Positions 1 through 64,000 of a stretch of DNA of 64,000 bases are shown here, one piece after another. Source of the DNA: a virus; IMG/VR virus record IMGVR_UViG_3300009008_000010, positions 56,241 to 120,240 of that record. One strand, 5' to 3'. The notes under the pieces were generated by a model. It was not told where the DNA came from. It made no database searches and saw only the letters and a list, made by a program, of their open reading frames with translations. The number at the start of each line of letters is the position of its first letter. Positions within the stretch are counted from its first letter, which is position 1. A program made the position numbers and the translations under genes.

Positions 1-291
1 AAATATGAGCCTTTGGTTGATCCTAGACTACGAACACTCCAATCCATAGAGGGTTGTCTTTCACTCCGAAAGGACGATGGTTCGTTTCGGAGTTTCTTAG
101 TTAATCGCTACCCAAAGATAAAAGTTACAGGCAAATCTCTTGTAGTGGGAGAATATCCTGTAATACAGGATATAGATTTAAGACTGAGTGATGATAGGAT
201 GACAGTGGTTTTTCAGCATGAAATAGATCACCAGTTTGGCACTGAACGCCTCATATCTGTCATTGGTGAAGAAAAAGAAATTATTATCTAA
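1..291 (+). CDS. def: peptide deformylase (5'-truncated by window edge)
   Basis: EGCLS and QHEIDH motifs of peptide deformylases. Confidence 0.9.
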   Translation, partial: KYEPLVDPRLRTLQSIEGCLSLRKDDGSFRSFLVNRYPKIKVTGKSLVVGEYPVIQDIDLRLSDDRMTVVFQHEIDHQFGTERLISVIGEEKEIII

Positions 292-337
292 ATTATTGCA
301 TGAAACTATTTATTGTGCATAAATAACATGTGGAGTA

Positions 338-1048
338 ATGATGCACAAAAACGTTAAAGATATTACAGGGCAACAATTCAACAATTGGACCGTTATTCAA
401 AAAAGCGAGTCTCGTCAAGGTAAGGCGTATTGGTTGTGTATTTGTAGGTGTGGGACTGAACAGATCGTATCTGGTTATAAATTAAGAAATGGTGCAAAAG
501 GTTGCAGGCGTTGCGCTGGCGTAGAAGATTTAAGTGGCAGAAAATTCGGCAGTTGGCTGGTGTTAAAGAGAGACTATTCAAAATCAGGCAATGTTTATTG
601 GTTGTGCCGATGTGATTGTGGGTTGGAGAAGCCTGTTTTGGGTTGTCACCTTGTTAGAAATAAAACATTAAGTTGCAGAAAGTGTTCCAATCATAAACAC
701 AAGGGTAAACTTAACGGTACTTTGATTGCTAGAATCAGATGGGGCGCAAAAAAAAGAGGTATTTTTATTGAAGACACAAATGCCTTTTTTAAATATGTTT
801 ATGATTTGTTTTATGAGGTTCAAGAAGGCAAGTGTGCGTTGACGGGTAGAGATATTACTATTGCTAATTGCAATAAAGAGCAAAAGTCTGGAATGGCTAC
901 TGCATCGTTGGATAGAATTGATTCATCTAAAGGTTACGTGAGAGGAAATGTGCAGTGGGTACATAAAGATGTAAATTTAATGAAGATGAATTTGGATCAA
1001 AAACACTTTGTTGATTTGTGTAGAGAGGTGGTTGAGTATGCTATCTAA
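338..1048 (+). CDS. HNH-type homing endonuclease-like protein
   Basis: Two repeated WLCxCxCG modules and C-terminal SLDRIDSSKGYVRGNVQWVHKDVNLMK. Confidence 0.8.
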   Translation: MMHKNVKDITGQQFNNWTVIQKSESRQGKAYWLCICRCGTEQIVSGYKLRNGAKGCRRCAGVEDLSGRKFGSWLVLKRDYSKSGNVYWLCRCDCGLEKPVLGCHLVRNKTLSCRKCSNHKHKGKLNGTLIARIRWGAKKRGIFIEDTNAFFKYVYDLFYEVQEGKCALTGRDITIANCNKEQKSGMATASLDRIDSSKGYVRGNVQWVHKDVNLMKMNLDQKHFVDLCREVVEYAI

Positions 1049-1313
1049 AGAACATTTGAATTGTTATTGTCTTCCTTACGGCGGTCCTTCAAGGTGCAAA
1101 TACCTTGCAGAAGACGACAATCACATGGGAAGATTTTTCTGTCTTAAAAAATCTGTCAAGAAGAAAGTTGTAGATGCTGAGCTAAATGAGATTCTTAAAA
1201 CCTTAAAAGGCAAAGGCAAAGATCCCTCAAAACAAGGCATCCCTCTAGGAAACAATTGTCCTGGTTTCATTTTGTTAAAAAACAAAGAGCAGGGTCTTGA
1301 TGTTCAAGATTAG
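1038..1313 (+). CDS. Cys-rich hypothetical protein (paralog of 59209..59424)
   Basis: CKYL...CLK...PLGNNCPG pattern shared with the ORF near 59.2 kb. Confidence 0.6.
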   Translation: MLSKEHLNCYCLPYGGPSRCKYLAEDDNHMGRFFCLKKSVKKKVVDAELNEILKTLKGKGKDPSKQGIPLGNNCPGFILLKNKEQGLDVQD

Positions 1314-1813
1314 ACTTTAATGCCAAACTTTCTCTGATTTCGCTTGATAACCATTAGTATCTCTTTTTCGACACCGATGGTCATAGCTTTGCTGAATACA
1401 GCGTTTTCAACATCTATGTCGTTAAATTTAACCACCTCTTCAGCTAGGATTTCTAGCGCCTTTTCGTTCTTTGAGTATTTCTCTCTGTAATACATCAATA
1501 GGAACATTAAGACTATCACAATTGTGGCAAAGGCAAAGATCAACCCGCCCGATCCCTGAAACATCTGAAATCCAGAGTTTTCGTTGCTGCTGTTGACTAA
1601 GCCTTGTTGTAGGTTGTTAATGCTATCGGCATTAATCTCGCTTTGGTGTTGAAGATTACCTACTTCTAAATTGATTGAGTTTTGCAATTCCTGCAACTCT
1701 TGAATCTGCCCTCCTTGGTTATCAATGTCATTCTGCATATCGCTGATTGGAGACATGTTGCCACAACCAGGGAAGAATAAAATCAGTGCAAGCAGTGCAA
1801 GTAGATTTTTCAT
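1310..1813 (-). CDS. putative lipoprotein with coiled coil and TM helix
   Basis: Lipobox-like FFPGC after a hydrophobic leader; second hydrophobic segment. Confidence 0.6.
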   Translation of the reverse strand: MKNLLALLALILFFPGCGNMSPISDMQNDIDNQGGQIQELQELQNSINLEVGNLQHQSEINADSINNLQQGLVNSSNENSGFQMFQGSGGLIFAFATIVIVLMFLLMYYREKYSKNEKALEILAEEVVKFNDIDVENAVFSKAMTIGVEKEILMVIKRNQRKFGIKV

Positions 1814-1867
1814 TTTATACCCCCTTGACTGTTATATATATGCTTCTGACCTCATAGAAAAATGGTG

Positions 1868-1896
1868 TTGACGAGATCAATTAAAGCGGCTAGAAT
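1868..1896 (+). promoter_or_regulatory. sigma70-like promoter
   Basis: TTGACG-17 nt-TAGAAT upstream of GGAGG RBS and ORF 1931. Confidence 0.6.
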
Positions 1897-1930
1897 TAAA
1901 TATCATTTGACTTCGAGATAGGAGGCTCCG

Positions 1931-2278
1931 ATGCGGAAAGAGAAGGAAGTAAACTTTGATGGGTTGGATGACAAACAGAAATGGGAGATTTGTAAGGATC
2001 TTATAACGTTATTTTTTTGCGACAAGCAATTTACATGGGGTGGGCCGATTCCGGCAAGTAAATTGCATTCAAACCGTAATGTCCGTCGTGTTATGAATAC
2101 CACCATAAGCGAAGGCGTAAGTAAGTTCTACGCAGCAGTTTGGGATGAATGGCCCAATGCTCAACAACGGTTGGTGGATGTGTTGAATCAATGCGCTAAA
2201 CGACATATCCCCAAACAGTTCGCTGCTGGTATTATGTTGATGTATTTTAATCTTTGTGAGGGTGTCCAAATTGCGTGA
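1931..2278 (+). CDS. hypothetical protein
   Basis: ORF with GGAGG RBS. Confidence 0.65.
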   Translation: MRKEKEVNFDGLDDKQKWEICKDLITLFFCDKQFTWGGPIPASKLHSNRNVRRVMNTTISEGVSKFYAAVWDEWPNAQQRLVDVLNQCAKRHIPKQFAAGIMLMYFNLCEGVQIA

Positions 2279-2582
2279 TTTGAAGTTAATATCTGGCGAG
2301 TTCTTTGACTTAACACTTCCAAAGGAGAAGTTGTATCTGCTCAAGTATTTTGATACGGAAGTGCAGTTGCAGTTTTTGTATTACTACCACATTTTCCGTT
2401 CTACAGACAGATTCATACAACATACGGGGCACCTTGTTAGCAAAAGGTGGTTGAATGACCTGAAGAACAAGTATGAAAAACTTGTAGAAACTCACGATAA
2501 TGCCAAAAGCAACTTAGATTTAGATATTTTGGCTGAAATAACTTCGGGTAAATTTAAGTTATGAGTTGCTACATAAGATATT

Positions 2583-3134
2583 ATGGCACTAAAATCATTT
2601 AAAGAATTTCTTGCACAGAGGGAATCTAGTGCATTTACCAGAACGAGAAAACAGGCAATGTTGGGCTTAGGGCCTGATATACCAGACGCCTCTACCCATT
2701 CTCGTTCAACTTGCGATCCCACTCTTCTCGATTACAAAGAGAAGCGAAAAAAGAAGAAAAAAGGCAAGAAAAAGAAAAAGAAGATGTTTGACGAATCTTC
2801 AGATGAATCTTTAAATGAGGCCAAAACCCCGCGTCCGGTCAACAAGCAGATTGATAAATGGTTGGATGCTGTAGACGGTTTAAAGAAAGATGTGGATGAG
2901 CTAGATGATGCTCCTGATGAAGACGAAGACGAAATCGGTCATCACATTCCAAGAGACGCAGATGAGCTTGAAGATTTAGAAGATGAAATCGGTGGCTTGG
3001 AAGATGATGTTGAGGATTTAGAAGACGACATAGATGATCAGGAAGATGACATGGAAGATGCGGCTGAAGAAGGCCCAAAATCCTTCCAGTCTTGGATGAA
3101 AAACAAGGATAAAACCCCACCTATAGACGCTTAA
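2583..3134 (+). CDS. Lys-rich/acidic protein with capsid-targeting-like N-terminus
   Basis: MALKSFKEFLAQRE start, poly-K tract, long D/E tract. Confidence 0.6.
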   Translation: MALKSFKEFLAQRESSAFTRTRKQAMLGLGPDIPDASTHSRSTCDPTLLDYKEKRKKKKKGKKKKKKMFDESSDESLNEAKTPRPVNKQIDKWLDAVDGLKKDVDELDDAPDEDEDEIGHHIPRDADELEDLEDEIGGLEDDVEDLEDDIDDQEDDMEDAAEEGPKSFQSWMKNKDKTPPIDA

Positions 3135-3162
3135 TAATTTCCTAGCCATAGTAAATATTACT

Positions 3163-3681
3163 ATGGAGTTTATCAATGTTCCCCGGCTAGGGAAGAAGCG
3201 GGACGAATTCATTAAATTGCTCAACAAGAGAGTTGGTAAAGGCAATTGGTATTGGGCTTTCCAAATAGGGAAGAATCTCTATTCTTGGGAATTTGGCCTA
3301 CAATTATATGAAGACTCCTATTGGCTTTATTTAAAAGATCACTTGACTTTGTTGAAAGAAATCGTTACAAAGTATGGAGATGTTTACGTTGTAGATAAGA
3401 AGGATCTTAAATCGGGTCTTGATTATAAAAAACAATCCCAATACGAAGACCATTATGCTGACATTGCTATCAGACGTTCATTGAGGCGATTAGGCGTTTG
3501 GTTCAAAGGGGATAAGTTGTTGAAAATATCAGAATCAGATTTAAGTGAAAACAAAGTGCCTTTTCATCTAACTCATTTATTGAAAAACAGACCAGTTGGA
3601 GACTTTTTAAATACCAGGGTTGCTGTAGTCGTCGTAGAAATAGGTGACAAGCATGAACTGGGAGAAAGGTTAATTAAATGA
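3163..3681 (+). CDS. hypothetical protein
   Basis: 172-aa ORF in a tightly packed gene run. Confidence 0.65.
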   Translation: MEFINVPRLGKKRDEFIKLLNKRVGKGNWYWAFQIGKNLYSWEFGLQLYEDSYWLYLKDHLTLLKEIVTKYGDVYVVDKKDLKSGLDYKKQSQYEDHYADIAIRRSLRRLGVWFKGDKLLKISESDLSENKVPFHLTHLLKNRPVGDFLNTRVAVVVVEIGDKHELGERLIK

Positions 3682-4151
3682 GAGAAGATGGTGAACCGAT
3701 TACCACTGAACAAGAGTTGAAAGAGCTTTTGATCAGGATTCGTAAAGGATCGTTAGAAAGTGAAAGTGCCCGTGATTTTATATCGTGGGTGCAGGAAATC
3801 TTAATTGAACATCCATTATTAGAGGAGGATGACGATGGAGAAGATGGAATTTCATAAACCTCGATTGCCCCATGTGACAATGAAGGAATTGAGGGAACAG
3901 GATGAAGTGTCGTTTGAAATAGTGATGACAGTCGTAAGAAATGCTGCATTGATGCTATATCATGCTAATCCAGCTACTTACGAACTGGGCTTAGAAAAGT
4001 GCGAAGAAGCCATTTTAGACATGCTCGATGAAGGGACAGCTAAGATAATGTGGGATGAACATGATTTCGATCCAGAGGAAGATCGTGTTTGGATTGGGTA
4101 TTTCCACTCCACTACTGGCGAATATCACCCTCCTGCATTTGCTGAATAACT

Positions 4152-4622
4152 ATGAACTGGGACGAATATTTTTTCGATATAATCGAATCTGTATTAAAAA
4201 AATCTAAAGATCCAAGCACTCGCGTTGGGTCCATAATTGTTTCCCCAGACCATGAAATCGTCTCTACTGGTTTCAATGGTTTTCCTAAACGTGTTCAGGA
4301 TGTTTCTAATAACCTCAAAAATATTGAGGCGAGATATGAGCGATCCCAGAAGTTGCTTTTCACAGAACATGCTGAAAGGAACGCCATTTACGCCGCCGCC
4401 CGCAGAGGTACACCATTAGATGGATGCACAATCTATGTTGATTGGACCCCTTGTGCAGATTGCATGAGGGGTATTATTCAGTCTGGGATTGTAGAAGTTG
4501 TTCTTAATGGGCGCAGCGAATCATTTAATAATGAGGCGCTACAGAAAAGGTGGGCAGATCACATCGAATGCTCAAATACTATGGCAAGTGAGGCCGGTGT
4601 TTTGATAAGGGTGTGGAAATAG
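4152..4622 (+). CDS. dCMP deaminase
   Basis: SKDPSTRVG, TGFNGFP, HAERNAI and PCADC Zn-deaminase motifs. Confidence 0.93.
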   Translation: MNWDEYFFDIIESVLKKSKDPSTRVGSIIVSPDHEIVSTGFNGFPKRVQDVSNNLKNIEARYERSQKLLFTEHAERNAIYAAARRGTPLDGCTIYVDWTPCADCMRGIIQSGIVEVVLNGRSESFNNEALQKRWADHIECSNTMASEAGVLIRVWK

Positions 4623-4649
4623 ATTTTATTGGTGATATATACCTTTACT

Positions 4650-5438
4650 ATGACATGTAAAAGCTCAGGATGTGGAAATACGATGGATGCCCCGATTGTT
4701 CGCAATTCAGGGTGTCCCGACAAATTTGGATGTGGCCCAGATGTTTGCCCAGATTTTGTAATAAGGCGAAATGATTCTCTGCCTTCTTTCAAGTTGCTTG
4801 TCGAAGATTGCGATGGGCCGCTAGATTTAGAGGACGAAGACATCATTGTTGAAGCCAATATGTGGGCCAGAGTAAAATTAAAGGCCGCTCTTACCGCAGA
4901 TGCTACGTCATTTAGACTAGCAGATGATATTGGGTTTGAGCAGGTAATGACTGGGGATATTATTATTATGGAACGGGTTCGTGCGCCCGAACATATGATA
5001 GTCACTGGATTTGATGAAGTGAATAAATTGATTCATGTTACTCGTGGCTACAATGCTACTATACCCTCAGCGTGGAAAAAAGGGGCGGTTATGAGGGTTT
5101 TTCGCATGATAAATGCCCCAGCCGCAATTGAGTTAATTAAGCAAGATATACTAAGCCCTGATGGGTCTACAGAAGAAGATGTTTTAACAGATACTTTTTT
5201 GGTGTATGAGTGGAATACTGGTAACACCTGTCTTCCTGGTTGTTATTATTTTGAGTTTAAAGTGTTGAAGCAAGAAGAAGGTGCTGAACCACATACACAC
5301 ACACCAAGCGTAAGTTCTACTCCAAGCGTCAGTTCAATTCCCTGCGGGGCTACTGGCATTGAGTGGATAAGAAGGTTCCCTGTATCGGGAGAGGGGTTTT
5401 TAATTCAAATAGTTGATTCTCCAACATCGGAACCGTAA
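4650..5438 (+). CDS. putative virion structural protein
   Basis: beta-rich ORF; N-terminal FVIRRNDSLP resembles baseplate BppU-type domains (weak). Confidence 0.45.
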   Translation: MTCKSSGCGNTMDAPIVRNSGCPDKFGCGPDVCPDFVIRRNDSLPSFKLLVEDCDGPLDLEDEDIIVEANMWARVKLKAALTADATSFRLADDIGFEQVMTGDIIIMERVRAPEHMIVTGFDEVNKLIHVTRGYNATIPSAWKKGAVMRVFRMINAPAAIELIKQDILSPDGSTEEDVLTDTFLVYEWNTGNTCLPGCYYFEFKVLKQEEGAEPHTHTPSVSSTPSVSSIPCGATGIEWIRRFPVSGEGFLIQIVDSPTSEP

Positions 5439-5451
5439 AACGAAACGAAAT

Positions 5452-5973
5452 ATGAAAAAGAAAGAAAAAAACAAGTTCACAAGAGTAAACGATCAGATTA
5501 GAATTTCTCCTGTTCGTGTTGTAAAAGATGGTGAACAATTAGGCGTTATGCCTTTAGATAAAGCTAAAAGGCTGGCCAGAAATGCAAAGCTGGATCTCGT
5601 AGAGATAGCTCCGCAAGCCAGACCACCAGTTTGTAATATTATTGATTATGGTAAATTTCGTTACCAGCAATCAATTAAAGAAAAAGAGATAAAACAAAAA
5701 TCCAAGACTTCAGAAGTTAAAGAAATTCGTCTTTCGCCTAAAATTGCTGTTCACGATATAGATACGAAAACGAAAGCGGCTCGCAAGTTTTTAGAGCAAG
5801 GTAAGAAGGTGCAGTTTAATTTACTATTTAAAGGTCGTGACTTAGCACATAAAGACACGGGCTTTGCAGTGGTTAAAAGAATGGCAGAAAACCTTGAGGA
5901 CGTTGCTCAAGTAGAATTGAAACCTAAACTCGATGGCAAACGTCTTATATGTAGACTTGAACCCAAAAGGTAA
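5452..5973 (+). CDS. infC: translation initiation factor IF-3
   Basis: RVNDQIR, LDLVEIAPQARPPVCNIIDYGKFRY, KEIRLSPKI..HD motifs. Confidence 0.96.
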   Translation: MKKKEKNKFTRVNDQIRISPVRVVKDGEQLGVMPLDKAKRLARNAKLDLVEIAPQARPPVCNIIDYGKFRYQQSIKEKEIKQKSKTSEVKEIRLSPKIAVHDIDTKTKAARKFLEQGKKVQFNLLFKGRDLAHKDTGFAVVKRMAENLEDVAQVELKPKLDGKRLICRLEPKR

Positions 5974-5974
5974 C

Positions 5975-6883
5975 ATGGATATTAAAAAAACAATTCAGCA
6001 GGCCGTTGAACTACAGATGCTATGTAATGAGCCATTTGACTCTAGTGCTGTGCGCTTTAATTTATTGAATTGTTTTTTGCCAAAACCGCATCGTTTTAGT
6101 TCTCAATTATCTCCTATGAATCCCAAAGTAGTAGGAATGTTGGGAGATGTGGGCTGGAAGTTGGCTCTCTTAGCTGTTGCTTTTGATGATAATGTTAATC
6201 ATCCTGATATTCACAATGCTCTTGGTGGTGCTTTTAAGTTAGAAAGCAAATTTGCTCAGTCAATTGATGAATTTCTCAAGATGGCTCGAATGCTAGTTCC
6301 ACACATGCAGAGCACCCATAAAAATCATAATTTTGATTACTTCATCAAGAAAGACAAGGCGGTTAGAAAGATTCTTCCTAGATTGGGGACGCCTCATGTG
6401 GTCCGGTTTTTAAAGGAAAAAAACAGAACTACATGTAGACTAGAAAAGGAATCTTTTAACCTAGATTTGCCACATACGCTTCCTATCTGGGAGAGAATGA
6501 ATAGTGCTTCTTTTTGGGACTATGTAAGATTTAATACTCCCACAGCAAAGGATCTGAGGAAAGAAGATTTATACAAGCACCAACCTTATTTCGGTTTTAA
6601 TCGCATCACCATGACTAATGCTGGCGTGCTGCTTTCTCTTAAAAAACCGTTCATACCAGGAAAACACCTTATAGCCAGAGTGGTTCCAGTTGTTCCATCT
6701 TCTGATCATAGCCAGTGGTCTTGGTTGCCTGACCACGCCAAATATGTTTTAGAAAAGTTGGAAGAATTTCCTGATGCAGGCAATCGAGCCATTTTTGATT
6801 ATTTTTGGGCAATAACGATAGGTAATGACTCTATTCTTTTAGGCGAACGTGAGAAACGTTGCTACTTCATTACTATGTTATAG
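5975..6883 (+). CDS. hypothetical protein
   Basis: About 300-aa ORF directly after infC. Confidence 0.65.
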   Translation: MDIKKTIQQAVELQMLCNEPFDSSAVRFNLLNCFLPKPHRFSSQLSPMNPKVVGMLGDVGWKLALLAVAFDDNVNHPDIHNALGGAFKLESKFAQSIDEFLKMARMLVPHMQSTHKNHNFDYFIKKDKAVRKILPRLGTPHVVRFLKEKNRTTCRLEKESFNLDLPHTLPIWERMNSASFWDYVRFNTPTAKDLRKEDLYKHQPYFGFNRITMTNAGVLLSLKKPFIPGKHLIARVVPVVPSSDHSQWSWLPDHAKYVLEKLEEFPDAGNRAIFDYFWAITIGNDSILLGEREKRCYFITML

Positions 6884-6903
6884 AAAGAACCGAAAGGAAT
6901 AAA

Positions 6904-7221
6904 ATGGGCGTTGCAAAGATTTCAGACATTAGAGCTACTGGTATGTCTATTTTGGTAGAATTAATCAATCCAGAAGAGATGATACAAACCACCATCATTA
7001 CTCCTGAAGGAGGCGCGAAAGATTTGATTGATGGTGCCTCTCAGGCTTACATTTTAAGTTTGGGTCCAAAAGTAGACCCAGAAGAATGGGGTTTTGATGA
7101 GGGTGATAGGGTGATGTTTTCAGGTAATTTTGTGCCTGCTTATAACTTCGATGAGAGCAAGAGGGCTAAGGGCACAATTGACCCTCATAGCATAAAAGCT
7201 GTTTTTGATGAGGCAGAGTGA
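6904..7221 (+). CDS. co-chaperonin GroES-like protein
   Basis: IRATGMSILVE...ILSLGP...GDRVMF pattern of the Cpn10 fold. Confidence 0.65.
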   Translation: MGVAKISDIRATGMSILVELINPEEMIQTTIITPEGGAKDLIDGASQAYILSLGPKVDPEEWGFDEGDRVMFSGNFVPAYNFDESKRAKGTIDPHSIKAVFDEAE

Positions 7222-7526
7222 ATTATTACGAGATTTTGAGTGTAGCCACGGATGCCAGCATTGAACAGATAAATATTGCTTATCGTAGGCTGGCTATCAA
7301 GAGTCACCCCGATGCAGGAGGCGACCCAGAGCAATTTAAAAAATTCACTGAGGCATATGATACATTAGGCGATCCTGTTAAAAGAATGGCCTACGATAAG
7401 CAATATAAGGTTTATAATGTTTGCTACAACAGAGATGCAAGATTAATAATGCCGCTCTGTAAAAAAAAGACTCATAGGGAATTATTAGATGAGTTAGTAA
7501 ATACAGAGTGGGAGGTAAACAGATGA
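7218..7526 (+). CDS. DnaJ/J-domain protein
   Basis: NYYEIL, AYRRLA, HPD, F....EAYDTLGDP..R..YD. Confidence 0.92.
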   Translation: MNYYEILSVATDASIEQINIAYRRLAIKSHPDAGGDPEQFKKFTEAYDTLGDPVKRMAYDKQYKVYNVCYNRDARLIMPLCKKKTHRELLDELVNTEWEVNR

Positions 7527-7762
7527 AGAAAACCAAGAATAAGAATACCATAATAATTATTGCTGTTGTGCTGGGTGCTGCCCTTATAGGATTTCAGGGG
7601 TGTGATATGCTGATGGACAAGATAGCTGATAGGGTTATCGAAAAGCTAGAAAAAGATTATTCTCCGTCACCTTATGGACCGGGACTTGATCCAGATAGGG
7701 TTGATGTGAATGCTTTTGCTAGGCCCCAACAGCAACAAATCCCTCAACAGCCGCCTAATTAA
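7523..7762 (+). CDS. small membrane protein
   Basis: N-terminal hydrophobic helix, PSPYGPGLDPD tail. Confidence 0.55.
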   Translation: MKKTKNKNTIIIIAVVLGAALIGFQGCDMLMDKIADRVIEKLEKDYSPSPYGPGLDPDRVDVNAFARPQQQQIPQQPPN

Positions 7763-8174
7763 TTTCGCCATATCTAATATGCAGATTGCCGTGAGGGTCG
7801 TGTCCTTGACAGTAGAGCTTGATATGTTTCTTGAGCAGACCCTCTGCCCCTTCTCTTGCATTATAACCCTTTATCCAGTTTTTCAGGGCATCGTGATATA
7901 GATCCACAGACTTTGTTCCCTGTCTTGTGTTTATCATCACCTTCCATCTCTCCCTGCCGGGAGTAGCTTGTATGATTTCCCCTTCTATCGTTTGATTGGG
8001 GTAGTCATCCCAGACTAAATCTGTACTTGCAAATCTTGGTATATGACTGGGCATTGATTCTGATCCTGTCCCTGTGCTGGGAAGGTACGCACCTTTACCG
8101 CCTCCTGAAGCACCATCGTTGTGCGTGCCCACAGTTAATTCTTCTCGCAATAGAAATTCTTTAAAACTAAGCAT
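7755..8174 (-). CDS. hypothetical protein with capsid-targeting-like N-terminus
   Basis: MLSFKEFLLREE start. Confidence 0.6.
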   Translation of the reverse strand: MLSFKEFLLREELTVGTHNDGASGGGKGAYLPSTGTGSESMPSHIPRFASTDLVWDDYPNQTIEGEIIQATPGRERWKVMINTRQGTKSVDLYHDALKNWIKGYNAREGAEGLLKKHIKLYCQGHDPHGNLHIRYGEIN

Positions 8175-8219
8175 GATTACTATTTTATATTACACACGTC
8201 CTTTATTATATGTATTGCC

Positions 8220-8615
8220 ATGCCTAAATATTACGAAGAGGGTAAACCCTTTAAATTTATCTTAGATGATGATCCAGAAGTCATCCCTGTTGAGGAGAAA
8301 GACTCCAGAGTAAAGATAAATAATGTCTCAAATGTCATCCCTTTGCGGATTGGTTGTGAAATAGATGGTGAACCACACGAAATTTCTGGGTATGTGGATT
8401 ATGAGACTCAGAGGGTCATCATTCCTGATGGGAATAATATTCCAGATTTGGAAGAGTTCAAAGAGCAAGTCATGCTTTTCTTGCGTAGGCGAGCTATGAG
8501 GTATGCACCTTTGAACAAGGATATTCCACCCGAAGTTTATGACCAACTCAAGAAAGGCCAATCATACGGAAATCCCAAGAATATGAAGCCTGAAGATTTT
8601 AGGAGACAACAATAA
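8220..8615 (+). CDS. hypothetical protein
   Basis: ORF coupled to the next gene (TAATG). Confidence 0.6.
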   Translation: MPKYYEEGKPFKFILDDDPEVIPVEEKDSRVKINNVSNVIPLRIGCEIDGEPHEISGYVDYETQRVIIPDGNNIPDLEEFKEQVMLFLRRRAMRYAPLNKDIPPEVYDQLKKGQSYGNPKNMKPEDFRRQQ

Positions 8616-9463
8616 TGCCAGAACCAACTCAAATGAACATGAGTTTTTCGTCTAATACTGGGGAACCCAGTCTTAACAGTTTGATTAAAGAAAGCCAAGG
8701 CGCAGCCAAAGATGTCAGAGTAAGGACGCCTCGTTTAAGTGTTACTTTGAAGCGGGTCGTTAAGTGGATTGAAGATCAAGATTACGATGATTTTACAAAA
8801 CAGGAATTAATTAAGGTTGCAAAATCCTATCCTGTAGGGGCTTTGAATAAGTTTAGAATGACCGCAAGGAATCATCTTGCTAGAATTCAGGAAAAAAAGA
8901 GAGATATAGATAGGCAGGGTGTTGTTAAAAAGGAAGCTATTGATATTGATTCTCTAAAAGATGAAGAGAGAAAGAAGGCTTTAGAATACAAAATATTACG
9001 TGCTCAGCAGAAGGCAGAAGAGGATGCTATAGCTGCACAGCAACAGGAAGATGAATTAAGGAAGCTGGCTGCGGCTCGACATAGTGAAGATGCTGCGAAT
9101 CCTCAGCCTCAACAACCTCAACAACCTCAAGTTCAAGCACAACCTGAACAACGTCGTTGGTATCCGCCTGAACGACCTCAAGAGTCTCAGCAACAGACAG
9201 AGCCTCAACGTCAACCTGTAAGTCTTGATTCTGCTATGCACCGTCAACAGCCTCAACAGCAACAGCCGCCTCAACAGCCCCAAGAAATGCCAACTTCTGG
9301 AACGGTAAAATTTGGACCGCCTCCAGAAATCAATAAGACAGCAGAGCAGAACAAGGCAGCAATGGATAATAGACGAGCCTTTGCTTTAAAAATGAAGCAG
9401 TTGGCCGACGAAGAAGACCAGGGAGATAATTTCTCAGCAGATGAGGATTGGATGAATGAGTAA
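8615..9463 (+). CDS. hypothetical protein with Q/P-rich low-complexity region
   Basis: PQPQQPQQPQ repeats (CCTCAACAA DNA repeats). Confidence 0.65.
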   Translation: MPEPTQMNMSFSSNTGEPSLNSLIKESQGAAKDVRVRTPRLSVTLKRVVKWIEDQDYDDFTKQELIKVAKSYPVGALNKFRMTARNHLARIQEKKRDIDRQGVVKKEAIDIDSLKDEERKKALEYKILRAQQKAEEDAIAAQQQEDELRKLAAARHSEDAANPQPQQPQQPQVQAQPEQRRWYPPERPQESQQQTEPQRQPVSLDSAMHRQQPQQQQPPQQPQEMPTSGTVKFGPPPEINKTAEQNKAAMDNRRAFALKMKQLADEEDQGDNFSADEDWMNE

Positions 9464-9698
9464 GAAAATTTATATTGTGGTTAGCACTGGTAGGCAGATT
9501 ACAGGGGATAATGTGGCTGCTTTGAGTGATTATTATGCAGTTAAAGTTCATAAGGCTTTTACTGATCCCAATAAAGCCCAGGAATACTGTAGCGGTATTT
9601 CTAAAGAATGGGAAGAAGATGTGGTAACACCAGAAGGAAAAGTCAAGTGTTACTGTACTAATATTGGTATCCAAGTTGTGGAATTAGAGGAGTAAAAT

Positions 9699-10460
9699 AT
9701 GGCTGATATGCCCCATAGTCCGCTTGAAGGCGAAAGACCTGAATTGCAAATTACCATGCATGATGGTAGTGAAGAACAGATTACTATTATCGTGGTTCAC
9801 AAAGACCGTCCCGAATATTTAAATATGTGCCTGCAATCTATTGCAGTAACAAGTTTGAATAATAATTACGAGATTGTCGTATCAGATAATTCAGTGGGAG
9901 ATGAGATTCATCCTCTTAATGAAACCTACGATTATTTAGACGCTCTTGAAGATGATGGCATTAAAGTTGTCAGAAACGAAAAGAATCTTTATTTTGGTCC
10001 TGCTTGTAACAAGGGTGTTGACAAGGCAGATAAGGCGTCTAATTATTATATTTTTATGCATTGCGATGTTGTGGTTATAAATCCAGCTTGGATTGATTTG
10101 TTGATTAATATTGCTGAGGCGCAAAATTCAGGTTTGGTAGGATGTGAGTTGCATTCTTATGTGATGCAAAATCAAAAGGTTGATTTTATTCAAGAATACT
10201 GTTTATTGGTGAGTAAAGATTGTTGGAAGGATGTCGGCCCTTGGCCAGATGAAATCCCACAAATCGGACCAGCTTTCGTGATGACCATTAGAGCACAGTC
10301 TTCTGGTTGGAAGCCTCAAATCATGCGTAATCCCATTTGCCATCATTACAAGACGTTTGCTTTAGATATTAGTGAATATGAGCGACTGTCCGAGCAGGCT
10401 ATGGTGGAATTGCCTAAAATGATTCGAGATGCGCAACAAATTTCAAAATCGGTAAAATGA
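9699..10460 (+). CDS. glycosyltransferase family 2
   Basis: IIVVHKDRPEYL..CLQS, EIVVSDN, RNEKNLYFGPACNKG, FMHCD. Confidence 0.85.
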   Translation: MADMPHSPLEGERPELQITMHDGSEEQITIIVVHKDRPEYLNMCLQSIAVTSLNNNYEIVVSDNSVGDEIHPLNETYDYLDALEDDGIKVVRNEKNLYFGPACNKGVDKADKASNYYIFMHCDVVVINPAWIDLLINIAEAQNSGLVGCELHSYVMQNQKVDFIQEYCLLVSKDCWKDVGPWPDEIPQIGPAFVMTIRAQSSGWKPQIMRNPICHHYKTFALDISEYERLSEQAMVELPKMIRDAQQISKSVK

Positions 10461-11041
10461 GAATAAGAGCGTTTGTTTTAGATAGACATTCTTTGATTTA
10501 TGTTGTTATATTCAAATCTGCTAGTAGATCCATTGTTGCTGCATGTAAGCAAGTTCACAAAAAGAAGAATATAATATCAATTACTGATGTAGATGAAAAG
10601 TTGTTGAAGTATTCATGGTTTACGTGTGTGCGAAATCCGTGGGATCGTTTGGTGTCATGTTACAGTTTTGCTGCACAACGCAAGAAACTAAAGGCACATT
10701 ATGTCATATTTGAAAAGTCATTGGGATTTGATACAACACCTTCTTGGAATGAGTTTGTAGAGAGGGTGTTGTCGGGCGATCCTTTGAATTCTAATGTGCA
10801 TTTCAGGCCACAAGTGCATAGAATCCCCAATTTGCCGGTGAGGATTCTAAATGTGGAAAGCCTGAATAATGACTGGAAAAAACTGAGAGAAGATTATCCT
10901 TTTATGCCCCCATTGACCCATGAAAACCCAAGTGATCATTCCCATTATTCTACATATTACACGGACGATTTAGCAAAAAGGGTAGGGGAATTTTATAAAG
11001 ATGATATTGATCGTTTTGGGTATAAATTTGAAAGGGAGTAG
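10457..11041 (+). CDS. sulfotransferase family 2 protein
   Basis: KSASRS, FTCVRNPWDRLVSCY, HFRPQ, YKDDIDRFGY. Confidence 0.88.
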   Translation: MRIRAFVLDRHSLIYVVIFKSASRSIVAACKQVHKKKNIISITDVDEKLLKYSWFTCVRNPWDRLVSCYSFAAQRKKLKAHYVIFEKSLGFDTTPSWNEFVERVLSGDPLNSNVHFRPQVHRIPNLPVRILNVESLNNDWKKLREDYPFMPPLTHENPSDHSHYSTYYTDDLAKRVGEFYKDDIDRFGYKFERE

Positions 11042-11042
11042 G

Positions 11043-11228
11043 CTATTTCTTTTTCATTTGTGGTGGACGAATAGAGTTTATTTCTTTATCTCTCATTACT
11101 GGCTTCTTACCCAAGACAAATCCTCTCGCCCTATCACTTGCCAATCTTTTGGATCTATCCTCTGGCTTTTCGTTTTTGGGCACATCTGCTGCGGCTAATT
11201 CAGTCAGCCATTCTTTAAATGTTTTCAT
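11043..11228 (-). CDS. small protein with capsid-targeting-like N-terminus
   Basis: MKTFKEWLTE start. Confidence 0.6.
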   Translation of the reverse strand: MKTFKEWLTELAAADVPKNEKPEDRSKRLASDRARGFVLGKKPVMRDKEINSIRPPQMKKK

Positions 11229-11665
11229 TTTAGACCTTTAATGAATTTTTCCCACTGTTCGTGATCATGGATGACAATTTTATTTTTGGCATATGTGTTG
11301 GCGTATGCGTGGCAAAATAATTCTTCTGGGTTCTGATTTTGGTGGTCCTCTTTGGTCTTTTTTACTACTTTGGCCCATTTATCTTGAATGGGTTTTTCTA
11401 ATGTAGCCCAAACCAGATGTGCTAATTCATGCAAAAGCGTGAATTCTCGACCGTAATTCCAAGGGGACGCTATGGTTACTGTTTTGGCTTTTGTGTCAAT
11501 ACAGCCCACATGTTCATTGTCATTAGGCAAGGTATTCCCGCCTTTGAAGTTGAATTTGAACCCTTTTATTAGCGCAGCGTGTTTGGCAGGCAATTTGGAG
11601 ATTGTCTGCTTGATTTCGCTTTTGTAACTATCTTCCGACTCTGTGAGAAATTGTTTAAATGTCAT
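11225..11665 (-). CDS. putative zincin metallopeptidase with capsid-targeting-like N-terminus
   Basis: MTFKQFLTE start; LLHELAH and PEELFC motifs. Confidence 0.65.
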   Translation of the reverse strand: MTFKQFLTESEDSYKSEIKQTISKLPAKHAALIKGFKFNFKGGNTLPNDNEHVGCIDTKAKTVTIASPWNYGREFTLLHELAHLVWATLEKPIQDKWAKVVKKTKEDHQNQNPEELFCHAYANTYAKNKIVIHDHEQWEKFIKGLK

Positions 11666-12045
11666 TTTGGCGTAATAAAATCATTCATTGCTCCACCTAG
11701 TCTGTTCTGGACACTGCTGAGCTTGTTTACATCTCTTTGGGTTTTGTTAGCATAAAAATTAGCTTTTCCCATTGATTTGAGTCCTTGAATCGCATTTTGG
11801 TATCGATCTGGCATATGGGTTTTCATATTTGCGATTTCTTCTGGTGATAATTGATAATGCTGCATTATTAGTTGGTCATAATTTTGCCCTGGCGATTCAC
11901 CGCCGCCGCCACCGATGCCGCCACCGATGCCCATTGCACCAGCGGCCAATGCACCACCTACCGCTGCTCTTTTTGCCCATTTTCGCCAATCTTCATTGAA
12001 AAAATCAGGGTGTTCGTTATCTAAAAATTCATAAAATGTTCTCAT
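11662..12045 (-). CDS. Gly-rich protein with capsid-targeting-like N-terminus
   Basis: MRTFYEFLDNE start; hydrophobic Ala/Gly segment. Confidence 0.6.
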   Translation of the reverse strand: MRTFYEFLDNEHPDFFNEDWRKWAKRAAVGGALAAGAMGIGGGIGGGGGESPGQNYDQLIMQHYQLSPEEIANMKTHMPDRYQNAIQGLKSMGKANFYANKTQRDVNKLSSVQNRLGGAMNDFITPK

Positions 12046-12113
12046 GTTGAATCCTTTATAATTGTATTGTTCTTATTTATATATAGTAGCAACTCCTTTT
12101 TGAAAGGAATTTG

Positions 12114-12782
12114 ATGGCAAGAACTAAAAAAGCTAATGGTGGGAGTATCCCTAAATTTCATATCAACTTTTTAAATGACTCACAAAAATTAGCATATGGG
12201 GTGTATCAACAGCATGATATAGTCATTATGACAGGCCCCGCAGGAACAGGGAAAACACACTTGGCCTCAGCATTTGCAATTGCTGATGTGTTAAGTAAGA
12301 AAAAGAGGCGGATTATTCTTACAAGACCAGTAGTGGAAGCTGGTGAGCGATTAGGTTTTCTCCCAGGAACTTTAGAAGAAAAAATAAATCCTTATGTGAT
12401 GCCAGTGTATGATTGTTTTAAAAAAATGGTAGGAAACGGCAATACCGAGCAGTTTGAAAACTTTCTTGACACATATGTAGAAGTTGCACCAATAGCGTAT
12501 ATGAGAGGTAGAACTTTCGATGACGCTGTGTGTATTTTTGATGAAGCCCAAAATGCTGAGTATTCACAATTGAAGTTGTTTCTAACTAGATTTGGACAAA
12601 ACAGTAAAATAATTATCACTGGAGATCCGAGACAAAGCGATTTACCAGGGGATAACGTGCCTTTGGTGGATATTACAGCTAGGATTGAAACTGTTCCAGG
12701 TATCGGCATAGTTAGGTTCTCAGAAGACTCAATTGTGCGACATGCGCTTGTTTCTGAGATTTTGAAAAAATTAGAGGCGTAA
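12114..12782 (+). CDS. phoH: PhoH family ATPase
   Basis: GPAGTGKT, RPVVEAGERLGFLPG, YMRGRTF, DEAQN, TGDPRQSD. Confidence 0.96.
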   Translation: MARTKKANGGSIPKFHINFLNDSQKLAYGVYQQHDIVIMTGPAGTGKTHLASAFAIADVLSKKKRRIILTRPVVEAGERLGFLPGTLEEKINPYVMPVYDCFKKMVGNGNTEQFENFLDTYVEVAPIAYMRGRTFDDAVCIFDEAQNAEYSQLKLFLTRFGQNSKIIITGDPRQSDLPGDNVPLVDITARIETVPGIGIVRFSEDSIVRHALVSEILKKLEA

Positions 12783-12811
12783 TTCATATCGTTTTATATT
12801 TATCATAAATT

Positions 12812-12842
12812 GAACCCCTCACAGATTTGTGGGGGGTTCTTT
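12812..12842 (+). terminator. intrinsic terminator-like hairpin
   Basis: GAACCCCTCACAGA/TTTGTGGGGGGTTC inverted repeat followed by Ts. Confidence 0.6.
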
Positions 12843-12855
12843 CATAAATAGCTTT

Positions 12856-15800
12856 ATGAGCAGTGGAAATATATTAGACATATCATCATGGACAGTGGGA
12901 ACAGGCAGTGTTACTCATTTTTCTGCTTATGGCGATGGCAATGAGAGTCACAGGTTTCTAGCTGATGATCCTTTTGGCAATACGGCTGTTGTATGGGAGG
13001 CTCGTCCCACGTTGGGTGATAATTTAGGTGGTGGTTTTACTGGTGGCGATATATCCATCATGGCTGACCACAACAGCATGTATCGTTTCTCCGTTTGGGG
13101 AAAAAGAACTGTTACGGGCACCGCTTATAATGGTTTTGGTCTGACGACCACTACAGGTGTATATCGACGTAGTACCGGCCAGCTAATGGGAACAGGATCA
13201 GTTTTCATGGTGTATGATGGTGGGGCTTTGAATGAGTGGCTGTTGATGGTGGGTTTTGTTTGGCCAAGCGGGTCGGGCATGGGCGCTTTTCATGCTGATT
13301 CAGGAATTTATAACACTTCTGGGAAAATAGCAGATGTTTCTGAAGAATATGTTTGGGAAACTACAAACACCGCATTAAGGTGTCGTAATGTTCTTTATCA
13401 ACCACTTGATGCAGCTACTAGACACCGATGGGTTTATCCTAGAATTGATTTGGTGACTGGTGATGAACCAACCGTAGAAGAGTTGCTCAGTCATTCAATG
13501 GGCCAAACTGGGGCAGTTAGCGGTGGTGTAGCGGCCCCAACCACGACTTATGGTTTTATGCCTTCTGGTGGTGCAACCGTTGCTGGTTGGACTCAATATC
13601 CAACAAAAATAATTTCTGGTGAAACTGATGGAAGGTTTGGTCTTAGTGTATCTATTTCTAATGAGGGTGATACTGCGGCTATTGGTGCCCCAGATGAAGA
13701 TTCTGTTTATATTTTCACAAAATCAGCAAGTGGAGTTTGGTCTGAGCAACAAAAAATAACCAGTTCTGTAGCTGACAGCGCTTTTGGTGCTTCTGTAGCT
13801 GTTTCAGGAGATGGTAATACAGTTGTTATTGGATCTCCCGCATATGATTCTCTTCCCCAAATAACTAACCGAGGCATTGTTTATGTGTATAAAAGATCGG
13901 GTGGGGTTTGGACTCGCCAAAAGATAATTTATTGTGGTGATGCAAAAATCGATCCCAACCACCCTTCGGGCGAACAATTTGGGCATGAAGTGGCTATTAG
14001 CGGTGATACTATAGTAATTAGCGCCAGATTTGCGGATTCATCTTGGGATGATTACGATACTGTGGGAGGGGTTTATGTTCATACAGAATCAAGTGGTTGG
14101 GCACGTCAGCAAAGGTTGCACGCTGATGATTTTGGGAATAATTGGGGATTTAATGTTGTAGACATTTCTGGTGATACAATTATTGTAGGTGCGACTGGGG
14201 CCAATAGTGTTGGTGCTGCTTATGTTTTTACAAGATCAGGTGAAACTTGGACCCAACAACAGAAGTTGACTGTTAGCGAAAATAGTTTTGGTGCTAGTGT
14301 TTCCATCTCTAATGATGGAAACACAGCAGCTATTGGGTCTGAGGATAGCGTTTATACTTTTGTAAAATCGGGTGCAACTTGGTCTGAGCAACAAAAAATA
14401 ACTCCTAGTGATGCTGAGTTTGGAGATCAATTTGGCGACTCTGGGTGTGTTTCAATTTCTAGTAATGGAAATGCATTGATTGTTGGTGACATATATGAAG
14501 GCGATCCAGTTCAACAACTCTCTACAGGTGCCGCTTATATTTTCAAAAGATCAGGTGGCACTTGGACCCAACAGAAAAGATTGCTCGCAAGTGATGCTCA
14601 AGCCGGGGATGGATTTGGTCGTGTAGCTATTTCCGGTAACGGCAACGATACATTGGTAGGTGCATTATTTGCTGATGGAAATGATGGGGCTGCGTACTTC
14701 TTCTCAGAATCACCAATGGCTAGTGTAAGTCAAATTGACTTTGAAACTGGTGCTGGTGGTGCAGTAGTGGGTGGCTCTGTAAGTATTTTAAATGAAATTA
14801 ATCCTTCTGGTGGTGTAGTTGTAAGTGGAACTGCACCTTATGCTTATGGGTACGGCATTTCTGGTGGAGTGGTTGTTGGAGGAGATGTCGATCCAACTTA
14901 CATTGATTTTGAAACTAGCTCTGGCGGTGCGGTAACAGGTGGATCTGCAAGTTTGGTGCATGAAGAAGCCGCACACGGCGGCGCTGTTGTTGGTGGTTCC
15001 TCGCCTGCTGCTTATAGTTATCCAATTTCTGGCGGGGCTGTTACTGGCGGAACTGTTCAAATAAATATGTCAGATTCCGAGACTGGTTCTGGCGGTGCGG
15101 TGACAGGCGGATCTGCCAAGGTCAGTTTGATTGTTGCTGAAGAAGGAAGTGGTGGTGTAGTCGTAAATGGCACTGCCTCACATGCTTACGGGTACGCCAT
15201 TTCAGGCGGCGTAGTTGTTAATGGTGAAGCAGATGTTGATGATAGTTGGTATGTTCCCAGTAAGGGTGCTGAGGGTGGAGACGAGAGTGTAGATACGCAA
15301 GAAGAAGATGAAATTGCCACACACACCTTCGATGCAGAGAAAACATTTGAGTATCACGCTGGTTCTTGTGTTCCATTTTATTGGCAAGTAGAGAGCAGGT
15401 GCCGTCCTGTTAAGTGTGTTATTTGGGGCGAGAATCAATGGACGGTTGTTGAATATGATTATGTTCTGCCTACTCTGGAGTGCGAACGCAAGCAAATGGC
15501 TATAATTATGGCTTGCACTTTTGCAGAGGTTTGCAAAAAAATGGCTCTAAGGGGATTTAGATTTCCTATCGAAAAGGTTTTAAGATTTACACAACCTGCT
15601 AGAACAGGCGATTCAGCCAATCCAAATCATTTTGATGGTTGTGGCACTTATGTTCAAGAATATCCACCAGTGGATGGAGGTTCAGATATACCTCTTGATT
15701 GTTTAGATTTTCTGTTAGAGGGCGAAATAGAATCTGATTGGGGAGTGTTTACCCGTGTAGAATGGGCTGGGACTAGCATAGCAAATGGTGGCGTTGAGGT

Positions 15801-16641
15801 TGGTGGCGATGCTGATATAAAAACAGATAGACGTTCCATGAATGTCACTGGCGGCGTTGTAGTGGGTGGCACAGGAAGCAATTATCTTGGTGACTTTAGC
15901 ACAACTTGGGGTGGTTATTCTGAATTAATCAGCATAGAAGGAGAATTTACCACTCAACAGGGTGAACCGTTGTTGCCTGGAACTGGTTTAGTGATTGATG
16001 AATGTTCTTGTGATTCATTGCCTATTCAAGTTGCCATGACTCATAATTTAAATGATTCTCTTAAAATACAGCAATTTTTGACAAGGAATGCCGAAGAATT
16101 TCCTGAAAGAATCACTCTTTATCACAATAAGGTAAACTACTCCTGGCAGGCGAATATTCATTTTCAAGGATGGGCTGCTGACGGGGTAACTCAGGAAACG
16201 TGGGATTTCCTTTTTGAGTGGGCATGTGTTGCTGAAGTGGGAAATATACCATTGGGCAACACATGGAAATGGAGCATGTATGTTAAACAGAGGAACCTTT
16301 CAACTGGGGAAGATTTTGATACAAGGATTCTTTTAGTTTTTGATTCTACTTTGGTCTGTCCTCCTCACCTGGGTCTTAGACACATATTTTCTCTAAACAC
16401 GGAAGAACTTACATGGTCATTCGCATCACCGATAGGCACATATGATGCTAATGTTAATTTAAACGTTTGTACCGATAATGCTGGCATATTTAAATCTCCA
16501 CAGTGGTTAAGGAGTCCTGTTTTTAAGATTGGGGTCATTCCACAGGGCACGCTCGGTAGAACTACAGTCACCAACATTAATAATGATATTTTCAAAGATC
16601 GTACTGTATTAACAAGTGGTCCTAGTGTCCCCGTGAGGTAG
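12856..16641 (+). CDS. large FG-GAP repeat beta-propeller protein, probable virion fibre/adhesin
   Basis: About 7 FGxSVxISGxGxTxxIGA repeats, many GGAVVGG/GGVVVxG repeats, Cys-rich C-terminus; CATAAATA just upstream. Confidence 0.75.
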   Translation: MSSGNILDISSWTVGTGSVTHFSAYGDGNESHRFLADDPFGNTAVVWEARPTLGDNLGGGFTGGDISIMADHNSMYRFSVWGKRTVTGTAYNGFGLTTTTGVYRRSTGQLMGTGSVFMVYDGGALNEWLLMVGFVWPSGSGMGAFHADSGIYNTSGKIADVSEEYVWETTNTALRCRNVLYQPLDAATRHRWVYPRIDLVTGDEPTVEELLSHSMGQTGAVSGGVAAPTTTYGFMPSGGATVAGWTQYPTKIISGETDGRFGLSVSISNEGDTAAIGAPDEDSVYIFTKSASGVWSEQQKITSSVADSAFGASVAVSGDGNTVVIGSPAYDSLPQITNRGIVYVYKRSGGVWTRQKIIYCGDAKIDPNHPSGEQFGHEVAISGDTIVISARFADSSWDDYDTVGGVYVHTESSGWARQQRLHADDFGNNWGFNVVDISGDTIIVGATGANSVGAAYVFTRSGETWTQQQKLTVSENSFGASVSISNDGNTAAIGSEDSVYTFVKSGATWSEQQKITPSDAEFGDQFGDSGCVSISSNGNALIVGDIYEGDPVQQLSTGAAYIFKRSGGTWTQQKRLLASDAQAGDGFGRVAISGNGNDTLVGALFADGNDGAAYFFSESPMASVSQIDFETGAGGAVVGGSVSILNEINPSGGVVVSGTAPYAYGYGISGGVVVGGDVDPTYIDFETSSGGAVTGGSASLVHEEAAHGGAVVGGSSPAAYSYPISGGAVTGGTVQINMSDSETGSGGAVTGGSAKVSLIVAEEGSGGVVVNGTASHAYGYAISGGVVVNGEADVDDSWYVPSKGAEGGDESVDTQEEDEIATHTFDAEKTFEYHAGSCVPFYWQVESRCRPVKCVIWGENQWTVVEYDYVLPTLECERKQMAIIMACTFAEVCKKMALRGFRFPIEKVLRFTQPARTGDSANPNHFDGCGTYVQEYPPVDGGSDIPLDCLDFLLEGEIESDWGVFTRVEWAGTSIANGGVEVGGDADIKTDRRSMNVTGGVVVGGTGSNYLGDFSTTWGGYSELISIEGEFTTQQGEPLLPGTGLVIDECSCDSLPIQVAMTHNLNDSLKIQQFLTRNAEEFPERITLYHNKVNYSWQANIHFQGWAADGVTQETWDFLFEWACVAEVGNIPLGNTWKWSMYVKQRNLSTGEDFDTRILLVFDSTLVCPPHLGLRHIFSLNTEELTWSFASPIGTYDANVNLNVCTDNAGIFKSPQWLRSPVFKIGVIPQGTLGRTTVTNINNDIFKDRTVLTSGPSVPVR

Positions 16642-16979
16642 TAATGGAAATATTTTTACTGACAGTAATATTGCTGATATTGATATTTGACACTGTATCC
16701 ACAGTTCTTGTTGGAGCGGCAACGGCTAGGAATACCGAAAACATAGAGGCAATTGCTATGGTCCTCTTGCAATCGAGAAAACCGAGCGATGCCCCAGCAG
16801 GCCATCGTTATGATCCAGGCAGTCAACTGGATGATTTACAAACACAAGAGACGCTTTTAGAGCCAAAACCAGAAGACCTCCCTGAACTTCGCAAATGATC
16901 TTGATTTTTTCTGGAGAATACAGGAGAATACATCAGAATGCGATAGACTATAACTGATGGTTTTTGAGGATTTTGAAAA

Positions 16980-17885
16980 ATGGTACGATTCATTCTTCTT
17001 CTAGCAATTTTGTTTTCATGTGGTGCGGTCAATGCTCAGGATCGTCCTGTTCCCATTCCTGTCATCTATGAGGGAACTGTCAAAATAGAATCCGAAGATC
17101 CTCAATTGAAGGATTTGGTGTGGCATCGCTGGACGGCAGGGAAGTTCACCATTCTTGCTTTGAATGACCAGCAAGGTAAATATCTGGCACAAAACGTCAA
17201 CAATATAAAATACTGGGCTTTAAGCAGGTGGGGATTGCCAGATGTGCCTCTTTCAGCAGAATGTCGCCTCTTGTGCGTCTATGACGCCCAATTAATGAAC
17301 AAGCTATTTCGTTTAACTCGTTCCAGAGTTGAGACTAGGAAAGAGAATTCACAAATAAAGATGTATGCCGGATGGTTGCTTACGAATGCCGATCCATCTG
17401 TCACGTTACCTGTCCCCTTGACTCAAGTTTGCTTGAGTCAAGTGGATCAGGTTTATGGTTTGGGGTTGGGATTTTGGGCCAAGAGGGGGTTTGGACAACT
17501 TAATTTACCTGTTGCAAAAATTAAAGAAGAGATTGTTGCATTGCACCAGCATTTGACAACAGGAAAAAGCGTTTATTTCTCAAAAACGCTTCTCAACATG
17601 GAACAATCAAGCTATGACAAGTTGAGTGACGAAGACAAGAATTTATTTGACAGACAATGTATGGTCATGGTGCTTCTTTTGAGGAAGGAGTTTGGACAGC
17701 AAAAACTGCACGCTTTTATGAATTCGGATAATAATAACCCTGAATTGCTTTTAAGAAGGGTGTATTTATTTCGAGATTATAGTCAGTTTGATGTTAGTTT
17801 AATGCGTTATATGGGTGACTTATGCAAAGATGTTCTCAACTCCAAAACTCCAGATTCCTATTTAAGTATTACTCCAGCAAAGTGA
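16980..17885 (+). CDS. exported hypothetical protein
   Basis: Signal-peptide-like N-terminus; 301 aa. Confidence 0.6.
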   Translation: MVRFILLLAILFSCGAVNAQDRPVPIPVIYEGTVKIESEDPQLKDLVWHRWTAGKFTILALNDQQGKYLAQNVNNIKYWALSRWGLPDVPLSAECRLLCVYDAQLMNKLFRLTRSRVETRKENSQIKMYAGWLLTNADPSVTLPVPLTQVCLSQVDQVYGLGLGFWAKRGFGQLNLPVAKIKEEIVALHQHLTTGKSVYFSKTLLNMEQSSYDKLSDEDKNLFDRQCMVMVLLLRKEFGQQKLHAFMNSDNNNPELLLRRVYLFRDYSQFDVSLMRYMGDLCKDVLNSKTPDSYLSITPAK

Positions 17886-17929
17886 GAGGCATCTATACTA
17901 AATAGATGTAGGCTAACAAAGGAGGTTTT

Positions 17930-18226
17930 ATGGGAGTTTTTTCAGTCGTAATGTGGTTAATTTACGGCCTTATCGTAGGTTTATTTGCGAAAGCATTGCA
18001 CCCTGGCGATGATCCTGTGGGATTTTTACCTACAATCGGAGTAGGTGTAGCAGGTTCTTTTGTTGGTGGCTTGATAAATTATGTTTTAGGTAACGGTTCA
18101 AGTCCTCTACAATCATCTGGCATCCTTATGGGCGTCATAGGTGGTGTGATTTTTTTGGTGATTTTCCGATGGGGCAAACTAAAATATAGTGGTAGAAGTT
18201 TCTGGACCGGGAGACGTTTATATTGA
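17930..18226 (+). CDS. GlsB/YeaQ/YmgE family membrane protein
   Basis: WLIYGLIVGLFAKALHPG...TIGVGVAGSFVGG. Confidence 0.85.
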   Translation: MGVFSVVMWLIYGLIVGLFAKALHPGDDPVGFLPTIGVGVAGSFVGGLINYVLGNGSSPLQSSGILMGVIGGVIFLVIFRWGKLKYSGRSFWTGRRLY

Positions 18227-18449
18227 TTTCTGAGGAAATAACCTTAGCATTAAGGAAACGATATTCGGAAATTCCACCTTTAATTTTTCAAAGATCGGTG
18301 GATAGGGCTAGAAATGATACTGAACTTTTTGATATATTGGAGGGAATACCAAAGAAGTATCCATTAGTTTGGTGTGATAAGAAACGTTGCTGGACAACAG
18401 CAAAGGACTTGTTAGCGACATGGAGTTTCGATTTCGGGAGGATTAAAAA

Positions 18450-19184
18450 ATGAACGCATTAGTTGCAGTCGCATTACTAACAGTAGGACAGTGTGGTAGT
18501 GGTGGGGTTTATTACTCCCAACCTGTTTACACTCAAGCCTACACCTATACCGCGCCAGCCGTGGTATATAGCGAACCCGTTGTTCATTACAAAATCTGTA
18601 ATGAAGGGAAGATTTACTCAAAGTTTTACGTGCCAGTGAAGATGCCTAATGGCAGGACCATTAAAGTTCCTGTGATTAATGGTATGCTTCCCCGCGTAAG
18701 AACTGTATACCAAGGTGGTTATGAGCATAGGATTTGCACATATAATACTGGGGTATATTTTAAAGGTGGTGTTCCTCAATACCATACGGCAACAAGTGCC
18801 ACGCAAACGAATGGCACTAACGGACATTCATTGCCCGCAACGCCTATGAGAGAAACTTCACCAGCAGATGTTATAAGGGATGTGCCTCAAACGCCATCTC
18901 GCACATCATCGAATGGTCGGGCTGTTATAAATCACCCGCCCAAGTTGCAGGAGATGCCACGTAGAGATACAGATCAGTCTTCGGAACTTGATAAAAAGAT
19001 GGTTCCTGTCACTCCTTTAAGAAGCACTCTTGAAGTGAGAGAAGTGCCAGCACCTACACCTAAAAGGGTTATTCCTAAATTGGATGCACCAACAGATAGG
19101 GTAGAGGGCTTTGGAAAAGAACCTTATCAGTTTAAAACCTCAGACGAACCTGACTTTACGAGGGAATTTCCCAAATACGAATAG
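18450..19184 (+). CDS. exported Pro-rich hypothetical protein
   Basis: Signal-like N-terminus, Y/P-rich. Confidence 0.55.
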   Translation: MNALVAVALLTVGQCGSGGVYYSQPVYTQAYTYTAPAVVYSEPVVHYKICNEGKIYSKFYVPVKMPNGRTIKVPVINGMLPRVRTVYQGGYEHRICTYNTGVYFKGGVPQYHTATSATQTNGTNGHSLPATPMRETSPADVIRDVPQTPSRTSSNGRAVINHPPKLQEMPRRDTDQSSELDKKMVPVTPLRSTLEVREVPAPTPKRVIPKLDAPTDRVEGFGKEPYQFKTSDEPDFTREFPKYE

Positions 19185-19298
19185 AAAACAAATGAATAGC
19201 GTAAGCAGTCCCGAAGGCACTCCACAAGTGGGAGATTAAGTTCATCCACGGTTGGAGAGTCTCGCAGGCTGCTTTTTTAATTTACAAGGGCGAAAGAA

Positions 19299-20417
19299 AT
19301 GAAAGGACGAAAGCGAGTTTTACTAACTGGCTCTGGTGGTTTTATCGGAGCGCACTGTGTTGAATACTTCCTAGACAACACTAAATGGGATCTAATTTGC
19401 CTGGATTCTTTCCGACATAAAGGCACCCACCGTAGAACCCAAGATGTTGTCGGTGAGGAAAAATTAAAAGAGGCGATGGCTAGTGGTCGCCTTCTGATGT
19501 TAAAACATGATCTGTCCGTTCCCATTGATCCTCAACTAGAGAATTTGATAATGGACAGACAAATTGACGACCGTGGAAACATTGTCGAATCAAAATTGGA
19601 TTACATCATCAATATGGCAAGCGAGAGTGCAGTTGAGCGCTCGGTTGATGATCCAACTCCATGTCTAAGAAACAATTACGAGCTTGTCATAAACATGCTG
19701 GAATTTGCCCGTCGTGTGAAGCCCAGCATTTTTTATCAGGTTAGCACCGATGAAGTATATGGAGAGGCACAGCCTGATCAAGCCCATACCGAATGGGACG
19801 TGATTATGCCTTCTAATCCGTATGCCGCCAGTAAGGCCGCACAAGAAGCTGTGGCTATTTCTTACTGGAGAAGTTATGATGTTCCTGTAGTCCTTACTAA
19901 TACCATGAACAATTTTGGGGAAGGACAAGATCCAGAAAAATTTATTCCCAAGATTGTAAAGATGGTAGCGTCGGGTAAAGAGATGCCTGTTTATGCTGAT
20001 ATGGCCGAAGCAGATCGCGCTGACTTTATCAGCAACCACCAAGAAGGCGACGAGTTTTGGAATATTGGTGCAAGGTATTATTTACATGCCAAAAACCATG
20101 CAGACGTATTCGTGTTCTTATCTCAGTTTGAACCTGCGATGTATCGAGATGGTGCTTTGCGTCCCGATAGATATAATGTGTGTGGCGACGTTGAATTCAA
20201 CAACTTAGAAATGGCTCAGATGATCGCCAAATTTGTTGGTAAAGAGCTTAAATATAAATTAGTTCCTTCTGAATCAGCCCGGAAAGGTTATGATCGCCGT
20301 TATGCCTTAGATGGCACCTGTTTGAGGAAGATGGGGTGGAAGATGCCTCTCACTTTCGAGGAGAGCATCGAGCAAGTTGTGCGGTGGACTTTGAATAATC
20401 CACATTGGGCTGTTTAA
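19299..20417 (+). CDS. dTDP-glucose 4,6-dehydratase-like NAD-dependent epimerase
   Basis: TGSGGFIG, STDEVYG, PSNPYAASKA, NNFGEGQDPEKFIP, DRRYALD. Confidence 0.92.
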   Translation: MKGRKRVLLTGSGGFIGAHCVEYFLDNTKWDLICLDSFRHKGTHRRTQDVVGEEKLKEAMASGRLLMLKHDLSVPIDPQLENLIMDRQIDDRGNIVESKLDYIINMASESAVERSVDDPTPCLRNNYELVINMLEFARRVKPSIFYQVSTDEVYGEAQPDQAHTEWDVIMPSNPYAASKAAQEAVAISYWRSYDVPVVLTNTMNNFGEGQDPEKFIPKIVKMVASGKEMPVYADMAEADRADFISNHQEGDEFWNIGARYYLHAKNHADVFVFLSQFEPAMYRDGALRPDRYNVCGDVEFNNLEMAQMIAKFVGKELKYKLVPSESARKGYDRRYALDGTCLRKMGWKMPLTFEESIEQVVRWTLNNPHWAV

Positions 20418-20421
20418 CATA

Positions 20422-20457
20422 GAGCCTTGGGGAGCTTCCCCAAGGCTCACTTTTTTT
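20422..20457 (+). terminator. intrinsic terminator
   Basis: GAGCCTTGGGG/CCCCAAGGCTC hairpin plus T7. Confidence 0.8.
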
Positions 20458-20483
20458 CACTTCTCCGATTTCTATGCTATAAT
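20456..20483 (+). promoter_or_regulatory. extended -10 sigma70-like promoter
   Basis: TGCTATAAT with TTCACT 16 nt upstream of the -10. Confidence 0.55.
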
Positions 20484-20804
20484 AGTTGTCATGGGAAAAA
20501 ATTGGAGGTTCAAACCAGAAGGGGATGAAATGAAGGAATTCGCCCGTCAGTTCATGTTTGGGGAGTGTTGGTGCTTGACTGCGCCTGCATCCGTGATCAG
20601 CGTGTTGGCGACGTGTTATTGGTTTGGCGCGTATAGTTTGTTGGTTGGGTTTGGGGTGATGGTAATTCTCAGAACGATTATGGCCTTCGCATATTTGGAT
20701 GAACCCAAATCAGAGGAAAAAGAAAAAACCATTTCCTCAGTAAGTTTTGTTGTTACTCAGCGTGGTGCTGAGTCAAGTGTTGGAAAAGTAGGAGTAGGAA
20801 GTAA

Positions 20805-21527
20805 GTGATTTATTTTACATCGGATTGGCATTGGGACCACAACAGGATTATGACGTATTGCCGTCGCCTCGATTTTATGTCGAGTAGCGAACGCGCTCGA
20901 TTTCTGGAAACCGAGGCGCAATATAATGAGGCGGTTGCACGGGGCGACGACGACGCCTATGACATAATGAAGAGTCTCCCTCGCTACAGCCGTGAATCGG
21001 TCAACCGCATGAATGATTGCATTATTGACAATTGCAATTCGGTTGCGCGTGAGGGGGATACGATTGTTTTTCAGGGCGATATTATTTTTGGCGAATATGC
21101 CCGCCTAAGAGAACTTCGTCGCCGGATTGTTTGTCGTGATCTAAGAATGATTTGGGGCAACCACGATAAGAGACTCAGGAAATTGTGGGAGGCGGATAAA
21201 ACCGTTTTTTACGATCTCTTTTCATCGTGCAAAGACGTAGATACTATTAGATATAACAATCAAAAAATATGGGTAAGTCATTATGCCCATGCGGTTTGGG
21301 ATCAATCCCATCGCGGTGTGTGGCATTGTTATGGGCATTCGCACGCTAATTTTGAACATTGGCGCGAAGAACATATGCCGCACGCCAAAATGATTGATGT
21401 GGGTATTGATTACCGAGCTAGGCTGGGACATGGTTACTCACTATGGAGCGTTGATGATTTGAGGGAGCGTTTTGAGAATCTGGATGGCCAGTCCGTAGAT
21501 CATCATCGACCGGGGGATGGAAAATAA
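20805..21527 (+). CDS. calcineurin-like metallophosphoesterase
   Basis: FTSDWH, GD, GNHD, HY, YGHSH, DVGID motifs. Confidence 0.9.
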   Translation: MIYFTSDWHWDHNRIMTYCRRLDFMSSSERARFLETEAQYNEAVARGDDDAYDIMKSLPRYSRESVNRMNDCIIDNCNSVAREGDTIVFQGDIIFGEYARLRELRRRIVCRDLRMIWGNHDKRLRKLWEADKTVFYDLFSSCKDVDTIRYNNQKIWVSHYAHAVWDQSHRGVWHCYGHSHANFEHWREEHMPHAKMIDVGIDYRARLGHGYSLWSVDDLRERFENLDGQSVDHHRPGDGK

Positions 21528-21697
21528 ACCTTTTTACGCTGTTTTTAAAAACAGGCAATTGATAGAATTAACCACAAGTGCGGAAAAAGCAGTCAGAAAA
21601 TATGTGTCAGATGCATCACCTTCTTCGGGCATTTTTCGAGTGATGACAATTGACGATCTGGCTGCGATTTTCGCCAAAAGTTACAAGAAGGAACAGG

Positions 21698-21931
21698 ATG
21701 GCTAAGGAAGAAGCGTTGACGGTTCAAGGTGTGGTAACACAGGCTTTGCCTAATACCACGTTCAGGGTAGAGATTGATATGCCGGATAGTGACAATATGC
21801 CCACAATTCTTGCGCATTTGTGTGGAAAAATGCGCAAGAATTATATTAAAATTGTTCCTGGGGACAAGGTTAAGGTAGAACTATCCCCTTATGACCTAAC
21901 CAAAGGGCGTATCGTTTTCCGAGAGAGATAA
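21698..21931 (+). CDS. infA: translation initiation factor IF-1
   Basis: [18 protein letters not shown]...[33 protein letters not shown]. Confidence 0.97.
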
Positions 21932-21969
21932 GGCGATTTTTTGAGCCGGTTCCTTCACAATGCTATCAA

Positions 21970-22545
21970 ATGAGCTACAATGAGCTTATGATTGCTTGTT
22001 CTCGTCACAAAATGTTCGAGGAAAACATCAGTCTGGTGACAAGTTATGTTTTGAAACATCACCCCCCAGATGGTGGATTTCCTGTAGAGGATACCGAAGA
22101 GTATTCATGGGGGAGTTTTGGCCTCTGGAAAGCCTGTTTAACCTTTGAGGTTGATCAGGGTAACAAGTTCTCTACCTACGCCTATTACTGCATACGAAAT
22201 GCCATTATCAACGGGTTTCGGCAAAATTCTCGACTAGCTCCCACGATTGATCCGCTTGAAATTGATGGAAAAAATTGTAGTTCGGATGATGTTCACAATC
22301 CATTTCAAATGGTGGAACTTATCTTGAAAGAGGGCAACGACGAGAAGCCCAGAGATAAGGTGGACAGACAGATGTTGGTAATGTACTACCTAGACGACAT
22401 GACTTTGGAAGAGGTAGGAAAACGATTCCAGGTTACGAAGAATCGGGTTCGTCAACGGATAGGTAGAGCCATTAAAGTTATTCGCCAGAGGTATCGGTCT
22501 TTATTTGAGAGTGATCAAAATGCCCAAGAATCTTTCGGAATTTGA
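21970..22545 (+). CDS. sigma70-family RNA polymerase sigma factor
   Basis: Region 2 GLWKA..F....GNKFSTYAYYCIRNAI; region 4 MTLEEVGKRFQVTKNRVRQ. Confidence 0.88.
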   Translation: MSYNELMIACSRHKMFEENISLVTSYVLKHHPPDGGFPVEDTEEYSWGSFGLWKACLTFEVDQGNKFSTYAYYCIRNAIINGFRQNSRLAPTIDPLEIDGKNCSSDDVHNPFQMVELILKEGNDEKPRDKVDRQMLVMYYLDDMTLEEVGKRFQVTKNRVRQRIGRAIKVIRQRYRSLFESDQNAQESFGI

Positions 22546-23683
22546 ATACAAAGTTGTCGATGGGGCAGTTACGGAATGCCTGTCTTCAAAAAAGTTCCAA
22601 GAGGCTATCCAAGCCGCCATTCAAGCCTCCGTTTCAGGGGCGTCTCAGAAGGTCCAGGGTGACATTCAAAGAATCGCAGAGGAATGCTGCAATGGTTTTC
22701 GGACTGATCTGAAAAAAAGCATTGCAGCTTTTTGTGATGATTGGATGTCGAAAACAGGCAACTTTGAAGTTGTTCCAAGGAACACCCGTCTTTTGAAGTC
22801 AGTGGGCAACTATCGCATTTGCGTTGTGGAACAAGAGCCGTGCGTCCGAACACTCTCTTGGAGTCATGGTCGTGATGGTGGTGGTGATGGCACCTACCGT
22901 TTGGCTTTGCCTTACGTTGTTTTCATCGTGTATGTTGATGCTCGCGGCACGTTGGGCGGCATTCATGTAGCCTTTGCTGATCAACCCCTTACATCGCTCA
23001 AAAGCAACATTTATGGTGCGGCTTTGCCCAACTTGAATGAGGATTTAAGCGTTTGCACGGGTGACATGATTCAAAAACGTCACAATAAAGTATCAAGCGG
23101 TCGCCAAGGAAATAGAGGCGCAGCCAATGCTGAATGGACGCTTTGTGAAGTTGTTGAAGAGGTGATTGCCGGTTTCTGGGGCAGCACATTCAACAATGAT
23201 CTGAACACCAACTTTCAAAAGATGAATGGCGATCCAAGACTTGCTTCGCCCCAAGCATGGGAGGAAGCATCAGCGCAAGACCCCTTGTTTGTCTTGGGTG
23301 TCAAGTGGAAGGGTCGTCGTCGTCTTGAACAACTGCTAAATAAAATCACGAATGACGAAGTGCGAATGCAGTTCGCTCCGATTATTGATGGTGCGGTCGT
23401 GAATGCCAGCACTAGGTTGAACCAATATCTCTTGGATTTTGCGACCCAAGGGATTGCGGTCAGTGGAAACCGTCGTGCAGTTGGTCAATTTAGAAGTCGC
23501 CTTTATGATTTCATGTATCAGGCTGCTCAAAGTGTCTGTGAGGATGTTAAAAGGCAATACCAGAAAGACTACGATACCAAGTTGGCCCGCGAATTGGAGA
23601 AGAAATCCCGTTCAAAGACTCCGCAAAAGCGGACATACACTGATGATTATTTGTATAGAGCGCCTGAGGAGGCAACGTGGTAA
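22520..23683 (+). CDS. prokaryotic E2 family D-like protein (PRTRC protein B-like)
   Basis: LALPYVVF...PL......IY.AALPNL.EDLSVCTG...FWGSTFN pattern with candidate Cys. Confidence 0.72.
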   Translation: MPKNLSEFEYKVVDGAVTECLSSKKFQEAIQAAIQASVSGASQKVQGDIQRIAEECCNGFRTDLKKSIAAFCDDWMSKTGNFEVVPRNTRLLKSVGNYRICVVEQEPCVRTLSWSHGRDGGGDGTYRLALPYVVFIVYVDARGTLGGIHVAFADQPLTSLKSNIYGAALPNLNEDLSVCTGDMIQKRHNKVSSGRQGNRGAANAEWTLCEVVEEVIAGFWGSTFNNDLNTNFQKMNGDPRLASPQAWEEASAQDPLFVLGVKWKGRRRLEQLLNKITNDEVRMQFAPIIDGAVVNASTRLNQYLLDFATQGIAVSGNRRAVGQFRSRLYDFMYQAAQSVCEDVKRQYQKDYDTKLARELEKKSRSKTPQKRTYTDDYLYRAPEEATW

Positions 23684-24744
23684 GTCTAACGGATTTAATT
23701 GACGTAGACGAACTTGCGGAACAAATTACAAAACAAGCAATCAGTCGAGCCAAAGAATTGGTTGCTAATAAAGTGGTGGCGCGTTCAGGAGACGATGTTT
23801 CTAGATCGCTTCTGAACGTAGCCAACGCTTTGGAAAAAAGTGTTGCCGGTAAGTTCGAGGTTTGGGCTGATCAGGATGGCAAATTCGTTGCTCCTACTGG
23901 GACAAGATTTGTTCATCACACCAAAAATGTAACGATTTTTGTTGTCGAACAAAAGCCGTGTTATCGTACAATTAATGTTTCTCCTGCTGCAATTGCTGAG
24001 TTTAGCAGGAAGCACGGGAATCAATCAAGAAAAAGAGGAATTGCTAAAACACTTCACCTTCCTTTCCCTTATGTGATTTATGTTCCGGTTTTTTGTCGCG
24101 GACAGTTTCAAGGGATGGGGGTTTACTACAGCAATAAGCCCGTTTCTTCTTTGACTCAGGCTTTGCATTATAATAATTTGCCCAACTTTGTAGGTGGCGG
24201 CAAGTCTTATTGTAGCGGCAATGCAGAGCGTGATATTGGGATGAATTTGGGTCAGAGGGTTGAGTCTACAATCAGGGGTTTTTGGAACAGTAATTTTAAT
24301 AATGATGCTTCAGGCAATTGGGCAGGAAAAAGACAACCTTTTAAATCGTTGACAAAGTGGGCGAACTTATCGCTTCTTGAGATCACAAAAGTTAAATGGT
24401 GTCCTGCGACTTCGGTAGAAAAAATCATCAAAGATTGGCAGAAACAGAGTGGTAAAAGGCCCAATAAAAGTTTGGTAAAGGCTGTTTGTCAAGATACTGC
24501 GCCAGACATAGAACGGGCTATCCTATCTTCCTTGAAGAGGGTTAGAATAGGCAAAAGGGATGAAACCGCGTTGCGGGGCGAGATCGGATCACTCATTGAG
24601 CAAAAATTGGAGTCCGTCAACGTAACGACAACGAAAAAAGTTGCCGCAAAAAAAACCACAAAAAAAAGAGTGGTGAAGAAGAAGAAAGTCCCGAAAAAAG
24701 CGGTGAAAAAGAAGAGTGTACGCCGACGTAAAATTGGGGATTAG
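23677..24744 (+). CDS. second E2 family D-like protein with Lys-rich tail
   Basis: LPFPYVIY...LPNFVGGGKSYCSG...FWNSNFN; paralog of the preceding gene. Confidence 0.68.
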   Translation: MVSLTDLIDVDELAEQITKQAISRAKELVANKVVARSGDDVSRSLLNVANALEKSVAGKFEVWADQDGKFVAPTGTRFVHHTKNVTIFVVEQKPCYRTINVSPAAIAEFSRKHGNQSRKRGIAKTLHLPFPYVIYVPVFCRGQFQGMGVYYSNKPVSSLTQALHYNNLPNFVGGGKSYCSGNAERDIGMNLGQRVESTIRGFWNSNFNNDASGNWAGKRQPFKSLTKWANLSLLEITKVKWCPATSVEKIIKDWQKQSGKRPNKSLVKAVCQDTAPDIERAILSSLKRVRIGKRDETALRGEIGSLIEQKLESVNVTTTKKVAAKKTTKKRVVKKKKVPKKAVKKKSVRRRKIGD

Positions 24745-24825
24745 CTTCACAATCGGGTTTTTTGTGTTAAAAAGGTATTACGAAGTCTGCAATCGAAATT
24801 CATTTTGGAAATGAGAGGGTAATCC

Positions 24826-26313
24826 ATGTCCAAGTCGCTTCCTCCGCTACCGCCGCTTACGTCACTTGCGTCTTTGACTCCTGTGTTTCTGGCCAAAAAG
24901 GGTGTGCAACTCCCCCAAAAGGGAACGTTCTTCCTGATTGCGGCTAATGGCGCATTTGTTCGCAAGGACACTGGTATTTTCGAGGGGCTGGTATCTGTGC
25001 CCTTCAAGGATGTTCCGGGTATCAACTCGATAGGCTACTGCCTACCCACAGAGCAAGGCCCGGTCTTCTTCAATTCTACCAGTGTCAAGCAGAAGACCTA
25101 CAGTGGTGGTTGGTTTGGCAAGGATGACGATGACGATGCATCCCTTACCAACGTCAAGATGGTCAACCCTCTGACTGGCAAGGCTGTTTCTGAGGAAGAT
25201 GATGACGAAGCCAACAAGCTGTTGAGCGCTCGTCCCTACATCAACATGAATCTGCCGAAGATTCCGCCTGAGATTATCTATCGGGCGTTGCTGTTCTTCC
25301 GCAAGGTTTACCGCAAGCACAGATCAGAATCGGCTGTCATTCTGTGCTTCAATGTGGAAACGAACGAATATTCCCTGTATTGCCCGAAACAGGACGTGAG
25401 TGGTGCGCATGTCGATTATGACCGTCGCTACTACAAGCGAACCAAGAGGGGTGAAGTTCACTTTCCCCCGGATCACGAAACCCCGGATCAGAACTACGGC
25501 AAGGTTGACCCGGTGATGTGTGAAATGGTGAAGAATGGTTTCCAAATGGTGGGTTCCATTCACAGTCACGCCAACTTTAGTGCGTTCCACAGTGGAACCG
25601 ATACCCACGATGAGGCCAGCATGAATGGCGTGCATATCACGCTGGGTCATGTTGCCGATGGTGAGTTTTCGTGGGCATCATCCTTGGCGTTGAACGACCA
25701 CCGAGAACAGGTCGAAGCTGAAAATGTTGCCGTGGGCGTTGTGCGGGTTGGTGATCAGAAAGCCGCCAATAGCAAGTGGATTTCCACTGGTTCGCAGAAC
25801 TATTACAACATCGAGTTGGAAGATTTGTCGGCAATTCACGATGAATACGACAAGTTTATTGACGACAACTGGATGGATAAGGTGGAACACGGTTTTTTCG
25901 GTGGGAAGGGGAATCGGGTTGCGGGTGCATCCTATGGGGGTTCCTCTTACTCGCGTTCGGGTGGATATTCCTCATCGCCCTATGCGGCGGGCTGGGAGTA
26001 TGAGGAAGATGACGATGGCCTAGAGGGTGGCACTTCCTATGTCATGGTAAATGGCCAATGGGTGCCCGCCAAGGAAGCCGAAGAAATCGAGAAGCAGGCT
26101 GCTTTCGATGCCGATGCTGATGCTGGCACCGATGGTGACGCTGACGACGATAAGCCTGATAATGTCGATGATGCCCTCACCGAAGTTAGCGAAGCTGCTG
26201 ACGACGATACCGACAGTTGGGCAGAATACGAAAAAGAACAGGGCGAGACTGCTGAGGCTACTGAGAGTCCCGCTACTGGCGATGAAGGCGATGATTTGAC
26301 AATCATTGACTAA
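24826..26313 (+). CDS. JAB/JAMM metalloprotease (PRTRC protein A-like) with acidic tail
   Basis: FLIAANGAF N-domain; E...GSIHSHANFSAFHSGTD..DE JAMM motif. Confidence 0.85.
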   Translation: MSKSLPPLPPLTSLASLTPVFLAKKGVQLPQKGTFFLIAANGAFVRKDTGIFEGLVSVPFKDVPGINSIGYCLPTEQGPVFFNSTSVKQKTYSGGWFGKDDDDDASLTNVKMVNPLTGKAVSEEDDDEANKLLSARPYINMNLPKIPPEIIYRALLFFRKVYRKHRSESAVILCFNVETNEYSLYCPKQDVSGAHVDYDRRYYKRTKRGEVHFPPDHETPDQNYGKVDPVMCEMVKNGFQMVGSIHSHANFSAFHSGTDTHDEASMNGVHITLGHVADGEFSWASSLALNDHREQVEAENVAVGVVRVGDQKAANSKWISTGSQNYYNIELEDLSAIHDEYDKFIDDNWMDKVEHGFFGGKGNRVAGASYGGSSYSRSGGYSSSPYAAGWEYEEDDDGLEGGTSYVMVNGQWVPAKEAEEIEKQAAFDADADAGTDGDADDDKPDNVDDALTEVSEAADDDTDSWAEYEKEQGETAEATESPATGDEGDDLTIID

Positions 26314-26375
26314 AAATTGGAGACGTGAGAGGAAAGCCTATTAGTCAATGAAACTTGAAGCGTGGAGAAAGTCGC

Positions 26376-27149
26376 ATGAAAGTCAAGGTTATTGGTTGTG
26401 GGGGGATCGGCGTCCATTTGTTGGACCCTTTGTGCCGGTTCCTCAATTATCACAAGGATTTCAGTGAAAGTGGCGATTGTGAAGTCACTTTGATTGATGG
26501 TGATAAATACGAAGAACACAACAGGGAACGTCAATCGTTTGAGTCTTTCGGAAACAAGGCTGAAGAAACTGCCAATCGGTTGAAAGAAGAATTCCCGAAC
26601 ATTTTTTTCCGGGTTGTGACTGATTATCTTGGAGAGGATAATATCGTCTTGCATTTGCGAGAGAGCGACGTGATCTTCTCCTGTGTGGATAATCATTCCG
26701 CACGCAAGTTGTTTTCTGATCACTGCGAAGATTTGGATGACGTTTTGCTGATTTCAGGTGGTAACGACTACCATGATGGTAATGTTCAAATCTTCCATCG
26801 GAAGGAAGGACAAAATTGGAGTTTGCCGCTTACTGGTCGGCACACTGATGCGATCACAGGCGACGAAGCGTTTTATCACCCTGAAATCGAAGAGCCGGAA
26901 GACGAAAATCCGGCTGATGCAGAGGAAAGGGAAGCTGGTTGCGATGTAGAACAAGAGCATGAACCGCAGTTGGTATTTGCAAATAATTCCGCCGCGTGTC
27001 ACATGATGAACATGTTCTACCGTTACCTGGAAATCGGTAGTTTCGATTTCGATGAGTTGTATTTTGACTGCCGTAGTGGCAAAGTCAGAGTTGTGAATCG
27101 TATGGGTTCCGAAAGACCTAGTTCCTTAACCAAGTTGGAGGTTGCATAG
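26376..27149 (+). CDS. ThiF/E1-like activating enzyme
   Basis: VIGCGGIG, LIDGD.YE..N.ERQ, GNKA, CVDN..AR, GC....PQL..AN. Confidence 0.92.
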   Translation: MKVKVIGCGGIGVHLLDPLCRFLNYHKDFSESGDCEVTLIDGDKYEEHNRERQSFESFGNKAEETANRLKEEFPNIFFRVVTDYLGEDNIVLHLRESDVIFSCVDNHSARKLFSDHCEDLDDVLLISGGNDYHDGNVQIFHRKEGQNWSLPLTGRHTDAITGDEAFYHPEIEEPEDENPADAEEREAGCDVEQEHEPQLVFANNSAACHMMNMFYRYLEIGSFDFDELYFDCRSGKVRVVNRMGSERPSSLTKLEVA

Positions 27150-27150
27150 C

Positions 27151-27480
27151 ATGACGCAACGACAAACGACCAGTAACAGTGACGCCAAGGCCAGTGCCGC
27201 TAACGCCAGTGGAGGCGTGACAGGGCAGGCCGACACCAGTGCCGCTCAGGACAAAGTAAACGAGGCTCTAGGGAGCGTCGAGGTCATGTATGGTGCGGAG
27301 TCGCAGGAACTTGCGATTGCCGGTCATACGGTGTCCGACGTGCGTTCTCACCTGAAGCACGTTTTGAATATTCCCGCCGACGCCCAGGCCCGTGTCAACG
27401 GCGAACTGAAGGACGGCGACTACGTTCTTCTGGAAAACGACACCCTGGAATTCGTGAAGGTGGCTGGCCAAAAGGGGTAA
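27151..27480 (+). CDS. ubiquitin-like (beta-grasp) protein ending in GQKG
   Basis: GHTVSDVR...ARVNG...DYVL.ENDTLEFVK.AGQKG; GGAGG RBS; adjacent to E1 and JAB. Confidence 0.85.
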   Translation: MTQRQTTSNSDAKASAANASGGVTGQADTSAAQDKVNEALGSVEVMYGAESQELAIAGHTVSDVRSHLKHVLNIPADAQARVNGELKDGDYVLLENDTLEFVKVAGQKG

Positions 27481-27612
27481 ACGGCCAGACAGAGTTTCCA
27501 AGGGTAAGGAACCCGATTGCCCTCTGGCTGTAAATACTCGGCCCCCCGTGTAGCACGGGGGTGCCGGGTGTTTCCTTATTGCGGAAATGGATTTTCAAAA
27601 AGGGCTAGGATT

Positions 27613-27804
27613 ATGTTGGTTCTATCTAGGAAAAAGAACGAGAGTATCGTGATCGATGAACACATCACGATCACGGTGGTGGAGGTTCGGGGCGACAAAG
27701 TAAGATTGGGTATTGATGCTCCCAAAGAAGTTCCAGTTCACCGGAAGGAAGTTTGGGAAGCCATCAGAAGAAACAACGAGGCATCCGATGGTGATACGTC
27801 ATAA
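27613..27804 (+). CDS. csrA: carbon storage regulator CsrA
   Basis: MLVLSRKKNESIVI...VEVRGDKVRLGIDAPKEVPVHRKEV. Confidence 0.96.
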   Translation: MLVLSRKKNESIVIDEHITITVVEVRGDKVRLGIDAPKEVPVHRKEVWEAIRRNNEASDGDTS

Positions 27805-28058
27805 TTATCCATACTGGATCGTTGTGACAATATCAGGCAGATTGCCAACCCCGCCTCAATACCGACACACCCCAGTTCAGAAATTATTTTTCACTGGGAA
27901 GATTGGTGGCACGAAAAGAGAAGAATTTGAAACCGATGATTTTCAGGAAGCGCGGCAACATGCTTTGATTGCTGAGCGAAATGGAAAACGCATCGAATTC
28001 CTCAAGGTGTCGCGTCCCGGTGGGCCGCGACACCTTTGCAATTGGAGAGGAATTTTAA

Positions 28059-28571
28059 ATGGATGAAGACCAATTAGCAACTGCTGAAGAGCAGCTTGAA
28101 GAAGAGCTAGAACAGCCCGCAATTAAGCGACTCCCCGGCCATTACAGGTATCGGGTGGTTTACATGGCAGGTCAGATTGAAAACTTGCGCGGGTGGTATG
28201 CTCAATTCGATTTAGAGGAAGTCGAGGCTCCGGTTGATAACGGTGATGGTTTCGATGCGGTGGTTTTAAAAGCCCCTGAAGAACGAGTGGTGCAAGCCAA
28301 CCTTGAATGTTTAACCATCGTGCAGTCTGTTGAAAAGCTGCCTTCTAGGACCATTCTTACATTTGAGTTGGGGGACTGCCCGCAGCATGACAAATCTGTA
28401 GGTGAAATGCGGACGGGATTTGAGAAGATTCTACGCGAAACCTGCGATTACAATTGCACAATCAAGGTTTCCAAGGATGGCCAGCCTGTGCTGGATGATT
28501 ACGTGCCCCAGGATGGGGATTCTCTCCTGTTCGATACGACTGAAATTAAAAATGAGGCTGAAAATGAGTGA
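28059..28571 (+). CDS. hypothetical protein with C-terminal Ubl-like segment
   Basis: SVGEMR...KDGQPVLDDYVPQDGDSLLF resembles the Ubl C-terminal strands. Confidence 0.5.
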   Translation: MDEDQLATAEEQLEEELEQPAIKRLPGHYRYRVVYMAGQIENLRGWYAQFDLEEVEAPVDNGDGFDAVVLKAPEERVVQANLECLTIVQSVEKLPSRTILTFELGDCPQHDKSVGEMRTGFEKILRETCDYNCTIKVSKDGQPVLDDYVPQDGDSLLFDTTEIKNEAENE

Positions 28572-29616
28572 AGGCCAGCGAGTCAAAGTTTGGAATGGTG
28601 ATCAGTCTCAATTTCTAGGATTTGGTCGATACGTGGATGATGTTATCACGTATGCCGCCCTCATGCCGGATGGTAGCCTCAGATCATCCAGAAACGCCGA
28701 GGAACCCATTCCTGCCGATCAGCTTCCCGAAGGTGCCATCGTCCAAGAGTTGCCTAAGAATCCCAAAATTGTGCTTGATAATGGACAGGTGGTGTATGGT
28801 TGCCAAGTTTGGTGGGAGTCTGTTGCGGAAATGGTGACGGTAGATGAGGACGACGGTTATGACCCGTGGGCTGATGAGTGATTTAATAGGATGCTTATGT
28901 TCACGCCGTTGGTTTCAGGTATTTTCAAAAAGGGCTGAGAGCGGACAAGAATGGACTTTGGCTGCAATTAGAGTGCAATTGCTGTCTTGGACAAGTCTAT
29001 GCAGATTTCATAGAGCGAAGGTATCGTTGCAGCAAGTGTTCTGGGTTGGATCGTTATCTTATTTGGATTTTTGAAATGAAAAAAGTAGTCATTGTCAAAG
29101 CTGACACGAACGATGCGGATTATATCACTGAGGAACACCTTTTGGATGGTGAAAATGATCCCACAGGCGAGTATGAGGATCTGATTCGCAAGGTGGCGGG
29201 GGTAATTAAAACTTACACCCAAGAACACAAGTGGCAACACAACTGGCCTACTAGCGAATATGCCGATGGTTCTCTACAAGAACTTTACGCCGGTCAGTTG
29301 ACCGATGATGAAATTGCGGAATTCCAAGAGTATGTTCCTCATGGCGAGCATGGTGTTCATACCATTAAGTCCATCAGGATTATCGTAATATCCGAAGATG
29401 ATGAATTGGTTGACGCATGAACAAAGAACACGCCAAGCGAATCCGAGATCACCAACTTGCTATTTTGATGCGCACGCTACGTGTAACTGAACACGCCAGC
29501 GCCCCGTTTATTCAAAATTGCATGGAACATGCTTTTGAGGCTGGCGTAAGTGCGGCAACACCCATCGCAGAACAAGCGGTAAGAGAAGCGTTGGCCCAGA
29601 GTCGGGAATTGCACTG

Positions 29617-30270
29617 ATGACTATTTTCGATGAACTATTTTTAAAACAATCTGTTCACGTCCATTCGCTCCCACCCCATAGCGACATGGCGGCTAGGGGT
29701 AAATTGGTTGGTGATTCGGTCACTGCCATAATTGATATTCTCCGCAACCCTTCTTTAACACCTTGCCGTAGGGTCAATGCCCTTGCTGCATTGCAGTGGG
29801 ATTTGATTGGTAGCCTCATGGTCCCTACTGCTTTGGCTGATGTTCCTCAAGTGCATTTCGGCGCACACGTTTCCAATGATGAAAAACAAGCCGTAATTCT
29901 ATGTCCTATGGATTTCTACGAAAGCATCAAAAAGGATTTTATTTTCTGTGCTGGGGCAATGGTTTTTGTGGGTAGCCAAGCACGGGATTGGTATAACGAC
30001 AAGCTGGCTTGGATAGATGATGAAGGTGTCCATGATGGTCGGGAGGAAGTAGCCAATCGTGCCAGGGCTTACGAGGCCGAATGGTTGTTATTTATTCAAA
30101 GCCTAGACATTGGCTACGAGTTTAATGAATATCAACAGAAGATTGTGGAAGACTCACCAGAGGGCTTGGATAGTCACCCAGAACTAATTTATGATTCTAA
30201 GTTTTTCATTGCTGGAAAACCGACAATCGAAAGGCCCCCGGAACCACACGATCCGTGGCAGGAGGATTAA
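29617..30270 (+). CDS. hypothetical protein
   Basis: 217-aa ORF in a run of translationally coupled small genes (28.5-33 kb). Confidence 0.6.
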   Translation: MTIFDELFLKQSVHVHSLPPHSDMAARGKLVGDSVTAIIDILRNPSLTPCRRVNALAALQWDLIGSLMVPTALADVPQVHFGAHVSNDEKQAVILCPMDFYESIKKDFIFCAGAMVFVGSQARDWYNDKLAWIDDEGVHDGREEVANRARAYEAEWLLFIQSLDIGYEFNEYQQKIVEDSPEGLDSHPELIYDSKFFIAGKPTIERPPEPHDPWQED

Positions 30271-31783
30271 ATGATACCATTATGCATGGTGACGTATGAA
30301 GGCGAAGGCGAGTGGCTAAACATAGGAGAAGATGAATACGCAAATGAATGCAGACCTGCTACGGATGCAGAGGCCACGCTTGAATTGATGGCCGAATGTT
30401 TGGATCGGGATGCAGAAAATCGTAATGCACATGATTTTGTTTGCTGTCATCTTGGATTGGCTGCTTTGCTAACACAGGAAGTGGGTGAAGAAGCTGCTAC
30501 AAAAATTATGAGGCGTCTAGCAGGCTATGGTGGGCTTCATGGCATGACTGGTGTGTGCGGTGCAGGCGACGGTAGCGCAGAAGAAGATTTGGGTGTCAAA
30601 TTATGAAATTTGCATTCCATCCTGATTTTTCAGAAAGAAGGGAAGCAGAGATTCCTTATATCGCTGCTTTTTCTCCCATGCTGCGCGCAGCCGTGGGTGC
30701 CATGCAAGCTAAAGAAAAATTGGCCATGCAAATCGAGGCAGTGGTTAAAGACATTGCCACCAACCAAGAGATAGCAGATTCGCTCAAGCAGCCTGTAGAC
30801 GGCATGAACGTAAAAGAAGTAGAATTAAAAACTTCACCAAACGAAGATGCTGTTGTAATTGCTCGGTGTTTTGTTGGGTGGGAAGAAGAAAGAAATGTTT
30901 GGGTTGTTTGGGTAGAAGGTGGGCCAGAGAATCATTGGAGGCCACATTTCGATTCTATTTATGACCCTTGGCATGAAGAAAGTGACCCTTGGGAGATAAC
31001 AAATGAATGACGATTGGGATGGCCCGCCGAAAGTCACTGCTACTGAGGAAGCAGAGGATTATGAATTCTTCCTGGTTCCTACTGTGTTGGGCCAAGATTT
31101 TGGCATTCAGTTGGAAGGCTCACATGATTTATTTTATCCTGTGTTCACCAATGAAGTGACGCTGAATGAATATATGGTGCATTTCAGCAAGAAGTTGGGG
31201 ATGGAGTTGGCAGGCAGTTGGGCAGTCCAAAGAATTGAAGGCATGGCTATGGAAGCCCTTTTTGAAGTGTTGCAGGAAAAAGGGGCGCGTATGATGATTG
31301 ATCCGGTTGCGGTCAGTGAACACCATACGACATGGAGAGAGCGAGTGAAGGTTGGGGATTTGTGGAAATATCAAGATTTTGAGAGCAATTAATGACGCTT
31401 CTTCTCGACGGAACCATTCAAGATAAACCGTTGTCGCCCGGCGAAACTCAAAAGAACCTATATGACTGGCTCACTAAAGTTGAGAAAAAGCCCGGCTGGA
31501 ATACGGCGTTCGGTCGTGAGTGTAGTAGACTAGACGTAGGAGAACCCGAAGCGTGAGAAAAGAGATAAACCATGCGAAAATATCTGGTGAAGTCTTTACT
31601 GGAACACACCAGGGATGCAGATGATGTTGAATTTGAAAAGGAATTTAATGCCCCAGACAGAGAAACGGCCATCGAATTGGCGGCTGAAAATGCCAAAATG
31701 ATGGTCGAAGATTTGGAGGCTGAATTTGATGAAGGCGAATCGGTATTTGCTATCAGAATACTTTCGTGCGAGGAAATTTAAAA

Positions 31784-32299
31784 ATGGCAACAACTTATCT
31801 GACTCGTTACCATGAAGAAATTGAGGGTGTAAAATCTGGCGATGTTTCTTTAAGCTGTTTAAGCTACAGGGAAAGGGAGGTTGTCAAGTTAATTGTTCAA
31901 GGATACACTCGAAAACAAATTACGGCGATTTTCAAAGTTACGAAGGCATGTGTTGCACAAGTAGAATTAAATGCTTGGGATAAACTTCGCCGTCAGCAGC
32001 GACGATTAAAAAGAACTGCTGAAATGAAAAATATGAGTAAAGAAGAGTTGCTTCAATGCTCTTTTCTTGATTTAGACTTTTCTAAGAAGAACGAAACTAA
32101 CACTCGCAGGGTTCTTCGTTTTAATCTAGCCCGCAAGAAAACCGGCGATCCTAGAAGTGAAGCGACCGTAACCATTGGGGATTTAACAGAATGTAATGCC
32201 GATGAGTTGCTGGCTTTCGAGGGTTTTGGCAAAGCAGCATTACTTCAGGTCCGTAATAAATTAGCCAAATACGGTTTAGAGTTGAAAGGTGAAATATGA
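31784..32299 (+). CDS. HTH (sigma region 4/LuxR-like) fused to RNAP alpha-CTD-like domain
   Basis: LSYREREVVKL...GYTRKQI; C-terminal TIGDL....DELL.FEGFGKAAL.QVRNKLAKYGL. Confidence 0.78.
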   Translation: MATTYLTRYHEEIEGVKSGDVSLSCLSYREREVVKLIVQGYTRKQITAIFKVTKACVAQVELNAWDKLRRQQRRLKRTAEMKNMSKEELLQCSFLDLDFSKKNETNTRRVLRFNLARKKTGDPRSEATVTIGDLTECNADELLAFEGFGKAALLQVRNKLAKYGLELKGEI

Positions 32300-33069
32300 C
32301 CCAATATTCATCGGACGGCAAAGGCAACTGGTGGAAAACTGTTTGGGAAGAACAGTGCCCAGAGTTTGTGGGTATTGGCGGGATATTGGCCAAGATAAAA
32401 GATGGGGAGGAGTGGTCTACTCGCCACCTTCGCTGCCAAGGCGTGAAAGGACACAAGGGGTTGCATTGGCGGTATGGACCTTGTGGCTCGTATGAATGGG
32501 ATGACAACGAAGAGGATTCAACTGAAGAAGGATGCTGTGGAACCACACCACCAGATCACAAGAAATATGTTGCGCCTCAAAGGAAGTGTGAAGAGCACTG
32601 GATGAATTTTAAAACCACTACGAAGGTGGAAGATCCAGAGAAGATTGCGGCATTGGAGCGTGGCGAGTATGAGGATGGTGCGGGTGTTGACAAACCCGTG
32701 GATTTTGATGAAATGGACCCTGAAACAAGGGAAGAAATTCAGGAGAGGATGGGAATTCGTAAGGCCGAACCAAGATTGTTTTATCTTGTTCGTGACGGCG
32801 ACATGGAAAATACCATCCCGATTGTAACCATAGATCCCAGAGATGCCCGTTGTGAGATAGGCAACGAAGATCATGGTGCGATGCCTTACGAAATTTGGGA
32901 TAAGTTGCTTGACCAAGGGGATGTGAAACAAATTAAAAAGAATGATTGCCCCACAGAACTTATGGGCGCGATCCCGTTTGGAGAAGTAAACGGGTGTATG
33001 TATGATTTCACCTGTTCTCAATGGTGTCAGATGATGGACGAAAACGGAGTGATTCACTTGGAGGAGTGA
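32296..33069 (+). CDS. hypothetical protein
   Basis: 257-aa ORF, Cys/His/Trp-rich. Confidence 0.55.
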   Translation: MTQYSSDGKGNWWKTVWEEQCPEFVGIGGILAKIKDGEEWSTRHLRCQGVKGHKGLHWRYGPCGSYEWDDNEEDSTEEGCCGTTPPDHKKYVAPQRKCEEHWMNFKTTTKVEDPEKIAALERGEYEDGAGVDKPVDFDEMDPETREEIQERMGIRKAEPRLFYLVRDGDMENTIPIVTIDPRDARCEIGNEDHGAMPYEIWDKLLDQGDVKQIKKNDCPTELMGAIPFGEVNGCMYDFTCSQWCQMMDENGVIHLEE

Positions 33070-33190
33070 GATGTACACGGATGACGAGATTAGGGAAAAC
33101 AGCGGAAAAGTGGGAAAACCTCTTGTTGCCGCATCCAATGTCTAATACCTTGGAAGTAGGTTCAATGTGATGTTTGAGAGTGGGTATCAT
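33008..33190 (-). pseudogene. truncated class I SAM-methyltransferase fragment
   Basis: SKVLDIGCG motif I, after which the frame runs into the antisense of a + strand gene. Confidence 0.45.
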
Positions 33191-33219
33191 TATTTGAGTA
33201 GGGGGTCACTCTATATCTA

Positions 33220-34233
33220 TTATATAGAAGATTTAAATATGAGTTCCTTCACGGGTTCCTTGGCCTGTTTGATTCCGCCTCGGTAATTTATGTAGTCACA
33301 TTCTGTGACTACCACATTTCCGAAGACTTCTTCCATGAGTTTTACCATCGCTTCTGGACTCATATAGCCCCTGGAATTATAAGACACCACAACTGCGTTG
33401 GTTCTATCTTTAATTTTGTTGAAAAGTGAGGTAAAGGTTTTAAAGAACTTCTGCTTGTAGCAGTATGGGGATTTGAATAAGTTGGGGTCTATGCCGCTAA
33501 CTTGCTTGTCTTTAGGAGTGTATCTTTCTTTGAATGGTCTGCACGCTTGTTCTAGTAAATGATAGTTACCTGAATATTGATGAATGTTGTAAGGTGGATC
33601 AATGTAGATCGCATTGTAAAATGTGTCTGTTTTATTGAAAAACTCTTCTGCCTCATGTTGAAATGCTTTGCCTTGGGGGCCATTCGGCAGGATGGGATTT
33701 TCTAGTTGTATGTGTGTAGTGATTCTCTTCTTATTGGAAGCATACACATATTTATACACACCTTCATTTCTAGCATTGCCAGCTATTTTCTTGTGGAACG
33801 ATTTGAACATTCCTGAAGTGTTGGCGTGAGTTGACATTCGATATATCAATTCACAAAGAGCAACAGATCGGTAAGGGTAGTTGCCCCATATTTTTTCGAG
33901 AACCGCGTCGATGAAAATACCGTTTTTTTCTGTAAAAAAGAGGCGTTTGGAAGGCGGGCTGTAGTATTTGGAGAAAAATCGTTCTTTGGGTTCACCAACT
34001 TGATTCAGATCAGAAATGTCAGGGACTTCATTGTGTTCTAAATACGTTTTATTGATGTGGTAGGAATACGAGGCCATATCATTTGCGTGGACCTGGGAAC
34101 CTTGTTGTCTCAGGTGGTATGCAACAACACCACTGCCGCTAAATAGGTCGCAGACAAGTTCTTGCGCCCCGATTGTTTCAAGGATTGGCTTGATCAGCTT
34201 TCTTTTGTTTCCGAGGTATGGGATGAATCTCAT
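33220..34233 (-). CDS. DNA adenine methyltransferase (D12/FokI-like)
   Basis: YLGNKRKL, DLFSGSG.V, YIDPPYN, SYNS motifs. Confidence 0.92.
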   Translation of the reverse strand: MRFIPYLGNKRKLIKPILETIGAQELVCDLFSGSGVVAYHLRQQGSQVHANDMASYSYHINKTYLEHNEVPDISDLNQVGEPKERFFSKYYSPPSKRLFFTEKNGIFIDAVLEKIWGNYPYRSVALCELIYRMSTHANTSGMFKSFHKKIAGNARNEGVYKYVYASNKKRITTHIQLENPILPNGPQGKAFQHEAEEFFNKTDTFYNAIYIDPPYNIHQYSGNYHLLEQACRPFKERYTPKDKQVSGIDPNLFKSPYCYKQKFFKTFTSLFNKIKDRTNAVVVSYNSRGYMSPEAMVKLMEEVFGNVVVTECDYINYRGGIKQAKEPVKELIFKSSI

Positions 34234-34358
34234 ACCTTTAATCGAGTTACTTGCTTCACATTAGCCGCATTTGTGTTAAAATGGTCTTGACAATGGAGAC
34301 GTTTTTTGCAACGGACGCCTCGTAAATCTCTGAACTACCTAAATGAAAGAGGGAACCC

Positions 34359-34700
34359 ATGTCGAAGAAGTTGACCAAGAAGGAACATGTGTCAAGATTG
34401 CTGGCAAAAAAGCCAGACATCAGTGCAGATGACGCAGTTGATGCCTTGGAGAAGAAGGGTATCGAGATGACCAAACAGGCTTTTTGGAGTTGCAGGCATA
34501 CTCTGAGAAAAGCTGCCGCCGAAGAGACTGCCGAGCCTGTGATCGCTCAGAAGACCGCCAAGAAGAGAAAGACCAAGAGACGGAAGCCTCAGCGCCGCCG
34601 CCAGCCGGAACCGGAATTCGAGATTGACATGCAGACCCGGTTTGCTCTCTTGGAACAGCAGAATCAACGTTTGAAGGCTGTGATTGCCGCCTTGCTGTAA
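34359..34700 (+). CDS. basic hypothetical DNA-binding protein
   Basis: RBS; K/R-rich. Confidence 0.6.
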   Translation: MSKKLTKKEHVSRLLAKKPDISADDAVDALEKKGIEMTKQAFWSCRHTLRKAAAEETAEPVIAQKTAKKRKTKRRKPQRRRQPEPEFEIDMQTRFALLEQQNQRLKAVIAALL

Positions 34701-35146
34701 TCTCGCCTCAATGGGCTTGCTTTTGATTTTTTATGAGGAGGGTTGACGTGCCTAGAAGGCGAAGACGCAGACTACATTTGGACTCGGAATTGAAGAAATT
34801 CCAGATCGAAAACCTTGCCAAGTTTGGCGGTTTTTCCTATCGGTTTATCGCAAGTATCGTTTTTGCGAAACCAATCGGTAGAGTGACGAAAAACGAAATC
34901 TCTTCCGTTGCGAGTTATTGTAGTCGTAACGGGATCAGATTGAGCGATTGGAGAAATGGTCGAAATCCAACGGCTATATCCCACGCGGAGAAGGTTTCAC
35001 GTCCCAAGAGTCGAGACAGACGGCGATTGCGGATTGCGGCTTGACGTTTGGCGTTCCTTGCTTTCGGGTTCCCCTTTTGGGAAGCAGCCCGCCCCAAGAA
35101 AAGAAAAAATTGGGGTGGGCTGTCTTTACCTTTGAGGAGAAAATAT

Positions 35147-35821
35147 ATGGATCGTCGTGCGTTCAACAATTTGCTCATTGAGACCCCTTTAGTAGATGAT
35201 GCCTTCCAGGGCTTATCAGGCTTGTATGGTGGCGGGATCAGGAAAATCATTGAAGAAGGCGTCTTGAAACTGGGGTTGCAGTGGAGTGAAGAAGACATTG
35301 AAGAGCTAGAAGGTGAAGCCAAGCAGGGTATCTTAGAGAAAACCCAGCAATTAAAGCATGACTTTGAATTTGGTGGAGTCTCCGAAGGTGATCTCAATGT
35401 TAAAGCTGGGCAAGCCATAGAAAATGTTCAAACAATGCTGGTTAGGTTCCTTTTGGGGTGGAAAGACACCCAACTAGGATACATGCAGTATTTGGAAAAC
35501 ACGGGTTCACCTGTTGGTCGTCGTCGCAAGGAAGATAAATTAAGAAGAAAGGCTGATGGTGGTGTAAGAGATCGCCACTTGGTTACGCAAAAGCACTTGC
35601 AACGAATACAGGGATTGTTAAAAAAGGCTCCTAAGCCTGTTGGACGAGAACGTGACTACGATGACGACTATTACGACGATGACTTTGACCGGGCAGAAGA
35701 AGAACGACGTTGGGCAGAAGAGGCAGAAGAGGACTACCGGATGGCTTATGCTGCCGCCGAAGAACGTTTTTCAGGTCGTTTTGAAAGTCTTTTTGATTTT
35801 TTGAGAATCCCACGCAGATGA
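35147..35821 (+). CDS. hypothetical protein
   Basis: GAGGAG RBS before MDRRAF. Confidence 0.6.
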   Translation: MDRRAFNNLLIETPLVDDAFQGLSGLYGGGIRKIIEEGVLKLGLQWSEEDIEELEGEAKQGILEKTQQLKHDFEFGGVSEGDLNVKAGQAIENVQTMLVRFLLGWKDTQLGYMQYLENTGSPVGRRRKEDKLRRKADGGVRDRHLVTQKHLQRIQGLLKKAPKPVGRERDYDDDYYDDDFDRAEEERRWAEEAEEDYRMAYAAAEERFSGRFESLFDFLRIPRR

Positions 35822-35823
35822 GC

Positions 35824-35851
35824 TTGACGATGCCCGATGCTGTGCTATAAT
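35824..35851 (+). promoter_or_regulatory. sigma70-like promoter heading the tRNA region
   Basis: TTGACG-16 nt-TATAAT with TG extension; ACTATATAA motif also at about 35901. Confidence 0.7.
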
Positions 35852-35920
35852 GTCGTTATCACAAGTGGAAAAAAACAAAGTTAAAAAAATTCAGCAACTT
35901 ACTATATAAGGGATACATGA

Positions 35921-35994
35921 AGCGGGATGGAGCAGTCCGGTAGCTCGCAAGGCTCATAACCTTGAGGCCGTAGGTTCAAATCCTACTCCCGCCA
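35921..35994 (+). tRNA. tRNA-fMet(CAT)
   Basis: Cloverleaf, CTCATAA loop, A1xC72 mismatch. Confidence 0.9.
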
Positions 35995-35996
35995 CT

Positions 35997-36069
35997 TACC
36001 AGGAATGCCTGCGGAACTACATTGGATTATGAAAACCAACCCCCAGTTTCGTGAAAATTTGTCCTGGTA
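35997..36069 (+). ncRNA. free-standing GAAUGC/UACA/UUUGUC module, copy A
   Basis: TACCAG/CTGGTA closing stem; motif shared with 38505, 39298, 42210, 47926. Confidence 0.7.
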
Positions 36070-36085
36070 TTTTTTTCGACACACA

Positions 36086-36179
36086 TGGCAGGTAGCTCAA
36101 AGCAGAGCGTTATTAAATCAGTGAAATTTCGGTTTTACAGATTTAATGAAGATGGTAGCTTCGCAACTACCCCTGCCAC
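36086..36179 (+). ncRNA. tRNA-like RNA with anticodon arm replaced by a long UUCG-capped hairpin
   Basis: TGGCAGG/CCTGCCA acceptor, GCTC/GAGC D arm, altered T loop CTTCGCAA. Confidence 0.75.
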
Positions 36180-36239
36180 TTTACAAAGGCTTAGCCGCCT
36201 TTGTGAATCGCCCCCTCACTTTGAGGGGGCGGGGGATTT

Positions 36240-36336
36240 GGTCGGGTAGCTCAGAGGTAGAGCGCTATCAAGCTGAAACTTACGCAAGTTCGTTCCAGGT
36301 TTTTAGAGGTCGATAGCTCGAAACTATCCCCGGCCA
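36240..36336 (+). ncRNA. tRNA-like RNA with extended irregular anticodon arm
   Basis: GGTCGGG/CCCGGCC acceptor, D arm, T arm GATAG-CTCGAAA-CTATC. Confidence 0.75.
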
Positions 36337-36759
36337 CTTGGGAGGTAAGTCACTCATAGGGATGCAGAGCAACCCTTATTGGGACGCAAAGCGACCCGCC
36401 GAGTGGCTTGCCACCCAACTGATTTTGGAGAAGATCAGAAAACGATAAAATTGGAGTTTGCGAGACACGGAAAAACCGCCGCCCAACTTTGGGGAATTTT
36501 TTTCCGAATTTTGCGAACCAAAAAACGAGAAGGTTACTCTATATAGTAGAGTCGAAACAAACGAAGGTGAATACAATGTTGGTTTCTCTGGTAACAAAAC
36601 GATACTGGCAAGACGGGATTACCTGTCCGTGCGGTATTTGTGCGCCCAAACAGGGTGAACAAAAGACCGAAACAGGACATGATAATCCAATGTCCGTATC
36701 CTGAACCAGAGTGACAAGCGCGGTTCAGGGTTAGCCTGAGCCGGTATTAGGATAAGATC

Positions 36760-36801
36760 AAAAGCCCGCTCAGGCACACTGGATGCCGAGCGGGCTTTTT
36801 T
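36760..36801 (+). terminator. intrinsic terminator with possible upstream antiterminator
   Basis: AAAAGCCCGCTC...GAGCGGGCTTTTTT; GCCTGAGC at 36734 complementary to its 5' arm. Confidence 0.75.
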
Positions 36802-36876
36802 CATTGGAGAAAATAATATGAGACTGAGAACAAGGGCTGGTTTCCGTTAAGGCTTCAACCTTAACGGAGATCAGAA

Positions 36877-37251
36877 ATGGCACATAAAGCACACTTTTTG
36901 CGTCGTCCGAAGACAACGCAAGAGCGGAGAGCTAACGGAAAAAGAACAGAACAGCGCGACCTAGAATATAAAATTCGCGCTAAACGTAGCGGAGCTAACC
37001 TAGTTGATGCATGGGATGATATTTGCACCAGCGTCAGCACGGGTTGGAAAGCACAAACTAAAAGAAAAAAACAATACAAGGTAATTAACTTTGAGAACCA
37101 AACAGGTAATCGTGATCCGAAAGGATCTGAAGATGAGGCGGGGGAAAGAGATTGCACAGGGCAGTCACGCCTCGATGGCCTTTCTAACCAGAAGGTTAAA
37201 AAGACCATCATCCTGGTTCCGATTATTCTGGTTGTTGTTATCGACGGTTGA
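36877..37251 (+). CDS. basic phage hypothetical protein
   Basis: RRPKTTQERR...LVDAWDD...WK..TKRKKQYK; 3' part overlaps the Pth2 gene. Confidence 0.5.
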   Translation: MAHKAHFLRRPKTTQERRANGKRTEQRDLEYKIRAKRSGANLVDAWDDICTSVSTGWKAQTKRKKQYKVINFENQTGNRDPKGSEDEAGERDCTGQSRLDGLSNQKVKKTIILVPIILVVVIDG

Positions 37252-37480
37252 AATTAAATGGCTCAGCGATTCGTTCGCAAAAGTCGTTTGCCGTGTGGAT
37301 AGCCTCGATGAATTAAAAGAAATTGAGGCGCAGGCAAAAGAGGCGAACCTGGAAGTTCATTTAATTGTCGATAGTGGACGAACGGAGTTCAACGGGGTGC
37401 CGACGCCAACGTGTTTGGCAATCGGTCCTGATGAAGCAGATAAAATTGACGAAATAACTGGGGGGTTAAAACTGTATTGA
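37091..37480 (+). CDS. pth2: peptidyl-tRNA hydrolase Pth2
   Basis: KQVIVIRKDLKMRRGKEIAQGSHA, DSGRTEF, TCLAIGP...IDEITGGLKL. Confidence 0.94.
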   Translation: MRTKQVIVIRKDLKMRRGKEIAQGSHASMAFLTRRLKRPSSWFRLFWLLLSTVEIKWLSDSFAKVVCRVDSLDELKEIEAQAKEANLEVHLIVDSGRTEFNGVPTPTCLAIGPDEADKIDEITGGLKLY

Positions 37481-37506
37481 GTCGATTAATTTCGGCTCAA
37501 TGCTGA

Positions 37507-37580
37507 CCGGCGGTAACTCAGTGGTTTAGAGTGCCTGTCCGATGAACAGGTGGCCGAAGGTTCGAGTCCTTCTCGCCGGA
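37507..37580 (+). tRNA. tRNA-Ile(GAT), atypical (C33, G37)
   Basis: Cloverleaf; CCTGT-CCGATGA-ACAGG. Confidence 0.75.
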
Positions 37581-37588
37581 CTTAATAT

Positions 37589-37674
37589 GACGACGTGGCC
37601 GAGTGGCTGAAGGCAACAGTCTGCAAAACTGTCGAGCGTATTGCTCCGCGTGGGTTCAAATCCCACCGTCGTCT
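37589..37674 (+). tRNA. tRNA-Cys(GCA) with long variable arm
   Basis: ACAGT-CTGCAAA-ACTGT; U73. Confidence 0.85.
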
Positions 37675-37695
37675 CTGATGTTTGATAATTTAAAT

Positions 37696-37768
37696 GGCCC
37701 GGTGTGATATTGGTCTTACAGCAAGACTTTCAATCTTGCCGATGCGGGTTCGATTCCCGTCCGGGTCA
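37696..37768 (+). tRNA. tRNA-Glu(TTC)
   Basis: CAAGA-CTTTCAA-TCTTG; atypical D arm. Confidence 0.8.
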
Positions 37769-37770
37769 CT

Positions 37771-37859
37771 GTGTACGAGGCAGATACGGTTTGCTGCGCC
37801 TGGTTGTGGCCCAGGAGGTCGATACAAAGACCATGCGGGTTCGAGTCCCGTCGTACACC
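37771..37859 (+). tRNA. tRNA-His(GTG) with long variable arm
   Basis: CCTGG-TTGTGGC-CCAGG; C73; no encoded G-1. Confidence 0.85.
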
Positions 37860-37868
37860 CTTTAATAT

Positions 37869-37942
37869 CGGGGAGTAGCTCAGCTTGATAGAGCGCCTGG
37901 TTTGGGACCAGGAGGCCGCAGGTTTAAATCCTGTTTCCCCGA
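37869..37942 (+). tRNA. tRNA-Pro(TGG)
   Basis: CCTGG-TTTGGGA-CCAGG. Confidence 0.88.
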
Positions 37943-37949
37943 CTTGTGA

Positions 37950-38023
37950 GGGCATATAGCTCAGTTGGTTAGAGCGCATCGCTGATAACGATGAGGTCCG
38001 TGGTTCGACTCCACGTATGCCCA
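37950..38023 (+). tRNA. tRNA-Ile(GAT)
   Basis: CATCG-CTGATAA-CGATG. Confidence 0.93.
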
Positions 38024-38206
38024 CCTGAAGGAAATGAAATGACAAGAGAAGAATTAATTACATATTTAAAGGAGAACCTTAAAATTGTGGTCAGCGAAAC
38101 TGGCTCTGACTCATATGGTTATGGTGGTCAGTACGTTGATGTTTCACTGATGTTGGAAGGTGAAGTAATTTCTTCAGATTCATTTTCAGTGGAAAAAGAT
38201 TAAAAT

Positions 38207-38277
38207 AGGTCCGTGATGAAACGGTATCATGTCGGTCTCCAAAACCGATCTTCGGGGTTCAAATCCCTGCGGGCCTG
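38207..38277 (+). tRNA. tRNA-Trp(CCA)
   Basis: TCGGT-CTCCAAA-ACCGA. Confidence 0.92.
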
Positions 38278-38285
38278 CTTGTTTT

Positions 38286-38359
38286 GCGGCAATAGTGTAG
38301 TGGCTTCTGCACGTCACGTTGCCAACGTGAAAGTCGGGTTTCGATTACCCGTTGCCGCA
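38286..38359 (+). tRNA. tRNA-Gly(GCC)
   Basis: TCACG-TTGCCAA-CGTGA. Confidence 0.9.
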
Positions 38360-38431
38360 CTGGTTATGAGCCTCGTATGGACTGCGTTTAATTTTTAACT
38401 ATTGGAAATAGGAGGACAAATATGAGATAAT

Positions 38432-38502
38432 GCAGGTGTCGTATAATGGTATTACCTCAGCCTTCCAAGCTGATGACGGGGGTTCGATTCCCCCTACCTG
38501 CT
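38432..38502 (+). tRNA. tRNA-Gly(TCC)
   Basis: TCAGC-CTTCCAA-GCTGA. Confidence 0.93.
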
Positions 38503-38504
38503 CT

Positions 38505-38584
38505 TAGGCGAATGCTAGATGGGATTACATTTTTTGACTCTCAATCAAAAGCGATGAAACGATCTCATTGATTTTTGTCGCCTA
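38505..38584 (+). ncRNA. free-standing module copy B carrying a Glu(CTC)-like anticodon stem-loop
   Basis: TAGGC/GCCTA closing stem, GAATGC, TACA, TTTTGA-CTCTCAA-TCAAAA, TTTTTGTC. Confidence 0.75.
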
Positions 38585-38587
38585 TAT

Positions 38588-38660
38588 GCTACCGAAGCCA
38601 AATGGCGAGGCGCTGGTTTTGTAAACCAGAAATAGATGGGTTCGATTCCCTCCGGTAGCT
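38588..38660 (+). tRNA. tRNA-Thr(TGT)
   Basis: CTGGT-TTTGTAA-ACCAG. Confidence 0.87.
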
Positions 38661-39220
38661 CTTGGAGAAAATAAAATGACAATTTTTCGTAGCAAAAAGG
38701 ACGGACATTTATACAAAATCACTCACGAAAGGCCACCGAAATACACCGGAAGCTGGTATAATGCTCACCCATTGTTTCCAGATCAGGGTAAATTTCAAAA
38801 GAGTATACGTGTGGTGAGTTATGGCAGCGATCCGGTATTTAAGGATTTCGTGGCTATAGCAACGAGATAATGGGAGCAACCGCTTAGTGGTGCGACGTGT
38901 ATTCGCATCCAAGTTGGCGGTGGCAGAGGAAGACAAGTTGGTTGGGTTGTCGCCTCAATTTTTAAGGAAATCAAAGTGACGAATGCAGAAGTTTTAGGTT
39001 TGCGGATCAAACGATTCATGGCGATTGGGAAAGAGATTGCGGATTTAACAAAAGAGAGCAAAAAATTAAGGAAGGAGATTGCAGGATTAACTGAGGAATT
39101 GGGGTTTACGGTGACTTCAGAAGAGCCAGTTGAATTTTTGGTTGGCAACACTCATGTGTCAGTCAAAAGGGCAAAAATGGAAAATGATTTCACGATAATT
39201 CCAAGAGAATTAAAACAAAC

Positions 39221-39296
39221 GGTGCATTAGTGTAGCGGCTCTGCACGCTTGCCTGTCGAGCAAGAAGAATTGCGGGTTCGACCCCCGTATGCACCG
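39221..39296 (+). tRNA. tRNA-Asp(GTC)
   Basis: CTTGC-CTGTCGA-GCAAG; G73. Confidence 0.88.
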
Positions 39297-39297
39297 C

Positions 39298-39392
39298 TTG
39301 GACGAATGCAAATGGGTTTACATTGGATAATTTCGTTCGACTCGAAAAGCGGGCCTAGCCCGTTTATGAAACTCATAATTTTTGTCGTCCAA
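39298..39392 (+). ncRNA. free-standing module copy C with T-loop-like hairpin
   Basis: TTGGAC/GTCCAA stem, GAATGC, TACA, TTCG-TTCGACT-CGAA, TTTTTGTC. Confidence 0.75.
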
Positions 39393-39398
39393 ATTTAA

Positions 39399-39486
39399 TG
39401 TAGGGTACGCTAACGGTAAGCGGACTGCCTGTTAAGCAGTTGTATTCCCTTAAATGGGTATGGAGGTTCAAATCCTCTCCCTACAG
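39399..39486 (+). tRNA. tRNA-Asn(GTT) with long variable arm
   Basis: ACTGC-CTGTTAA-GCAGT. Confidence 0.85.
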
Positions 39487-39545
39487 CTTGAAAAAATACT
39501 TCCAATACACTATATAACAGTATAAGTTATTTAAGTGTTGGAGGT

Positions 39546-40100
39546 ATGATGACAACAACAAACTCAGAATGTGTTAGACGTTGGAGGGAAAAAACTAAAT
39601 GTAGGTTGGTTGAAGGTTTTGGCGGTAAGTGTAACAAATGTGGTTATAATCGCTGTTATGCTGCTCTTGATTTTCACCACATAGATGAAACGCAAAAGAA
39701 TTTTGGTATTTCGGAGGCATTGGCAAAGCCTAAACGATGGGCAATACTTGTTGAAGAAGCCAAGAAGTGCGTTATGTTGTGTAAGGTTTGCCATGTAGAG
39801 TTGCATGAAGGAATTTGGAGTTTGTCCGAGATAGATTTGTTTGAGTTTAATTACGAGGAACAAAAATCTCAGAAAGAAATTCCAACGGGTGAGTGTCCTG
39901 TGTGTGGTAAAGAAGTTTTCTTAGGAAACATTACTTGCAGCAGGCGATGTGCGGCAAAGAAGAGAAACAAGATTGAATGGCCAGATAATTCTCAACTTTT
40001 AAAAATGTTGGAAGAAGGGTCTTTTGCTTCAGTTGCGACAGAGTTAGGAATCTCAGATGCAGCCATTAGGAAAAGACTCAAAAAATACGGCGCGGTGTGA
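39546..40100 (+). CDS. HNH homing endonuclease with C-terminal HTH
   Basis: GGKCNKCGYNRCYAALDFHH...KCVMLCKVCHVELH. Confidence 0.88.
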   Translation: MMTTTNSECVRRWREKTKCRLVEGFGGKCNKCGYNRCYAALDFHHIDETQKNFGISEALAKPKRWAILVEEAKKCVMLCKVCHVELHEGIWSLSEIDLFEFNYEEQKSQKEIPTGECPVCGKEVFLGNITCSRRCAAKKRNKIEWPDNSQLLKMLEEGSFASVATELGISDAAIRKRLKKYGAV

Positions 40101-40161
40101 TATTGGTTTTACATCCACCCTCTCAAGGTGGACGATGCGGGTTCGATTCCCGTCCGCGTCA
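40089..40161 (+). tRNA. tRNA-Glu(CTC)
   Basis: CCACC-CTCTCAA-GGTGG; paralog of 37696. Confidence 0.8.
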
Positions 40162-40269
40162 CTTGAATATGGGAGTGTTCCCGATTGGTCGGGATACAAT
40201 AGAGAACAATTAAAGAGAGAGGAAGAAGACATGTTGCTTCAGCGATTGAAACGCAGATCCCAATAACTT

Positions 40270-40352
40270 GGGGTCGTCGCATAATGGTGATTGCACCGGA
40301 CTTTTAATCCGGCTCCGAAAGGACATTGCAGGTTCGAGTCCTGTCGGCCCCA
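40270..40352 (+). tRNA. tRNA-Lys(TTT) with long variable arm
   Basis: CCGGA-CTTTTAA-TCCGG; TCC-GAAA-GGA variable arm. Confidence 0.85.
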
Positions 40353-40363
40353 CTATGCTATGC

Positions 40364-40436
40364 GAGGCGGTAGCTCAGTTGGCAGAGCAACGGACTTTTA
40401 ATCCGTAGGTCGAGGGTTCAAGCCCCTCTCGCCTCA
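40364..40436 (+). tRNA. tRNA-Lys(TTT)
   Basis: ACGGA-CTTTTAA-TCCGT. Confidence 0.93.
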
Positions 40437-40446
40437 CTTTAAAATT

Positions 40447-40521
40447 GGCTGGTTAGCTCAGTTCGGTCAGAGCGTCTGACTGTTAATCAGATTGTCCTGG
40501 GTTCAAATCCCAGACCAGCCT
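40447..40521 (+). tRNA. tRNA-Asn(GTT), U73
   Basis: TCTGA-CTGTTAA-TCAGA. Confidence 0.88.
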
Positions 40522-40724
40522 CTAGGAGTGAATGATGGAATTTACTTATGAGGATGGATGGAGAGTTGAAACGAAGGTGAACAAGCCTTATGGGATTATA
40601 GCAAGGATTTTTAATTCCAAAGGCAAAATGGTGGCTAAAAGGAATTATCCACTTGAAGAAGAAGAGCATTGGATTGCAGAGTTGATGTATGTTGAGTTCG
40701 TTCTTTGAAAATTTGGTTTAATAT

Positions 40725-40799
40725 GCCTCCTTAGCTCAGTCTGGTCAGAGCACCTGACTCTTAATCAGGGCGTCGAAGGTTCAAATCCTTCAGGGGGTA
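40725..40799 (+). tRNA. tRNA-Lys(CTT)
   Basis: CCTGA-CTCTTAA-TCAGG. Confidence 0.93.
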
Positions 40800-40917
40800 C
40801 TGCAAGAGAGCCATGCGGCGGCTATTCGGTAGTGTTTTATTTTGGTCTGGTCTGGACAAAATTTAATACTGGTGGTGGCGGCACCCTCTTAGAAGGCCAA
40901 TAGTAAACCGCATTTAT

Positions 40918-40990
40918 GGGCGCGAGGAGCAAGTGGAAGCTCACTAGATTGTCGATCTAGAGGTTGCGGGTTCGATCCCCGTGGCGCTCG
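40918..40990 (+). tRNA. tRNA-Asp(GTC)
   Basis: CTAGA-TTGTCGA-TCTAG. Confidence 0.82.
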
Positions 40991-41051
40991 CTTGGGGCTT
41001 GAGGCAATGCTAAGGCAACCTTACAGCCTGTGAAAGTCAGGCCCCTAATCT

Positions 41052-41335
41052 GCCGTCTTGGTGTGAATCGGTGAAGGGAGTAGACCGACCAATAAAGACG
41101 GTTCAAAAGGATCTGTGAGGGATTTTAAGAAAGGCTTTGAGTAACATCGCAAAAGGCACTAAAAACCGTGAGCCAGAGGAAGGGTCTGGACAGGCTTGAA
41201 GTTAAGTATTAAAATCTAGTAGTAGTTCTAAGTAGAATCGTTGAGTAGGGTCCGTTGAAACCGTAGCTAGGGAACACGCGCGTAGCATTTTGCGATTCGG
41301 AACGCGAAATATGGGTTCGAGTCCCGTAGGCGGCT
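41052..41335 (+). ncRNA. tRNA-shaped RNA with about 215-nt insertion in the D loop
   Basis: GCCGTCT/AGGCGGC acceptor, T arm ATGGG-TTCGAGT-CCCGT, TTGCG-ATTCGGAA-CGCGA arm. Confidence 0.65.
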
Positions 41336-41941
41336 CTTTTGGAGAAATGAGATGGCCAAGCAGTATTTGGGTGACAGTGTTTATGTAGATTTCGATGGAT
41401 ACTACATTACGTTGACTACAGAAAATGGTGAAGGACCATCTAACATCATTCATTTAGAACCGAGTGTAATGGCCAATCTCATAAAATACCATAAGGATGA
41501 GTTAGATGCACACAGAAGCGGACGAGAAACTGGATAGTGCCGCAGAGCATTTAAAAGCGGCATACAAAGACATATCCGAAGTTGTAGTGGATAAGTGTTG
41601 GGGCACGGATGAATACACTAGCGAGTATTTAGAAACAACCGAAGAGGTGATGATTACTCTGCTATCGTTACAAAGGAAACTGGGCAGACGTGGATGAGAA
41701 AAAGTGCTTTTTTGATTTCGGGCAATTTCGCATTATCAAAGCCAATAAGGTGGAGATCATTGCTCGAAATGGAGATAGAGAATTAAACTTGGGAGACGTG
41801 ATTGGGGGAAGACGACTCGATAAAATCATTCTGCACGGGAGGTCAGTTGACACACTTCCTGCAAGGATGACAGCAACGATAACGTTAAATGGTGTTCCTC
41901 TTTTAACAATTGCTGGCCCATATGATACAGATGATTTTTGA

Positions 41942-42010
41942 TGCGGTACGCACGGGTTGCAAGGTTTGGCTTTGAACCAAATCTGAGGAGTTCGAGTCTC
42001 CTTACCGCTG
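41942..42010 (+). tRNA. tRNA-Gln(TTG) with reduced D arm
   Basis: TTTGG-CTTTGAA-CCAAA; T arm AGGAG-TTCGAGT-CTCCT. Confidence 0.7.
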
Positions 42011-42106
42011 CTGGCTGACGCCAAGCGATACGGAAGCGCTACCGTGCTTGGGACCGCAGCACAGAGGGGACAGCGCCATCGCAAGATGCCCCTACCAAAT
42101 AAATAA

Positions 42107-42180
42107 GCCACCGTAGCTCAGTTGGTAGAGCGCTTGTTTCGTAAACAAGAGGTCGATGGGTTCAAATCCCTCTGGTGGCT
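42107..42180 (+). tRNA. tRNA-Thr(CGT)
   Basis: CTTGT-TTCGTAA-ACAAG. Confidence 0.9.
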
Positions 42181-42181
42181 C

Positions 42182-42310
42182 TGGCGGGTAGCTCAATTGG
42201 CAGAGCGCGTAAAAAAACTTCTCTGCAAAATTTGTCCGTAAGGAATGCTCGGTAGGGAATACAATGGTCTTCGGAACCCGTGGTTGCAAGTTCGAGTCTT
42301 GCCCCGCCAA
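42182..42310 (+). tRNA. tRNA with anticodon TCG (Arg) interrupted by a 56-nt insert (42210..42265) at position 28/29
   Basis: Removing the insert gives CGGGT-CTTCGGA-ACCCG and a full cloverleaf. Confidence 0.8.
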
Positions 42311-42313
42311 CTT

Positions 42314-42457
42314 GAGGGAATGACGTAACGGTAGCGTACCAGTACCGCTAGGCCCCAGAGCGTTGGGAGACACAATTAAATGTGGCACCCTAACCCTAAT
42401 TTGGGCATCGGTGTACAAATTAGGCTGGCAGTGTAGGTTCGATTCCTGCTTCCCTCA
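42314..42457 (+). ncRNA. tRNA body with 80-nt multi-hairpin domain in place of the anticodon loop
   Basis: GAGGGAA/TTCCCTC acceptor, D arm, CCAGT/GCTGG stem, T arm. Confidence 0.75.
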
Positions 42458-42542
42458 CTTGCTGTCAAAGATAGCAAAAAGATGCATTCCATGTAGCGAA
42501 AGATAACAAAAATGTTGCATTTCTATGTATGAAATGATTTAG

Positions 42543-42612
42543 CGGGGTGTAGCTCAGATGTTAGAGCGTGCGAAAATATGCAAGGTCGTTGGTTCAAGTC
42601 CAATCACCCCGA
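42543..42612 (+). ncRNA. tRNA-Pro-like body with shortened anticodon arm (pseudo-tRNA)
   Basis: CGGGGTG/CACCCCG-A acceptor; 14-nt TGCGAAAATATGCA arm instead of 17 nt. Confidence 0.7.
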
Positions 42613-42912
42613 CTTGATATGGGACAAAATATTAAAAGCCAAGGAACGGGCAATAAAAGCACTTAAGGAAAAGGATATGGCATACGATCCAGATAAAGAA
42701 CTGGTTTGTTTGAGGAAGCTGTGGGATGCGAGCGGTGGAAGTTGGATCACTACAAAAGAATTAGATGCTATCATGGAAGAAGTTTGGGGCGAGGAACACG
42801 GACTTGCCTGTAATTCCATGATGCGTCGAGGTTTAATTGACTACCACTGCGACGGAGATTGGTCAATTGAATTCACGGAAGAAGATTTAAAAGAGTGGGA
42901 AAGTGAAAGTAA

Positions 42913-42986
42913 CGGGGTGTAGCGCAGTCTGGCAGCGCGTCTGCTTCGGGAGTAGAAGGTCGCTGGTTCAAATCCAGTCACCCCGA
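42913..42986 (+). tRNA. tRNA-Pro(CGG)
   Basis: TCTGC-TTCGGGA-GTAGA. Confidence 0.92.
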
Positions 42987-43050
42987 CCTTTAGCTCAAAG
43001 AAGTTTGTTAATTTGACAAATCTTTTTGAGCGTCTATACTATATAAAAGT

Positions 43051-43524
43051 ATGGACAAATTAATTTTACAAGAGTTAGTCTCAAAAGGACTTTCCACACG
43101 ACAAATAGCAAAAGAAACCGGCAAAAGCCAAACTTCGGTAAGATACTGGTTGGGGAAGCATGAATTAAATACAACTCGTATTCATAAGTGTAAATGTGGT
43201 GAAACCGATAAAAAAAAGTTCCATCCAGGCAGGTATTCGGAGTGCAGGGAGTGCCGGAAGAAGTGGCAAAGGGATAGATTTAGAAGGCTTAAGAAATTTT
43301 ATGTAGACTACAAAGGTGGTAAGTGTGTCAAGTGTGGTTACAATAAATGTCAAGCCTCGCTCGATTTTCACCATCTTGAAGGCAAAGATCCTAATTGGAA
43401 ATACATGAGAAGGTGGGCAAAGAAGCGGGTGTTAAAAGAGCTTGATAAATGCATCCTGGTTTGTAGAAATTGCCACGGGGAGATACACTATAGCGAATAT
43501 ACTTCGGGCGAAACATGGTGCTAG
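43051..43524 (+). CDS. HNH homing endonuclease with N-terminal HTH
   Basis: GLSTRQIAKE; GGKCVKCGYNKCQASLDFHH...KCILVCRNCHGEIH. Confidence 0.88.
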   Translation: MDKLILQELVSKGLSTRQIAKETGKSQTSVRYWLGKHELNTTRIHKCKCGETDKKKFHPGRYSECRECRKKWQRDRFRRLKKFYVDYKGGKCVKCGYNKCQASLDFHHLEGKDPNWKYMRRWAKKRVLKELDKCILVCRNCHGEIHYSEYTSGETWC

Positions 43525-43594
43525 ATGCCATTGACGGGGCAAGGCGTTGCGCGCCCGCCTTTGATCCGTCTAGCCTGTAAATAAAGGATGATGA

Positions 43595-44200
43595 ATGCGG
43601 CTTTTTGTAAATAGCCACTCTATGGCATTACCTAAGCTGGAAACACCATTAGAGTCAACATGGCCTGTGTTATTGTCTGATAGACTTGGATGGCCTCTAC
43701 TTAATGTAAGTGAGGGGGGAGCGTTGCTTGCTCATTGTATGTCTAAGTTTTCACAGACTACAGTTGATGATGTAGTGGTGTTACATGCTGGTCTTGTGGA
43801 TTGTGTTGATAGGGATGTGGCAAAGTTTTACAAAGTGTTTCAGAGGAGATTTGGCGAATTTGGCACAGATATGAAATATCTGGATAGGTTTCCTCGATTG
43901 CGACTTCGTAGTATGCGAAAAATTAGACAGGACATTTTTAGAAACACAACGGAAACGATATGTGTGGTGTTGGCTTTACAGCATATTAATCAAGAACATT
44001 TGTTGAGACACCCACTGTGGAATAAGTCTGTTGATAGAGTCAATGGATTTCTACAAGAGTGGTGTGATATGGCAGAAACCAGGACATTTGTTGAGCCGCC
44101 CACATGTGATGATATGTTTTTAGGGGATAACTACCATTACTCAAAACATGGGCATGAAGTTATTGCTCATTTTTTGTTTGATGTAATTAGAAACAAATGA
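43595..44200 (+). CDS. SGNH/GDSL hydrolase-like protein
   Basis: VNSHS..P....TWP, G.VD, D.YHYS..GH pattern. Confidence 0.6.
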   Translation: MRLFVNSHSMALPKLETPLESTWPVLLSDRLGWPLLNVSEGGALLAHCMSKFSQTTVDDVVVLHAGLVDCVDRDVAKFYKVFQRRFGEFGTDMKYLDRFPRLRLRSMRKIRQDIFRNTTETICVVLALQHINQEHLLRHPLWNKSVDRVNGFLQEWCDMAETRTFVEPPTCDDMFLGDNYHYSKHGHEVIAHFLFDVIRNK

Positions 44201-46001
44201 ACGTTGATAAAAAAGAATTAGAAAAAATCAACAGGAGAATGGTTGGTTGGACTGTTGATCGTGTGGATAGCGGTCACGATGAAAACATATATATCATTCA
44301 CCTGTCTAAGGGAAAAAACAAGCGAAGCATTACGCTTTGTGGAAACGATCTTGGTGGATGGATGGGGCGATGACATATAAAATTCTCGTAATTGAAAGTG
44401 GTGTTGATTGTTGTGAGTGTAGCGGCGAATGTTACTGTGAACCAGAAATCAACACGCATGAGTTGTGTTTAACCGATCTTGCAAGATCAACAAATTACGA
44501 ATTAAAAGAGGCGGCTAACTCTTTGGTGGTTCAAGCGTTACAGGGCAGCGATGAAACATTGAGGGAACGCCTTCGCCAATTGGGATGGGTGAATTTAAAA
44601 GAAATCAAGGATAGGGAAGAAAAGCTGGCTGCTGGAAAACAGTTTTGGATGTATCAGGGAAACAGAATTGCCGACAATCGTTATGGTTGCTCTTTGAGTC
44701 CAGTTGATCTAGAGAATCTGAGTGTTCCTACGGTGCGAATGTTGGCCCGTGAGGATACGCATATTGTCCAAACTATCACCAAACCATCTTTAAAGAAGCT
44801 GTTTAACGCAGAGCAGAAGAAGGTTTATGATCAGGTGGCTAAGCAGGAGAAGAAAGAGAAAGAGAAAAAGGCTGCTGCTGCTAAGACAAAATTGGAGAAG
44901 AAAAAGCAGAGAGAAATTGCAAAGGCTAAGAAGATCCTAGCAGAAGCGGGAGAGACAAATGACAAGCCCTGAAGAAACTGAAAAAATACAGGCTTTGTTG
45001 AAACAAATAGGCGAACGAGCCAGACAAGAGGCGTGGGATGCTGGTGTCCCAACTTGCAGGATGAAAGATGGGGATATAGTCTGGGACTATCCAGACGGCA
45101 AGACTTACGGACACATACCACTTTTAATGTGTGATGACAGGGCTTTGTATCGAATATACTCTAGGAATTTAAGTTTCGGTGTGTTCAGCAAAGCGTCACG
45201 GGGGTTTGTTGGAATACGAGAGAAGTTCGGAGACTTATATTTATTCACCGAATTTCACTGGGATACTGGCCCGCCATTTGGAACGGTTCATCCCAAAGAA
45301 AAATTAGAAATGTTGCCAGAGGAGATGAGCCTTCTGGAAAGTTTGGGCACGGTTGGTGAAAAAAGCCGTCGTCCGATGGAGTTTTCCCAAGACTGGCGAT
45401 ACAAAGACACGAGTGAGTCTTGTAATGAGGCGCAGGGATGGAATGACAAGGATGGCGCAGTGGGAGAAGAAAGCGGAAGGCCACTTATAGCGGGTGAAAA
45501 TAAAGGATGGTATTACCTAGATACTAAGCAGCCCAAAACTGAAGAGGAATGGGCTGTGGGCGTCCCTAATGACGCATTGTTTAAGTGGCTAGAAGAAAAA
45601 GGGGAACAGTATAGGAGCAATGAATAGGAATTGGTTGTTAATTCTAATTATGTCTCTGGCGATTATAGGTTTTGTGATTTTTAACTCACAGACAAAGCCG
45701 GTGACGGAATTTGCTCCATTTTCAAGCGTTCCTCCTGAAGAACCAATTCCACCGGAAGATGAAAGGGTTATTCAAAGGATTGAAGAAATAAAGAGAGAGT
45801 TAAATAATGAACTCACTCTTTTAAAAGTTAGAGTGGATACGATTGCCACTCGCCAAGAAGGGGTTGGTGATATTGGGACTAGAGTAAGTAGGTTGGAGAC
45901 TAGGCTACGAAGTTTCGAGTATGAAGTTCAACGAATGGAACGAGATTTCGATAGACGAATCCGCCGATTGGAAATGGAGATCAGAGTAGAAGAATAAAAT
46001 T

Positions 46002-46075
46002 CGGGGCGTAGCTCAGCCTGGAAGAGCGTCGGCTTTGGGAGCCGAAAGTCGCACGTTCAAATCGTGTCGCCCCGA
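46002..46075 (+). tRNA. tRNA-Pro(TGG)
   Basis: TCGGC-TTTGGGA-GCCGA. Confidence 0.92.
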
Positions 46076-46112
46076 CTCAACTTTGGTTGAATTTGTGTTA
46101 TAATAGGTGTGA

Positions 46113-46184
46113 TGGCTTGTGGTGTAATTGGCAACACGTCTGTCTCTGGAACAGATATTCTAGGTTCAAGTCCTAGCAGGCCAG
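46113..46184 (+). tRNA. tRNA-Gln(CTG)
   Basis: TCTGT-CTCTGGA-ACAGA; TGTTATAAT just upstream. Confidence 0.92.
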
Positions 46185-46189
46185 CTTAT

Positions 46190-46263
46190 AGCAGGATGGT
46201 TACTGGTTTTACCCGCTGGGCTTCATACGTCCAGTTATGTCGGTTCGATTCCGACTCCTGCCA
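46190..46263 (+). tRNA. atypical tRNA-Met(CAT) with initiator-like A1xC72
   Basis: CTGGGC-TTCATAC-GTCCAG; weak D arm. Confidence 0.7.
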
Positions 46264-46265
46264 CT

Positions 46266-46436
46266 TCACTGTTGCCTAGCTTGCTAGGGTGTAGGGCCAC
46301 GTCCCAATACAAGGGGTTGGCGAATGCTTCGTAAGACGTTGGTTAGCCCTTCGGGGTGAAACAAGCCCACAGAATCCGTGTGGAGGCCGACGCATTTTAG
46401 GCTAAACTACCTGTGAGAATTTGGGATCAACAGTGA
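46266..46436 (+). ncRNA. unassigned structured RNA (about 170 nt)
   Basis: TCACTGTTG/CAACAGTGA terminal stem, internal UUCG hairpin, sits within the tRNA run. Confidence 0.55.
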
Positions 46437-46575
46437 TTTAATATGCCGCTTGAGGGAAAAACGTTGTGCGGCGGTAGGTTATTGCCGAAGTTATGGGTAA
46501 AGTCCAGCAAATTACTGGTGATCCCAGAAAGATAGGTGTAGCCAATACCCGCCGTGGACCCGATGGCGGCTCCAT

Positions 46576-46648
46576 GCTACCGAAGCCGAATGGTTAGGCG
46601 CGTTCTTGGTAAGAACGAGGAAGATGGGTTCGATTCCCTCCGGTAGCT
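46576..46648 (+). tRNA. tRNA-Thr(GGT)
   Basis: CGTTC-TTGGTAA-GAACG. Confidence 0.88.
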
Positions 46649-46650
46649 CT

Positions 46651-47454
46651 ATGAATGTGGCGTTAGTGGCAACGTGTCATCCTCGTGTAGAGATAGATTT
46701 CATTGCGGAATGGTTGAAACACTATGCCGCAATAGGTGTCGATTTAATTGATCTTTATATTGATCCTGCCTATACGAACAGTCCGTATAGAAGTCAGAAG
46801 CCTCAGTATAATTATTATGATGAATTGACAGACGAGGATGCGGTTGATAAATTCCAAGAAAGTGTGGCATCTTCAGGTGTTCGGTGTAACGTTAAAACAG
46901 GCGTTGCTGATGGTGGTTGGGGTTTACGTCAAGCCCAAAATATCGTGAGAACTCTTGACGGCGATGCTTTCCGTTGCGATTACTTGCTTCATTTGGATGT
47001 AGATGAATTTTTAATTCTGAAAGGGACTGGCAATTCATCCATTCAAGATAAATTGAACGAGTTGATCGAAGTGTATGGGGAAAACCACTTTGGATTTTAT
47101 CAAAATGTAATGGCTCCCCGGTGGAGCGAAAAATCCGTTTGGGATATTCGTTTGACAAAAGGGTGTATGCAGCATTCTTGGAAGTCTGCCGTTAATATTT
47201 CTCAGATAGGGAATCAATTAGACGAGGGAGGCGACCAAGAACGGGCATACAAAGCGATACACGGGAGAGTAGAACCACATATTGAAGTTCCATCCTGTCA
47301 TGCAAACGTTTTTCATTTTTCAGGATGGGACGAGGGTTCACGTCGCCAAGATGTTTTGGATAGATGGAATCCTTATGTAGTTTTTGAGACCACAGAACAC
47401 ATAGTTTATCGTGATTTTCTGTTGTTCTTAGCCTACGGAGGGGATAGTGATTAG
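46651..47454 (+). CDS. glycosyltransferase (GT2/GT92-like)
   Basis: FIAEWLKHY..IGVD..LYID; YLLHLDVDEFL. Confidence 0.8.
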   Translation: MNVALVATCHPRVEIDFIAEWLKHYAAIGVDLIDLYIDPAYTNSPYRSQKPQYNYYDELTDEDAVDKFQESVASSGVRCNVKTGVADGGWGLRQAQNIVRTLDGDAFRCDYLLHLDVDEFLILKGTGNSSIQDKLNELIEVYGENHFGFYQNVMAPRWSEKSVWDIRLTKGCMQHSWKSAVNISQIGNQLDEGGDQERAYKAIHGRVEPHIEVPSCHANVFHFSGWDEGSRRQDVLDRWNPYVVFETTEHIVYRDFLLFLAYGGDSD

Positions 47455-47896
47455 AGCCTGTATAACGGAAGAAGAGTTGCGAAGGGCTTTGAAGGACGTT
47501 GAAGAAGCTAAAGCAAAAGGATTTACTTCTTCCGTTGCAGTTTTAGAAGCCGTGAAGGTTGGTAGAAGCCTTTCGGATTGCGAGTTGGGTTACGATGGTG
47601 GCGTTATTTTAAAAGGCCACCCTGATGATCCAAAAAAAAACTGGGGTTATTGCAGCACCAAACAGATAGAGTGGTATAAATTAGTTGATAGAGAAGTAGT
47701 CGAAGATGACTAAATCAACAGAGTATAATCTTTGGTGTTGGATTCTCAGTTGGTTCGGAAAAAGAGAACGTGGCACCGTTGTTTTAGAATGTGAAGAAGG
47801 TCATCAACATACAATAAAAATCTGGCAGAAGCCAGGAGAAGACACTTGGGAGGTTATTCAAAAACAGGTTCAAGCGGAGTTTGATAAACAAAATAC

Positions 47897-48024
47897 TGGC
47901 GGGTAGCTCAATTGGCTAGAGCGCGAAAAAAACTTCTCTGCAAAATTTGTCCGAAAGGAATGCTCGGTAGGGAATACATTGCCTATTAAGCACGAGGTTG
48001 TGGGTTCGAGTCCCGCCCCGCCAG
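47897..48024 (+). tRNA. tRNA with anticodon ATT interrupted by a 54-nt insert (47926..47979) at position 28/29
   Basis: Removing the insert gives CGTGC-CTATTAA-GCACG; insert near-identical to 42210..42265. Confidence 0.8.
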
Positions 48025-48309
48025 CTTATGAAAGATTGCCCAGAAGAGAAGTGTTTCCACTGGATTTGCCCTGGTGGAGCGGCTGATATGTCTGGTAAAA
48101 TTTACCAGTCACTTCAGGAGAGTTTTGATCACGGAGATTGGGTTGAATTCCCCTATGGCGGTTGTTCTTGCGGATTCGGCAAGTGCAACCGCTTACACGA
48201 TGATGGCACGGAAGATTATTTTGAACCTTGTGGCGAAGAGGAAGTTGATGTTTGATGAGCCTGCTAAAAATGGGCAAAAGAAGAAAATGGTTTTCATGGA
48301 AGATCATGT

Positions 48310-49242
48310 ATGGTAAGTAGGCAAGAGAGGTTTACCAGAGTTTATCGTGATAACGCTTGGGGAAGTGGCCCAACACTATCTGAAGTAGATCATGTTAGAC
48401 AAGTTCTGCCTGAGATTTTAGTGAAGCGGAAAGTGCGGTCTATGCTTGACATACCGTGCGGAGATTTTCACTGGATGAAAACTGTGGAGCTTGGGGATGT
48501 TCAATACATAGGCGCAGATATTGTGCCGGAAATGATCGAAAGGAACAAATTAGATTATCCAACAATAGACTTTCGGTGTCTGGATTTGACTTCAGATGAA
48601 TTGCCAGAAGTTGATTTGGTGTTTTGCCGGGATTGTCTTGTTCATTTTTCATTAGAGGATTGTCACAAGGCATTAACGAATATCAAGCGGAGCGCCAAGT
48701 ATGTGATGATGACCACGTTCCCAGAACATCGCGGAAACAAGGATAAAGAAACCGGAAAAAGTTGGACAACCAGAAACTTAGCAGATCCCCCTTTTAATTT
48801 TCCTAAACCTCTGCAAGTCATCAACGAAAAAAATAAAAGACCCAAGTATACGGATAAGAGTCTTGCGGTATGGTCAACAGAATTCATCCCAGATATGGTA
48901 AGTAAGAACAGACGAAAACGCCTCATTAAATTATGGACAGAAGACCCTCATTGTTATTACTGTAAACGTAAAACGGTGATTGTCCTGATGGCTCCTGAAG
49001 AACGGATGCCTCGCAGATTTTCAAATTACCCTTTACGGGCGACATTGGAACACTTGCGAAGTAGATTAAATCCGTCTCGGCAGGAGCCTATTTCCAATGG
49101 TAATGAACAACGAATTGTTCTGGCTTGCAACGAATGCAATCAAGCACAGAACACAAAAGAGATGGATGGGTTGACTCGTGAAGAATTGTGGGAGCGATCT
49201 AAAAAAGGACACGATAATCCTCGAAATAAAAACGGAGAGTAG
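48310..49242 (+). CDS. class I SAM methyltransferase fused to an HNH domain
   Basis: LDIPCGDFHWM, DLVFCRDCLVH; C-terminal CYYC...ATLEHL...VLACNECN. Confidence 0.8.
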   Translation: MVSRQERFTRVYRDNAWGSGPTLSEVDHVRQVLPEILVKRKVRSMLDIPCGDFHWMKTVELGDVQYIGADIVPEMIERNKLDYPTIDFRCLDLTSDELPEVDLVFCRDCLVHFSLEDCHKALTNIKRSAKYVMMTTFPEHRGNKDKETGKSWTTRNLADPPFNFPKPLQVINEKNKRPKYTDKSLAVWSTEFIPDMVSKNRRKRLIKLWTEDPHCYYCKRKTVIVLMAPEERMPRRFSNYPLRATLEHLRSRLNPSRQEPISNGNEQRIVLACNECNQAQNTKEMDGLTREELWERSKKGHDNPRNKNGE

Positions 49243-49306
49243 CGCAGTCTGGTAGCGCATTTGGCTGGGGGCCAAAGGGTCGCAGGTTCAAATCCTGTCT
49301 CTCCGA
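49233..49306 (+). tRNA. tRNA-Pro(GGG)
   Basis: TTTGG-CTGGGGG-CCAAA. Confidence 0.92.
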
Positions 49307-49310
49307 CTAT

Positions 49311-49427
49311 AGGGTGTGCGTGAGTTCGATTCTCACCTTGCAGTTGGCGCTGGCACTTCACTGGAGATCCGGGTTCGATTCCCGGTGGAGCTTAGCGGCT
49401 TTATGGTCTAATGGTATGACGCCCCCT
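49311..49427 (+). ncRNA. circularly permuted tRNA-like RNA with two T arms
   Basis: T arm precedes a loop-closed acceptor stem TGGAGCT-TAGC-GGCTTTA, then the D arm. Confidence 0.7.
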
Positions 49428-49432
49428 TTTAT

Positions 49433-49509
<77 letters not shown>

Positions 49510-52500
49510 TATCTCGAAAAAAATAGGGAAGTTAAAATGTCAGATGAATACTCCCGTAAAAGCATTGCTTCGACCATCCTGAAATATCACAAAATAAGGG
49601 TGGATTGGCGGAAACACACATGGCAGGAAATGTCTGATTTATACCAGCGATTGAATCAGGCGAAGAATATTAAGAACAAATGGGGAGTTGATGTAGCTTG
49701 GCAGACTACGACGCTTCAAGAGTTGGTTAGGACTTACCATTCAGGTGAAGTTGCATGAAATTTCCAGCAACATATTGGTTGGGGTATTTGTTCACGATCT
49801 TGGGTTTTGGTGTAGCCATGTGGGGCTTATGGATGCCCCCAACATCACTTGCTCTTGGTCCGATCTTTGCTCGTTTCTTTTTCGCAATTGTTTTCCTTAT
49901 TGCAGGAGCAGGATGCTTTTATCATGCTATCCCAAGAATTAAAGGTAAAGGCCGGTGAGTCGGTAAAGAGAGTTGCCGATGATTTTGAATTTTTCTTTGA
50001 TACAAAGCCTCATCCTGATTTTTTAGGCGACGGAATGCGCCTCTATTTTGAGGTCAAAGACGAGTTTTCACGTTCGGTTGATTTGAATGGATTTGAAGAG
50101 ATCATGGAAAGGATGATGTGGGCTTTAAATTACGAATTTGGCAAGCATGATGTTCCTTTGAAGTTTTGGTCGTGTTCGTCAACTGACATGGAGTGGGAAG
50201 AAAAATGATTTTTGCTTTTTGCACTTTGGGTGACATGAATTTCAAGGAAGTGAAGAGGGAGTGTGCAGACAATAAATTTGTTCCGATACTCGTCTATGTG
50301 TATGAGGGAAAGAGGGTGATGCCCTATTTCTCTAGCGAAAACGTATGCAAAGATTTTTGCCGTCGCAACCTTCCCAAAGAGTGGCTGAGTGGTGCTGTCA
50401 CGCTTGGGCAGGAAGAGTTAGAAAAACTAGCGGCGGATAACAATATGGACGTAAAGTTGTTTGACTGGCCTCGAAATATCAAAAAGTTTGTGGAATGGGA
50501 TATTATCATCCATGAATTCCTTGACACGCCAGACATTTCGGCCAAGGCGATTAGATGACCCAAATTCAAAAAAAACGCGAATCCCAATACCGCAAGTCGC
50601 TTCGTCAGTGTGGTTTTCGGTCGTGGAAGCGAGCCAACTTACGTCGCGGTGAGTTGATCGCAAAGTCGGTATATGGCCAGACGAGTGATTCGGAAGAACT
50701 GGAATTGGCTGGGTTGCAGAGGTTAGCCGACCTGTATGTGAAGTGGAAGACCAATGATGCAACTGGACGGTCTATTCGTCGCCTAAAGCGACTCCAGAAA
50801 AAGATTGGGACGAATTAGTGACAGAACTCGGAATAGAGCTTAGATATATTAAGAATAAGAATGAGGTAAAGGTCCATAGCTACTGGTGGGACGGTGACGA
50901 TCTCATACTTGACACAGATAAGGGGCAATGGCGTCTCGAAAATGCTTATTTAACATCAATGACGTTTGGGGATCTCGATTATGGACACTCAGAAGAATGT
51001 ATCATCGAACAAAATGTGCAGTGGAGCCGGAACGACGGTTCCACCGAAAAGCAAGAGGGTTAGATGCCCAGTGTGCGGCAGCACGTACTATCGTAATTGA
51101 CGAATATCCCAAACGAGAAGATTCGGAAGTTATAAAAAAAATTCCGCCTCATAAAGTTAAAGGGTGGTGGAAGAAACCCAAGCCCAAAAGGAAAGAAAAA
51201 CGTGTCCACAAATGATGATGTTGTTGGCGGCGGCGTAACAAAGGCGTTTAAAGCCGATACAGGTCACATTGATAACACAAGCAAATACATTCGCCCTGAT
51301 GATCTTCCTGGTCGAGTGTGTAGAGTCCTTGAGGGTTATACTTTATTAGAAATGCGATCTAAAAAAGAGTCTCTTGAGGATATGGTTTATCGTTTTACTC
51401 ATATTGCTTCTGGTAAATGTGGGAATCCTCACGAAGATTGGATGGAGGATTTTCTTGAATTAGAAGCGATAGTGGAAGAGGCGGCTTACACATCTCCAGC
51501 CGAACTTGAGAGGCGAAGAAATGAGGCCAAAACTGAAGGACAAGCTGCTGGGCAAACCGCCCAAGCAGATGCTCCTAAGCCAGCGTGACAAGCGGCTTGA
51601 AGAAATTAGAATAGCCAAAGCTACCATCCTCAAGGAAGAAAAGAGTGGGGATGAGTGGCTAGATGCATTATATCCGTTGGTTAGGGAAGAAAATGAATTG
51701 CTTCTCGACTTCCCCGATCTCCCGCCCGATGAACCCATTGTGATCGAAAGTATCAATGGTGGTGGAGCTTGCCCTACTCAATTTTTTGGTAAAACACCAG
51801 ATGGCAAGGAAGTCTATGCTCGTTATCGCCACGGTTATTTAAGTGTGGAAATTGACGACGAGTGGATATTCGGTCAGCAGTTGCATTTGGACGATAATAA
51901 AGACCACAACATGGATCATTATCGTGAAATGTGGAATGGTGACGAAGAACGTGCCAAAGCATCTTTTAAAAGCCATGAATTAGTCTTGAAAATGAACGGT
52001 GGCTTCCATTCTTATGACGGCACACTCTCTTATAGCAGGTTAAAAGAGGCGACTAAAGGCTGGTTTATTTGGCCAGATGGACAGTGTGAGTGGAAATGAA
52101 AATTAATTTCGCAGCCGACAGAAAGAAAAGAAGTCGTTTCAGCCGTTGGGTGGAGAAACAGACCGATAAGGTGAAACACACTTATTGGAATGTAATCCCT
52201 TACGACTGGCGACCTGGGCAGATTTGGTATCGGTTCAAGTGTTGGGCTTGGAAACGACATACAACGGTCAAACCACGTTATTTGCCCCATACGTGGTGTG
52301 ACCGTTGTTCTATTTTGCCCCACATGATGTTTGAGATTTTAAGTCAGTTCATCGAAAAGGAGTGTTCCCCTGGTATTGTCGAGTGGTATGGGGAGAATGG
52401 CCATAAAATCACCGTAGATGGCACTGAGAAGTATGTTATGGATGAGATGAAGGACTTATGCTCCTGGTGGCACGAAATTTATAACAAGGAATACGAGCGA

Positions 52501-53401
52501 GTAGATAACGTCATTTGGGAATTAATTCACACTCATAATTTAGGGCCTCAAGGCGACTGGGATGAGATGAATGATCCCTTGGTGGACGATGATGGTGAAG
52601 TCTACGCCTACCGATGGAATCCTAAATATGAGACGGCAGAGAAAGAGACGCTGTATCACATGCTCTTGAATGCTCTTAATCGCTTGGAAAGAGAGCAACA
52701 TGAGGATTTAGAAGAAAAGATGATTCGCCTCTGTAAGCTGAGGGCATACATGTGGACGTAATCACAATTGAGGATACAAGCGATTGTAATACTTGCGAGG
52801 CCAGACACAGAACAGTCTGGGCATTGATGTTAAGTGTGAAAATTGTTTGTCTTGGAGATGCTTGGTGTTACGACTGTGGCCGACGATATGAGATTGTAGC
52901 AGAGGAGTTATAAAGATGGGAATGTCAGTTAGTATGCGGGCGTCTTATGAGGCTATGCAGGAGTTTGAAAAGAAGCTCTCTGCCTATGACTTTGGCGCTC
53001 ATAGTGTTTATGTTCTACACGAAGAAGGCACCACTTATTTTATAAGGAATGCCTTTATTGTAGATACTGATGGCGATTACATCTGGGTTTTTTGTGAACA
53101 TCAAGTAAATTTGATTTTTCACAAGGACGAACTTTCTGGTTATTCTATGTTAAGGCAGTCTAGTTGCTTTACGCAAGAGTATCAACCTAAGAATTATAGA
53201 GGCGAAACCAGCCCGGCCTTTGAATTATCACAAAAATTAGCCGATGAATATGGGCTTACTCGCAGGTGTAGTATAAATATTGAGGGTGCAATCAATAATA
53301 TATTGATTGCTTCTCAAAATTGTTCGATAGATCACGTTGAAGATATTCTTAGTGATGTGATTGAGAATGTTGAGTTTTTAGAAGATATGGAAGAAGAATA
53401 G

Positions 53402-53474
53402 GCTATCGTAGCTCAGTTGGTAGAGCGCGTCCTTGGTAAGGACGAGGCCGTGGGTTCAAGTCCCACCGATAGCT
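53402..53474 (+). tRNA. tRNA-Thr(GGT)
   Basis: CGTCC-TTGGTAA-GGACG. Confidence 0.94.
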
Positions 53475-53609
53475 CTTATGAAAACTAAATTAAGAGATTT
53501 ATGGCCAGTTTGGTCGTATTTTGGGTTGGCCATCCTGATAGTTCTGTTCGCTTTGTGGAAGGCGTAAGTATATTTAAGCAAGGTTATGAGCCTCGGATGT
53601 TCCACTCGT

Positions 53610-53645
53610 AGCCGCCTTGCTTAATTTAAGTGGGGCGGCTTTTTT
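53610..53645 (+). terminator. intrinsic terminator
   Basis: AGCCGCCTTGCTTAA/TTAAGTGGGGCGGCT plus T tract. Confidence 0.7.
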
Positions 53646-53716
53646 GGCCTGTGGTGTAATTGGCAACACACGGGGTTTTGGACCCCGGATTCCAGGTTCA
53701 AGTCCTGGCAGGCCAG
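53645..53716 (+). tRNA. tRNA-Gln(TTG)
   Basis: CGGGG-TTTTGGA-CCCCG. Confidence 0.92.
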
Positions 53717-53719
53717 CTT

Positions 53720-54676
53720 ATGAAGATTTGCACTAGATATTCCCAATCAGGGACTTTAACTTTTACTCCCAATTACATTGGGGAATGTTGTCCCAAACGA
53801 ACACCTCTGGTCGATCAAGCAGTTCGCAGATACGCAAGTGTCTCGAAATTAGTAGATGCTATAATTAGAAACAGGGAAGCTCTGCAAGTTCTTTGGCAGA
53901 CAGGTGGCGGCATTTGTGCTGACTGTCCTCAGTTGCAAGGAGGCGCAACATCTTACAACAAAACAAAAACCTTAGTATTTAACAATCATAGTGTTTGTAA
54001 TGCTAAGTGTTCGTATTGTTTTGGGGATGTTTGGAGAGACAAAAAGCCTCCCGGTTATGACTTATTCCCTATTATAAAGGAGTTGTTAAAAAGGGATGAG
54101 TTGCACCCCAATGCCCAATTTATTTGGAATGGAGGGGAGCCTGCAATATACCCCAGAAAAAAGGATTTTGAAGCGTGTATGCAGTTAATTACAGAACATG
54201 GGTATGAGAACCTTATCAATTCCAATGGGATTGTCTTTTCTGAAATAATCGCTGCCGCTTTAGAAAACAACCCCAGTGCCGCATTAAGATGTAGTGTAGA
54301 TGCTGGCACTCGTGCAGTGTATTTAAGACTTCACAGGGTTGATAAATTCTCCCAGGTCTGGGAGAATTTATGTAAATATGCAGAAGCGTGTTCTCCCCAT
54401 CAAATTGTGATCAAATACATAAAATTGTCTGAAAACGACAACTCGAAAGAATATACAAAGTTTTTAAATGAAATTGAGGCGAGAGGTTTATCTAAATCCA
54501 AGATAATTGTGGCATCCGATTTAAGAGACAACCCCAAATTGTCTGCTCTTAGTTCAGAGGAAATGTTTGCAAGAATCGCTGACGAAAAGGGGATAGACAT
54601 AAGTTTTCTTAATTATGCTAACAATTTACCTCAAAGATTCAGAACCCCGCCAGAGGCTAAAGAGTTCAATGCATGA
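53720..54676 (+). CDS. radical SAM protein
   Basis: CNAKCSYC, GGEP, SNG, SVDAGT..VY. Confidence 0.88.
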   Translation: MKICTRYSQSGTLTFTPNYIGECCPKRTPLVDQAVRRYASVSKLVDAIIRNREALQVLWQTGGGICADCPQLQGGATSYNKTKTLVFNNHSVCNAKCSYCFGDVWRDKKPPGYDLFPIIKELLKRDELHPNAQFIWNGGEPAIYPRKKDFEACMQLITEHGYENLINSNGIVFSEIIAAALENNPSAALRCSVDAGTRAVYLRLHRVDKFSQVWENLCKYAEACSPHQIVIKYIKLSENDNSKEYTKFLNEIEARGLSKSKIIVASDLRDNPKLSALSSEEMFARIADEKGIDISFLNYANNLPQRFRTPPEAKEFNA

Positions 54677-55226
54677 AATACATGACATGTATAGCGACAT
54701 AAGTAGCACGGGTTACTGGCTTGATAACCGAGGCAAAGATGAGTTTGATGAGAGGTTGTCTAGGGCGCTTGCTTTGTTTTTCAAACATAAAACTGTTGTA
54801 GATATGGGTTGTGGTAGAGGTCGATATGTGAAAACGTTTGTTGATCATGGGATACAATGTCGTGGTTATGATGGGAACCCGCTGACTTCTGAACTTGAGT
54901 TTTGTGAGGTTTTAGATTTGTCCAATCCAGTTGAATTGGGTCAATTTGATTGGGTTTTGAGTTTAGAAGTTGGTGAGCATATCCCCAGAGAGTATGAATC
55001 GGTTTTTATAGATAACTTACACAAACACAATACTAAGGGTATCATATTAAGTTGGGCTAAGCCGGGTCAACCAGGAAAAGGTCATTTTAATTGCAGGCCC
55101 AGAAAATACATCAAAAACAAATTTGCTGGTATGGGTTATGAGAACGATCTGGGGTTGGAAAGATTATTGAGAGGATTTGCTTACTTGGGGTGGTTCAAAC
55201 GAAACATTATGGTGTTTACAAGATGA
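54669..55226 (+). CDS. class I SAM methyltransferase
   Basis: VDMGCGRG, GYDGNP, SLEVGEHIP, SWA.PGQ.G.GH.NC. Confidence 0.88.
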   Translation: MHEIHDMYSDISSTGYWLDNRGKDEFDERLSRALALFFKHKTVVDMGCGRGRYVKTFVDHGIQCRGYDGNPLTSELEFCEVLDLSNPVELGQFDWVLSLEVGEHIPREYESVFIDNLHKHNTKGIILSWAKPGQPGKGHFNCRPRKYIKNKFAGMGYENDLGLERLLRGFAYLGWFKRNIMVFTR

Positions 55227-56237
55227 TGAAAGACAATGTAGAATGCCCCACCTGTAGTAATAACAAGTGGGAGCTAGAGGAAGATCACGCTCATTGCTCA
55301 GAGTGTGGCTCTGTTATCCGGTTTGATGAGTTGCGATGCCTCCTGTTATATGGAAAGCGACCCATTGATAAACTCTTAGATGACTCACTCAAGGATGATG
55401 AAGGATGGGGAACAGATTAAGATACGAACCGACTTCAAAAGACATAGCAAGGGAAACAGCTAAGATCAGAGCAGGTTGGTCAGAAAGAGAGCATAGGAAA
55501 AGAGCCGTAGGTGTTCCTATATGCAATGATTGGCTTCCTCCAGTCATTGTGTTGGAAGATGTAGTTATGCATGATGCCATAAAAGAGCATAATCTTGCTA
55601 CTCATAACGGCGTGAGGCTGTGAAGCAAAATAAAAAAGTCTTCTATCTGTGTGAAATCTACAATGATCGTCCAGATCATTGCGAGGGCTATCCCTGGAAT
55701 GGTGCTAACGATATATTTCCCGATTGTATTTTCTATGATGCAAAACACAACATGCTGAACACAAGGGAAGAACAGTTGGAAATAAATACTGAGGCGGAAA
55801 TAAATGAGGCGTGCTGTCGTTGCGGTAAGTGCTGCTGTTACTGGGAAAACGGTAAAATGATTCACAAATGTCAAAAACTAAAAAGGATTGTTGTTGATGC
55901 ATGAAGCACATCAAAAAATGGCTAACTTTCAAAGCCTTTTGGGTATTTACGCTAGGAGGCTAGATGATGTGGGGGTTGTTCCTGAGAAGGCAAATACAAG
56001 TGTGATGGTTTCTTCGGATGCAATGTTGCGTCACGTCAGTTGGATGATCGTAGAAATGTCATCATCAATGGTGATACATGCTTACGAGAGTTTAATATAC
56101 GACCATAATAAAGAACCAGCACAGAAAGAAGTGGAAAAAGTTCATCGCTGGCTAGGTTATATACAAGGCGTGCTTTCCGCACAAGAAATCTATACTATTG
56201 ATGAATTAAGGGACCAAACTCGCCTCGTTTTTTAACA

Positions 56238-56939
56238 ATGAAATTTTTAGTAGTAGTCCGCAGGACTGAAAAATGGAATGAACTTACAAGTAGGGAGATG
56301 TGTGACAAGATTCGGGAGCAAGCACCCGTTCGTCGCCCCGTTATAACTGATCTTTTCTTTGAGGGGGTTGAGCTATGGGATAAGGAATGCAGTATTTCTT
56401 TTTGTGAATATCGTCAGATTCTTTGGGAGATTGCGCAGGAGTCTTGGCAAAAGGCTGGTTTAGAGTGGATCGAATTTCAAGACTTTCAAAGTTTGCCTAA
56501 AGATGACGATTTAATTTTGCTTCCAACTGATGATGATGATGTTTACGCTCCTTTTATCAAGCGTGTATTAGAAAACCATTTTAGTGGCATGGATGGCTTG
56601 AAGTGGTCGCCTGTTAGGTATTTTCCTATTACCAACAATATAAGTAGTTTTGATAACGGTATTGTCGGAACTAACTCATATGCACTTAGGTCTACTGCTG
56701 TTTTTAACCGAGGTCAGATAACGGCTCATTCTCAGGGTTTTTATAATCTTGAAAAAACCAAACATTTAGATATGTGTTTGTCTTTATCTTTATCAATTCG
56801 ACACCCAGCGTCTATTAGTTTCTTAGAGGGCGTTGTTGAAGACAACAAAAGCAGAAGTGCGGATTTACCAAGGTGGTTCCAAGAGACGGCTGATCGCCTT
56901 CACAACTTGACAGTTAATTTAGGGTTGAGTAAACTATGA
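56238..56939 (+). CDS. possible glycosyltransferase-like protein
   Basis: ILLPTDDDD (DxD-like); HPAS motif. Confidence 0.45.
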   Translation: MKFLVVVRRTEKWNELTSREMCDKIREQAPVRRPVITDLFFEGVELWDKECSISFCEYRQILWEIAQESWQKAGLEWIEFQDFQSLPKDDDLILLPTDDDDVYAPFIKRVLENHFSGMDGLKWSPVRYFPITNNISSFDNGIVGTNSYALRSTAVFNRGQITAHSQGFYNLEKTKHLDMCLSLSLSIRHPASISFLEGVVEDNKSRSADLPRWFQETADRLHNLTVNLGLSKL

Positions 56940-57124
56940 CTGGCATTATTTGCAAGATGGGTTGGCATGATTGGGAAACGTTTGAAACCACTCGCATTTG
57001 TCGTAAATGTGAGAAAAAACAAGCCTTGTTTGCTGTAGGTATGGAAGAGGAACGAGGCGAGAGTGGTCGTCCTGTGTTCCATGCTGGTTGGCAAGATTAC
57101 GATTGGACGAAAGACCCAATGTAG

Positions 57125-57197
57125 GCGTCTATGGTGTTCAATGGCAGCACGGGAGCTTCCCAAGCTCTAGGTACGGGTTCGAGTCCCGTTAGACGCT
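57125..57197 (+). tRNA. tRNA-Gly(CCC)
   Basis: GGAGC-TTCCCAA-GCTCT. Confidence 0.92.
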
Positions 57198-58466
57198 CTG
57201 AAAGGAGCTTCACATGTTTGATTGGTGGAAAAAGCCGGTTCGTAGTTCCAAGGAAGGCGAGCGATTGACTGATTGGGAGTGTAAAAAGATCGCCAAGACC
57301 TTAAAATGCCCCGATTGCGGTGGAGCATTAAAAAAAGGTCCAGAAGGCGGTTGTTCAGTAAACGTGTGTTGCATACAATGTTTTAGTGAATTTAATATCA
57401 CTATATGGGATGGCTCTTGTATGGGCGAACGGATTAGCGATGTAGGCCCAAGGGATGTGGGGGATAGAGCATGGGCGTATCAGTTAAAACAAAAGGTGTA
57501 AATGATGCTTCTTCTCTCAGCTATAGAGAGAAGTTAATCCGTGAATATAATGAATATGGAGCGGAACTAGATTGTTTGTGGCGTGCGGCTCGGTTTGGTG
57601 ATAGGTGCGAAAATTGCGATCAGCCCTTGGGGACCATGAGCGGTGCTGTGGAATCAGAGAGGATAGAGTGGCTGCTGGATCGCCTCTATAATATTGTGTT
57701 GGATTTGGAGACTTTAAATGGAATCGAAAGTGATAGCGGGCCTTCGGGCGATACATAATCGTTATTTTCGCCCAGTGATTGCTAATCAAAATGGGCTTTT
57801 AGTCCATCATGGCGATTGTGACATACATCGTGCTAAAGAAATGCATAGCTTCGCAGCTTGCACATGTGGGTTGCTACATGATTTGCGATGGCTGGAATGG
57901 TCCTTGGTAGAGAAGATGTATCCCAAATTTGGAGATGAATTAGTTCACTCCGATATGACTTGGGAGATGGAGCAAGAAGCAAAAGGACGAGAGCCTATTT
58001 CGCATGAAGAAACTCTGAAGATATTTAAGGAGGCGGGCTTTAAAATCAATGATGATCCGCCTACGGAAGAAGAATTAAAAAAAATAGAGGCGAGAGATAA
58101 AGAACATTGGGAATCAATAGAATATGTGTTCGGTAAGGAATATGTGGAATATTTAAACCAACAGAATGATGCCAGTAGCGAGCATGATTGTTCCCATGAT
58201 AACTCTGAATAGGAAATAATGTTCGCCACAAAAATGGTGTGAGTCAGGCATTGGAATTTTCTCCTTTTAAAAGCATGATAATGACAGCAGCAATCATACC
58301 TAGTGTTGATAGCAGTTCATATATCATTTCCATGCTTTATAAATCCTTACCATACACTAGATTATATTAAAAGGGTGTTATGATTTGGTTAAAATTAGGT
58401 TAAGGTGTTGTGTCCTAAATTAAATTATTGAGTTGATTTTCTTCTGTAGCTTTGCTATATAAGGCT

Positions 58467-59024
58467 ATGGAAGTAAAACAACAATTGTTAGATTATGCCA
58501 GTCGTGGTTTAAGTCGTTCAGAGATTGCCAAGGCTTTAGGAAGGAGTAGAAGTTGGGTCAACAAGTGGATGGCTCAATACGGGATAAAAACTCATGCTAA
58601 GCCCGGCGCTAAGCCCGGCAAAAAAGGTAAAATTAAGAATAATAGTTGTGAAGTGTGTGGTGGAACGATAAAAAGGAATGCTTCCAAATATTGTAGCTCT
58701 AGTTGTTGTGCAAAGGCTAAATGGGAAAAGACGAAAAGAAAGATTCAAAAGACAGGAAAGATAGATAATTCTAAACAAGGCAGAAAGTATTTTATTGAGG
58801 CGCAAGGATGTGTTTGTTCAATTTGTGGTTGCGAGGAATGGAATAGGTTGCCAATTCCTTTGGTGTTAGATCATATTAATGGTAATGCTGATGATTGGCG
58901 ATTGCAAAATCTAAGAATGGTTTGTCATAATTGCGATGCTCAATTGCCAACTTACAAAAACAAAAACAGAGGGAATGGGAGGCACACCCGACGACAACGA
59001 TATAGTGAAGGAAAAAGTTATTAA
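58467..59024 (+). CDS. HNH homing endonuclease with N-terminal HTH
   Basis: LVLDHINGNADDWRLQNLRMVCHNCDAQLPTY. Confidence 0.9.
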   Translation: MEVKQQLLDYASRGLSRSEIAKALGRSRSWVNKWMAQYGIKTHAKPGAKPGKKGKIKNNSCEVCGGTIKRNASKYCSSSCCAKAKWEKTKRKIQKTGKIDNSKQGRKYFIEAQGCVCSICGCEEWNRLPIPLVLDHINGNADDWRLQNLRMVCHNCDAQLPTYKNKNRGNGRHTRRQRYSEGKSY

Positions 59025-59025
59025 C

Positions 59026-59098
59026 GCCACTGTAGCTCAATTGGCAGAGCGGCACACCTGTAATGTGCATGTTAGGGGTTCAATTCCTCTCAGTGGCT
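59026..59098 (+). tRNA. tRNA-Thr(TGT), C33
   Basis: GCACA-CCTGTAA-TGTGC. Confidence 0.88.
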
Positions 59099-59141
59099 CT
59101 AAGGTAGTTGGGGGCAAGTTCCACTTGTCTTCTTTGCCTTT

Positions 59142-59187
59142 CACCCCGCACCGGGTCAGGTCTTAACCGAAGCAGCCCAGCGGGGTG
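59142..59187 (+). ncRNA. minimal SRP RNA (4.5S domain IV/helix 8)-like hairpin
   Basis: GGGTCAGGTC...GAAGCAGCCC inside CACCCCGC/GCGGGGTG. Confidence 0.72.
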
Positions 59188-60204
59188 TTTTTATTTAAGG
59201 ACACAGAAATGGACGAAGAACAACTTAAAATATGTCAATTTTCTACAGGGTGTAGATACCTTGGCGTGCGTGATGATGACACTTACGAATGTCTCAAGAA
59301 CGATGCTAATAAGCGTAAAACAATTGACGAAGAGGTGTATGCTATTATTCCCAGTTTAATTAAAAAGCCGAACGCTCTCCTGTTAGACATGTTGCCTTTG
59401 GGAGATTTTTGTAAAGGGATTTAAAGTGGTCTCAGAAAAAATCAAACAATTAGCTGCTAGTTATTGCAACCGAGTGATGGATAATAAATCGGATGAATTA
59501 ACAAGAGGGGTTGAATCTTTTGGAAAACCCAGCCTTCGTAGTAGTTGTGAGTATTGTTATCCAACCTACGGCGATGCTGAGGATTTATTTCGAGCTTGTG
59601 AGCTTTATGAGAGGTCGAGGAATGGAAGCCTATAAAATCTTTGACTTGGGTGCAGATGGCCCCAAAACGTTATTTCACGGTCTTGAAGGTAGCAGAACGC
59701 TACCAGTGGGAAAGTGGCTAGATGCTGAAATTAAATTAGTCACAGATGGATCTAGAGCGGAGCCTTATGAAAGTGGTTTCCATGCCTACTATACTTTGGA
59801 CGATATTCACGAATGGTTGCTGAGGGCCAAGAACCTCGATCATCGAGTCGTTGTCAAGGTAGAAGTGAAAGGTTGCTGGGAGAAACCACGGGCTATTCGT
59901 CCCACAATTCTGGCTAAACGCCTCAAAATCTCTGATCGAAATTGGAAAAACAGAATTCCTGCGAGAGAGTTCCTAAATACAGTAACTCTCACGGAGGCTT
60001 AGGAATGTTTAATTTAGTAGCTTGTTCGGTATTTATGATTGTAGCTATTGCGCACTTGGTAAGGGCAATCTGTGGGTGGGATTTATTAATTGGTAGAGCA
60101 CCAGGACATACTTTCAAAAAAGAAGGATTTTACTGGATGATGCCGAGATGGGTCTCATGGTTTGCCGCACTTGCCATTGGGGCGTTAGCAGTATGGGGAC
60201 TTTT

Positions 60205-60630
60205 ATGACGGAATTTAAGACATGGTTGGAACATGACCAATCTGTTGTAGTGACATTTGATTTTGATTCAACGCTGACCACACCAGTTTACGATGCGGAT
60301 AACGAACTTTGGGAACCCGATGAGGATCAGCCCAATACGCCCAATGTAGCAAGACTCCGACAGGAACATGCCAGAGGCGCTAAAATTTATATCGTTACAT
60401 CTCGTAGTGAGGGTGAAAGGGGCGGCGTTGAGTTGTTTGTTAGCAAGAATAACCTACCTATAGAGGGCATAATCTGCACTGGTGGAGACAAAGGTGCGGC
60501 ACTTGTCCAACTTGGTTCAATTCGCCATTACGATGACATGGAGCAATCTTCGGATGATGCCAGGGGTCTTTTTGAAGGGGAGTGGATCAAAGTTCACCAT
60601 CCTTTTGAAAATCATGGCGTAAAGTTATAA
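60205..60630 (+). CDS. HAD-superfamily phosphatase with capsid-targeting-like N-terminus
   Basis: MTEFKTWLE; TFDFDSTL, IVTSR, K, HYDD. Confidence 0.8.
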   Translation: MTEFKTWLEHDQSVVVTFDFDSTLTTPVYDADNELWEPDEDQPNTPNVARLRQEHARGAKIYIVTSRSEGERGGVELFVSKNNLPIEGIICTGGDKGAALVQLGSIRHYDDMEQSSDDARGLFEGEWIKVHHPFENHGVKL

Positions 60631-61156
60631 CCAAACCCTTTACAATCAATTAATTTATGCAATAATGTAGGAGTGAAAGTTCTCATAGGCCAAATCGGGC
60701 TGCGCCTCTTTTTCCTTGTATGGGTAATCAGCACATCTTGTGCAGCTTATTATGCATACCAGCAAAACGGACACGCTTTTGCGTTATGGTTGTGTGGCAA
60801 GGTTATAGGTGTGGCTGGGATGTTGCAGTTTGGAGTGGGACTTTGGATGGCAAAGGATTTAAGAAAAATGGAACATCGCAACGACTGGGCTAGGGACGAG
60901 ATTGATGATGAATTAGAGCAAATGTCTGTAGAAAGGCATAATAAAAGTTACTATCAGGGTGTGCGTGATGCTCTGAGGATGTATGCGTGGTGGCGTGATG
61001 GAGAACAGTTTGTTGGTACGCAAGATGATAAAAAATTTGTAGGCTGTGGGGTAAGGACGCTCCGAGAAGCCTTAGAGGAAGTCGATAAATGGGAGCATCG
61101 GGACAACGAAAACGGGAGTCCTGGTGGGATAGATATATGTTAGTTGAGGTAAGGGT

Positions 61157-61612
61157 TTGCTTTTCGTAGAACCACCAAGAAAAAAGAGAGCTAGAAAGTC
61201 TAACAAAAGAATTAAATTGTTAGAACAAGATCCCTCGTGTCATTTCTGTACATCAGAAGTTAATTTTGAAAATTCTGGAATTTTCAGACTTAAAGGAGTT
61301 GGCGGAAAACCGAGGGAAAAGGTTTTAGCTTGTCTTGAATGTATTTACAAACATCGTCGTGAGGAATCAGGGGGTCGCTCCACTAAACGCAGGCAAAAAC
61401 TGCTGGAGAAAGACCCTCATTGTTTTTATTGCAACTGTGATTTGGATTTAGACAATTCGACATTGGATCACCTTATTCCGAGAGCCAGCAAAGGACCGAA
61501 CAAGGTTGAGAATATCGTTTTATCGTGTTACACCTGCAACCATAGAAAAGGCACAAAATCTGCCACTGAGTATTTGGCTATTTTAAATGCTGAAAAGAGA
61601 AGAATTGCATGA
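61157..61612 (+). CDS. HNH endonuclease (duplicated domain)
   Basis: CFYC...STLDHLIPRASKG.N...NIVLSCYTCNHRKG. Confidence 0.85.
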   Translation: MLFVEPPRKKRARKSNKRIKLLEQDPSCHFCTSEVNFENSGIFRLKGVGGKPREKVLACLECIYKHRREESGGRSTKRRQKLLEKDPHCFYCNCDLDLDNSTLDHLIPRASKGPNKVENIVLSCYTCNHRKGTKSATEYLAILNAEKRRIA

Positions 61613-61908
61613 GCGAAGACATACAACTACCAGTGGATTACACCAAGCTGAGTCGTAGCGGCGATGACAAGAGGGTTGTTAGGGAAGCATACATAGCTCA
61701 GCAGGATGGAAAGTGTCATCATTGTAAAATGCCGTTGAGCGGCGATCCCTCAGATGAAGTCTTGAGTAAGCGTGTAAACAAAAAATTGTTTCCCGCCGCT
61801 TTTTTTGATTGTCCCGTTCACTTGCACCACGATCACAATACAGGTTTAACCATAGGTGTTGTGCATGGTTATTGTAATGCTGTTTTGTGGCAATACTATG
61901 GAGAATGA
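61609..61908 (+). CDS. endonuclease VII-like protein
   Basis: QDGKCHHC...HLHHDHNTG...GVVHGYCN. Confidence 0.75.
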   Translation: MSEDIQLPVDYTKLSRSGDDKRVVREAYIAQQDGKCHHCKMPLSGDPSDEVLSKRVNKKLFPAAFFDCPVHLHHDHNTGLTIGVVHGYCNAVLWQYYGE

Positions 61909-61931
61909 TTATTTCAACACTTATTTAGTGT

Positions 61932-62624
61932 ATGAAACACATAATAGGTTTAGGCAAGTGGGGGACTCGACTTGCTGAAGTGAACAGGCATGAAGGCAAA
62001 GAAGTCAAAACCTGGACGCATGGCGAACCGGGTTGTAACATCAAGGGTGCTGAAGAAGTAATTGTTGCGGTGCCCGCCCCATATTTAATTGATGCACTGT
62101 CTAAATTCCAGGTTGATCCTGAGACTCTAGTAACGACAGCAACTAAAGGATTGGATACATCGGGTCGTTTGCCCTCTAAAGCCATTAAATTGGTTTGGGG
62201 TTCCCAAAACGTGCGTGTAATGGGAGGCGCGTGCATATCCACAGAACCGACTTTAGATATTCAGTATGGAGAAGAACTATTAGAGATTGCTGGAATCTTA
62301 AAAAATGTGTATGCTATCGGTTTCAGCTATTCTCGCACCAAGTATGGAGACAATGCCACTGCTGTTTGGTTTGTTAAGGTCTGGAAAGAACTTAGGGAAT
62401 TGGTGAAAGACGAATCGTATTTATCGGATCTCGCCGTAACCAGTATCAGTTCTAAAAGTCGCAACAACAAAGCAGGAGTGTTTATTGCTCAGGGAAAACC
62501 AATTGATTTGGGTGGACAAGTAGCAGAGGGCGTGCATAGCGCTAAAATGATTGAAGAGTTCAATCTATTTGGCCGATTGCCACTGCTTAGGGAAACCACC
62601 CATATTATTTGTGAGCATTTGTAA
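61932..62624 (+). CDS. compact NAD(P)H glycerol-3-phosphate dehydrogenase-like protein
   Basis: GLGKWGT, AVP, ATKGL, GILKNVYAIG, DL.VT..S..SRN, AEG. Confidence 0.8.
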   Translation: MKHIIGLGKWGTRLAEVNRHEGKEVKTWTHGEPGCNIKGAEEVIVAVPAPYLIDALSKFQVDPETLVTTATKGLDTSGRLPSKAIKLVWGSQNVRVMGGACISTEPTLDIQYGEELLEIAGILKNVYAIGFSYSRTKYGDNATAVWFVKVWKELRELVKDESYLSDLAVTSISSKSRNNKAGVFIAQGKPIDLGGQVAEGVHSAKMIEEFNLFGRLPLLRETTHIICEHL

Positions 62625-63041
62625 TGGAAACACTATCGGCAAATAATTACTTCCTTTGGGAAAGAAAAGATACTTGGAGCAAAAAAGAAGGCACGCCTTT
62701 TCGTGGCACCTGCGCGCGCGATTACAAAGAAATTCTTGGTAGAGATGGTTTCGTTTTTAAATTAGAGGAATTGCTTAAACTCCCATTCAGTGAATCACTT
62801 AAAAAAAGATTAAGAGGCGCACGACCCGGCACGGCTGTTAAAATTCAAAAATTTAGTCGGAATGATCATTTGTATTTGCGACGTTTGACAGATGAGGAAG
62901 TGGTTGAATGGCAGGAGTGTCGGGCATTAAAAAAACGAGACTCACAACTTACAATGGCAATAAATGAGGCGGTTCCCGATCTCATAGAAAAACAAAAGGA
63001 AGTTCGCGCCCGTTTAAGGAAAATTAAAAAGGCTTGGCACG

Positions 63042-63500
63042 ATGAAGCGTAGAGACTTCCTAAAAGCGATAGCAGCAAGCGCAGCAGCAGTGACGATTGC
63101 TCCCGCTTTACCACTGCCAGAACCACCCAAGGTTTACACGCCTCGCATCCATACAGGAGCAAATCGAAGACCAAATTGGACAAGCAGAGAGAGTGCAGAA
63201 TTCAAGAGGATAAGCATTCCTTTGGTGAGAAGAATTTATCCCCAATTAATTGCGAACAAAATTGTTTCCGTTCAACCCCTGTTGGCCCCAACAGGTTTAG
63301 TCTACTATCTAAGGTTCAGATACTCTGAAAATCGAGGCACACCTAGAACGTTCTGGGGTAAAGTGCGAGATTGGTTTAGTCCTAAAAGGAAAGTTTGTAA
63401 TGCAAATTCTTCAAGAAGGCGGATTCACACTGCTGCACCATTACCTGGAATCACCAGTAGTGACAGTCCGAGCAATCGTAAACACTGGTTCCGTAAATGA
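63042..63500 (+). CDS. Tat-signal protein containing a T4 gp23-like capsid segment
   Basis: MKRRDFLK signal; IPLVRRIYPQLIANKIVSVQPLLAPTGLVYYLRFRY. Confidence 0.7.
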   Translation: MKRRDFLKAIAASAAAVTIAPALPLPEPPKVYTPRIHTGANRRPNWTSRESAEFKRISIPLVRRIYPQLIANKIVSVQPLLAPTGLVYYLRFRYSENRGTPRTFWGKVRDWFSPKRKVCNANSSRRRIHTAAPLPGITSSDSPSNRKHWFRK

Positions 63501-64000
63501 GACGGATCAGCCGTGTTATGGTGCTGCTCATTATTTAGAACACATGTTCTTCAAGGGAACCGCCAAGAAGGACTATAAAGAACTGGGCAAAGAATTAACC
63601 AAGTTAGGCATTCATAACGCCTATACTAATTACGCCAGAACGGTCTACTATATCAATTGCCTTCCTGAAGATGTTCAAAAAGCAATAAATCTCTTAGCAG
63701 AGATGATGTTTGAGCCTACGTTTGAGCCAAAAGAATTTGAAAAAGAACGAGGCGTCATCCTTGAAGAGTGTCAGATGTATGAAGATGATCCGCATGGATA
63801 CTTCTTTGCAAATGCTGCTCGCAAGATTTGGGGCGAACACGGACACCCCATTATCGGTTTTAAAGACACAGTTGGCGATATGACGGTAGATCGCCTTACT
63901 GGCTTCAGGGACCAGCATTACAGCAAAGCAAATATTGCATTCGCTCTTGTTGGGCCAGTTGATGAAACGGCAACAGGTGAATATTTTGGTAGTGCATTGA
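63400..64000 (+). CDS. M16 family zinc peptidase (3'-truncated by window edge)
   Basis: Hand translation: TGSVNE...GAAHYLEHMFFKGT (HxxEH), NAYT, EKERGVILEE. Confidence 0.9.
   Translation, partial: MQILQEGGFTLLHHYLESPVVTVRAIVNTGSVNETDQPCYGAAHYLEHMFFKGTAKKDYKELGKELTKLGIHNAYTNYARTVYYINCLPEDVQKAINLLAEMMFEPTFEPKEFEKERGVILEECQMYEDDPHGYFFANAARKIWGEHGHPIIGFKDTVGDMTVDRLTGFRDQHYSKANIAFALVGPVDETATGEYFGSAL

What the first reader, a model, noticed from the sequence alone, without database searches (positions are those of the whole stretch)
35997..39392. The tRNA-insert module also exists free-standing and circularly permuted, presenting tRNA fragments (Y-RNA-like family)
Seen: three RNAs (35997..36069, 38505..38584, 39298..39392), each starting 2-3 nt after a tRNA 3' end, share the layout P1-GAAUGC-P2-UACAUU-[variable]-P2'-(A/U)UUUGUC-P1'. 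Their stems differ in sequence but still pair (ACCAG/CTGGT, TAGGC/GCCTA, TTGGAC/GTCCAA). The same conserved words occur in the two tRNA inserts in permuted order, with P1 closed by GNRA. After UACA, copy B has a 7-nt anticodon loop CTCTCAA identical to that of tRNA-Glu(CTC) at 40089. That is the position where the interrupted tRNAs have their anticodon arm. Copy C has a T-loop-like hairpin. From memory, GGCGAAUG/GACGAAUG fits the GNCGAA(N)G signature of bacterial Y RNA Ro60/Rsr-binding stems (needs verification). No Ro/TROVE gene is in this window. Inference: a modular phage RNA family that tethers anticodon decoys or tRNA bodies to a protein, possibly against anticodon nucleases or in tRNA repair.
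Basis: partly seen in the sequence, partly recalled or inferred. Interest (0 to 1): 0.9.

Follow-up and report, generated by a model that had tools for sequence, protein, structure and literature searches.

The report
Phage Y RNAs, some built into tRNAs
The three small RNAs are phage versions of bacterial Y RNAs, the partners of the Ro60/Rsr protein, which is a known kind of RNA; the less ordinary part is that the same docking handle is also built into otherwise complete tRNAs in this and seven other huge-phage genomes.

Summary
Three RNAs (35997-36069, 38505-38584, 39298-39392) abut tRNA genes. They share the layout P1, GAAUGC, P2, UACA, variable part, P2', UUUGUC, P1'. Two interrupted tRNAs (42182-42310, 47897-48024) carry the same words in permuted order. 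The stems covary: 85% of cells pair against 59% in shuffles, and 12 of 14 pairs change on both sides.

The shared part is the Ro60/Rsr-docking stem of YrlA-type Y RNAs. Rfam YrlA aligns end to end but below threshold (33 and 29.5 bits, cut-off 69). The same handle occurs in 12 other huge-phage records. Ten of them encode an Rsr orthologue, including all 7 that are at least 97% complete. This 120-kb fragment (24% complete) holds no rsr.

Free-standing phage Y RNAs are known, and this scan has noted rows of them beside rsr on other DNA. The tRNA-embedded form looks undescribed. There are 15 copies in 8 phage records, and in 7 of these a copy lies within about 1.1 kb of rsr. They have an open acceptor stem, and most keep an anticodon arm. 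No expression or binding data exist, so the function (tethering Rsr to tRNA-shaped modules) is inferred.

The parts
35824..35851 (+). Sigma-70-like promoter (TTGACG, 16 nt, TATAAT, with TG before the second hexamer), about 70 nt upstream of tRNA-Met. It probably drives the tRNA-Met plus RNA A unit.
   Evidence: 11 of 12 consensus positions. This is a consensus match only.
35921..35995 (+). tRNA-Met(CAU). Its 3' end lies 1-2 nt before RNA A.
   Evidence: 65.2 bits.
35997..36069 (+). Y-like RNA A. It has P1 (6 bp plus the GA/UC pairs), GAAUGC, P2 (8 bp), CUACAUU, a 24-nt inner part with a weak hairpin, P2', AAAAUUUGUC and P1'. A run of U follows.
   Evidence: (-20.6 kcal/mol, z -2.69). Rfam YrlA 29.5 bits, E 0.0016. 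Own model R1 53.3 bits.
38432..38503 (+). tRNA-Gly(UCC), directly upstream of RNA B.
38505..38584 (+). Y-like RNA B. It has the same handle with the GGCGAAUG motif. The inner part is a hairpin (UUUUUGA/UCAAAAG) with the 7-nt loop CUCUCAA, identical to the anticodon loop of tRNA-Glu(CUC).
   Evidence: (z -3.34). Rfam YrlB 25.3 bits, E 0.06. R1 74.5 bits.
38588..38661 (+). tRNA-Thr(UGU). RNase P cleavage at its 5' end would set the 3' end of B (inferred).
39221..39297 (+). tRNA-Asp(GUC), directly upstream of RNA C.
39298..39392 (+). Y-like RNA C, a truncated YrlA. It has the handle with GACGAAUG and UUAC. It also has a T-arm-like hairpin (UUUCG UUCGACU CGAAA) and a closed acceptor-like hairpin (GCGGGCC UAG CCCGU). 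It has no D arm.
   Evidence: YrlA alignment over model positions 1-114, 33.3 bits, with 18 model positions (the D arm) deleted. Also (z -3.96) and R1 59.1 bits.
39399..39487 (+). tRNA-Asn(GUU), 6 nt after C.
40089..40162 (+). tRNA-Glu(CUC), whose anticodon loop CUCUCAA is copied in RNA B.
42182..42310 (+). tRNA/Y-RNA hybrid W1. It is a complete tRNA body (7-bp acceptor, D arm, anticodon arm with loop CUUCGGA, 5-nt variable loop, T arm). A 56-nt Y handle (P2', AAAAUUUGUCC, GUAA, GGAAUGC, P2, UACA) is inserted between nt 28 and 29 of the anticodon stem.
   Evidence: ARAGORN calls tRNA-Arg(UCG), 74 nt, once nt 29-84 are removed in a script, and calls nothing in the full sequence.
47897..48024 (+). 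tRNA/Y-RNA hybrid W2, a paralogue of W1. The handle is the same except that the P1 loop is GAAA. The anticodon loop is CUAUUAA.
   Evidence: ARAGORN calls tRNA-Asn(AUU), 75 nt, after removal of nt 30-83.

Best explanation
A, B and C are phage-encoded Y RNAs, small non-coding RNAs that dock onto the ring-shaped Ro60/Rsr protein.

The docking handle is the shared part. It consists of the terminal stem P1, the asymmetric internal loop formed by GAAUGC and UUUGUC, helix P2, and UACA. The inner module differs between copies. It is almost nothing in A, an anticodon-stem-loop look-alike in B, and a T arm plus closed acceptor-like hairpin in C.

The RNAs are transcribed inside the phage's tRNA array. 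The enzymes that trim the neighbouring tRNAs probably cut them out (inferred).

W1 and W2 carry the same handle as a side arm on the anticodon stem of otherwise complete tRNAs, with P1 shortened to 3 bp and capped by a tetraloop. They have the YrlA architecture but with the chain ends at the acceptor stem, as in a real tRNA.

By analogy with the Rsr/Y RNA/PNPase complexes of Deinococcus and Salmonella, and with Thermus phage phiLo, the handle would hold Rsr while the tRNA-like module engages a tRNA-binding partner or enzyme. Shown here: the conserved, covarying structure, its likeness to YrlA, and its linkage to rsr in related phages. Inferred: Rsr binding by these copies, their processing, and any role in tRNA surveillance, repair or decoy action.
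For: 1. Rfam YrlA (RF02553) aligns to C and A over the full model. The handle words CgaAUGC, CUAc and UuGucG match the model consensus. B and C carry the GNCGAAN0-1G motif that Chen 2014 place at the Rsr site.

2. The same handle is found in 12 other huge-phage records.
- Ten of the 12 encode a protein of about 530 aa with Pfam vWA_Ro60 and TROVE. Its best solved relative is D. radiodurans Rsr, 2nvo, E 2.5e-23.
- All 7 of the 7 records that are at least 97% complete have it.

3. Position relative to rsr:
- In G005 the first of five tandem Y-like RNAs starts 8 nt after the rsr stop. Two of the five score 56 and 49 bits on YrlA.
- In 7 of the 8 records with hybrids, a hybrid lies on the rsr strand within about 200-1100 nt.

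4. Covariation:
- Free-standing copies: 12 of 14 pairs change on both sides, with 0 of 500 shuffles as good.
- Hybrids: 88.7% of cells pair against 68.7% in shuffles, 22 of 26 pairs change on both sides, 0 of 500 shuffles as good. P1 pairs in 100% of cells, the acceptor stem in 95%, the T stem in 98.7%.
- The cognate against non-cognate test agrees.

5. A phage Ro60 binds phage Y-like RNAs and host PNPase in vitro (PMC12135203, abstract and passages read).
Against: - No rsr or TROVE gene is in the 120,240 bp held of this phage. The record is estimated 24% complete, so this is open rather than negative.
- All Rfam scores are far below the curated cut-offs: 33.3 and 29.5 against 69, and 25.3 against 97.
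- A, W1 and W2 lack the C of GNCGAA.
- In the hybrids P1 is only 3 bp. Whether Rsr accepts a capped handle is unknown.
- There is no expression or binding evidence of any kind.
- Two related fragments (G002 at 44% and G003 at 18% complete) also show no rsr.
- RtcB is found in only 1 of the 5 records searched for it. A link to RtcB-type repair is therefore not general.
Confidence: 0.8

Rival explanations
1. W1 and W2 are ordinary decoding tRNAs (Arg-UCG and an AUU-anticodon tRNA). Their insert is an intron-like or mobile element that is removed or tolerated. On this reading the free-standing copies are excised or decayed versions with no function of their own.
For: - With the insert removed in a script, ARAGORN calls canonical tRNAs of 74 and 75 nt.
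- ARAGORN finds no tRNA-Arg among the 31 tRNAs of the window, so W1 would fill a gap.
- Several hybrids in other phages encode a 3' CCA.
Against: - The insert is 54-56 nt, and Rfam finds no intron family on it.
- The insertion point differs between hybrids: at 26/27, at 28/29, or in place of the anticodon loop. The handle itself stays conserved and covaries.
- The free-standing copies keep a closing stem P1 that covaries. That is not expected of debris.
- Linkage to rsr is unexplained by this view.
Confidence: 0.1
2. The handle binds some other phage or host protein rather than Rsr, or acts without protein as a decoy for anticodon nucleases. Its nearness to rsr would then only reflect that rsr sits in tRNA-rich regions.
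For: - No rsr is in this contig.
- In G001 and G007 the copies lie about 6-15 kb from rsr, inside tRNA arrays.
- The hairpins after UACA have anticodon-like 7-nt loops. Examples are CUCUCAA, CUUCGGA, and CUGUAAA in two phages with different stems.
Against: - The handle shares its conserved words with the published Rsr-binding region of YrlA.
- In G005 the array starts 8 nt after rsr. In 7 of the 8 records with hybrids, one lies within about 1.1 kb of rsr on the same strand.
Confidence: 0.08
3. The resemblance is a chance or repeat artefact, for example terminator-like palindromes between tRNA genes.
For: - Short words such as GAAUGC...UACA occur by chance. There were 6 matches in the window against 2.3 expected, and 5 of 100 shuffles reached 6.
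- Most hits of the loose collection scans were chance matches in coding DNA.
Against: - Covariation in both helices is far above the shuffled and slid controls.
- Model R1 finds copies it was not trained on, at E values from 5e-8 to 3e-4, in related phages.
Confidence: 0.02

Closest known systems
YrlA (Rfam RF02553), the tRNA-like Y RNA of Salmonella Typhimurium, Mycobacterium smegmatis and others (Chen et al. 2014, PMC4201824; Wang et al. 2018, bioRxiv 10.1101/312249)
   Same: - The handle is the same: 5' GNCGAAN0-1G (here CGAAUGC), helix P2, YUAY, and a 3' UUGUC strand.
- tRNA-like arms sit inside the handle.
- The gene lies next to rsr (seen here in related phages).
- C aligns over the whole model.
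   Different: - All scores are below the 69-bit cut-off.
- A and B have no tRNA-like core, and C lacks the D arm.
- The copies in this window sit in a tRNA array with no rsr in 120 kb.
- In W1 and W2 the chain ends are at the acceptor stem and the handle is capped. The arm order is therefore D then T as in a tRNA, not T then D as in YrlA.
YrlB (RF02565) and Yrl1/Yrl2 of Thermus phage phiLo (PMC12135203)
   Same: They are simple Y RNAs: a terminal stem, a bulged region with a CGAA motif, and a small inner module. They are phage-encoded and are bound by a phage Ro60. B gives its best Rfam hit to YrlB.
   Different: - The B hit is weak (25.3 bits against a cut-off of 97).
- Sequence relatedness to phiLo Yrl1/2 was not tested, because their sequences were not at hand.
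- The inner hairpin of B copies an anticodon loop.
[quoted passage not shown] 2014, sections 8 and 10)
   Same: It is a Y RNA whose acceptor-like stem is open and ends in CCA while the Rsr handle occupies the anticodon side. That is the same overall shape as the hybrids.
   Different: There the shape arises by cutting a permuted precursor into two pieces. Here it is encoded as one chain with tRNA topology, and most copies also keep an anticodon arm.
Circularly permuted tRNA genes of algae and archaea, and the b7a-tRNA predicted beside RtcB (as discussed in Wang et al. 2018)
   Same: They show the relation between tRNA topology and permuted topology, and they are tRNA-like RNAs linked to RNA-repair loci.
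   Different: Those are processed into normal tRNAs, or carry no Ro60 handle as far as the discussion I read says. None has a Y handle grafted on the anticodon stem.

Membership tests
YrlA-type Y RNA (RF02553) | Score at or above Rfam's gathering cut-off (69 bits) | tested here: not met
   C scores 33.3 bits and A 29.5 bits. W1 gives only partial hits of 13.7-14.7 bits. Even the YrlA-like RNAs beside the phage rsr of G005 reach only 56 and 49 bits.
YrlA-type Y RNA (RF02553) | GNCGAAN0-1G motif near the 5' end (Chen 2014) | tested here: inconclusive
   Met in B (GGCGAAUG) and C (GACGAAUG). Not met in A (CAGGAAUG) or in W1 and W2 (AAGGAAUG). Among 17 free-standing phage copies, the base before GAAUGC is C in 7.
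YrlA-type Y RNA (RF02553) | YUAY after helix P2 | tested here: met
   A has CUAC, B has UUAC and C has UUAC. W1 and W2 have AUAC, a purine at the first position.
YrlA-type Y RNA (RF02553) | tRNA-like core in the order T arm, closed acceptor-like stem, D arm | tested here: not met
   A and B have none. C has the T arm and the closed stem but no D arm. W1 and W2 have D and T arms in tRNA order with an open acceptor stem.
YrlA-type Y RNA (RF02553) | Encoded within about 4 kb of rsr on the same strand (working criterion of Chen 2014) | tested here: not met
   No rsr is in the 120-kb contig. The criterion is met by homologous copies in G004, G005, G006, G008, G009, G010, G011 and G012.
Y RNA in the broad sense (an RNA bound by Ro60/Rsr through a conserved terminal stem) | Physical binding to Ro60/Rsr | not testable with these tools
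   This needs a gel-shift assay or co-immunoprecipitation.
Y RNA in the broad sense | Conserved, covarying terminal stem with an internal loop that carries the conserved words | tested here: met
   for free-standing copies and for hybrids.
tRNA (for W1 and W2) | Cloverleaf with a 7-bp acceptor stem, D arm, anticodon arm of 5 bp and 7 nt, and T arm with a UUCGAGU loop | tested here: met
   ARAGORN calls tRNAs of 74 and 75 nt after removal of the insert. Across 15 hybrids the acceptor stem pairs in 95% of cells and the T stem in 98.7%.
tRNA (for W1 and W2) | Recognised as a tRNA as it stands | tested here: not met
   ARAGORN makes no call. Rfam tRNA gives no hit at the gathering cut-off and 21.1 bits on part of W1. 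Three interrupted tRNAs in other phages do pass (38.7-44.9 bits); two are hybrids of G004.
tRNA (for W1 and W2) | Aminoacylation and use in decoding | not testable with these tools
   No data.

The most novel reading that the evidence does not exclude
Huge phages encode a class of tRNA/Y-RNA hybrids. These would be complete tRNAs that can be processed, end in CCA and might even be charged. Their anticodon stem carries a Ro60/Rsr docking handle, and most keep a specific anticodon loop. W1 here and a hybrid of a 532-kb phage both have UCG. Others have UCC, or a loop with GCU in the anticodon position.

If Rsr sits on them, the phage would couple the Rsr ring, and whatever nuclease or ligase it tethers, to particular tRNA identities. 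They could serve as guarded decoys or sentinels for host anticodon nucleases, or as adaptors that bring Rsr to tRNA-handling machinery.

They would also be the unpermuted form that the tRNA-origin model of Y RNAs lacks.
Probability: 0.3. Interest if true: 0.8.

Novelty: new variant of a known kind. Interest (0 to 1): 0.6.

Why it matters
Y RNAs and Ro60 are conserved from bacteria to humans, yet what the tRNA-like part of bacterial Y RNAs does is still open.

This window and its relatives show three things:
- Huge phages carry whole sets of Y RNAs with one handle and swappable modules, embedded in tRNA arrays.
- Some inner modules copy anticodon loops.
- The handle also exists grafted onto full tRNAs with tRNA topology.

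The hybrids give a natural series, from a bare handle to a handle plus a full tRNA, for testing what Rsr is being tethered to. They offer a concrete test of the idea that Y RNAs descend from tRNAs. They also link phage tRNA arrays to Ro60 biology.

The free-standing copies alone are an expected addition to a known family.

Tried and rejected
Collection scans with DNA patterns
After a pairing filter only L072, L143, L247, L267, L275, L276, L284 and L289 looked real.
- The exact permuted core TTTGTCCGNRAGGAATGC gave 10 loci. None was tRNA-like.
- The tuned hybrid pattern gave 13 loci in viral contigs, of which 8 were real and 5 chance. In 185,579 cellular genomes it gave 12 loci, none tRNA-like. 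The pattern is tuned to the phage handle, so this does not exclude bacterial hybrids with other handles.

Scan of the contig itself
- A relaxed one-mismatch scan of the contig gave the 5 known copies plus 9 weak hits, against a mean of 3.0 in shuffled sequence. The weak hits were not followed up.
- The many minus-strand 'chim' rows are an indexing artefact of my script.

Searches for relatives and partner genes
- TROVE, the phage Rsr protein and RtcB all gave nothing in the own contig.
- Pfam on 116 plus 80 ORFs found no RNA ligase, Pnkp, PNPase or Rsr.
- Megablast of 7.2 kb against cultured phages gave only two tRNA-sized matches.
- blastn with three hybrids of G009 found no match.
- A search for relatives of this phage through its Pol III alpha gave one distant locus.
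- Model R1 found nothing near the rsr of Myxococcus phage Mx1.

Other attempts
- No RNA holder was listed among the sequencing runs.
- Systematic in-script deletions followed by ARAGORN were not discriminating. ARAGORN called many different anticodons. Only the two exact deletions are used.
- One script failed and was corrected.
- Two reviews were not held (PMC10870794, PMC6047535). Supplementary tables of Chen 2014, which list the phage Y RNAs, were not opened. They may bear on whether hybrids were seen before.
- Four literature searches and one for b7a-tRNA turned up no description of a Y handle built into a tRNA.

Full report
**What is there.** The window lies in a 120,240-bp viral record that CheckV rates 24% complete.
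- It holds 31 plus-strand tRNA genes between 35.9 and 59 kb.
- It also holds genes for IF3, IF1, a PTH2 peptidyl-tRNA hydrolase, PhoH and a sigma factor, among others. From my own knowledge this set is typical of huge phages.
- The three flagged RNAs are exactly as described. Each has a terminal stem P1 of different sequence. After P1 come GAAUGC, a second helix P2, UACAUU, a variable part, the return strand of P2, (A/U)UUUGUC and the return strand of P1.
- They start 0-2 nt after tRNA-Met, tRNA-Gly and tRNA-Asp. B and C end 3-6 nt before the next tRNA.
- A strong promoter-like site (11 of 12 positions) lies about 70 nt before tRNA-Met.
- Each RNA folds into the proposed shape, with z-scores of -2.7 to -4.0.

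**Is it more than chance?** Yes.
- Pattern scans of viral contigs, filtered for pairing, gave homologous copies in other large phage contigs.
- I paired each 5' half with its own or with a foreign 3' half. The P2 helix averaged 7.45 bp for cognate halves against 4.39 for non-cognate ones. P1 averaged 4.94 of 6 against 2.18. In both cases 0 of 10000 permutations reached the observed value (22 copies for P2 and 17 for P1; W2 was dropped because its module duplicates that of W1).
- A covariance model built from 10 copies finds only A, B and C in the whole contig. It also finds untrained copies in related phages.
- On that 18-sequence alignment, 85.1% of cells pair against 59.2% in shuffles, and 12 of 14 pairs change on both sides. 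None of 500 shuffles reaches this. Slid controls give 36-55%. The alignment was fitted to the model, which favours the structure. One search does not share that bias.

**What it is.** Rfam finds nothing but tRNAs at its curated thresholds.
- With permissive settings, C and A match YrlA over the full model (33.3 and 29.5 bits against a cut-off of 69). B matches YrlB (25.3 bits against 97).
The T arm and the closed acceptor-like hairpin align. The D arm is deleted.
- Chen et al. 2014 define YrlA by a 5' GNCGAAN0-1G motif at the presumed Rsr site, a YUAY, and a core of T arm, closed acceptor stem and D arm. B and C have the motif. A and the two tRNA inserts have GGAAUG instead.

**Linkage to Rsr.** The contig itself has no TROVE or Rsr gene.
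- I examined 12 other phage records that carry the handle. Ten of them encode a protein of about 530 aa with Pfam vWA_Ro60 and TROVE. Its best solved relative is D. radiodurans Rsr (2nvo, E 2.5e-23). Phage phiLo Ro60 and Xenopus Ro60 follow.
- All 7 records that are at least 97% complete have it. The two without it are fragments, 44% and 18% complete.
- In G005 the gene is followed, 8 nt after its stop, by five tandem RNAs with this handle. Four of the five have full T, acceptor-like and D arms. Two score 56 and 49 bits on YrlA.
- RtcB was found in only 1 of the 5 records searched.

**The tRNA-embedded form.** W1 (42182-42310) and W2 (47897-48024) are complete cloverleaves.
- A 54-56-nt handle is inserted between nt 28 and 29 of a perfect 5-bp anticodon stem. 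P1 is reduced to UCC/GGA and capped by GUAA or GAAA.
- With the insert removed inside a script, ARAGORN calls tRNA-Arg(UCG) and tRNA-Asn(AUU). With the insert present it calls nothing.
- A tuned pattern found the same design elsewhere. There are 15 hybrids in 8 phage records, including a 532-kb genome.
- On a MAFFT alignment of the 15 hybrids with a structure I wrote by hand, 88.7% of cells pair against 68.7% in shuffles. Twenty-two of 26 pairs change on both sides, and 0 of 500 shuffles reach this.
- In 7 of the 8 records a hybrid lies on the rsr strand about 200-1100 nt away. The exception is this fragment.
- Some hybrids encode a 3' CCA.
- The insertion point varies: at 26/27, at 28/29, or in place of the anticodon loop.
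- The same pattern found no tRNA-like hit in 185,579 cellular genomes. The pattern is tuned to the phage handle, so this is weak evidence of absence.

**Inner modules.** After UACA many copies have a hairpin with a 7-nt loop that looks like an anticodon loop.
- B has CUCUCAA, which equals the loop of this phage's tRNA-Glu(CUC) and of none of the other 30 tRNAs.
- Two unrelated copies have CUGUAAA on different stems. One YrlA-like RNA of G005 has CUGUUAA.
- W1 and a hybrid of the 532-kb phage have CUUCGGA and AUUCGGA.
- Of 10 distinct loops read from those calls, 8 have U at position 2, 8 have a purine at position 6, and 10 have A at position 7. The window's tRNAs show 29, 31 and 28 of 31. This is descriptive. 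I ran no formal test.

**How it most likely works.**
- Shown: a conserved, covarying handle that is homologous to the Rsr-binding stem of YrlA, and is linked to phage rsr genes.
- Inferred: the RNAs are cut out of tRNA transcripts by tRNA-processing enzymes, they dock on Rsr, and they present tRNA-like modules to a partner.
- Published precedents are Rsr/Y RNA/PNPase complexes (Chen 2014; Wang 2018 discussion) and phage phiLo Ro60, which binds two phage Y-like RNAs and host PNPase (PMC12135203, passages read).
- Hughes 2020 suggested that YrlA might compete with an anticodon nuclease (passages read).

**Comparison and novelty.**
- Y RNAs in phages are in print, including jumbo phages CcrColossus and G (Chen 2014, as cited in PMC12135203). 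TROVE proteins in jumbo phages are noted by Iyer 2021 (PMC7824862, passages read).
- Earlier notes of this scan report rows of three to five modular Y RNAs beside bacterial rsr.
- A, B and C are therefore new members of a known kind.
- Wang 2018 already liken YrlA to a circularly permuted tRNA. M. smegmatis YrlA is opened by RNase P and receives CCA (Chen 2014).
- I did not find the following design in the literature. It is a single-chain RNA with tRNA topology, with the handle grafted on the anticodon stem, and usually with a retained anticodon arm. Two reviews and the supplements of Chen 2014 were not seen.
- I rate the whole as a new variant of a known kind.

**Limits.** There are no expression data and no binding data. 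No rsr is in the part of this genome that is held. No close relative of this phage was found.

Noticed in passing
window 36086-36181: A tRNA-like cloverleaf: 7-bp acceptor stem, D arm and a T-like arm with an 8-nt loop. Its anticodon arm is replaced by a long rod of 10 + 7 bp capped by UUCG, so it has no anticodon. MFE -34.9 kcal/mol, z -5.6. It has no Y handle.
   Followed up: partly
window 36240-36336: Rfam tRNA scores 42.6 bits here but ARAGORN makes no call. The tRNA body carries about 25 extra nt in the anticodon region, without the GAAUGC/UUUGUC words.
   Followed up: partly
window 42314-42461: Directly after W1 lies another tRNA-shaped RNA. It has an acceptor stem GAGGGAA/UUCCCUC, a D arm and a T arm GUAGGUUCGAUUCCUGC. 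An insert of roughly 80 nt sits in the anticodon region. It belongs to no known family.
   Followed up: partly
window 42543-42612: A tRNA found by Rfam only (49.5 bits). The MFE fold shows a 3-bp anticodon stem and an 8-nt loop.
   Followed up: no
window, all 31 tRNAs: ARAGORN finds no tRNA for Arg, Leu, Ser, Tyr, Phe, Val or Ala in the window. The only Arg anticodon in the window is in hybrid W1.
   Followed up: no
window 5413-5973, 21650-21931, 37091-37480; contig 56034-56531: Translation-related genes: IF3, IF1, PTH2 peptidyl-tRNA hydrolase (inside the tRNA array) and peptide deformylase.
   Followed up: no
L316 2831-3553 (G005:C1 101830-102552): Five tandem Y RNAs start 8 nt after a phage rsr gene in a complete 189.7-kb phage. 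Four have full T, acceptor-like and D arms. The acceptor-like loop of one reads CCA.
   Followed up: partly
L320 990-1065 and L326 1747-1896: Two Y-like RNAs from different phage records carry a hairpin with the loop CUGUAAA on different stems (UUUGA/UCAAA and AUCAA/UUGAU). From my own knowledge this is the usual bacterial tRNA-Tyr anticodon loop.
   Followed up: partly
L317 1-192 (G004:C1 179500-179691): Rfam group I intron hit, 67.8 bits and cut at the locus start. It lies about 180 nt upstream of the rsr gene of G004.
   Followed up: no
L355 7180-7290 (Myxococcus phage Mx1, OR576727.2, about 59100-59210): An unannotated stretch lies between the TROVE gene and tRNA-Gly of a cultured phage. 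It reads GGAAUGC, GGUGGGAC, GUACA and later UCCCACC, so it is handle-like. Its 3' word is CCGUC, and model R1 does not hit it. A peptidyl-tRNA hydrolase gene follows, as in this window.
   Followed up: partly
L319 9102-9209 (G001): An interrupted tRNA (Rfam 38.7 bits, 108 nt) lies directly before a free-standing Y-like RNA in a 432.8-kb phage. I did not check whether its insert is related.
   Followed up: no

Follow-up and report, generated by a model that had tools for sequence, protein, structure and literature searches.

Two phage tRNA genes with a YrlA-like arm in the anticodon stem are probable Y RNAs in normal tRNA order

The stretch of phage DNA analysed here (64,000 nt, the window) contains two tRNA genes that are interrupted by nearly the same structured insert of 54-56 nt. 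Is this insert an intron that is removed to yield a decoding tRNA, or is it an arm that stays in the RNA? The first-pass annotation had offered both readings, a new small class of tRNA introns and a chimera of tRNA and Y RNA with a retained protein-binding domain. The second is supported by the strands and helices of the insert, which match those of the Ro60 stem of YrlA, by a covarying family and by Ro60 genes next to its members in other phages; the first is not supported, for the reasons given below.

Both loci have complete tRNA bodies. Chimera 1 (42182..42310, + strand), the cloverleaf of which was read directly from the sequence, extends from the 5′ strand of the acceptor stem to the discriminator A; chimera 2 (47897..48024, + strand) has G as discriminator. 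As annotated, they have the acceptor stem TGGCGGG/CCCGCCA in common, and they share the D arm as well. Each body has a 7-bp acceptor stem and the D and T arms of a tRNA-like domain, the D arm containing GG and the T arm UUCGAGU. In chimera 1, the 5′ tRNA part (42182..42209; acceptor strand, D arm and nt 26-28) is followed by the 56-nt arm (42210..42265), which was delimited by its fold, a covariance model match and a word match. It is composed of a linker (42210-42218), the 5′ strand of helix S (42219-42226), the loop strand AAAAUUUG (42227-42234), the P1 hairpin UCC-GUAA-GGA (42235-42244), the loop strand AUGCUCG (42245-42251), the 3′ strand of helix S (42252-42259) and UACAAU (42260-42265), all on the + strand. 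The 3′ tRNA part (42266..42310, + strand) consists of the hairpin GGU-CUUCGGA-ACC, CG closing the composite anticodon stem, the variable loop, the T arm, the acceptor strand and the discriminator. Chimera 2 has a 54-nt arm (47926..47979, + strand; fold and model match) with P1 capped by GAAA and a 3′ part (47980..48024, + strand) with the hairpin UGC-CUAUUAA-GCA, CG, variable loop, T arm and acceptor strand.

The arm exits the anticodon stem at the same site in both genes, directly 3′ of the first two pairs, which is canonical 28/29; in chimera 2 this is linear position 29, because the D loop has one additional base. Inside the inserts the tetraloop (GUAA versus GAAA) is indeed the sole substitution, to which a 1-nt indel at each boundary has to be added. 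Deletion of the insert gives CGGGU/ACCCG with the loop CUUCGGA in chimera 1 and CGUGC/GCACG with the loop CUAUUAA in chimera 2, as had been described, and the anticodon-like triplets are UCG and AUU. A34, as in AUU, is unusual. With the insert in place the stem is split into 2+3 bp by 54-56 nt, where a canonical tRNA (RF00005) has a contiguous 5-bp stem. Neither gene was called by default ARAGORN (31 genes) or by Rfam at gathering score (30 tRNA matches); when introns were allowed, ARAGORN called both, with a forced wrong intron position and a wrong anticodon. The Rfam tRNA model matched chimera 1 only in part (21.1 bits) and chimera 2 not at all, and it scored three relatives at more than 29 bits, each as a tRNA into which a large insertion has to be placed. 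Exactly two copies of either half of the insert were found in the window (0 expected from shuffles), and the whole 120,240-nt record likewise has two.

In the inserts, an 8-bp helix is followed by an internal loop, which is asymmetric and has ...UUUGU-C and G-AAUGC... as its conserved strands (UUUGUC opposite GAAUGC), by a 3-bp helix with a GNRA cap and then by UACA. The Rfam consensus of YrlA is cggCgaAUGCuuggGgaaCUA ... uucCccaaAaAcUuGucGccg, and the inserts have the same words and helices, but with P1 closed and S open. Both inserts contain GAAUGC, UUUGUC, the two helices and UACA, compared with GNCGAAN0-1G in the 5′ strand and UUGUC in the 3′ strand of YrlA; UACA is likewise part of the mature YrlA consensus. 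The published GNCGAA motif is kept only in part, since the inserts have GGAAUGC with G replacing the C of CGAA. A YrlA RNA ends in the Ro60-binding stem and has its acceptor-like stem closed; in the chimeras P1 is closed by GUAA/GAAA, the RNA ends in the 7-bp acceptor stem and the order of elements is a circular permutation of the Rfam consensus. Judged by its words and its predicted fold, the arm matches the Ro60/Rsr-binding 5′/3′ stem of YrlA-type Y RNAs in circularly permuted order. RF02553 had no match on either insert at E ≤ 10, and its gathering score of 69 bits was not reached; the model is unable to align the chimeras because they are a circular permutation of YrlA. A covariance model (R1) built from eight modules, all from other phages, had the two inserts as its best matches on both strands of the 64 kb (chimera 2: 47930-47980, 38.8 bits, E 3.5e-5; chimera 1: 42215-42265, 35.6 bits, E 1.4e-4), and it matched nothing else in the complete 120,240-nt record.

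Altogether, the family comprises 22 modules in 10 phage records. Pairing is seen in 97.1% of the cells of the alignment versus 73.7% in shuffles, and both-sided changes in 53 cells versus 16 ± 2.8 (0 of 500 shuffles reach 53), with the restriction that fitting the alignment to the model has biased it towards pairing. Compensatory changes were found at 8 of the 10 pairs of the module, including all seven of helix S. Between the two window copies, only 4 of 85 aligned columns are different in the 5′ part and insert taken together, but 15 of the 45 columns of the 3′ part are (Fisher p 2.5e-5), and this suggests recent copying, as would be seen if decayed tRNA pseudogenes devoid of function had been struck by a short mobile or repeated element. 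The annotation had named such a duplication, or a lack of covarying homologs, as the outcome that would speak against it; covarying homologs exist. Moreover, a 532-kb phage has an ortholog-like gene in which both the acceptor stem and the module show compensatory changes, five phages of ~185 kb keep orthologous triplets adjoining Ro60, and the inserts are also present on DNA contigs from two other studies. That the chimeras are functionless is therefore highly improbable.

According to the intron explanation, the insert is a new small intervening sequence that would be removed, perhaps with Ro60 as cofactor, to give decoding tRNA-Arg(UCG) and tRNA-Asn(AUU). When the insert is deleted exactly, both genes regain a 5-bp anticodon stem and a 7-nt loop, nine further genes of differing sequence have the 28/29 split with a perfect composite stem, and all nine stem differences between the window copies are pair-preserving (both sides of the pair are changed in four cases, two in the anticodon stem and two in the T stem). 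Splicing is the simpler account of a split stem that selection keeps paired. In addition, a near-identical module sits on two different tRNA bodies in G003, as for a spreading element. However, the position is not fixed in the family. The anticodon stem is split at 28/29 (in one case at 29/30) in 11 of the 22 modules, the arm is at 31/32 in four, in five the body is Leu-like, with an additional hairpin and a loop of 9 nt, and in two the anticodon arm is replaced or the body reduced. Removal from the Leu-like class would leave this 9-nt loop on an over-long stem. One gene is devoid of any anticodon arm and several "anticodon loops" are degenerate. U33 is absent in 5 of the 11 split-stem members, and A34 anticodons (AUU, ACA, AUA) are present in three members, one with a split stem and two with the arm at 31/32. 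UACA, as part of mature YrlA, also argues against removal.

Archaeal tRNA genes can have BHB introns at non-canonical positions, and bacterial ones can have group I introns; these resemble the inserts in that exact removal restores the cloverleaf. Unlike them, the inserts vary in position within the family and match a known protein-binding element in sequence. In a BHB motif, a 4-bp helix separates two bulges of 3 nt, which lie at the two boundaries; judged by eye only, none can be drawn, in line with the annotation, since near the 3′ boundary (GGGAAUACAAU) there is no 4-nt complement to the end of exon 1 (GCGCG, with GCGC/CGCG as its last bases). The inserts were also rightly considered too short for group I, with 54-56 nt versus a core of about 200 nt or more, and RF00028 gave no match at E ≤ 10; the same Rfam library detected RF00028 with 83.6 bits in locus L139, which served as positive control. 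RtcB was found neither in the 120-kb record nor in five complete carrier genomes. The variable position, the degenerate loops and the gene without anticodon arm make it most likely that the arm is retained, and we consider splicing improbable. The same low probability is assigned to a broader proposal, in which the chimeras are either working pre-tRNAs, from which the arm as a protein-dependent intervening sequence is removed on demand, or chargeable tRNAs that are aminoacylated at full length and use the anticodon hairpin. In that case decoding, and not shape alone, would account for the perfect split stems of 11 of the 22 members. Removal on demand would make the arm a third kind of tRNA intron and, among those of bacteria or phages, the first outside groups I and II, whereas aminoacylation at full length would couple Ro60 surveillance physically to synthetases, EF-Tu or the ribosome.

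If the arm docks to Ro60, are other parts of such a system encoded nearby? The tRNA array contains three free-standing Y RNA-like genes, all on the + strand and supported by their folds. A YrlA-like RNA immediately 3′ of tRNA-Met (35998..36071; RF02553, 29.5 bits, E 3.3e-5 in an 80-nt stretch) has the known topology and shares AAAAUUUGUCC and GGAAUGC with the inserts; a YrlB-like RNA lies between tRNA-Gly and tRNA-Thr (38500..38589; RF02565, 25.3 bits, E 0.053, gathering score 97), and a second YrlA-like RNA, with a T-arm-like hairpin, between tRNA-Asp and tRNA-Asn (39299..39394; RF02553, 33.3 bits, E 3.2e-6 in a 100-nt stretch). All three align along the full length of the respective model, with scores below gathering, and CGAAUGC is kept in F2 and F3. 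A Ro60 gene is present in all nine other carrier records (Pfam vWA_Ro60 and TROVE; PDB matches to Ro60 of phage phiLo and Rsr of D. radiodurans). It is 0.24-1.07 kb away from a chimera on the same strand in eight of them and 11 kb away in the ninth, so that eight of nine are within the distance of about 4 kb on the same strand used by Chen et al. 2014 for Y RNAs and rsr/Ro60. This record has no such neighbour: a TROVE/Ro60 gene was not found in its 120 kb, which are about 24% of the genome, and the link to Ro60 for this phage thus rests on the relatives and on the RNA motif. Nine loci from six other carrier records (Ro60 neighbourhoods and other chimera sites) gave no Rfam match to canonical YrlA/YrlB at E ≤ 0.05, so that no Y RNA candidates other than the chimeras were found in those six.

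Y RNAs and Ro60 are conserved from bacteria to humans. Like the chimeras, YrlA has a helix, GAAUGC opposite UUGUC, a second helix and then (C/U)UAC (RF02553; Chen et al. 2014, PMC4201824; structure preprint of Wang et al. 2018, 10.1101/312249). Both have a tRNA-like domain with D and T arms, and the genes of YrlA and of the chimera relatives adjoin Ro60/rsr on the same strand. YrlA differs, according to 10.1101/312249, in that it ends in the Ro60-binding stem and has its acceptor stem closed by a loop, without anticodon loop or free CCA. The chimeras end in the 7-bp acceptor stem, have the Ro60 stem capped by a tetraloop and keep an anticodon-like hairpin. An open acceptor end on a Y RNA has a precedent, since YrlA of M. 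smegmatis is cleaved by RNase P and gains CCA in vivo; the product as described by Chen et al. 2014 (PMC4201824) consists of two base-paired pieces of 82 and 65 nt. It resembles the chimeras in its opened tRNA-like end with CCA (presumed for the chimeras), but with the Ro60 stem closed each of the latter is one continuous chain. In phages, Ro60 together with Y RNA-like RNAs is known from mycobacteriophages, Bacillus phage G and CcrColossus (Chen 2014, cited in PMC12135203), and in Thermus phage phiLo, which has Yrl1 and Yrl2, Ro60 together with Yrl forms an assembly with the PNPase of the host in vitro (PMC12135203). These phages, like the chimera carriers, encode Ro60 with adjoining small partner RNAs; the latter are described with the usual 5′-3′ stem topology, whereas the chimeras are whole tRNAs. 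Our literature search retrieved no description of a Y RNA in tRNA order.

We consider it probable that the chimeras are Y RNAs in normal tRNA order, with a retained Ro60-docking arm on the anticodon stem. As for their neighbours, RNase P and the enzymes of 3′ tRNA processing would release them from the transcript of the tRNA array, and CCA would be added. The arm would be kept in a mature RNA of ~130 nt and dock to the Ro60 ring; Ro60 may be encoded by the phage, as in the nine other carriers, with its gene in the roughly 76% outside the record, or else by the host. With its free acceptor end and anticodon-like hairpin, the tRNA body may take the role of the tRNA-like effector domain of YrlA and tether Ro60 to a putative tRNA-binding partner or gate the Ro60 cavity. 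It is tempting to speculate that such a complex serves in RNA/tRNA quality control or repair during infection. Alternatively, the arm binds Ro60 and the tRNA body is a mere scaffold for processing and stability (precise excision, long half-life) without a tRNA-like partner. The 'tRNA scaffold' of the laboratory is an artificial counterpart. The location in tRNA arrays, the intact RNase P determinants, bodies from many unrelated tRNA types and the reduced bodies of two members would fit. However, compensatory changes keep an anticodon-like hairpin that a scaffold does not need, and a precise tRNA mimic is kept in canonical YrlA as well (10.1101/312249), which argues that the tRNA shape is used. 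A scaffold is unlikely, though less so than splicing.

YrlA is viewed in 10.1101/312249 as resembling a circularly permuted tRNA without CCA end or anticodon loop. The chimeras would be its counterpart without permutation, whole tRNAs in which the acceptor end is free, an anticodon-like hairpin is often present and the putative Ro60 handle forms a side arm. If confirmed, they would flag a systematic annotation error, because gene finders miss the chimeras or call them as intron-containing tRNAs with wrong anticodons. Phages would place partner RNAs of Ro60 in tRNA arrays, from which tRNA-processing enzymes would release them, and charging of Y RNAs or their binding to tRNA enzymes would become testable. 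Finally, the chimeras would be a direct evolutionary link between tRNAs and YrlA.

The window is the final 64 kb of a 120,240-nt IMG/VR virus record, and since this record is only ~24% complete (CheckV), the phage is huge, at roughly 500 kb. The window contains a long tRNA array, with 31 genes according to ARAGORN and 30 tRNA matches according to Rfam. Reading of the sequence confirmed the two tRNA genes reported by the first-pass annotation, 42182-42310 and 47897-48024 (both on the plus strand), which have acceptor stem and D arm in common. As reported there, the anticodon stem of both is split behind its second pair by an insert, of 56 nt (42210-42265) and 54 nt (47926-47979), respectively. 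3′ of the insert, both genes continue with three stem bases, a 7-nt loop, the return strand and a variable loop of 5 nt, before a good T arm and, finally, the 3′ strand of the acceptor stem. Either half of the insert has two occurrences in the window and none in the rest of the record; by chance, none would be expected. Over the 5′ part and insert, 4 of 85 columns differ between the two copies (95% identity) versus 15 of 45 columns in the 3′ part (67% identity; p 2.5e-5). Nine of the 15 differences in the 3′ part affect stems, where the pair is kept in every case, which argues that the tRNA fold of both genes is under selection. The pattern is different in a 532-kb phage, where a near-identical arm is common to two different tRNA bodies. 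Taken from sequence comparison, this points to gene conversion, or to the arm being copied, within genomes. DNA contigs from four sequencing runs were mostly unrelated tRNAs; the few that span the inserts cover 47923-48100 without any difference and 42135-42284 with four differences, and an insert-less allele was not seen among them.

Folded in isolation, the insert forms an 8-bp helix S, an asymmetric internal loop and a 3-bp helix P1 with a GNRA cap. Independent folds of three free-standing RNAs, which lie in gaps between the tRNAs of the window array (about 35997-36069, 38505-38584 and 39298-39392), gave P1, the same internal loop and S, in the layout P1-AAUGC-S-UACA-variable-S′-(A/U)UUUUGU-P1′. 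In Rfam searches with no gathering cut-off, two of them aligned to the whole YrlA model (33.3 bits, E 3.2e-6; 29.5 bits, E 3.3e-5) and the third to YrlB (25.3 bits, E 0.053), all three scores being under the curated cut-offs. The YrlA consensus has the words ...CgaAUGC-helix-CUA at the 5′ end and helix-AaAcUuGuc-G... at the 3′ end, and the inserts have the same words in the same placement relative to both helices. The YrlA stem with these words is the proposed binding site of Ro60/Rsr (Chen et al. 2014, PMC4201824). Compared to this stem, the order in the insert is rotated: S opens toward the tRNA and P1 is closed by the tetraloop. The chimeras, i.e. the tRNA bodies with the insert, have the order acceptor, D arm, S1, loop strand, P1 hairpin, loop strand, S2, UACA, anticodon part, T arm, acceptor. 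This is the order of YrlA when YrlA is read from its closed acceptor-like loop, and the chimeras are the un-permuted form relative to YrlA. They have neither the topology that defines the YrlA family nor a sufficient Rfam score; the element itself is of the YrlA kind, a predicted Ro60 handle together with tRNA mimicry. A literature description of such a tRNA-ordered Y RNA was not found, but one could sit among the YrlA loci, 22 phages among them, that are listed in the supplements of Chen et al. (2014, PMC4201824).

The same arm was found inside tRNA-like genes of other phage contigs with degenerate patterns of the conserved words; the exact insert halves had no match in the viral contig database. 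A first pattern scan gave ten loci, two real and eight by chance. The second gave at least 113 stretches and, among the matches listed, 14 in nine records were kept after filtering for S1/S2 pairing and tRNA context, the dropped ones being mostly repeated coding sequences. Because their spacer has 11 nt and the pattern allows 7-10, the window inserts are outside the second pattern. A MAFFT alignment of 16 modules (A3) placed helix S out of register and, therefore, the covariance model R1 was built on eight of the 16 (A4), with no window sequence in the training set; Infernal then realigned all 22 modules. Over the window with filters off, the best two matches of R1 were the two inserts (E 3.5e-5 and 1.4e-4). 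The third match (21802-21847, 23.2 bits) was rejected as a plain perfect 15-bp hairpin. Searches over 13 loci gave 22 arms at E ≤ 0.05. Whole-record searches of ten records gave one to three arms per record at E ≤ 0.01, 20 arms in all and none outside tRNA regions; two further arms pass E ≤ 0.05 only in the 13-locus search. In the alignment of the 22 modules, which is fitted to the model, paired cells amount to 97.1% versus 73.7% in shuffles, double-sided changes to 53 cells versus 16, a value reached by none of 500 shuffles, and all seven pairs of helix S covary, a signal that is lost when the partner column is shifted by one. The search by covariance model that the first-pass annotation had proposed, performed with R1 trained on other phages, thus yielded homologs with covariation in further phage records, and this covariation is strong. 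In the gene at L132:2816-2940 from the 532-kb phage, the acceptor stem has a compensatory C-G to U-A change relative to window copy 2 (47897-48024) and helix S is different yet pairing; this gene looks like an ortholog of copy 2. A stringent pattern, restricted to modules with a 2-bp P1 and a 4-nt loop, had five matches in a set with one genome for every prokaryote species, none of them tRNA-embedded. Myxococcus phage Mx1 encodes a Ro60 at 38% identity, yet has no R1 match. There was also no R1 match in crAss001, and ARAGORN with introns and motif searches found none in its first 7 kb, which harbors the tRNA array; an arm in this phage could belong to a different subtype.

Is the arm retained or removed? 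Sorted by hand, the 22 family genes fall into four layouts. In 11 genes, including both window genes, the arm interrupts the anticodon stem on its 5′ strand (at 28/29 in ten and at 29/30 in one), and in four it is between nt 31 and 32. The body is Leu-like in five genes, where a 5-bp stem and the arm are accompanied by an extra hairpin that has a loop of 9 nt. In two, the arm replaces the anticodon arm or the body is reduced; the fold of one of them is a clean cloverleaf of four arms, with the Ro60 handle as its "anticodon arm". All 11 split-stem genes, both window genes included, have a perfect composite 5-bp stem and 7-nt loop; the restoration of an intact stem by deletion of the insert, described before for the window genes, extends to all 11. 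U33 is missing from five of the 11 split-stem loops and three family members have A at position 34. The flawless cloverleaf obtained on deletion, together with a split anticodon stem that is carefully kept, speaks for an intron that is excised by splicing. However, the excision machinery would need a single boundary structure and none is common to the family. As noticed earlier, a bulge-helix-bulge cannot be drawn at the insert boundaries. The inserts have no group I match. Moreover, RtcB was found neither in the window's record nor in five complete carrier genomes (genomes with chimeras), and UACA, with which the intron would end, belongs to mature YrlA. Excision by splicing is therefore quite improbable, and the new class of small tRNA introns suggested earlier is not borne out, given the variable position, the lack of a shared boundary structure and the missing RtcB in the five complete genomes. 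The arm is read, from these sequence features, as a permanent part of the RNA.

The Pfam TROVE model revealed a gene in four of five carrier records searched. The encoded proteins have the Ro60 vWA domain in addition to TROVE and match the solved Ro60 of phage phiLo and Rsr of D. radiodurans; the Ro60 proteins of records G001 and G009, for example, have 526-539 aa. With one of them as query, a gene was found in the other five records, two of which had been missed by the TROVE model. Taken together, Ro60 is encoded in nine of nine other carrier records. In eight of these records, a chimera is found on the same strand as Ro60 at a distance of 0.24-1.07 kb, and the ninth has a distance of 11 kb; in five phages of ~185 kb the order is Ro60, tRNA-Pro and two or three chimeras. 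In nine loci from six Ro60-bearing records, Rfam found no canonical YrlA or YrlB, and three chimeras exceed the tRNA gathering score. One of the Ro60 genes found by query, in a 98%-complete phage (G002:C1:152633-154212; loci L140, L142), has a single in-frame TAA; a split gene, a pseudogene and an assembly error are all possible explanations. Just upstream of another Ro60 gene, that of virus record G001, is a group I intron (L139:1139-1377; RF00028, match to the full model with 83.6 bits). In the window's record, of which about three quarters of the genome is missing, neither the family search nor tblastn with four phage Ro60 proteins found a Ro60. Three features are peculiar to the window: a single tRNA array contains two chimeras as well as three Y RNA-like RNAs with the known topology, the 5′ part and arm are near-identical between the copies and the 3′ parts diverged, and no Ro60 gene is nearby.

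The window array has other unusual RNAs. Directly after the first free-standing Y-like RNA is a tRNA-like gene (36087-36181), called by neither ARAGORN nor Rfam. Its cloverleaf is clean, and a rod of 10+7 bp makes up the anticodon arm (fold z-score -5.06). A 97-nt RNA (36240-36336) has extra hairpins between D and T arms and an Rfam tRNA match (42.6 bits) in the permissive search only. Three nt after the first chimera, a third tRNA body (42314-42458; acceptor GAGGGAA/UUCCCUC) has an unrelated multi-hairpin insert of ~85 nt as anticodon region and no R1 match. At 42543-42612, an Rfam tRNA match of 49.5 bits, uncalled by default ARAGORN, has a shortened anticodon arm (3-bp stem, 8-nt loop). The genes for tRNA-Cys (37589-37675), -His (37771-37860), -Asn (39399-39487) and -Lys (40270-40353) have 84-90 nt and long variable arms, which is unusual for such tRNA types. 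After tRNA-Asp is a structured stretch (40994-41140) with the words AAUGC...UACA; these words, at 41006, were rejected as an arm, since the P1 partner is absent.

With proteins as queries, a 310-aa methyltransferase found no relatives of the phage and a 1270-aa FG-GAP protein had distant and partial matches only. The ORFs of the record (≥ 80 aa) had few tblastn matches in 20 related loci and gave no indication that the 532-kb phage is closely related. Two small proteins inside the tRNA array (39546-40100 and 43051-43524) have weak helix-turn-helix matches; homologues of both adjoin chimeras in two other phages (L119, L047; tblastn E 7e-27 to 2e-11).

From this analysis, we infer how the chimeras might work. 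RNase P and 3′ processing would cut them out of the array transcript, and CCA would be added; in M. smegmatis, RNase P opens YrlA, which also acquires CCA (Chen et al. 2014, PMC4201824). The side arm would dock to the Ro60 ring. The Ro60 of phiLo and its Y-like RNAs assemble with host PNPase in vitro (PMC12135203), and a role of Ro60 in RNA repair has been discussed for jumbo phages (PMC7824862). The tRNA body would serve as effector module or tether, a role that has been proposed for YrlA.

What the first reader, a model, noticed from the sequence alone, without database searches (positions are those of the whole stretch)
59142..59187. Phage-encoded minimal SRP-RNA domain IV lacking the GNRA tetraloop
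Seen: GGGUCAGGUC-UUAACC-GAAGCAGCCC in a 46-nt hairpin with an asymmetric bulge, 44 nt after tRNA-Thr. Established: CAGG/AGCA is the Ffh M-domain-binding symmetric loop of 4.5S RNA, and the GGAA tetraloop recruits FtsY. Here the loop is replaced and the distal helix is absent. Inference: an Ffh-binding decoy that could uncouple host membrane-protein targeting, or a divergent viral SRP RNA.
Basis: partly seen in the sequence, partly recalled or inferred. Interest (0 to 1): 0.72.

Follow-up and report, generated by a model that had tools for sequence, protein, structure and literature searches.

The report
Phage-encoded minimal SRP RNA hairpin
A fragment of a very large marine phage carries, just after a tRNA gene, a 46-base hairpin that copies the protein-binding tip of bacterial signal recognition particle RNA, loop included, so the phage may tap into its host's machinery for delivering membrane proteins.

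Summary
The hairpin at 59142-59187 is real and is not a chance match. It is an 8-bp G+C-rich basal helix, an ACC/A asymmetric loop, the CAGG/AGCA symmetric loop of SRP RNA helix 8, and a UAAC apex, followed by TTTTTATTT. Rfam's small-SRP model finds it below threshold (23.1 bits, cut-off 40).

The "missing GNRA" apex is a natural URRC-type tetraloop. The same 24-mer sits at the tip of full-length SRP RNAs in 21 species genomes, 14 of them Planctomycetota. A 29-nt run is identical to three Planctomycetaceae SRP RNAs. Four full-length SRP RNAs with this apex (three of those Planctomycetaceae genomes and one metagenome contig) also score below Rfam's cut-off.

The element belongs to a recurrent class. 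Eleven other distinct short helix-8 hairpins occur in viral contigs, nine of them wedged between tRNA genes, with covarying stems. In a diverged relative from another study the hairpin is unchanged, while the next 55 nt carry 8 substitutions and indels at 4 places.

Best reading: a phage-encoded minimal SRP RNA that binds host Ffh and also serves as the terminator of its tRNA unit. It lacks the distal GTPase-activating site. No expression or binding data exist. Ten literature searches found no report of a phage-encoded SRP RNA.

The parts
58452..59024 (+). Upstream ORF (190 aa): helix-turn-helix plus a weak HNH_3 match, homing-endonuclease-like. It ends 1 nt before the tRNA.
   Evidence: HTH_23 E 8e-08; HNH_3 21 bits, below its cut-off of 24.8
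59026..59099 (+). tRNA-Thr (anticodon UGU), the last of 31 tRNA genes in the window
   Evidence: ARAGORN; Rfam tRNA 63.4 bits
59101..59140 (+). Hairpin A: a spacer hairpin filling the gap between the tRNA and the SRP-like hairpin. Its inner stem 59110-59132 was flagged terminator-like by the simple scan.
   Evidence: fold; scan. An analogous hairpin directly 5' of the SRP-like hairpin is seen in L004, L005, L006, L022, L024, L029 and L053. No differences at 59111-59141 in the X4 relative.
59142..59187 (+). Minimal SRP RNA (helix 8 / domain IV only), 46 nt
59142..59149 (+). Basal helix, 5' strand (pairs with 59180-59187; 8 bp, 7 of them G-C)
   Evidence: Its sequence is unrelated to helix 5 of cellular SRP RNAs with the same apex.
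59150..59152 (+). Asymmetric loop, 5' side (ACC). The 3' side is the single A at 59179.
   Evidence: ACC lies inside the 29-nt run identical to Planctomycetaceae SRP RNAs.
59153..59178 (+). Helix-8 core. GGGU (59153-59156) pairs with GCCC (59175-59178). Symmetric loop CAGG (59157-59160) / AGCA (59171-59174). Apical stem UC(U) 59161-59163 / (C)GA 59168-59170. UAAC tetraloop 59164-59167.
59180..59187 (+). Basal helix, 3' strand
59188..59196 (+). U-tract (TTTTTATTT). Together with the basal helix it looks like an intrinsic terminator.
   Evidence: The T5 run is kept in the X4 relative, whose first difference is at 59193.
59209..59424 (+). Downstream ORF (71 aa, ATG at 59209, no Pfam match), the start of the next unit

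Best explanation
The element is a phage-encoded minimal SRP RNA. It is a 46-nt copy of SRP RNA helix 8, with both Ffh-binding internal loops and the host-lineage type of apical tetraloop (UAAC, URRC class), closed by its own short G+C-rich helix. It is transcribed with tRNA-Thr at the end of a tRNA array. Its basal helix plus U-tract stops transcription, as the terminal helix plus U-run does in several cellular SRP RNA genes seen here. The released hairpin binds the M domain of the host's Ffh; no Ffh was found in the phage record. Because the apex is the natural one, the RNA can probably still support early docking of FtsY. Because helix 5 and its distal site are absent, it cannot provide the distal GTPase-activation step. 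The phage thus supplies an Ffh-loading RNA that either keeps Ffh charged or re-tunes the SRP cycle during a long infection. I rate 'keeps or redirects SRP for the phage' somewhat above 'poisons it'. Shown: sequence, fold, homology to SRP RNA, class membership, conservation. Inferred: transcription, processing, Ffh binding and the effect on targeting.
For: (1) Homology. The motif occurs once in the window against 0.02 expected. Rfam RF00169 aligns across it. The exact 24-mer is the tip of full-length SRP RNAs in 21 of 21 species-genome hits: 14 Planctomycetota, 6 Mollicutes-type and 1 alphaproteobacterial MAG. A 29-nt run (59150-59178) is identical to L215, L221 and L226, including the ACC of the asymmetric loop.
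(2) The apex is natural. URRC is a widespread alternative to GNRA (PMC4091067), and 75 of 80 metagenome hits with a non-G loop start have URRC or URRU.
(3) It is not a raw gene fragment. The basal helix is unrelated to cellular helix 5, yet forms 8 perfect pairs.
(4) It belongs to a class. Of 67 viral-contig hits to a GNRA version of the motif, 13 loci (11 distinct sequences) are short hairpins. Nine of the distinct sequences sit in tRNA arrays, eight with a tRNA called 5-17 nt from the motif, which leaves no room for a full SRP RNA; for L006 the downstream tRNA is read by eye at the cut locus end. Eleven of 12 short hairpins, the window's included, have a 5-12-bp basal helix of unrelated sequence. 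The apical 3-bp stem covaries: 97.8% of cells are paired, 23 cells change on both sides, and 0 of 500 shuffles reach this. Two class members reach Rfam's cut-off (L006 41.9, L004 41.4 bits).
(5) It is conserved. A contig from a different study (X4) covers 59101-59277 with 8 substitutions and indels at 4 places (5 gaps), all at 59193-59247, and none at 59111-59192. The tRNA/HNH segment upstream and the ORFs downstream are replaced in that contig.
(6) No Ffh M domain in the own record or in 10 other carrier records, so a host partner is implied.
(7) The roles of the loops, tetraloop and distal site are taken from PMC4091067 and PMC5454536.
Against: There is no direct evidence of transcription, of a stable processed 46-nt RNA or of Ffh binding. 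The Rfam score of 23.1 bits is below the cut-off of 40. The free MFE pairs GGU with ACC around a CUUA loop (-22.5 kcal/mol) instead of the SRP-like register (-22.3), although cellular SRP RNAs with the same apex share this ambiguity. This is the only URRC-type short hairpin found: a URRY scan of viral contigs gave 55 loci, all in coding sequence. No close kin were found in IMG/VR or GenBank phages, and the nearest huge phage (LR756511.1, 48% DnaE identity) has no RF00169 match. Conservation rests on single low-depth contigs (depth 4.34 and 2.78), and the places of the 5 differences in X5 were not listed. A strong stem plus U-tract is also what a plain terminator needs. Class members were found with patterns that fix GGTCAGG and AGCAGCC, so those invariant bases are not independent evidence. 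Three of 12 short hairpins (L010, L073, L056) lack the asymmetric loop.
Confidence: 0.6

Rival explanations
1. It is only an intrinsic terminator for the HNH / tRNA-Thr unit. The SRP-like interior is a relic of a captured ffs piece and no longer has an RNA function of its own.
For: An 8-bp G+C-rich stem is directly followed by TTTTTATTT on the strand that carries all local genes. Among the 12 short hairpins this is the only one with a strong U-tract directly after its basal helix. Its Rfam score is the lowest of the class.
Against: A terminator needs only the stem and the U-tract. Yet the 30-nt interior is identical over 29 nt to living cellular SRP RNAs and is unchanged in the X4 relative, while the adjacent 55 nt carry 8 substitutions and indels at 4 places. 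The simple terminator scan did not call it, because the 'loop' is 30 nt. Sister elements in other phages have no U-tract and sit between tRNAs. Several cellular SRP RNA genes seen here also end in their own helix plus a U-run (L216, L017 group, L108), so terminator and SRP RNA are not alternatives.
Confidence: 0.2
2. One reading: a dominant-negative Ffh decoy that cannot recruit FtsY because the GNRA tetraloop has been lost.
For: The loop is indeed not GNRA. The tetraloop mediates early FtsY contact (PMC4091067; PMC5454536). The distal site is absent.
Against: The same apex, closing U.C mismatch included, is used by full-length cellular SRP RNAs in 21 species genomes. URRC loops are described as a widespread natural alternative. 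So loss of FtsY contact cannot be inferred from the loop. All 11 other short phage hairpins keep a GNRA loop, though 9 of them were retrieved only by the scan that fixed GNRA; the 3 found by a loop-free pattern (L004, L005, L010) have GAAA. This argues that the class is selected to keep the receptor-contact end.
Confidence: 0.1
3. It is an attachment-site (attP) or recombination remnant of a phage that integrates into the host ffs gene.
For: Integration into ffs exists: phiEf11 (PMC12540744; search listing and start of abstract only). Thirty-two of 67 viral-contig hits are one Firmicutes-type ffs, several at position 67 or 2 of their locus.
Against: Identity to cellular SRP RNA stops after 29 nt on both sides and does not run on to the 3' end of ffs. 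The piece is a symmetric hairpin with a new closing helix. No tyrosine or serine recombinase was found in the 120-kb record, which is only a 24%-complete fragment. The element lies inside a tRNA array with phage genes on both sides.
Confidence: 0.03
4. It is a chance resemblance.
For: The Rfam score is below threshold.
Against: Expected 0.02 per window. Exact 24-mer identity to 21 cellular SRP RNAs. Class and conservation evidence.
Confidence: 0.01

Closest known systems
Bacterial small SRP RNA (4.5S type; Rfam RF00169 Bacteria_small_SRP), in particular the URRC-apex SRP RNAs of Planctomycetaceae
   Same: Helix 8 has the symmetric loop (CAGG / AGCA), the asymmetric loop (ACC / A) and the UAAC apex. 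A 29-nt run is identical to L215, L221 and L226. A terminal helix followed by a U-run also occurs in several cellular genes.
   Different: It is 46 nt instead of about 97 nt. It has no helix 5 and no distal GTPase-activating site. The closing helix has unrelated sequence. It is encoded by a phage, 42 nt after a tRNA gene. It scores 23.1 bits against a cut-off of 40.
Short helix-8 hairpins in tRNA arrays of other large-phage contigs (found here: L004, L005/L013, L006, L010, L029, L051/L073, L053, L056, L065; also L022 and L024 without a nearby tRNA)
   Same: Same architecture and size (30-53 nt), same placement beside tRNA genes, and an upstream spacer hairpin in 7 of 11. The carriers are mostly fragments that CheckV rates 6-31% complete at 7-158 kb (L024's record 67%, L010's 96%). 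The own record shares weak protein matches with L005, L022, L024, L051/L073 and L065.
   Different: All others have a GNRA loop (GAAA in 9, GAGA in 1, GGAA in 1) and no strong U-tract directly after the helix. The window's has UAAC and doubles as a terminator.
tRNA and tmRNA complements of huge phages (Al-Shayeb et al. 2020, PMC7162821)
   Same: A translation-related stable RNA carried by a very large phage next to many tRNA genes.
   Different: The main text of that paper has no occurrence of 'SRP', 'signal recognition' or '4.5S' (term search). Its supplements could not be seen.
Phage attachment site inside ffs (phiEf11, PMC12540744)
   Same: A phage genome holds a piece of the SRP RNA gene.
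   Different: There it is a 27-nt att core beside an integrase (start of abstract). Here it is a self-contained hairpin with no integrase found in the record.
Small stable non-tRNA RNAs in the phage T4 tRNA gene cluster (recalled, from no call)
   Same: Non-tRNA RNAs co-transcribed and processed with phage tRNAs.
   Different: No SRP motif is known to me in them. Not tested here.

Membership tests
Bacterial small SRP RNA (RF00169) | Helix-8 symmetric loop with the conserved 5' ...GGUCAGG... and 3' ...AGCAGCC... strands | tested here: met
   Exact at 59154-59177. Aligned to the model core with high posterior.
Bacterial small SRP RNA (RF00169) | Asymmetric internal loop below it (A/C-rich 5' strand, short 3' strand) | tested here: met
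   ACC (59150-59152) opposite A (59179). ACC is shared with L215, L221 and L226.
Bacterial small SRP RNA (RF00169) | Apical tetraloop, GNRA or the natural alternative URRC | tested here: met
   UAAC is URRC. PMC4091067 passages. The same apex occurs in 21 cellular SRP RNAs.
Bacterial small SRP RNA (RF00169) | Long helix 5 reaching the 5'/3' distal site that activates the Ffh-FtsY GTPases | tested here: not met
   The hairpin ends after an 8-bp closing helix. The U-tract starts at 59188 and hairpin A ends at 59140. The role of the distal site is from PMC5454536.
Bacterial small SRP RNA (RF00169) | Rfam gathering score (40 bits) | tested here: not met
   23.1 bits. Caveat: 4 of 4 full-length SRP RNAs with this apex (3 Planctomycetaceae genomes, 1 metagenome contig) also fall below it, at 30.0-39.5 bits.
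Bacterial small SRP RNA (RF00169) | Binds the Ffh (SRP54) M domain | not testable with these tools
   No RNA-protein tool is available. No Ffh was found in the phage record.
Phage tRNA-array mini-SRP hairpins (class proposed here) | Helix-8 core closed by a basal helix of at most about 12 bp, 30-53 nt in all | tested here: met
   46 nt with 8 basal pairs. Eleven of 12 members have 5-12 basal pairs.
Phage tRNA-array mini-SRP hairpins (class proposed here) | Lies in or at the edge of a tRNA gene array of a phage contig, same strand | tested here: met
   42 nt after tRNA-Thr, the last of 31 + strand tRNAs. Others lie 5-17 nt from a tRNA.
Phage tRNA-array mini-SRP hairpins (class proposed here) | GNRA apex | tested here: not met
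   The window has UAAC. All 11 other distinct members have GNRA, but 9 of them were found only with a pattern that required GNRA; 3 came from a loop-free pattern.
Intrinsic (Rho-independent) terminator | G+C-rich stem immediately followed by a U-tract on the transcribed strand | tested here: met
   8 bp (7 G-C), then TTTTTATTT.
Intrinsic (Rho-independent) terminator | Compact hairpin with a loop of 3-8 nt | tested here: not met
   The basal stem encloses 30 structured nt, and the consensus scan did not report it.
attP of an ffs-integrating phage | Contiguous identity with host ffs across the crossover, with an integrase nearby | tested here: not met
   Identity is limited to 29 nt and the flanks are unrelated. 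PF00589 and PF00239 were not found in the 120-kb record, which is only a fragment.

The most novel reading that the evidence does not exclude
Very large phages carry a family of helix-8-only SRP RNAs, embedded in their tRNA operons and matched to the apical-loop type of their host lineage (GNRA or, here, URRC). These capture host Ffh and reprogram co-translational membrane-protein targeting during infection. That would be the first viral component of the SRP pathway, and a natural experiment in how little SRP RNA is enough.
Probability: 0.45. Interest if true: 0.85.

Novelty: new variant of a known kind. Interest (0 to 1): 0.7.

Why it matters
SRP RNA is universal in cells. In ten full-text searches I found no report of a virus encoding any part of it. 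A phage-made Ffh-binding RNA would add membrane-protein targeting to the list of host translation functions that huge phages touch, alongside tRNAs, tmRNA and translation factors.

The natural truncation keeps the Ffh-binding loops and the receptor-contact tetraloop but drops the distal GTPase-activating site. It therefore separates the two known jobs of SRP RNA, and gives a ready-made 46-nt construct for binding, GTPase and complementation assays.

The exact match of the apex to Planctomycetaceae SRP RNAs also offers a possible new host-prediction marker for uncultured phages.

Practically, it shows that Rfam's cut-off misses both URRC-apex cellular SRP RNAs (4 of 4 tested here) and these phage miniatures.

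Tried and rejected
Close kin of the phage:
- Megablast and blastn of the locus against 50,697 GenBank phage records gave nothing, or only a 56-nt tRNA match.
- The search for related loci with the downstream ORF found no relative. With the DnaE-like polymerase it found one 35%-identical 10.7-kb contig.
- A 20-mer of hairpin A found 0 viral contigs.
- The nearest record by tblastn, LR756511.1 (48% identity), has no RF00169 match.
- 55-61-nt queries of three mini-SRPs against GenBank phages gave only 18-23-nt coding-sequence hits at E 4-5.
- The L010 record's tRNA region matched only tRNAs of cultured phages.

Other URRC-type phage elements:
- The URRY pattern gave 55 viral loci, all in coding sequence.
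- The pattern CCGGGTCAGG-N9-13-AGCAGCCC added 8 loci: 6 coding-like, and 2 copies of a longer-stem SRP RNA.

Expression: no RNA holder was listed for the stretch.

Host assignment by protein similarity: the window's epimerase matched 4 of 5 genomes tested, with no discrimination. The DnaE query found nothing in 5 fragmentary carrier records. In a sample of 301 Planctomycetota genomes, 205 have the helix-8 motif, with mixed GNRA and URRC/URRU apexes. The exact apex appeared only in G007 among the 150 matches listed. The host call therefore stays a hypothesis.

My 'outermost pair span' measure for telling short from full-length SRP RNAs was confounded by long-range MFE pairs and was dropped. I used tRNA distances and inspection instead, so the class counts are by eye.

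The protein-like tblastn hit next to the L022/L024 hairpins is a real shared gene, not a second SRP element in the own record.

Three papers on minimal 4.5S RNA and the distal site were not held. My statement that a domain-IV-only 4.5S RNA can support E. coli growth is therefore recalled and unverified.
Full report
WHAT IS THERE

The window is the last 64 kb of a 120,240-nt IMG/VR virus record. CheckV rates the record 24% complete, which implies a genome of several hundred kb. G+C is 42%. The record encodes a UvsX-like recombinase and a helicase. It also encodes a DnaE-like polymerase whose nearest GenBank relative is the 595-kb uncultured phage LR756511.1, at 48% identity. The window holds 31 tRNA genes, all on the + strand.

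The last tRNA, tRNA-Thr(UGU), lies at 59026-59099, one base after an HTH/HNH-like ORF. After it come:
- a spacer hairpin at 59101-59140;
- the 46-nt hairpin of the finding at 59142-59187;
- TTTTTATTT at 59188-59196;
- the next ORF, starting at 59209.

The 46-nt hairpin is made of:
- an 8-bp basal helix (7 G-C pairs);
- an asymmetric loop, ACC opposite a single A;
- the helix GGGU/GCCC;
- a symmetric loop, CAGG/AGCA;
- two pairs plus a U.C mismatch;
- the loop UAAC.

The SRP-like register (-22.3 kcal/mol) and the free MFE (-22.5 kcal/mol, which pairs GGU with ACC) are isoenergetic.

IS IT MORE THAN CHANCE?

Yes.
- GGTCAGG-N10-AGCAGCC occurs once in the window at up to 1 mismatch, against 0.02 expected.
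- Rfam's bacterial small SRP model aligns end to end at 23.1 bits, with E = 0.012 locally and 0.0011 in the whole record. It is the only match in the record.
- That is below the gathering score of 40, so the default scan reports nothing but tRNAs.

THE APEX IS NATURAL, NOT 'REPLACED'

In the 80 loci returned the apexes were URRC in 43, URRU in 32 and other in 5. By eye, almost all lie in long SRP-RNA-type hairpins. One (L166) has the window's 26-mer exactly. None of the 80 lies in a tRNA array.

A scan of one genome per prokaryotic species with the exact 24-mer found 21 genomes, all with full-length SRP RNA hairpins around it:
- 14 Planctomycetota;
- 6 Mollicutes-type (Haloplasmataceae, Acholeplasmataceae, Mycoplasma corogypsi);
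- 1 alphaproteobacterial MAG.

The four genomes that also share the outer G-C pair are all Planctomycetaceae. In three of them (L215, L221, L226) the identical run is 29 nt (59150-59178) and includes the ACC of the asymmetric loop.

PMC4091067 (passages read) states three things. [quoted passage not shown] URRC is 'another widespread alternative loop'. The two internal loops bind the 54-kDa protein, while the apical loop contacts FtsY.

So the observation 'no GNRA' is right, but the inference 'cannot recruit FtsY, hence decoy' does not follow.

Rfam's cut-off is a poor judge here. Four of four full-length SRP RNAs with this apex (three of the Planctomycetaceae genomes, L215, L221 and L226, plus the metagenome contig L166) score 30.0-39.5 bits. 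The three other cellular examples tested score 44.5-47.4 bits.

IT IS A DELIBERATE MINIATURE, AND ONE OF A CLASS

Outside the 29 shared bases the window's closing helix has no likeness to helix 5 of those cellular RNAs, yet it pairs perfectly. This is not what a random gene fragment looks like.

Three pattern scans of 2.9 million viral contigs show that it is not alone.

Among 67 loci matching GGTCAGG-NNN-GNRA-NNN-AGCAGCC, I sorted by eye:
- 32 copies of one Firmicutes-type ffs, many at the very edge of proviral contigs. This is the att-site situation described for phiEf11 (PMC12540744; listing and abstract start only).
- 16 full-length-looking SRP RNAs.
- 6 coding-sequence hits.
- 13 short hairpins, 11 distinct sequences.

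Nine of the distinct short hairpins sit in tRNA arrays. Eight have a tRNA called within 5-17 nt of the motif (L004, L005/L013, L010, L029, L051/L073, L053, L056, L065), which leaves no room for the roughly 35 nt per side that a full SRP RNA needs. For L006 the downstream tRNA is read by eye at the cut end of the locus. L022 and L024 have no tRNA nearby and are followed by a separate terminator.

Most carriers are fragments that CheckV rates 6-31% complete at 7-158 kb; two are more complete, L024's record at 67% and L010's 203-kb record at 96%. Two records are flagged as proviruses by IMG/VR. The own record shares weak protein matches (30-57% identity) with five of them.

Structure support that does not depend on the search patterns:
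- The apical 3-bp stem covaries. On 13 sequences 97.8% of cells are paired, 23 cells change on both sides, 0 of 500 shuffles reach this, and slid controls reach at most 50.5% paired.
- Eleven of 12 short hairpins have a basal helix of 5-12 pairs, each of different sequence.
- Two members reach Rfam's cut-off (41.9 and 41.4 bits). Others score 38.2, 33.7, 33.6 and 29.8.
- Seven of the 11 others also have a spacer hairpin directly 5' of the SRP-like hairpin, as the window does.

Against uniformity, three members lack the asymmetric loop. All others have GNRA loops, though 9 of the 11 distinct members were found only with a pattern that demanded GNRA. The window's is the only URRC type found, since the URRY scan of viral contigs gave 55 loci, all coding.

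No close kin are in IMG/VR or GenBank. However, public runs from two other studies hold related contigs.

Run X4 (sediment, another study). One 1,760-nt contig matches 59101-59277.
- All listed differences lie at 59193-59247: 8 substitutions and indels at 4 places (5 gaps).
- There are none at 59111-59192.
- Four further substitutions are unlisted and, by the tool's listing rule, lie within about 10 nt of the piece ends.
- The same contig replaces 58899-59100 (the tRNA-Thr and the end of the HNH ORF) with 167 other letters, and 59278-59617 with 145 other letters.

By my arithmetic, if 13 events fell at random among the 157 interior positions, the chance that none hits the 82 positions 59111-59192 is about 7e-5. 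This is rough, because the events are clustered.

Run X5 (a third study). A 176-nt contig covers 59069-59192 with 5 differences whose places were not listed.

Both contigs are single and of low depth (4.34 and 2.78). X2 is from the source study and is not independent.

A 699-nt contig in run X3 matches only 59148-59179, with 1 difference, and has a cellular-SRP-like 5' flank. So a cellular SRP RNA with nearly this apex lives in the same habitat.

HOW IT MOST LIKELY WORKS

Shown: the sequence and fold, homology to SRP RNA helix 8, placement at the 3' end of a tRNA unit, a stem plus U-tract, class membership, and conservation.

Inferred:
- The hairpin is transcribed with tRNA-Thr. Two promoter-like sites lie at 58848-58877 and 58902-58931, but such sites are no more frequent here than in shuffles.
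- Transcription stops at the U-tract.
- tRNA processing frees hairpin A plus the mini-SRP.
- The RNA binds host Ffh through the two internal loops.

No Ffh M domain is encoded in the own record or in 10 other carrier records. All but two of those are fragments rated under a third complete. No SRP54-type GTPase domain was found in the own record.

[quoted passage not shown] A helix-8-only RNA keeps the first function and lacks the second.

I therefore expect an Ffh-RNA particle that recognises cargo and docks, but turns over differently. It would either keep host Ffh loaded for the phage's own membrane proteins during a long infection, or throttle host targeting. I recall, but could not verify, that a domain-IV-only 4.5S RNA can support growth of E. 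coli. That tips me slightly toward 'supplement' (papers not held).

The terminator role is compatible with this, since several cellular SRP RNA genes seen here also end in their own terminal helix plus a U-run.

RIVALS

- Terminator only (0.2). It explains the stem and U-tract, but not the identity and conservation of the 30-nt interior.
- FtsY-blind decoy (0.1). Its premise is removed.
- attP remnant (0.03). Identity stops after 29 nt, and no integrase was found in the record, though the record is a fragment.
- Chance (0.01).

HOST

The exact apex points to Planctomycetaceae: 4 of 4 species genomes with the 26-mer, and 14 of 21 with the 24-mer. The samples are marine and sediment. But the apex also occurs in Mollicutes-type genomes. 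Within a sample of 301 Planctomycetota genomes it is rare and apex types are mixed. A protein-similarity check did not discriminate. I hold the host call at about even odds.

KNOWN OR NEW?

Ten full-text searches found no paper on a phage- or virus-encoded SRP RNA. The six exact phrases occur in 0 papers. The library covers open-access papers only.

I file the element as a new variant of a known kind. It is homologous to SRP RNA and works, I think, through the same Ffh-binding surface. It fails two membership criteria of the bacterial small SRP RNA family, helix 5 with its distal site and the Rfam score. It occurs in a new genomic setting.

VERDICT

- Observation: confirmed.
- Interpretation: partly supported (right family, wrong reasoning about the loop).
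- Interest: 0.7.
- Confidence in the best explanation: 0.6.
- Confidence that the element is an SRP RNA helix-8 homologue maintained by selection: about 0.85.

Noticed in passing
window 59101-59140; also L004, L005, L006, L022, L024, L029, L053 directly 5' of their SRP-like hairpins: A second hairpin ('hairpin A', often with a UUCG or GCAA loop and no shared sequence) fills the space between the upstream tRNA and the mini-SRP in 8 of 12 loci. It is unchanged at 59111-59141 in the X4 relative. It may be a processing or insulating element, or part of one two-hairpin RNA.
   Followed up: partly
L017-L071 (32 loci), e.g. position 67 or 2 of L018, L019, L030, L035, L036, L039, L060: One Firmicutes-type full-length ffs recurs at the very edge of many proviral contigs, as expected if these prophages integrate in or beside ffs (compare phiEf11, PMC12540744).
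   Followed up: no
L037:681-704 and L070:2757-2780: An A+T-rich, apparently full-length small SRP RNA with its own U-tract lies about 100 nt after four tRNA genes in two viral contigs (16 kb and 3.7 kb). It is either host DNA or a phage with a complete SRP RNA.
   Followed up: no
own record outside the window: L083:13453-14844 and L084:4431-7292 (G000:C1:33453-34844 and 44431-47292): The DnaE-like polymerase is in two ORFs about 9.6 kb apart. In LR756511.1 the matching parts are adjacent (L086:3-584 and 501-2804). This suggests a split gene or a large insertion.
   Followed up: no
window 37589-37675, 37771-37860, 39399-39487, 40270-40353; 42543-42612: Four tRNA calls are unusually long (84-90 nt: Cys, His, Asn, Lys), which could mean introns or extra arms. 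Rfam finds one more tRNA at 42543-42612 that ARAGORN does not list.
   Followed up: no
window 48310-49242, 58452-59024, 61157-61612: HNH-type endonuclease ORFs are scattered through the tRNA region. The one before tRNA-Thr, together with the tRNA, is replaced by other sequence in the X4 relative, so these cassettes look mobile.
   Followed up: partly
run X3, contig matching window 59148-59179 only: A 699-nt contig at depth 9.5 carries a cellular-type SRP RNA with the same apex but for one base, in the same study as the phage. It is a candidate host or host relative.
   Followed up: no
L004:2748-2873: A weak tmRNA-model match (17.1 bits, E 0.007, far below the cut-off of 47) lies about 150 nt upstream of the mini-SRP hairpin of that 158-kb contig.
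   Followed up: no
L215, L221, L226, L166: Full-length SRP RNAs with a URRC apex (three Planctomycetaceae genomes, one metagenome contig) score 30.0-39.5 bits, below Rfam's RF00169 gathering score of 40. Standard annotation will therefore miss them.
   Followed up: yes
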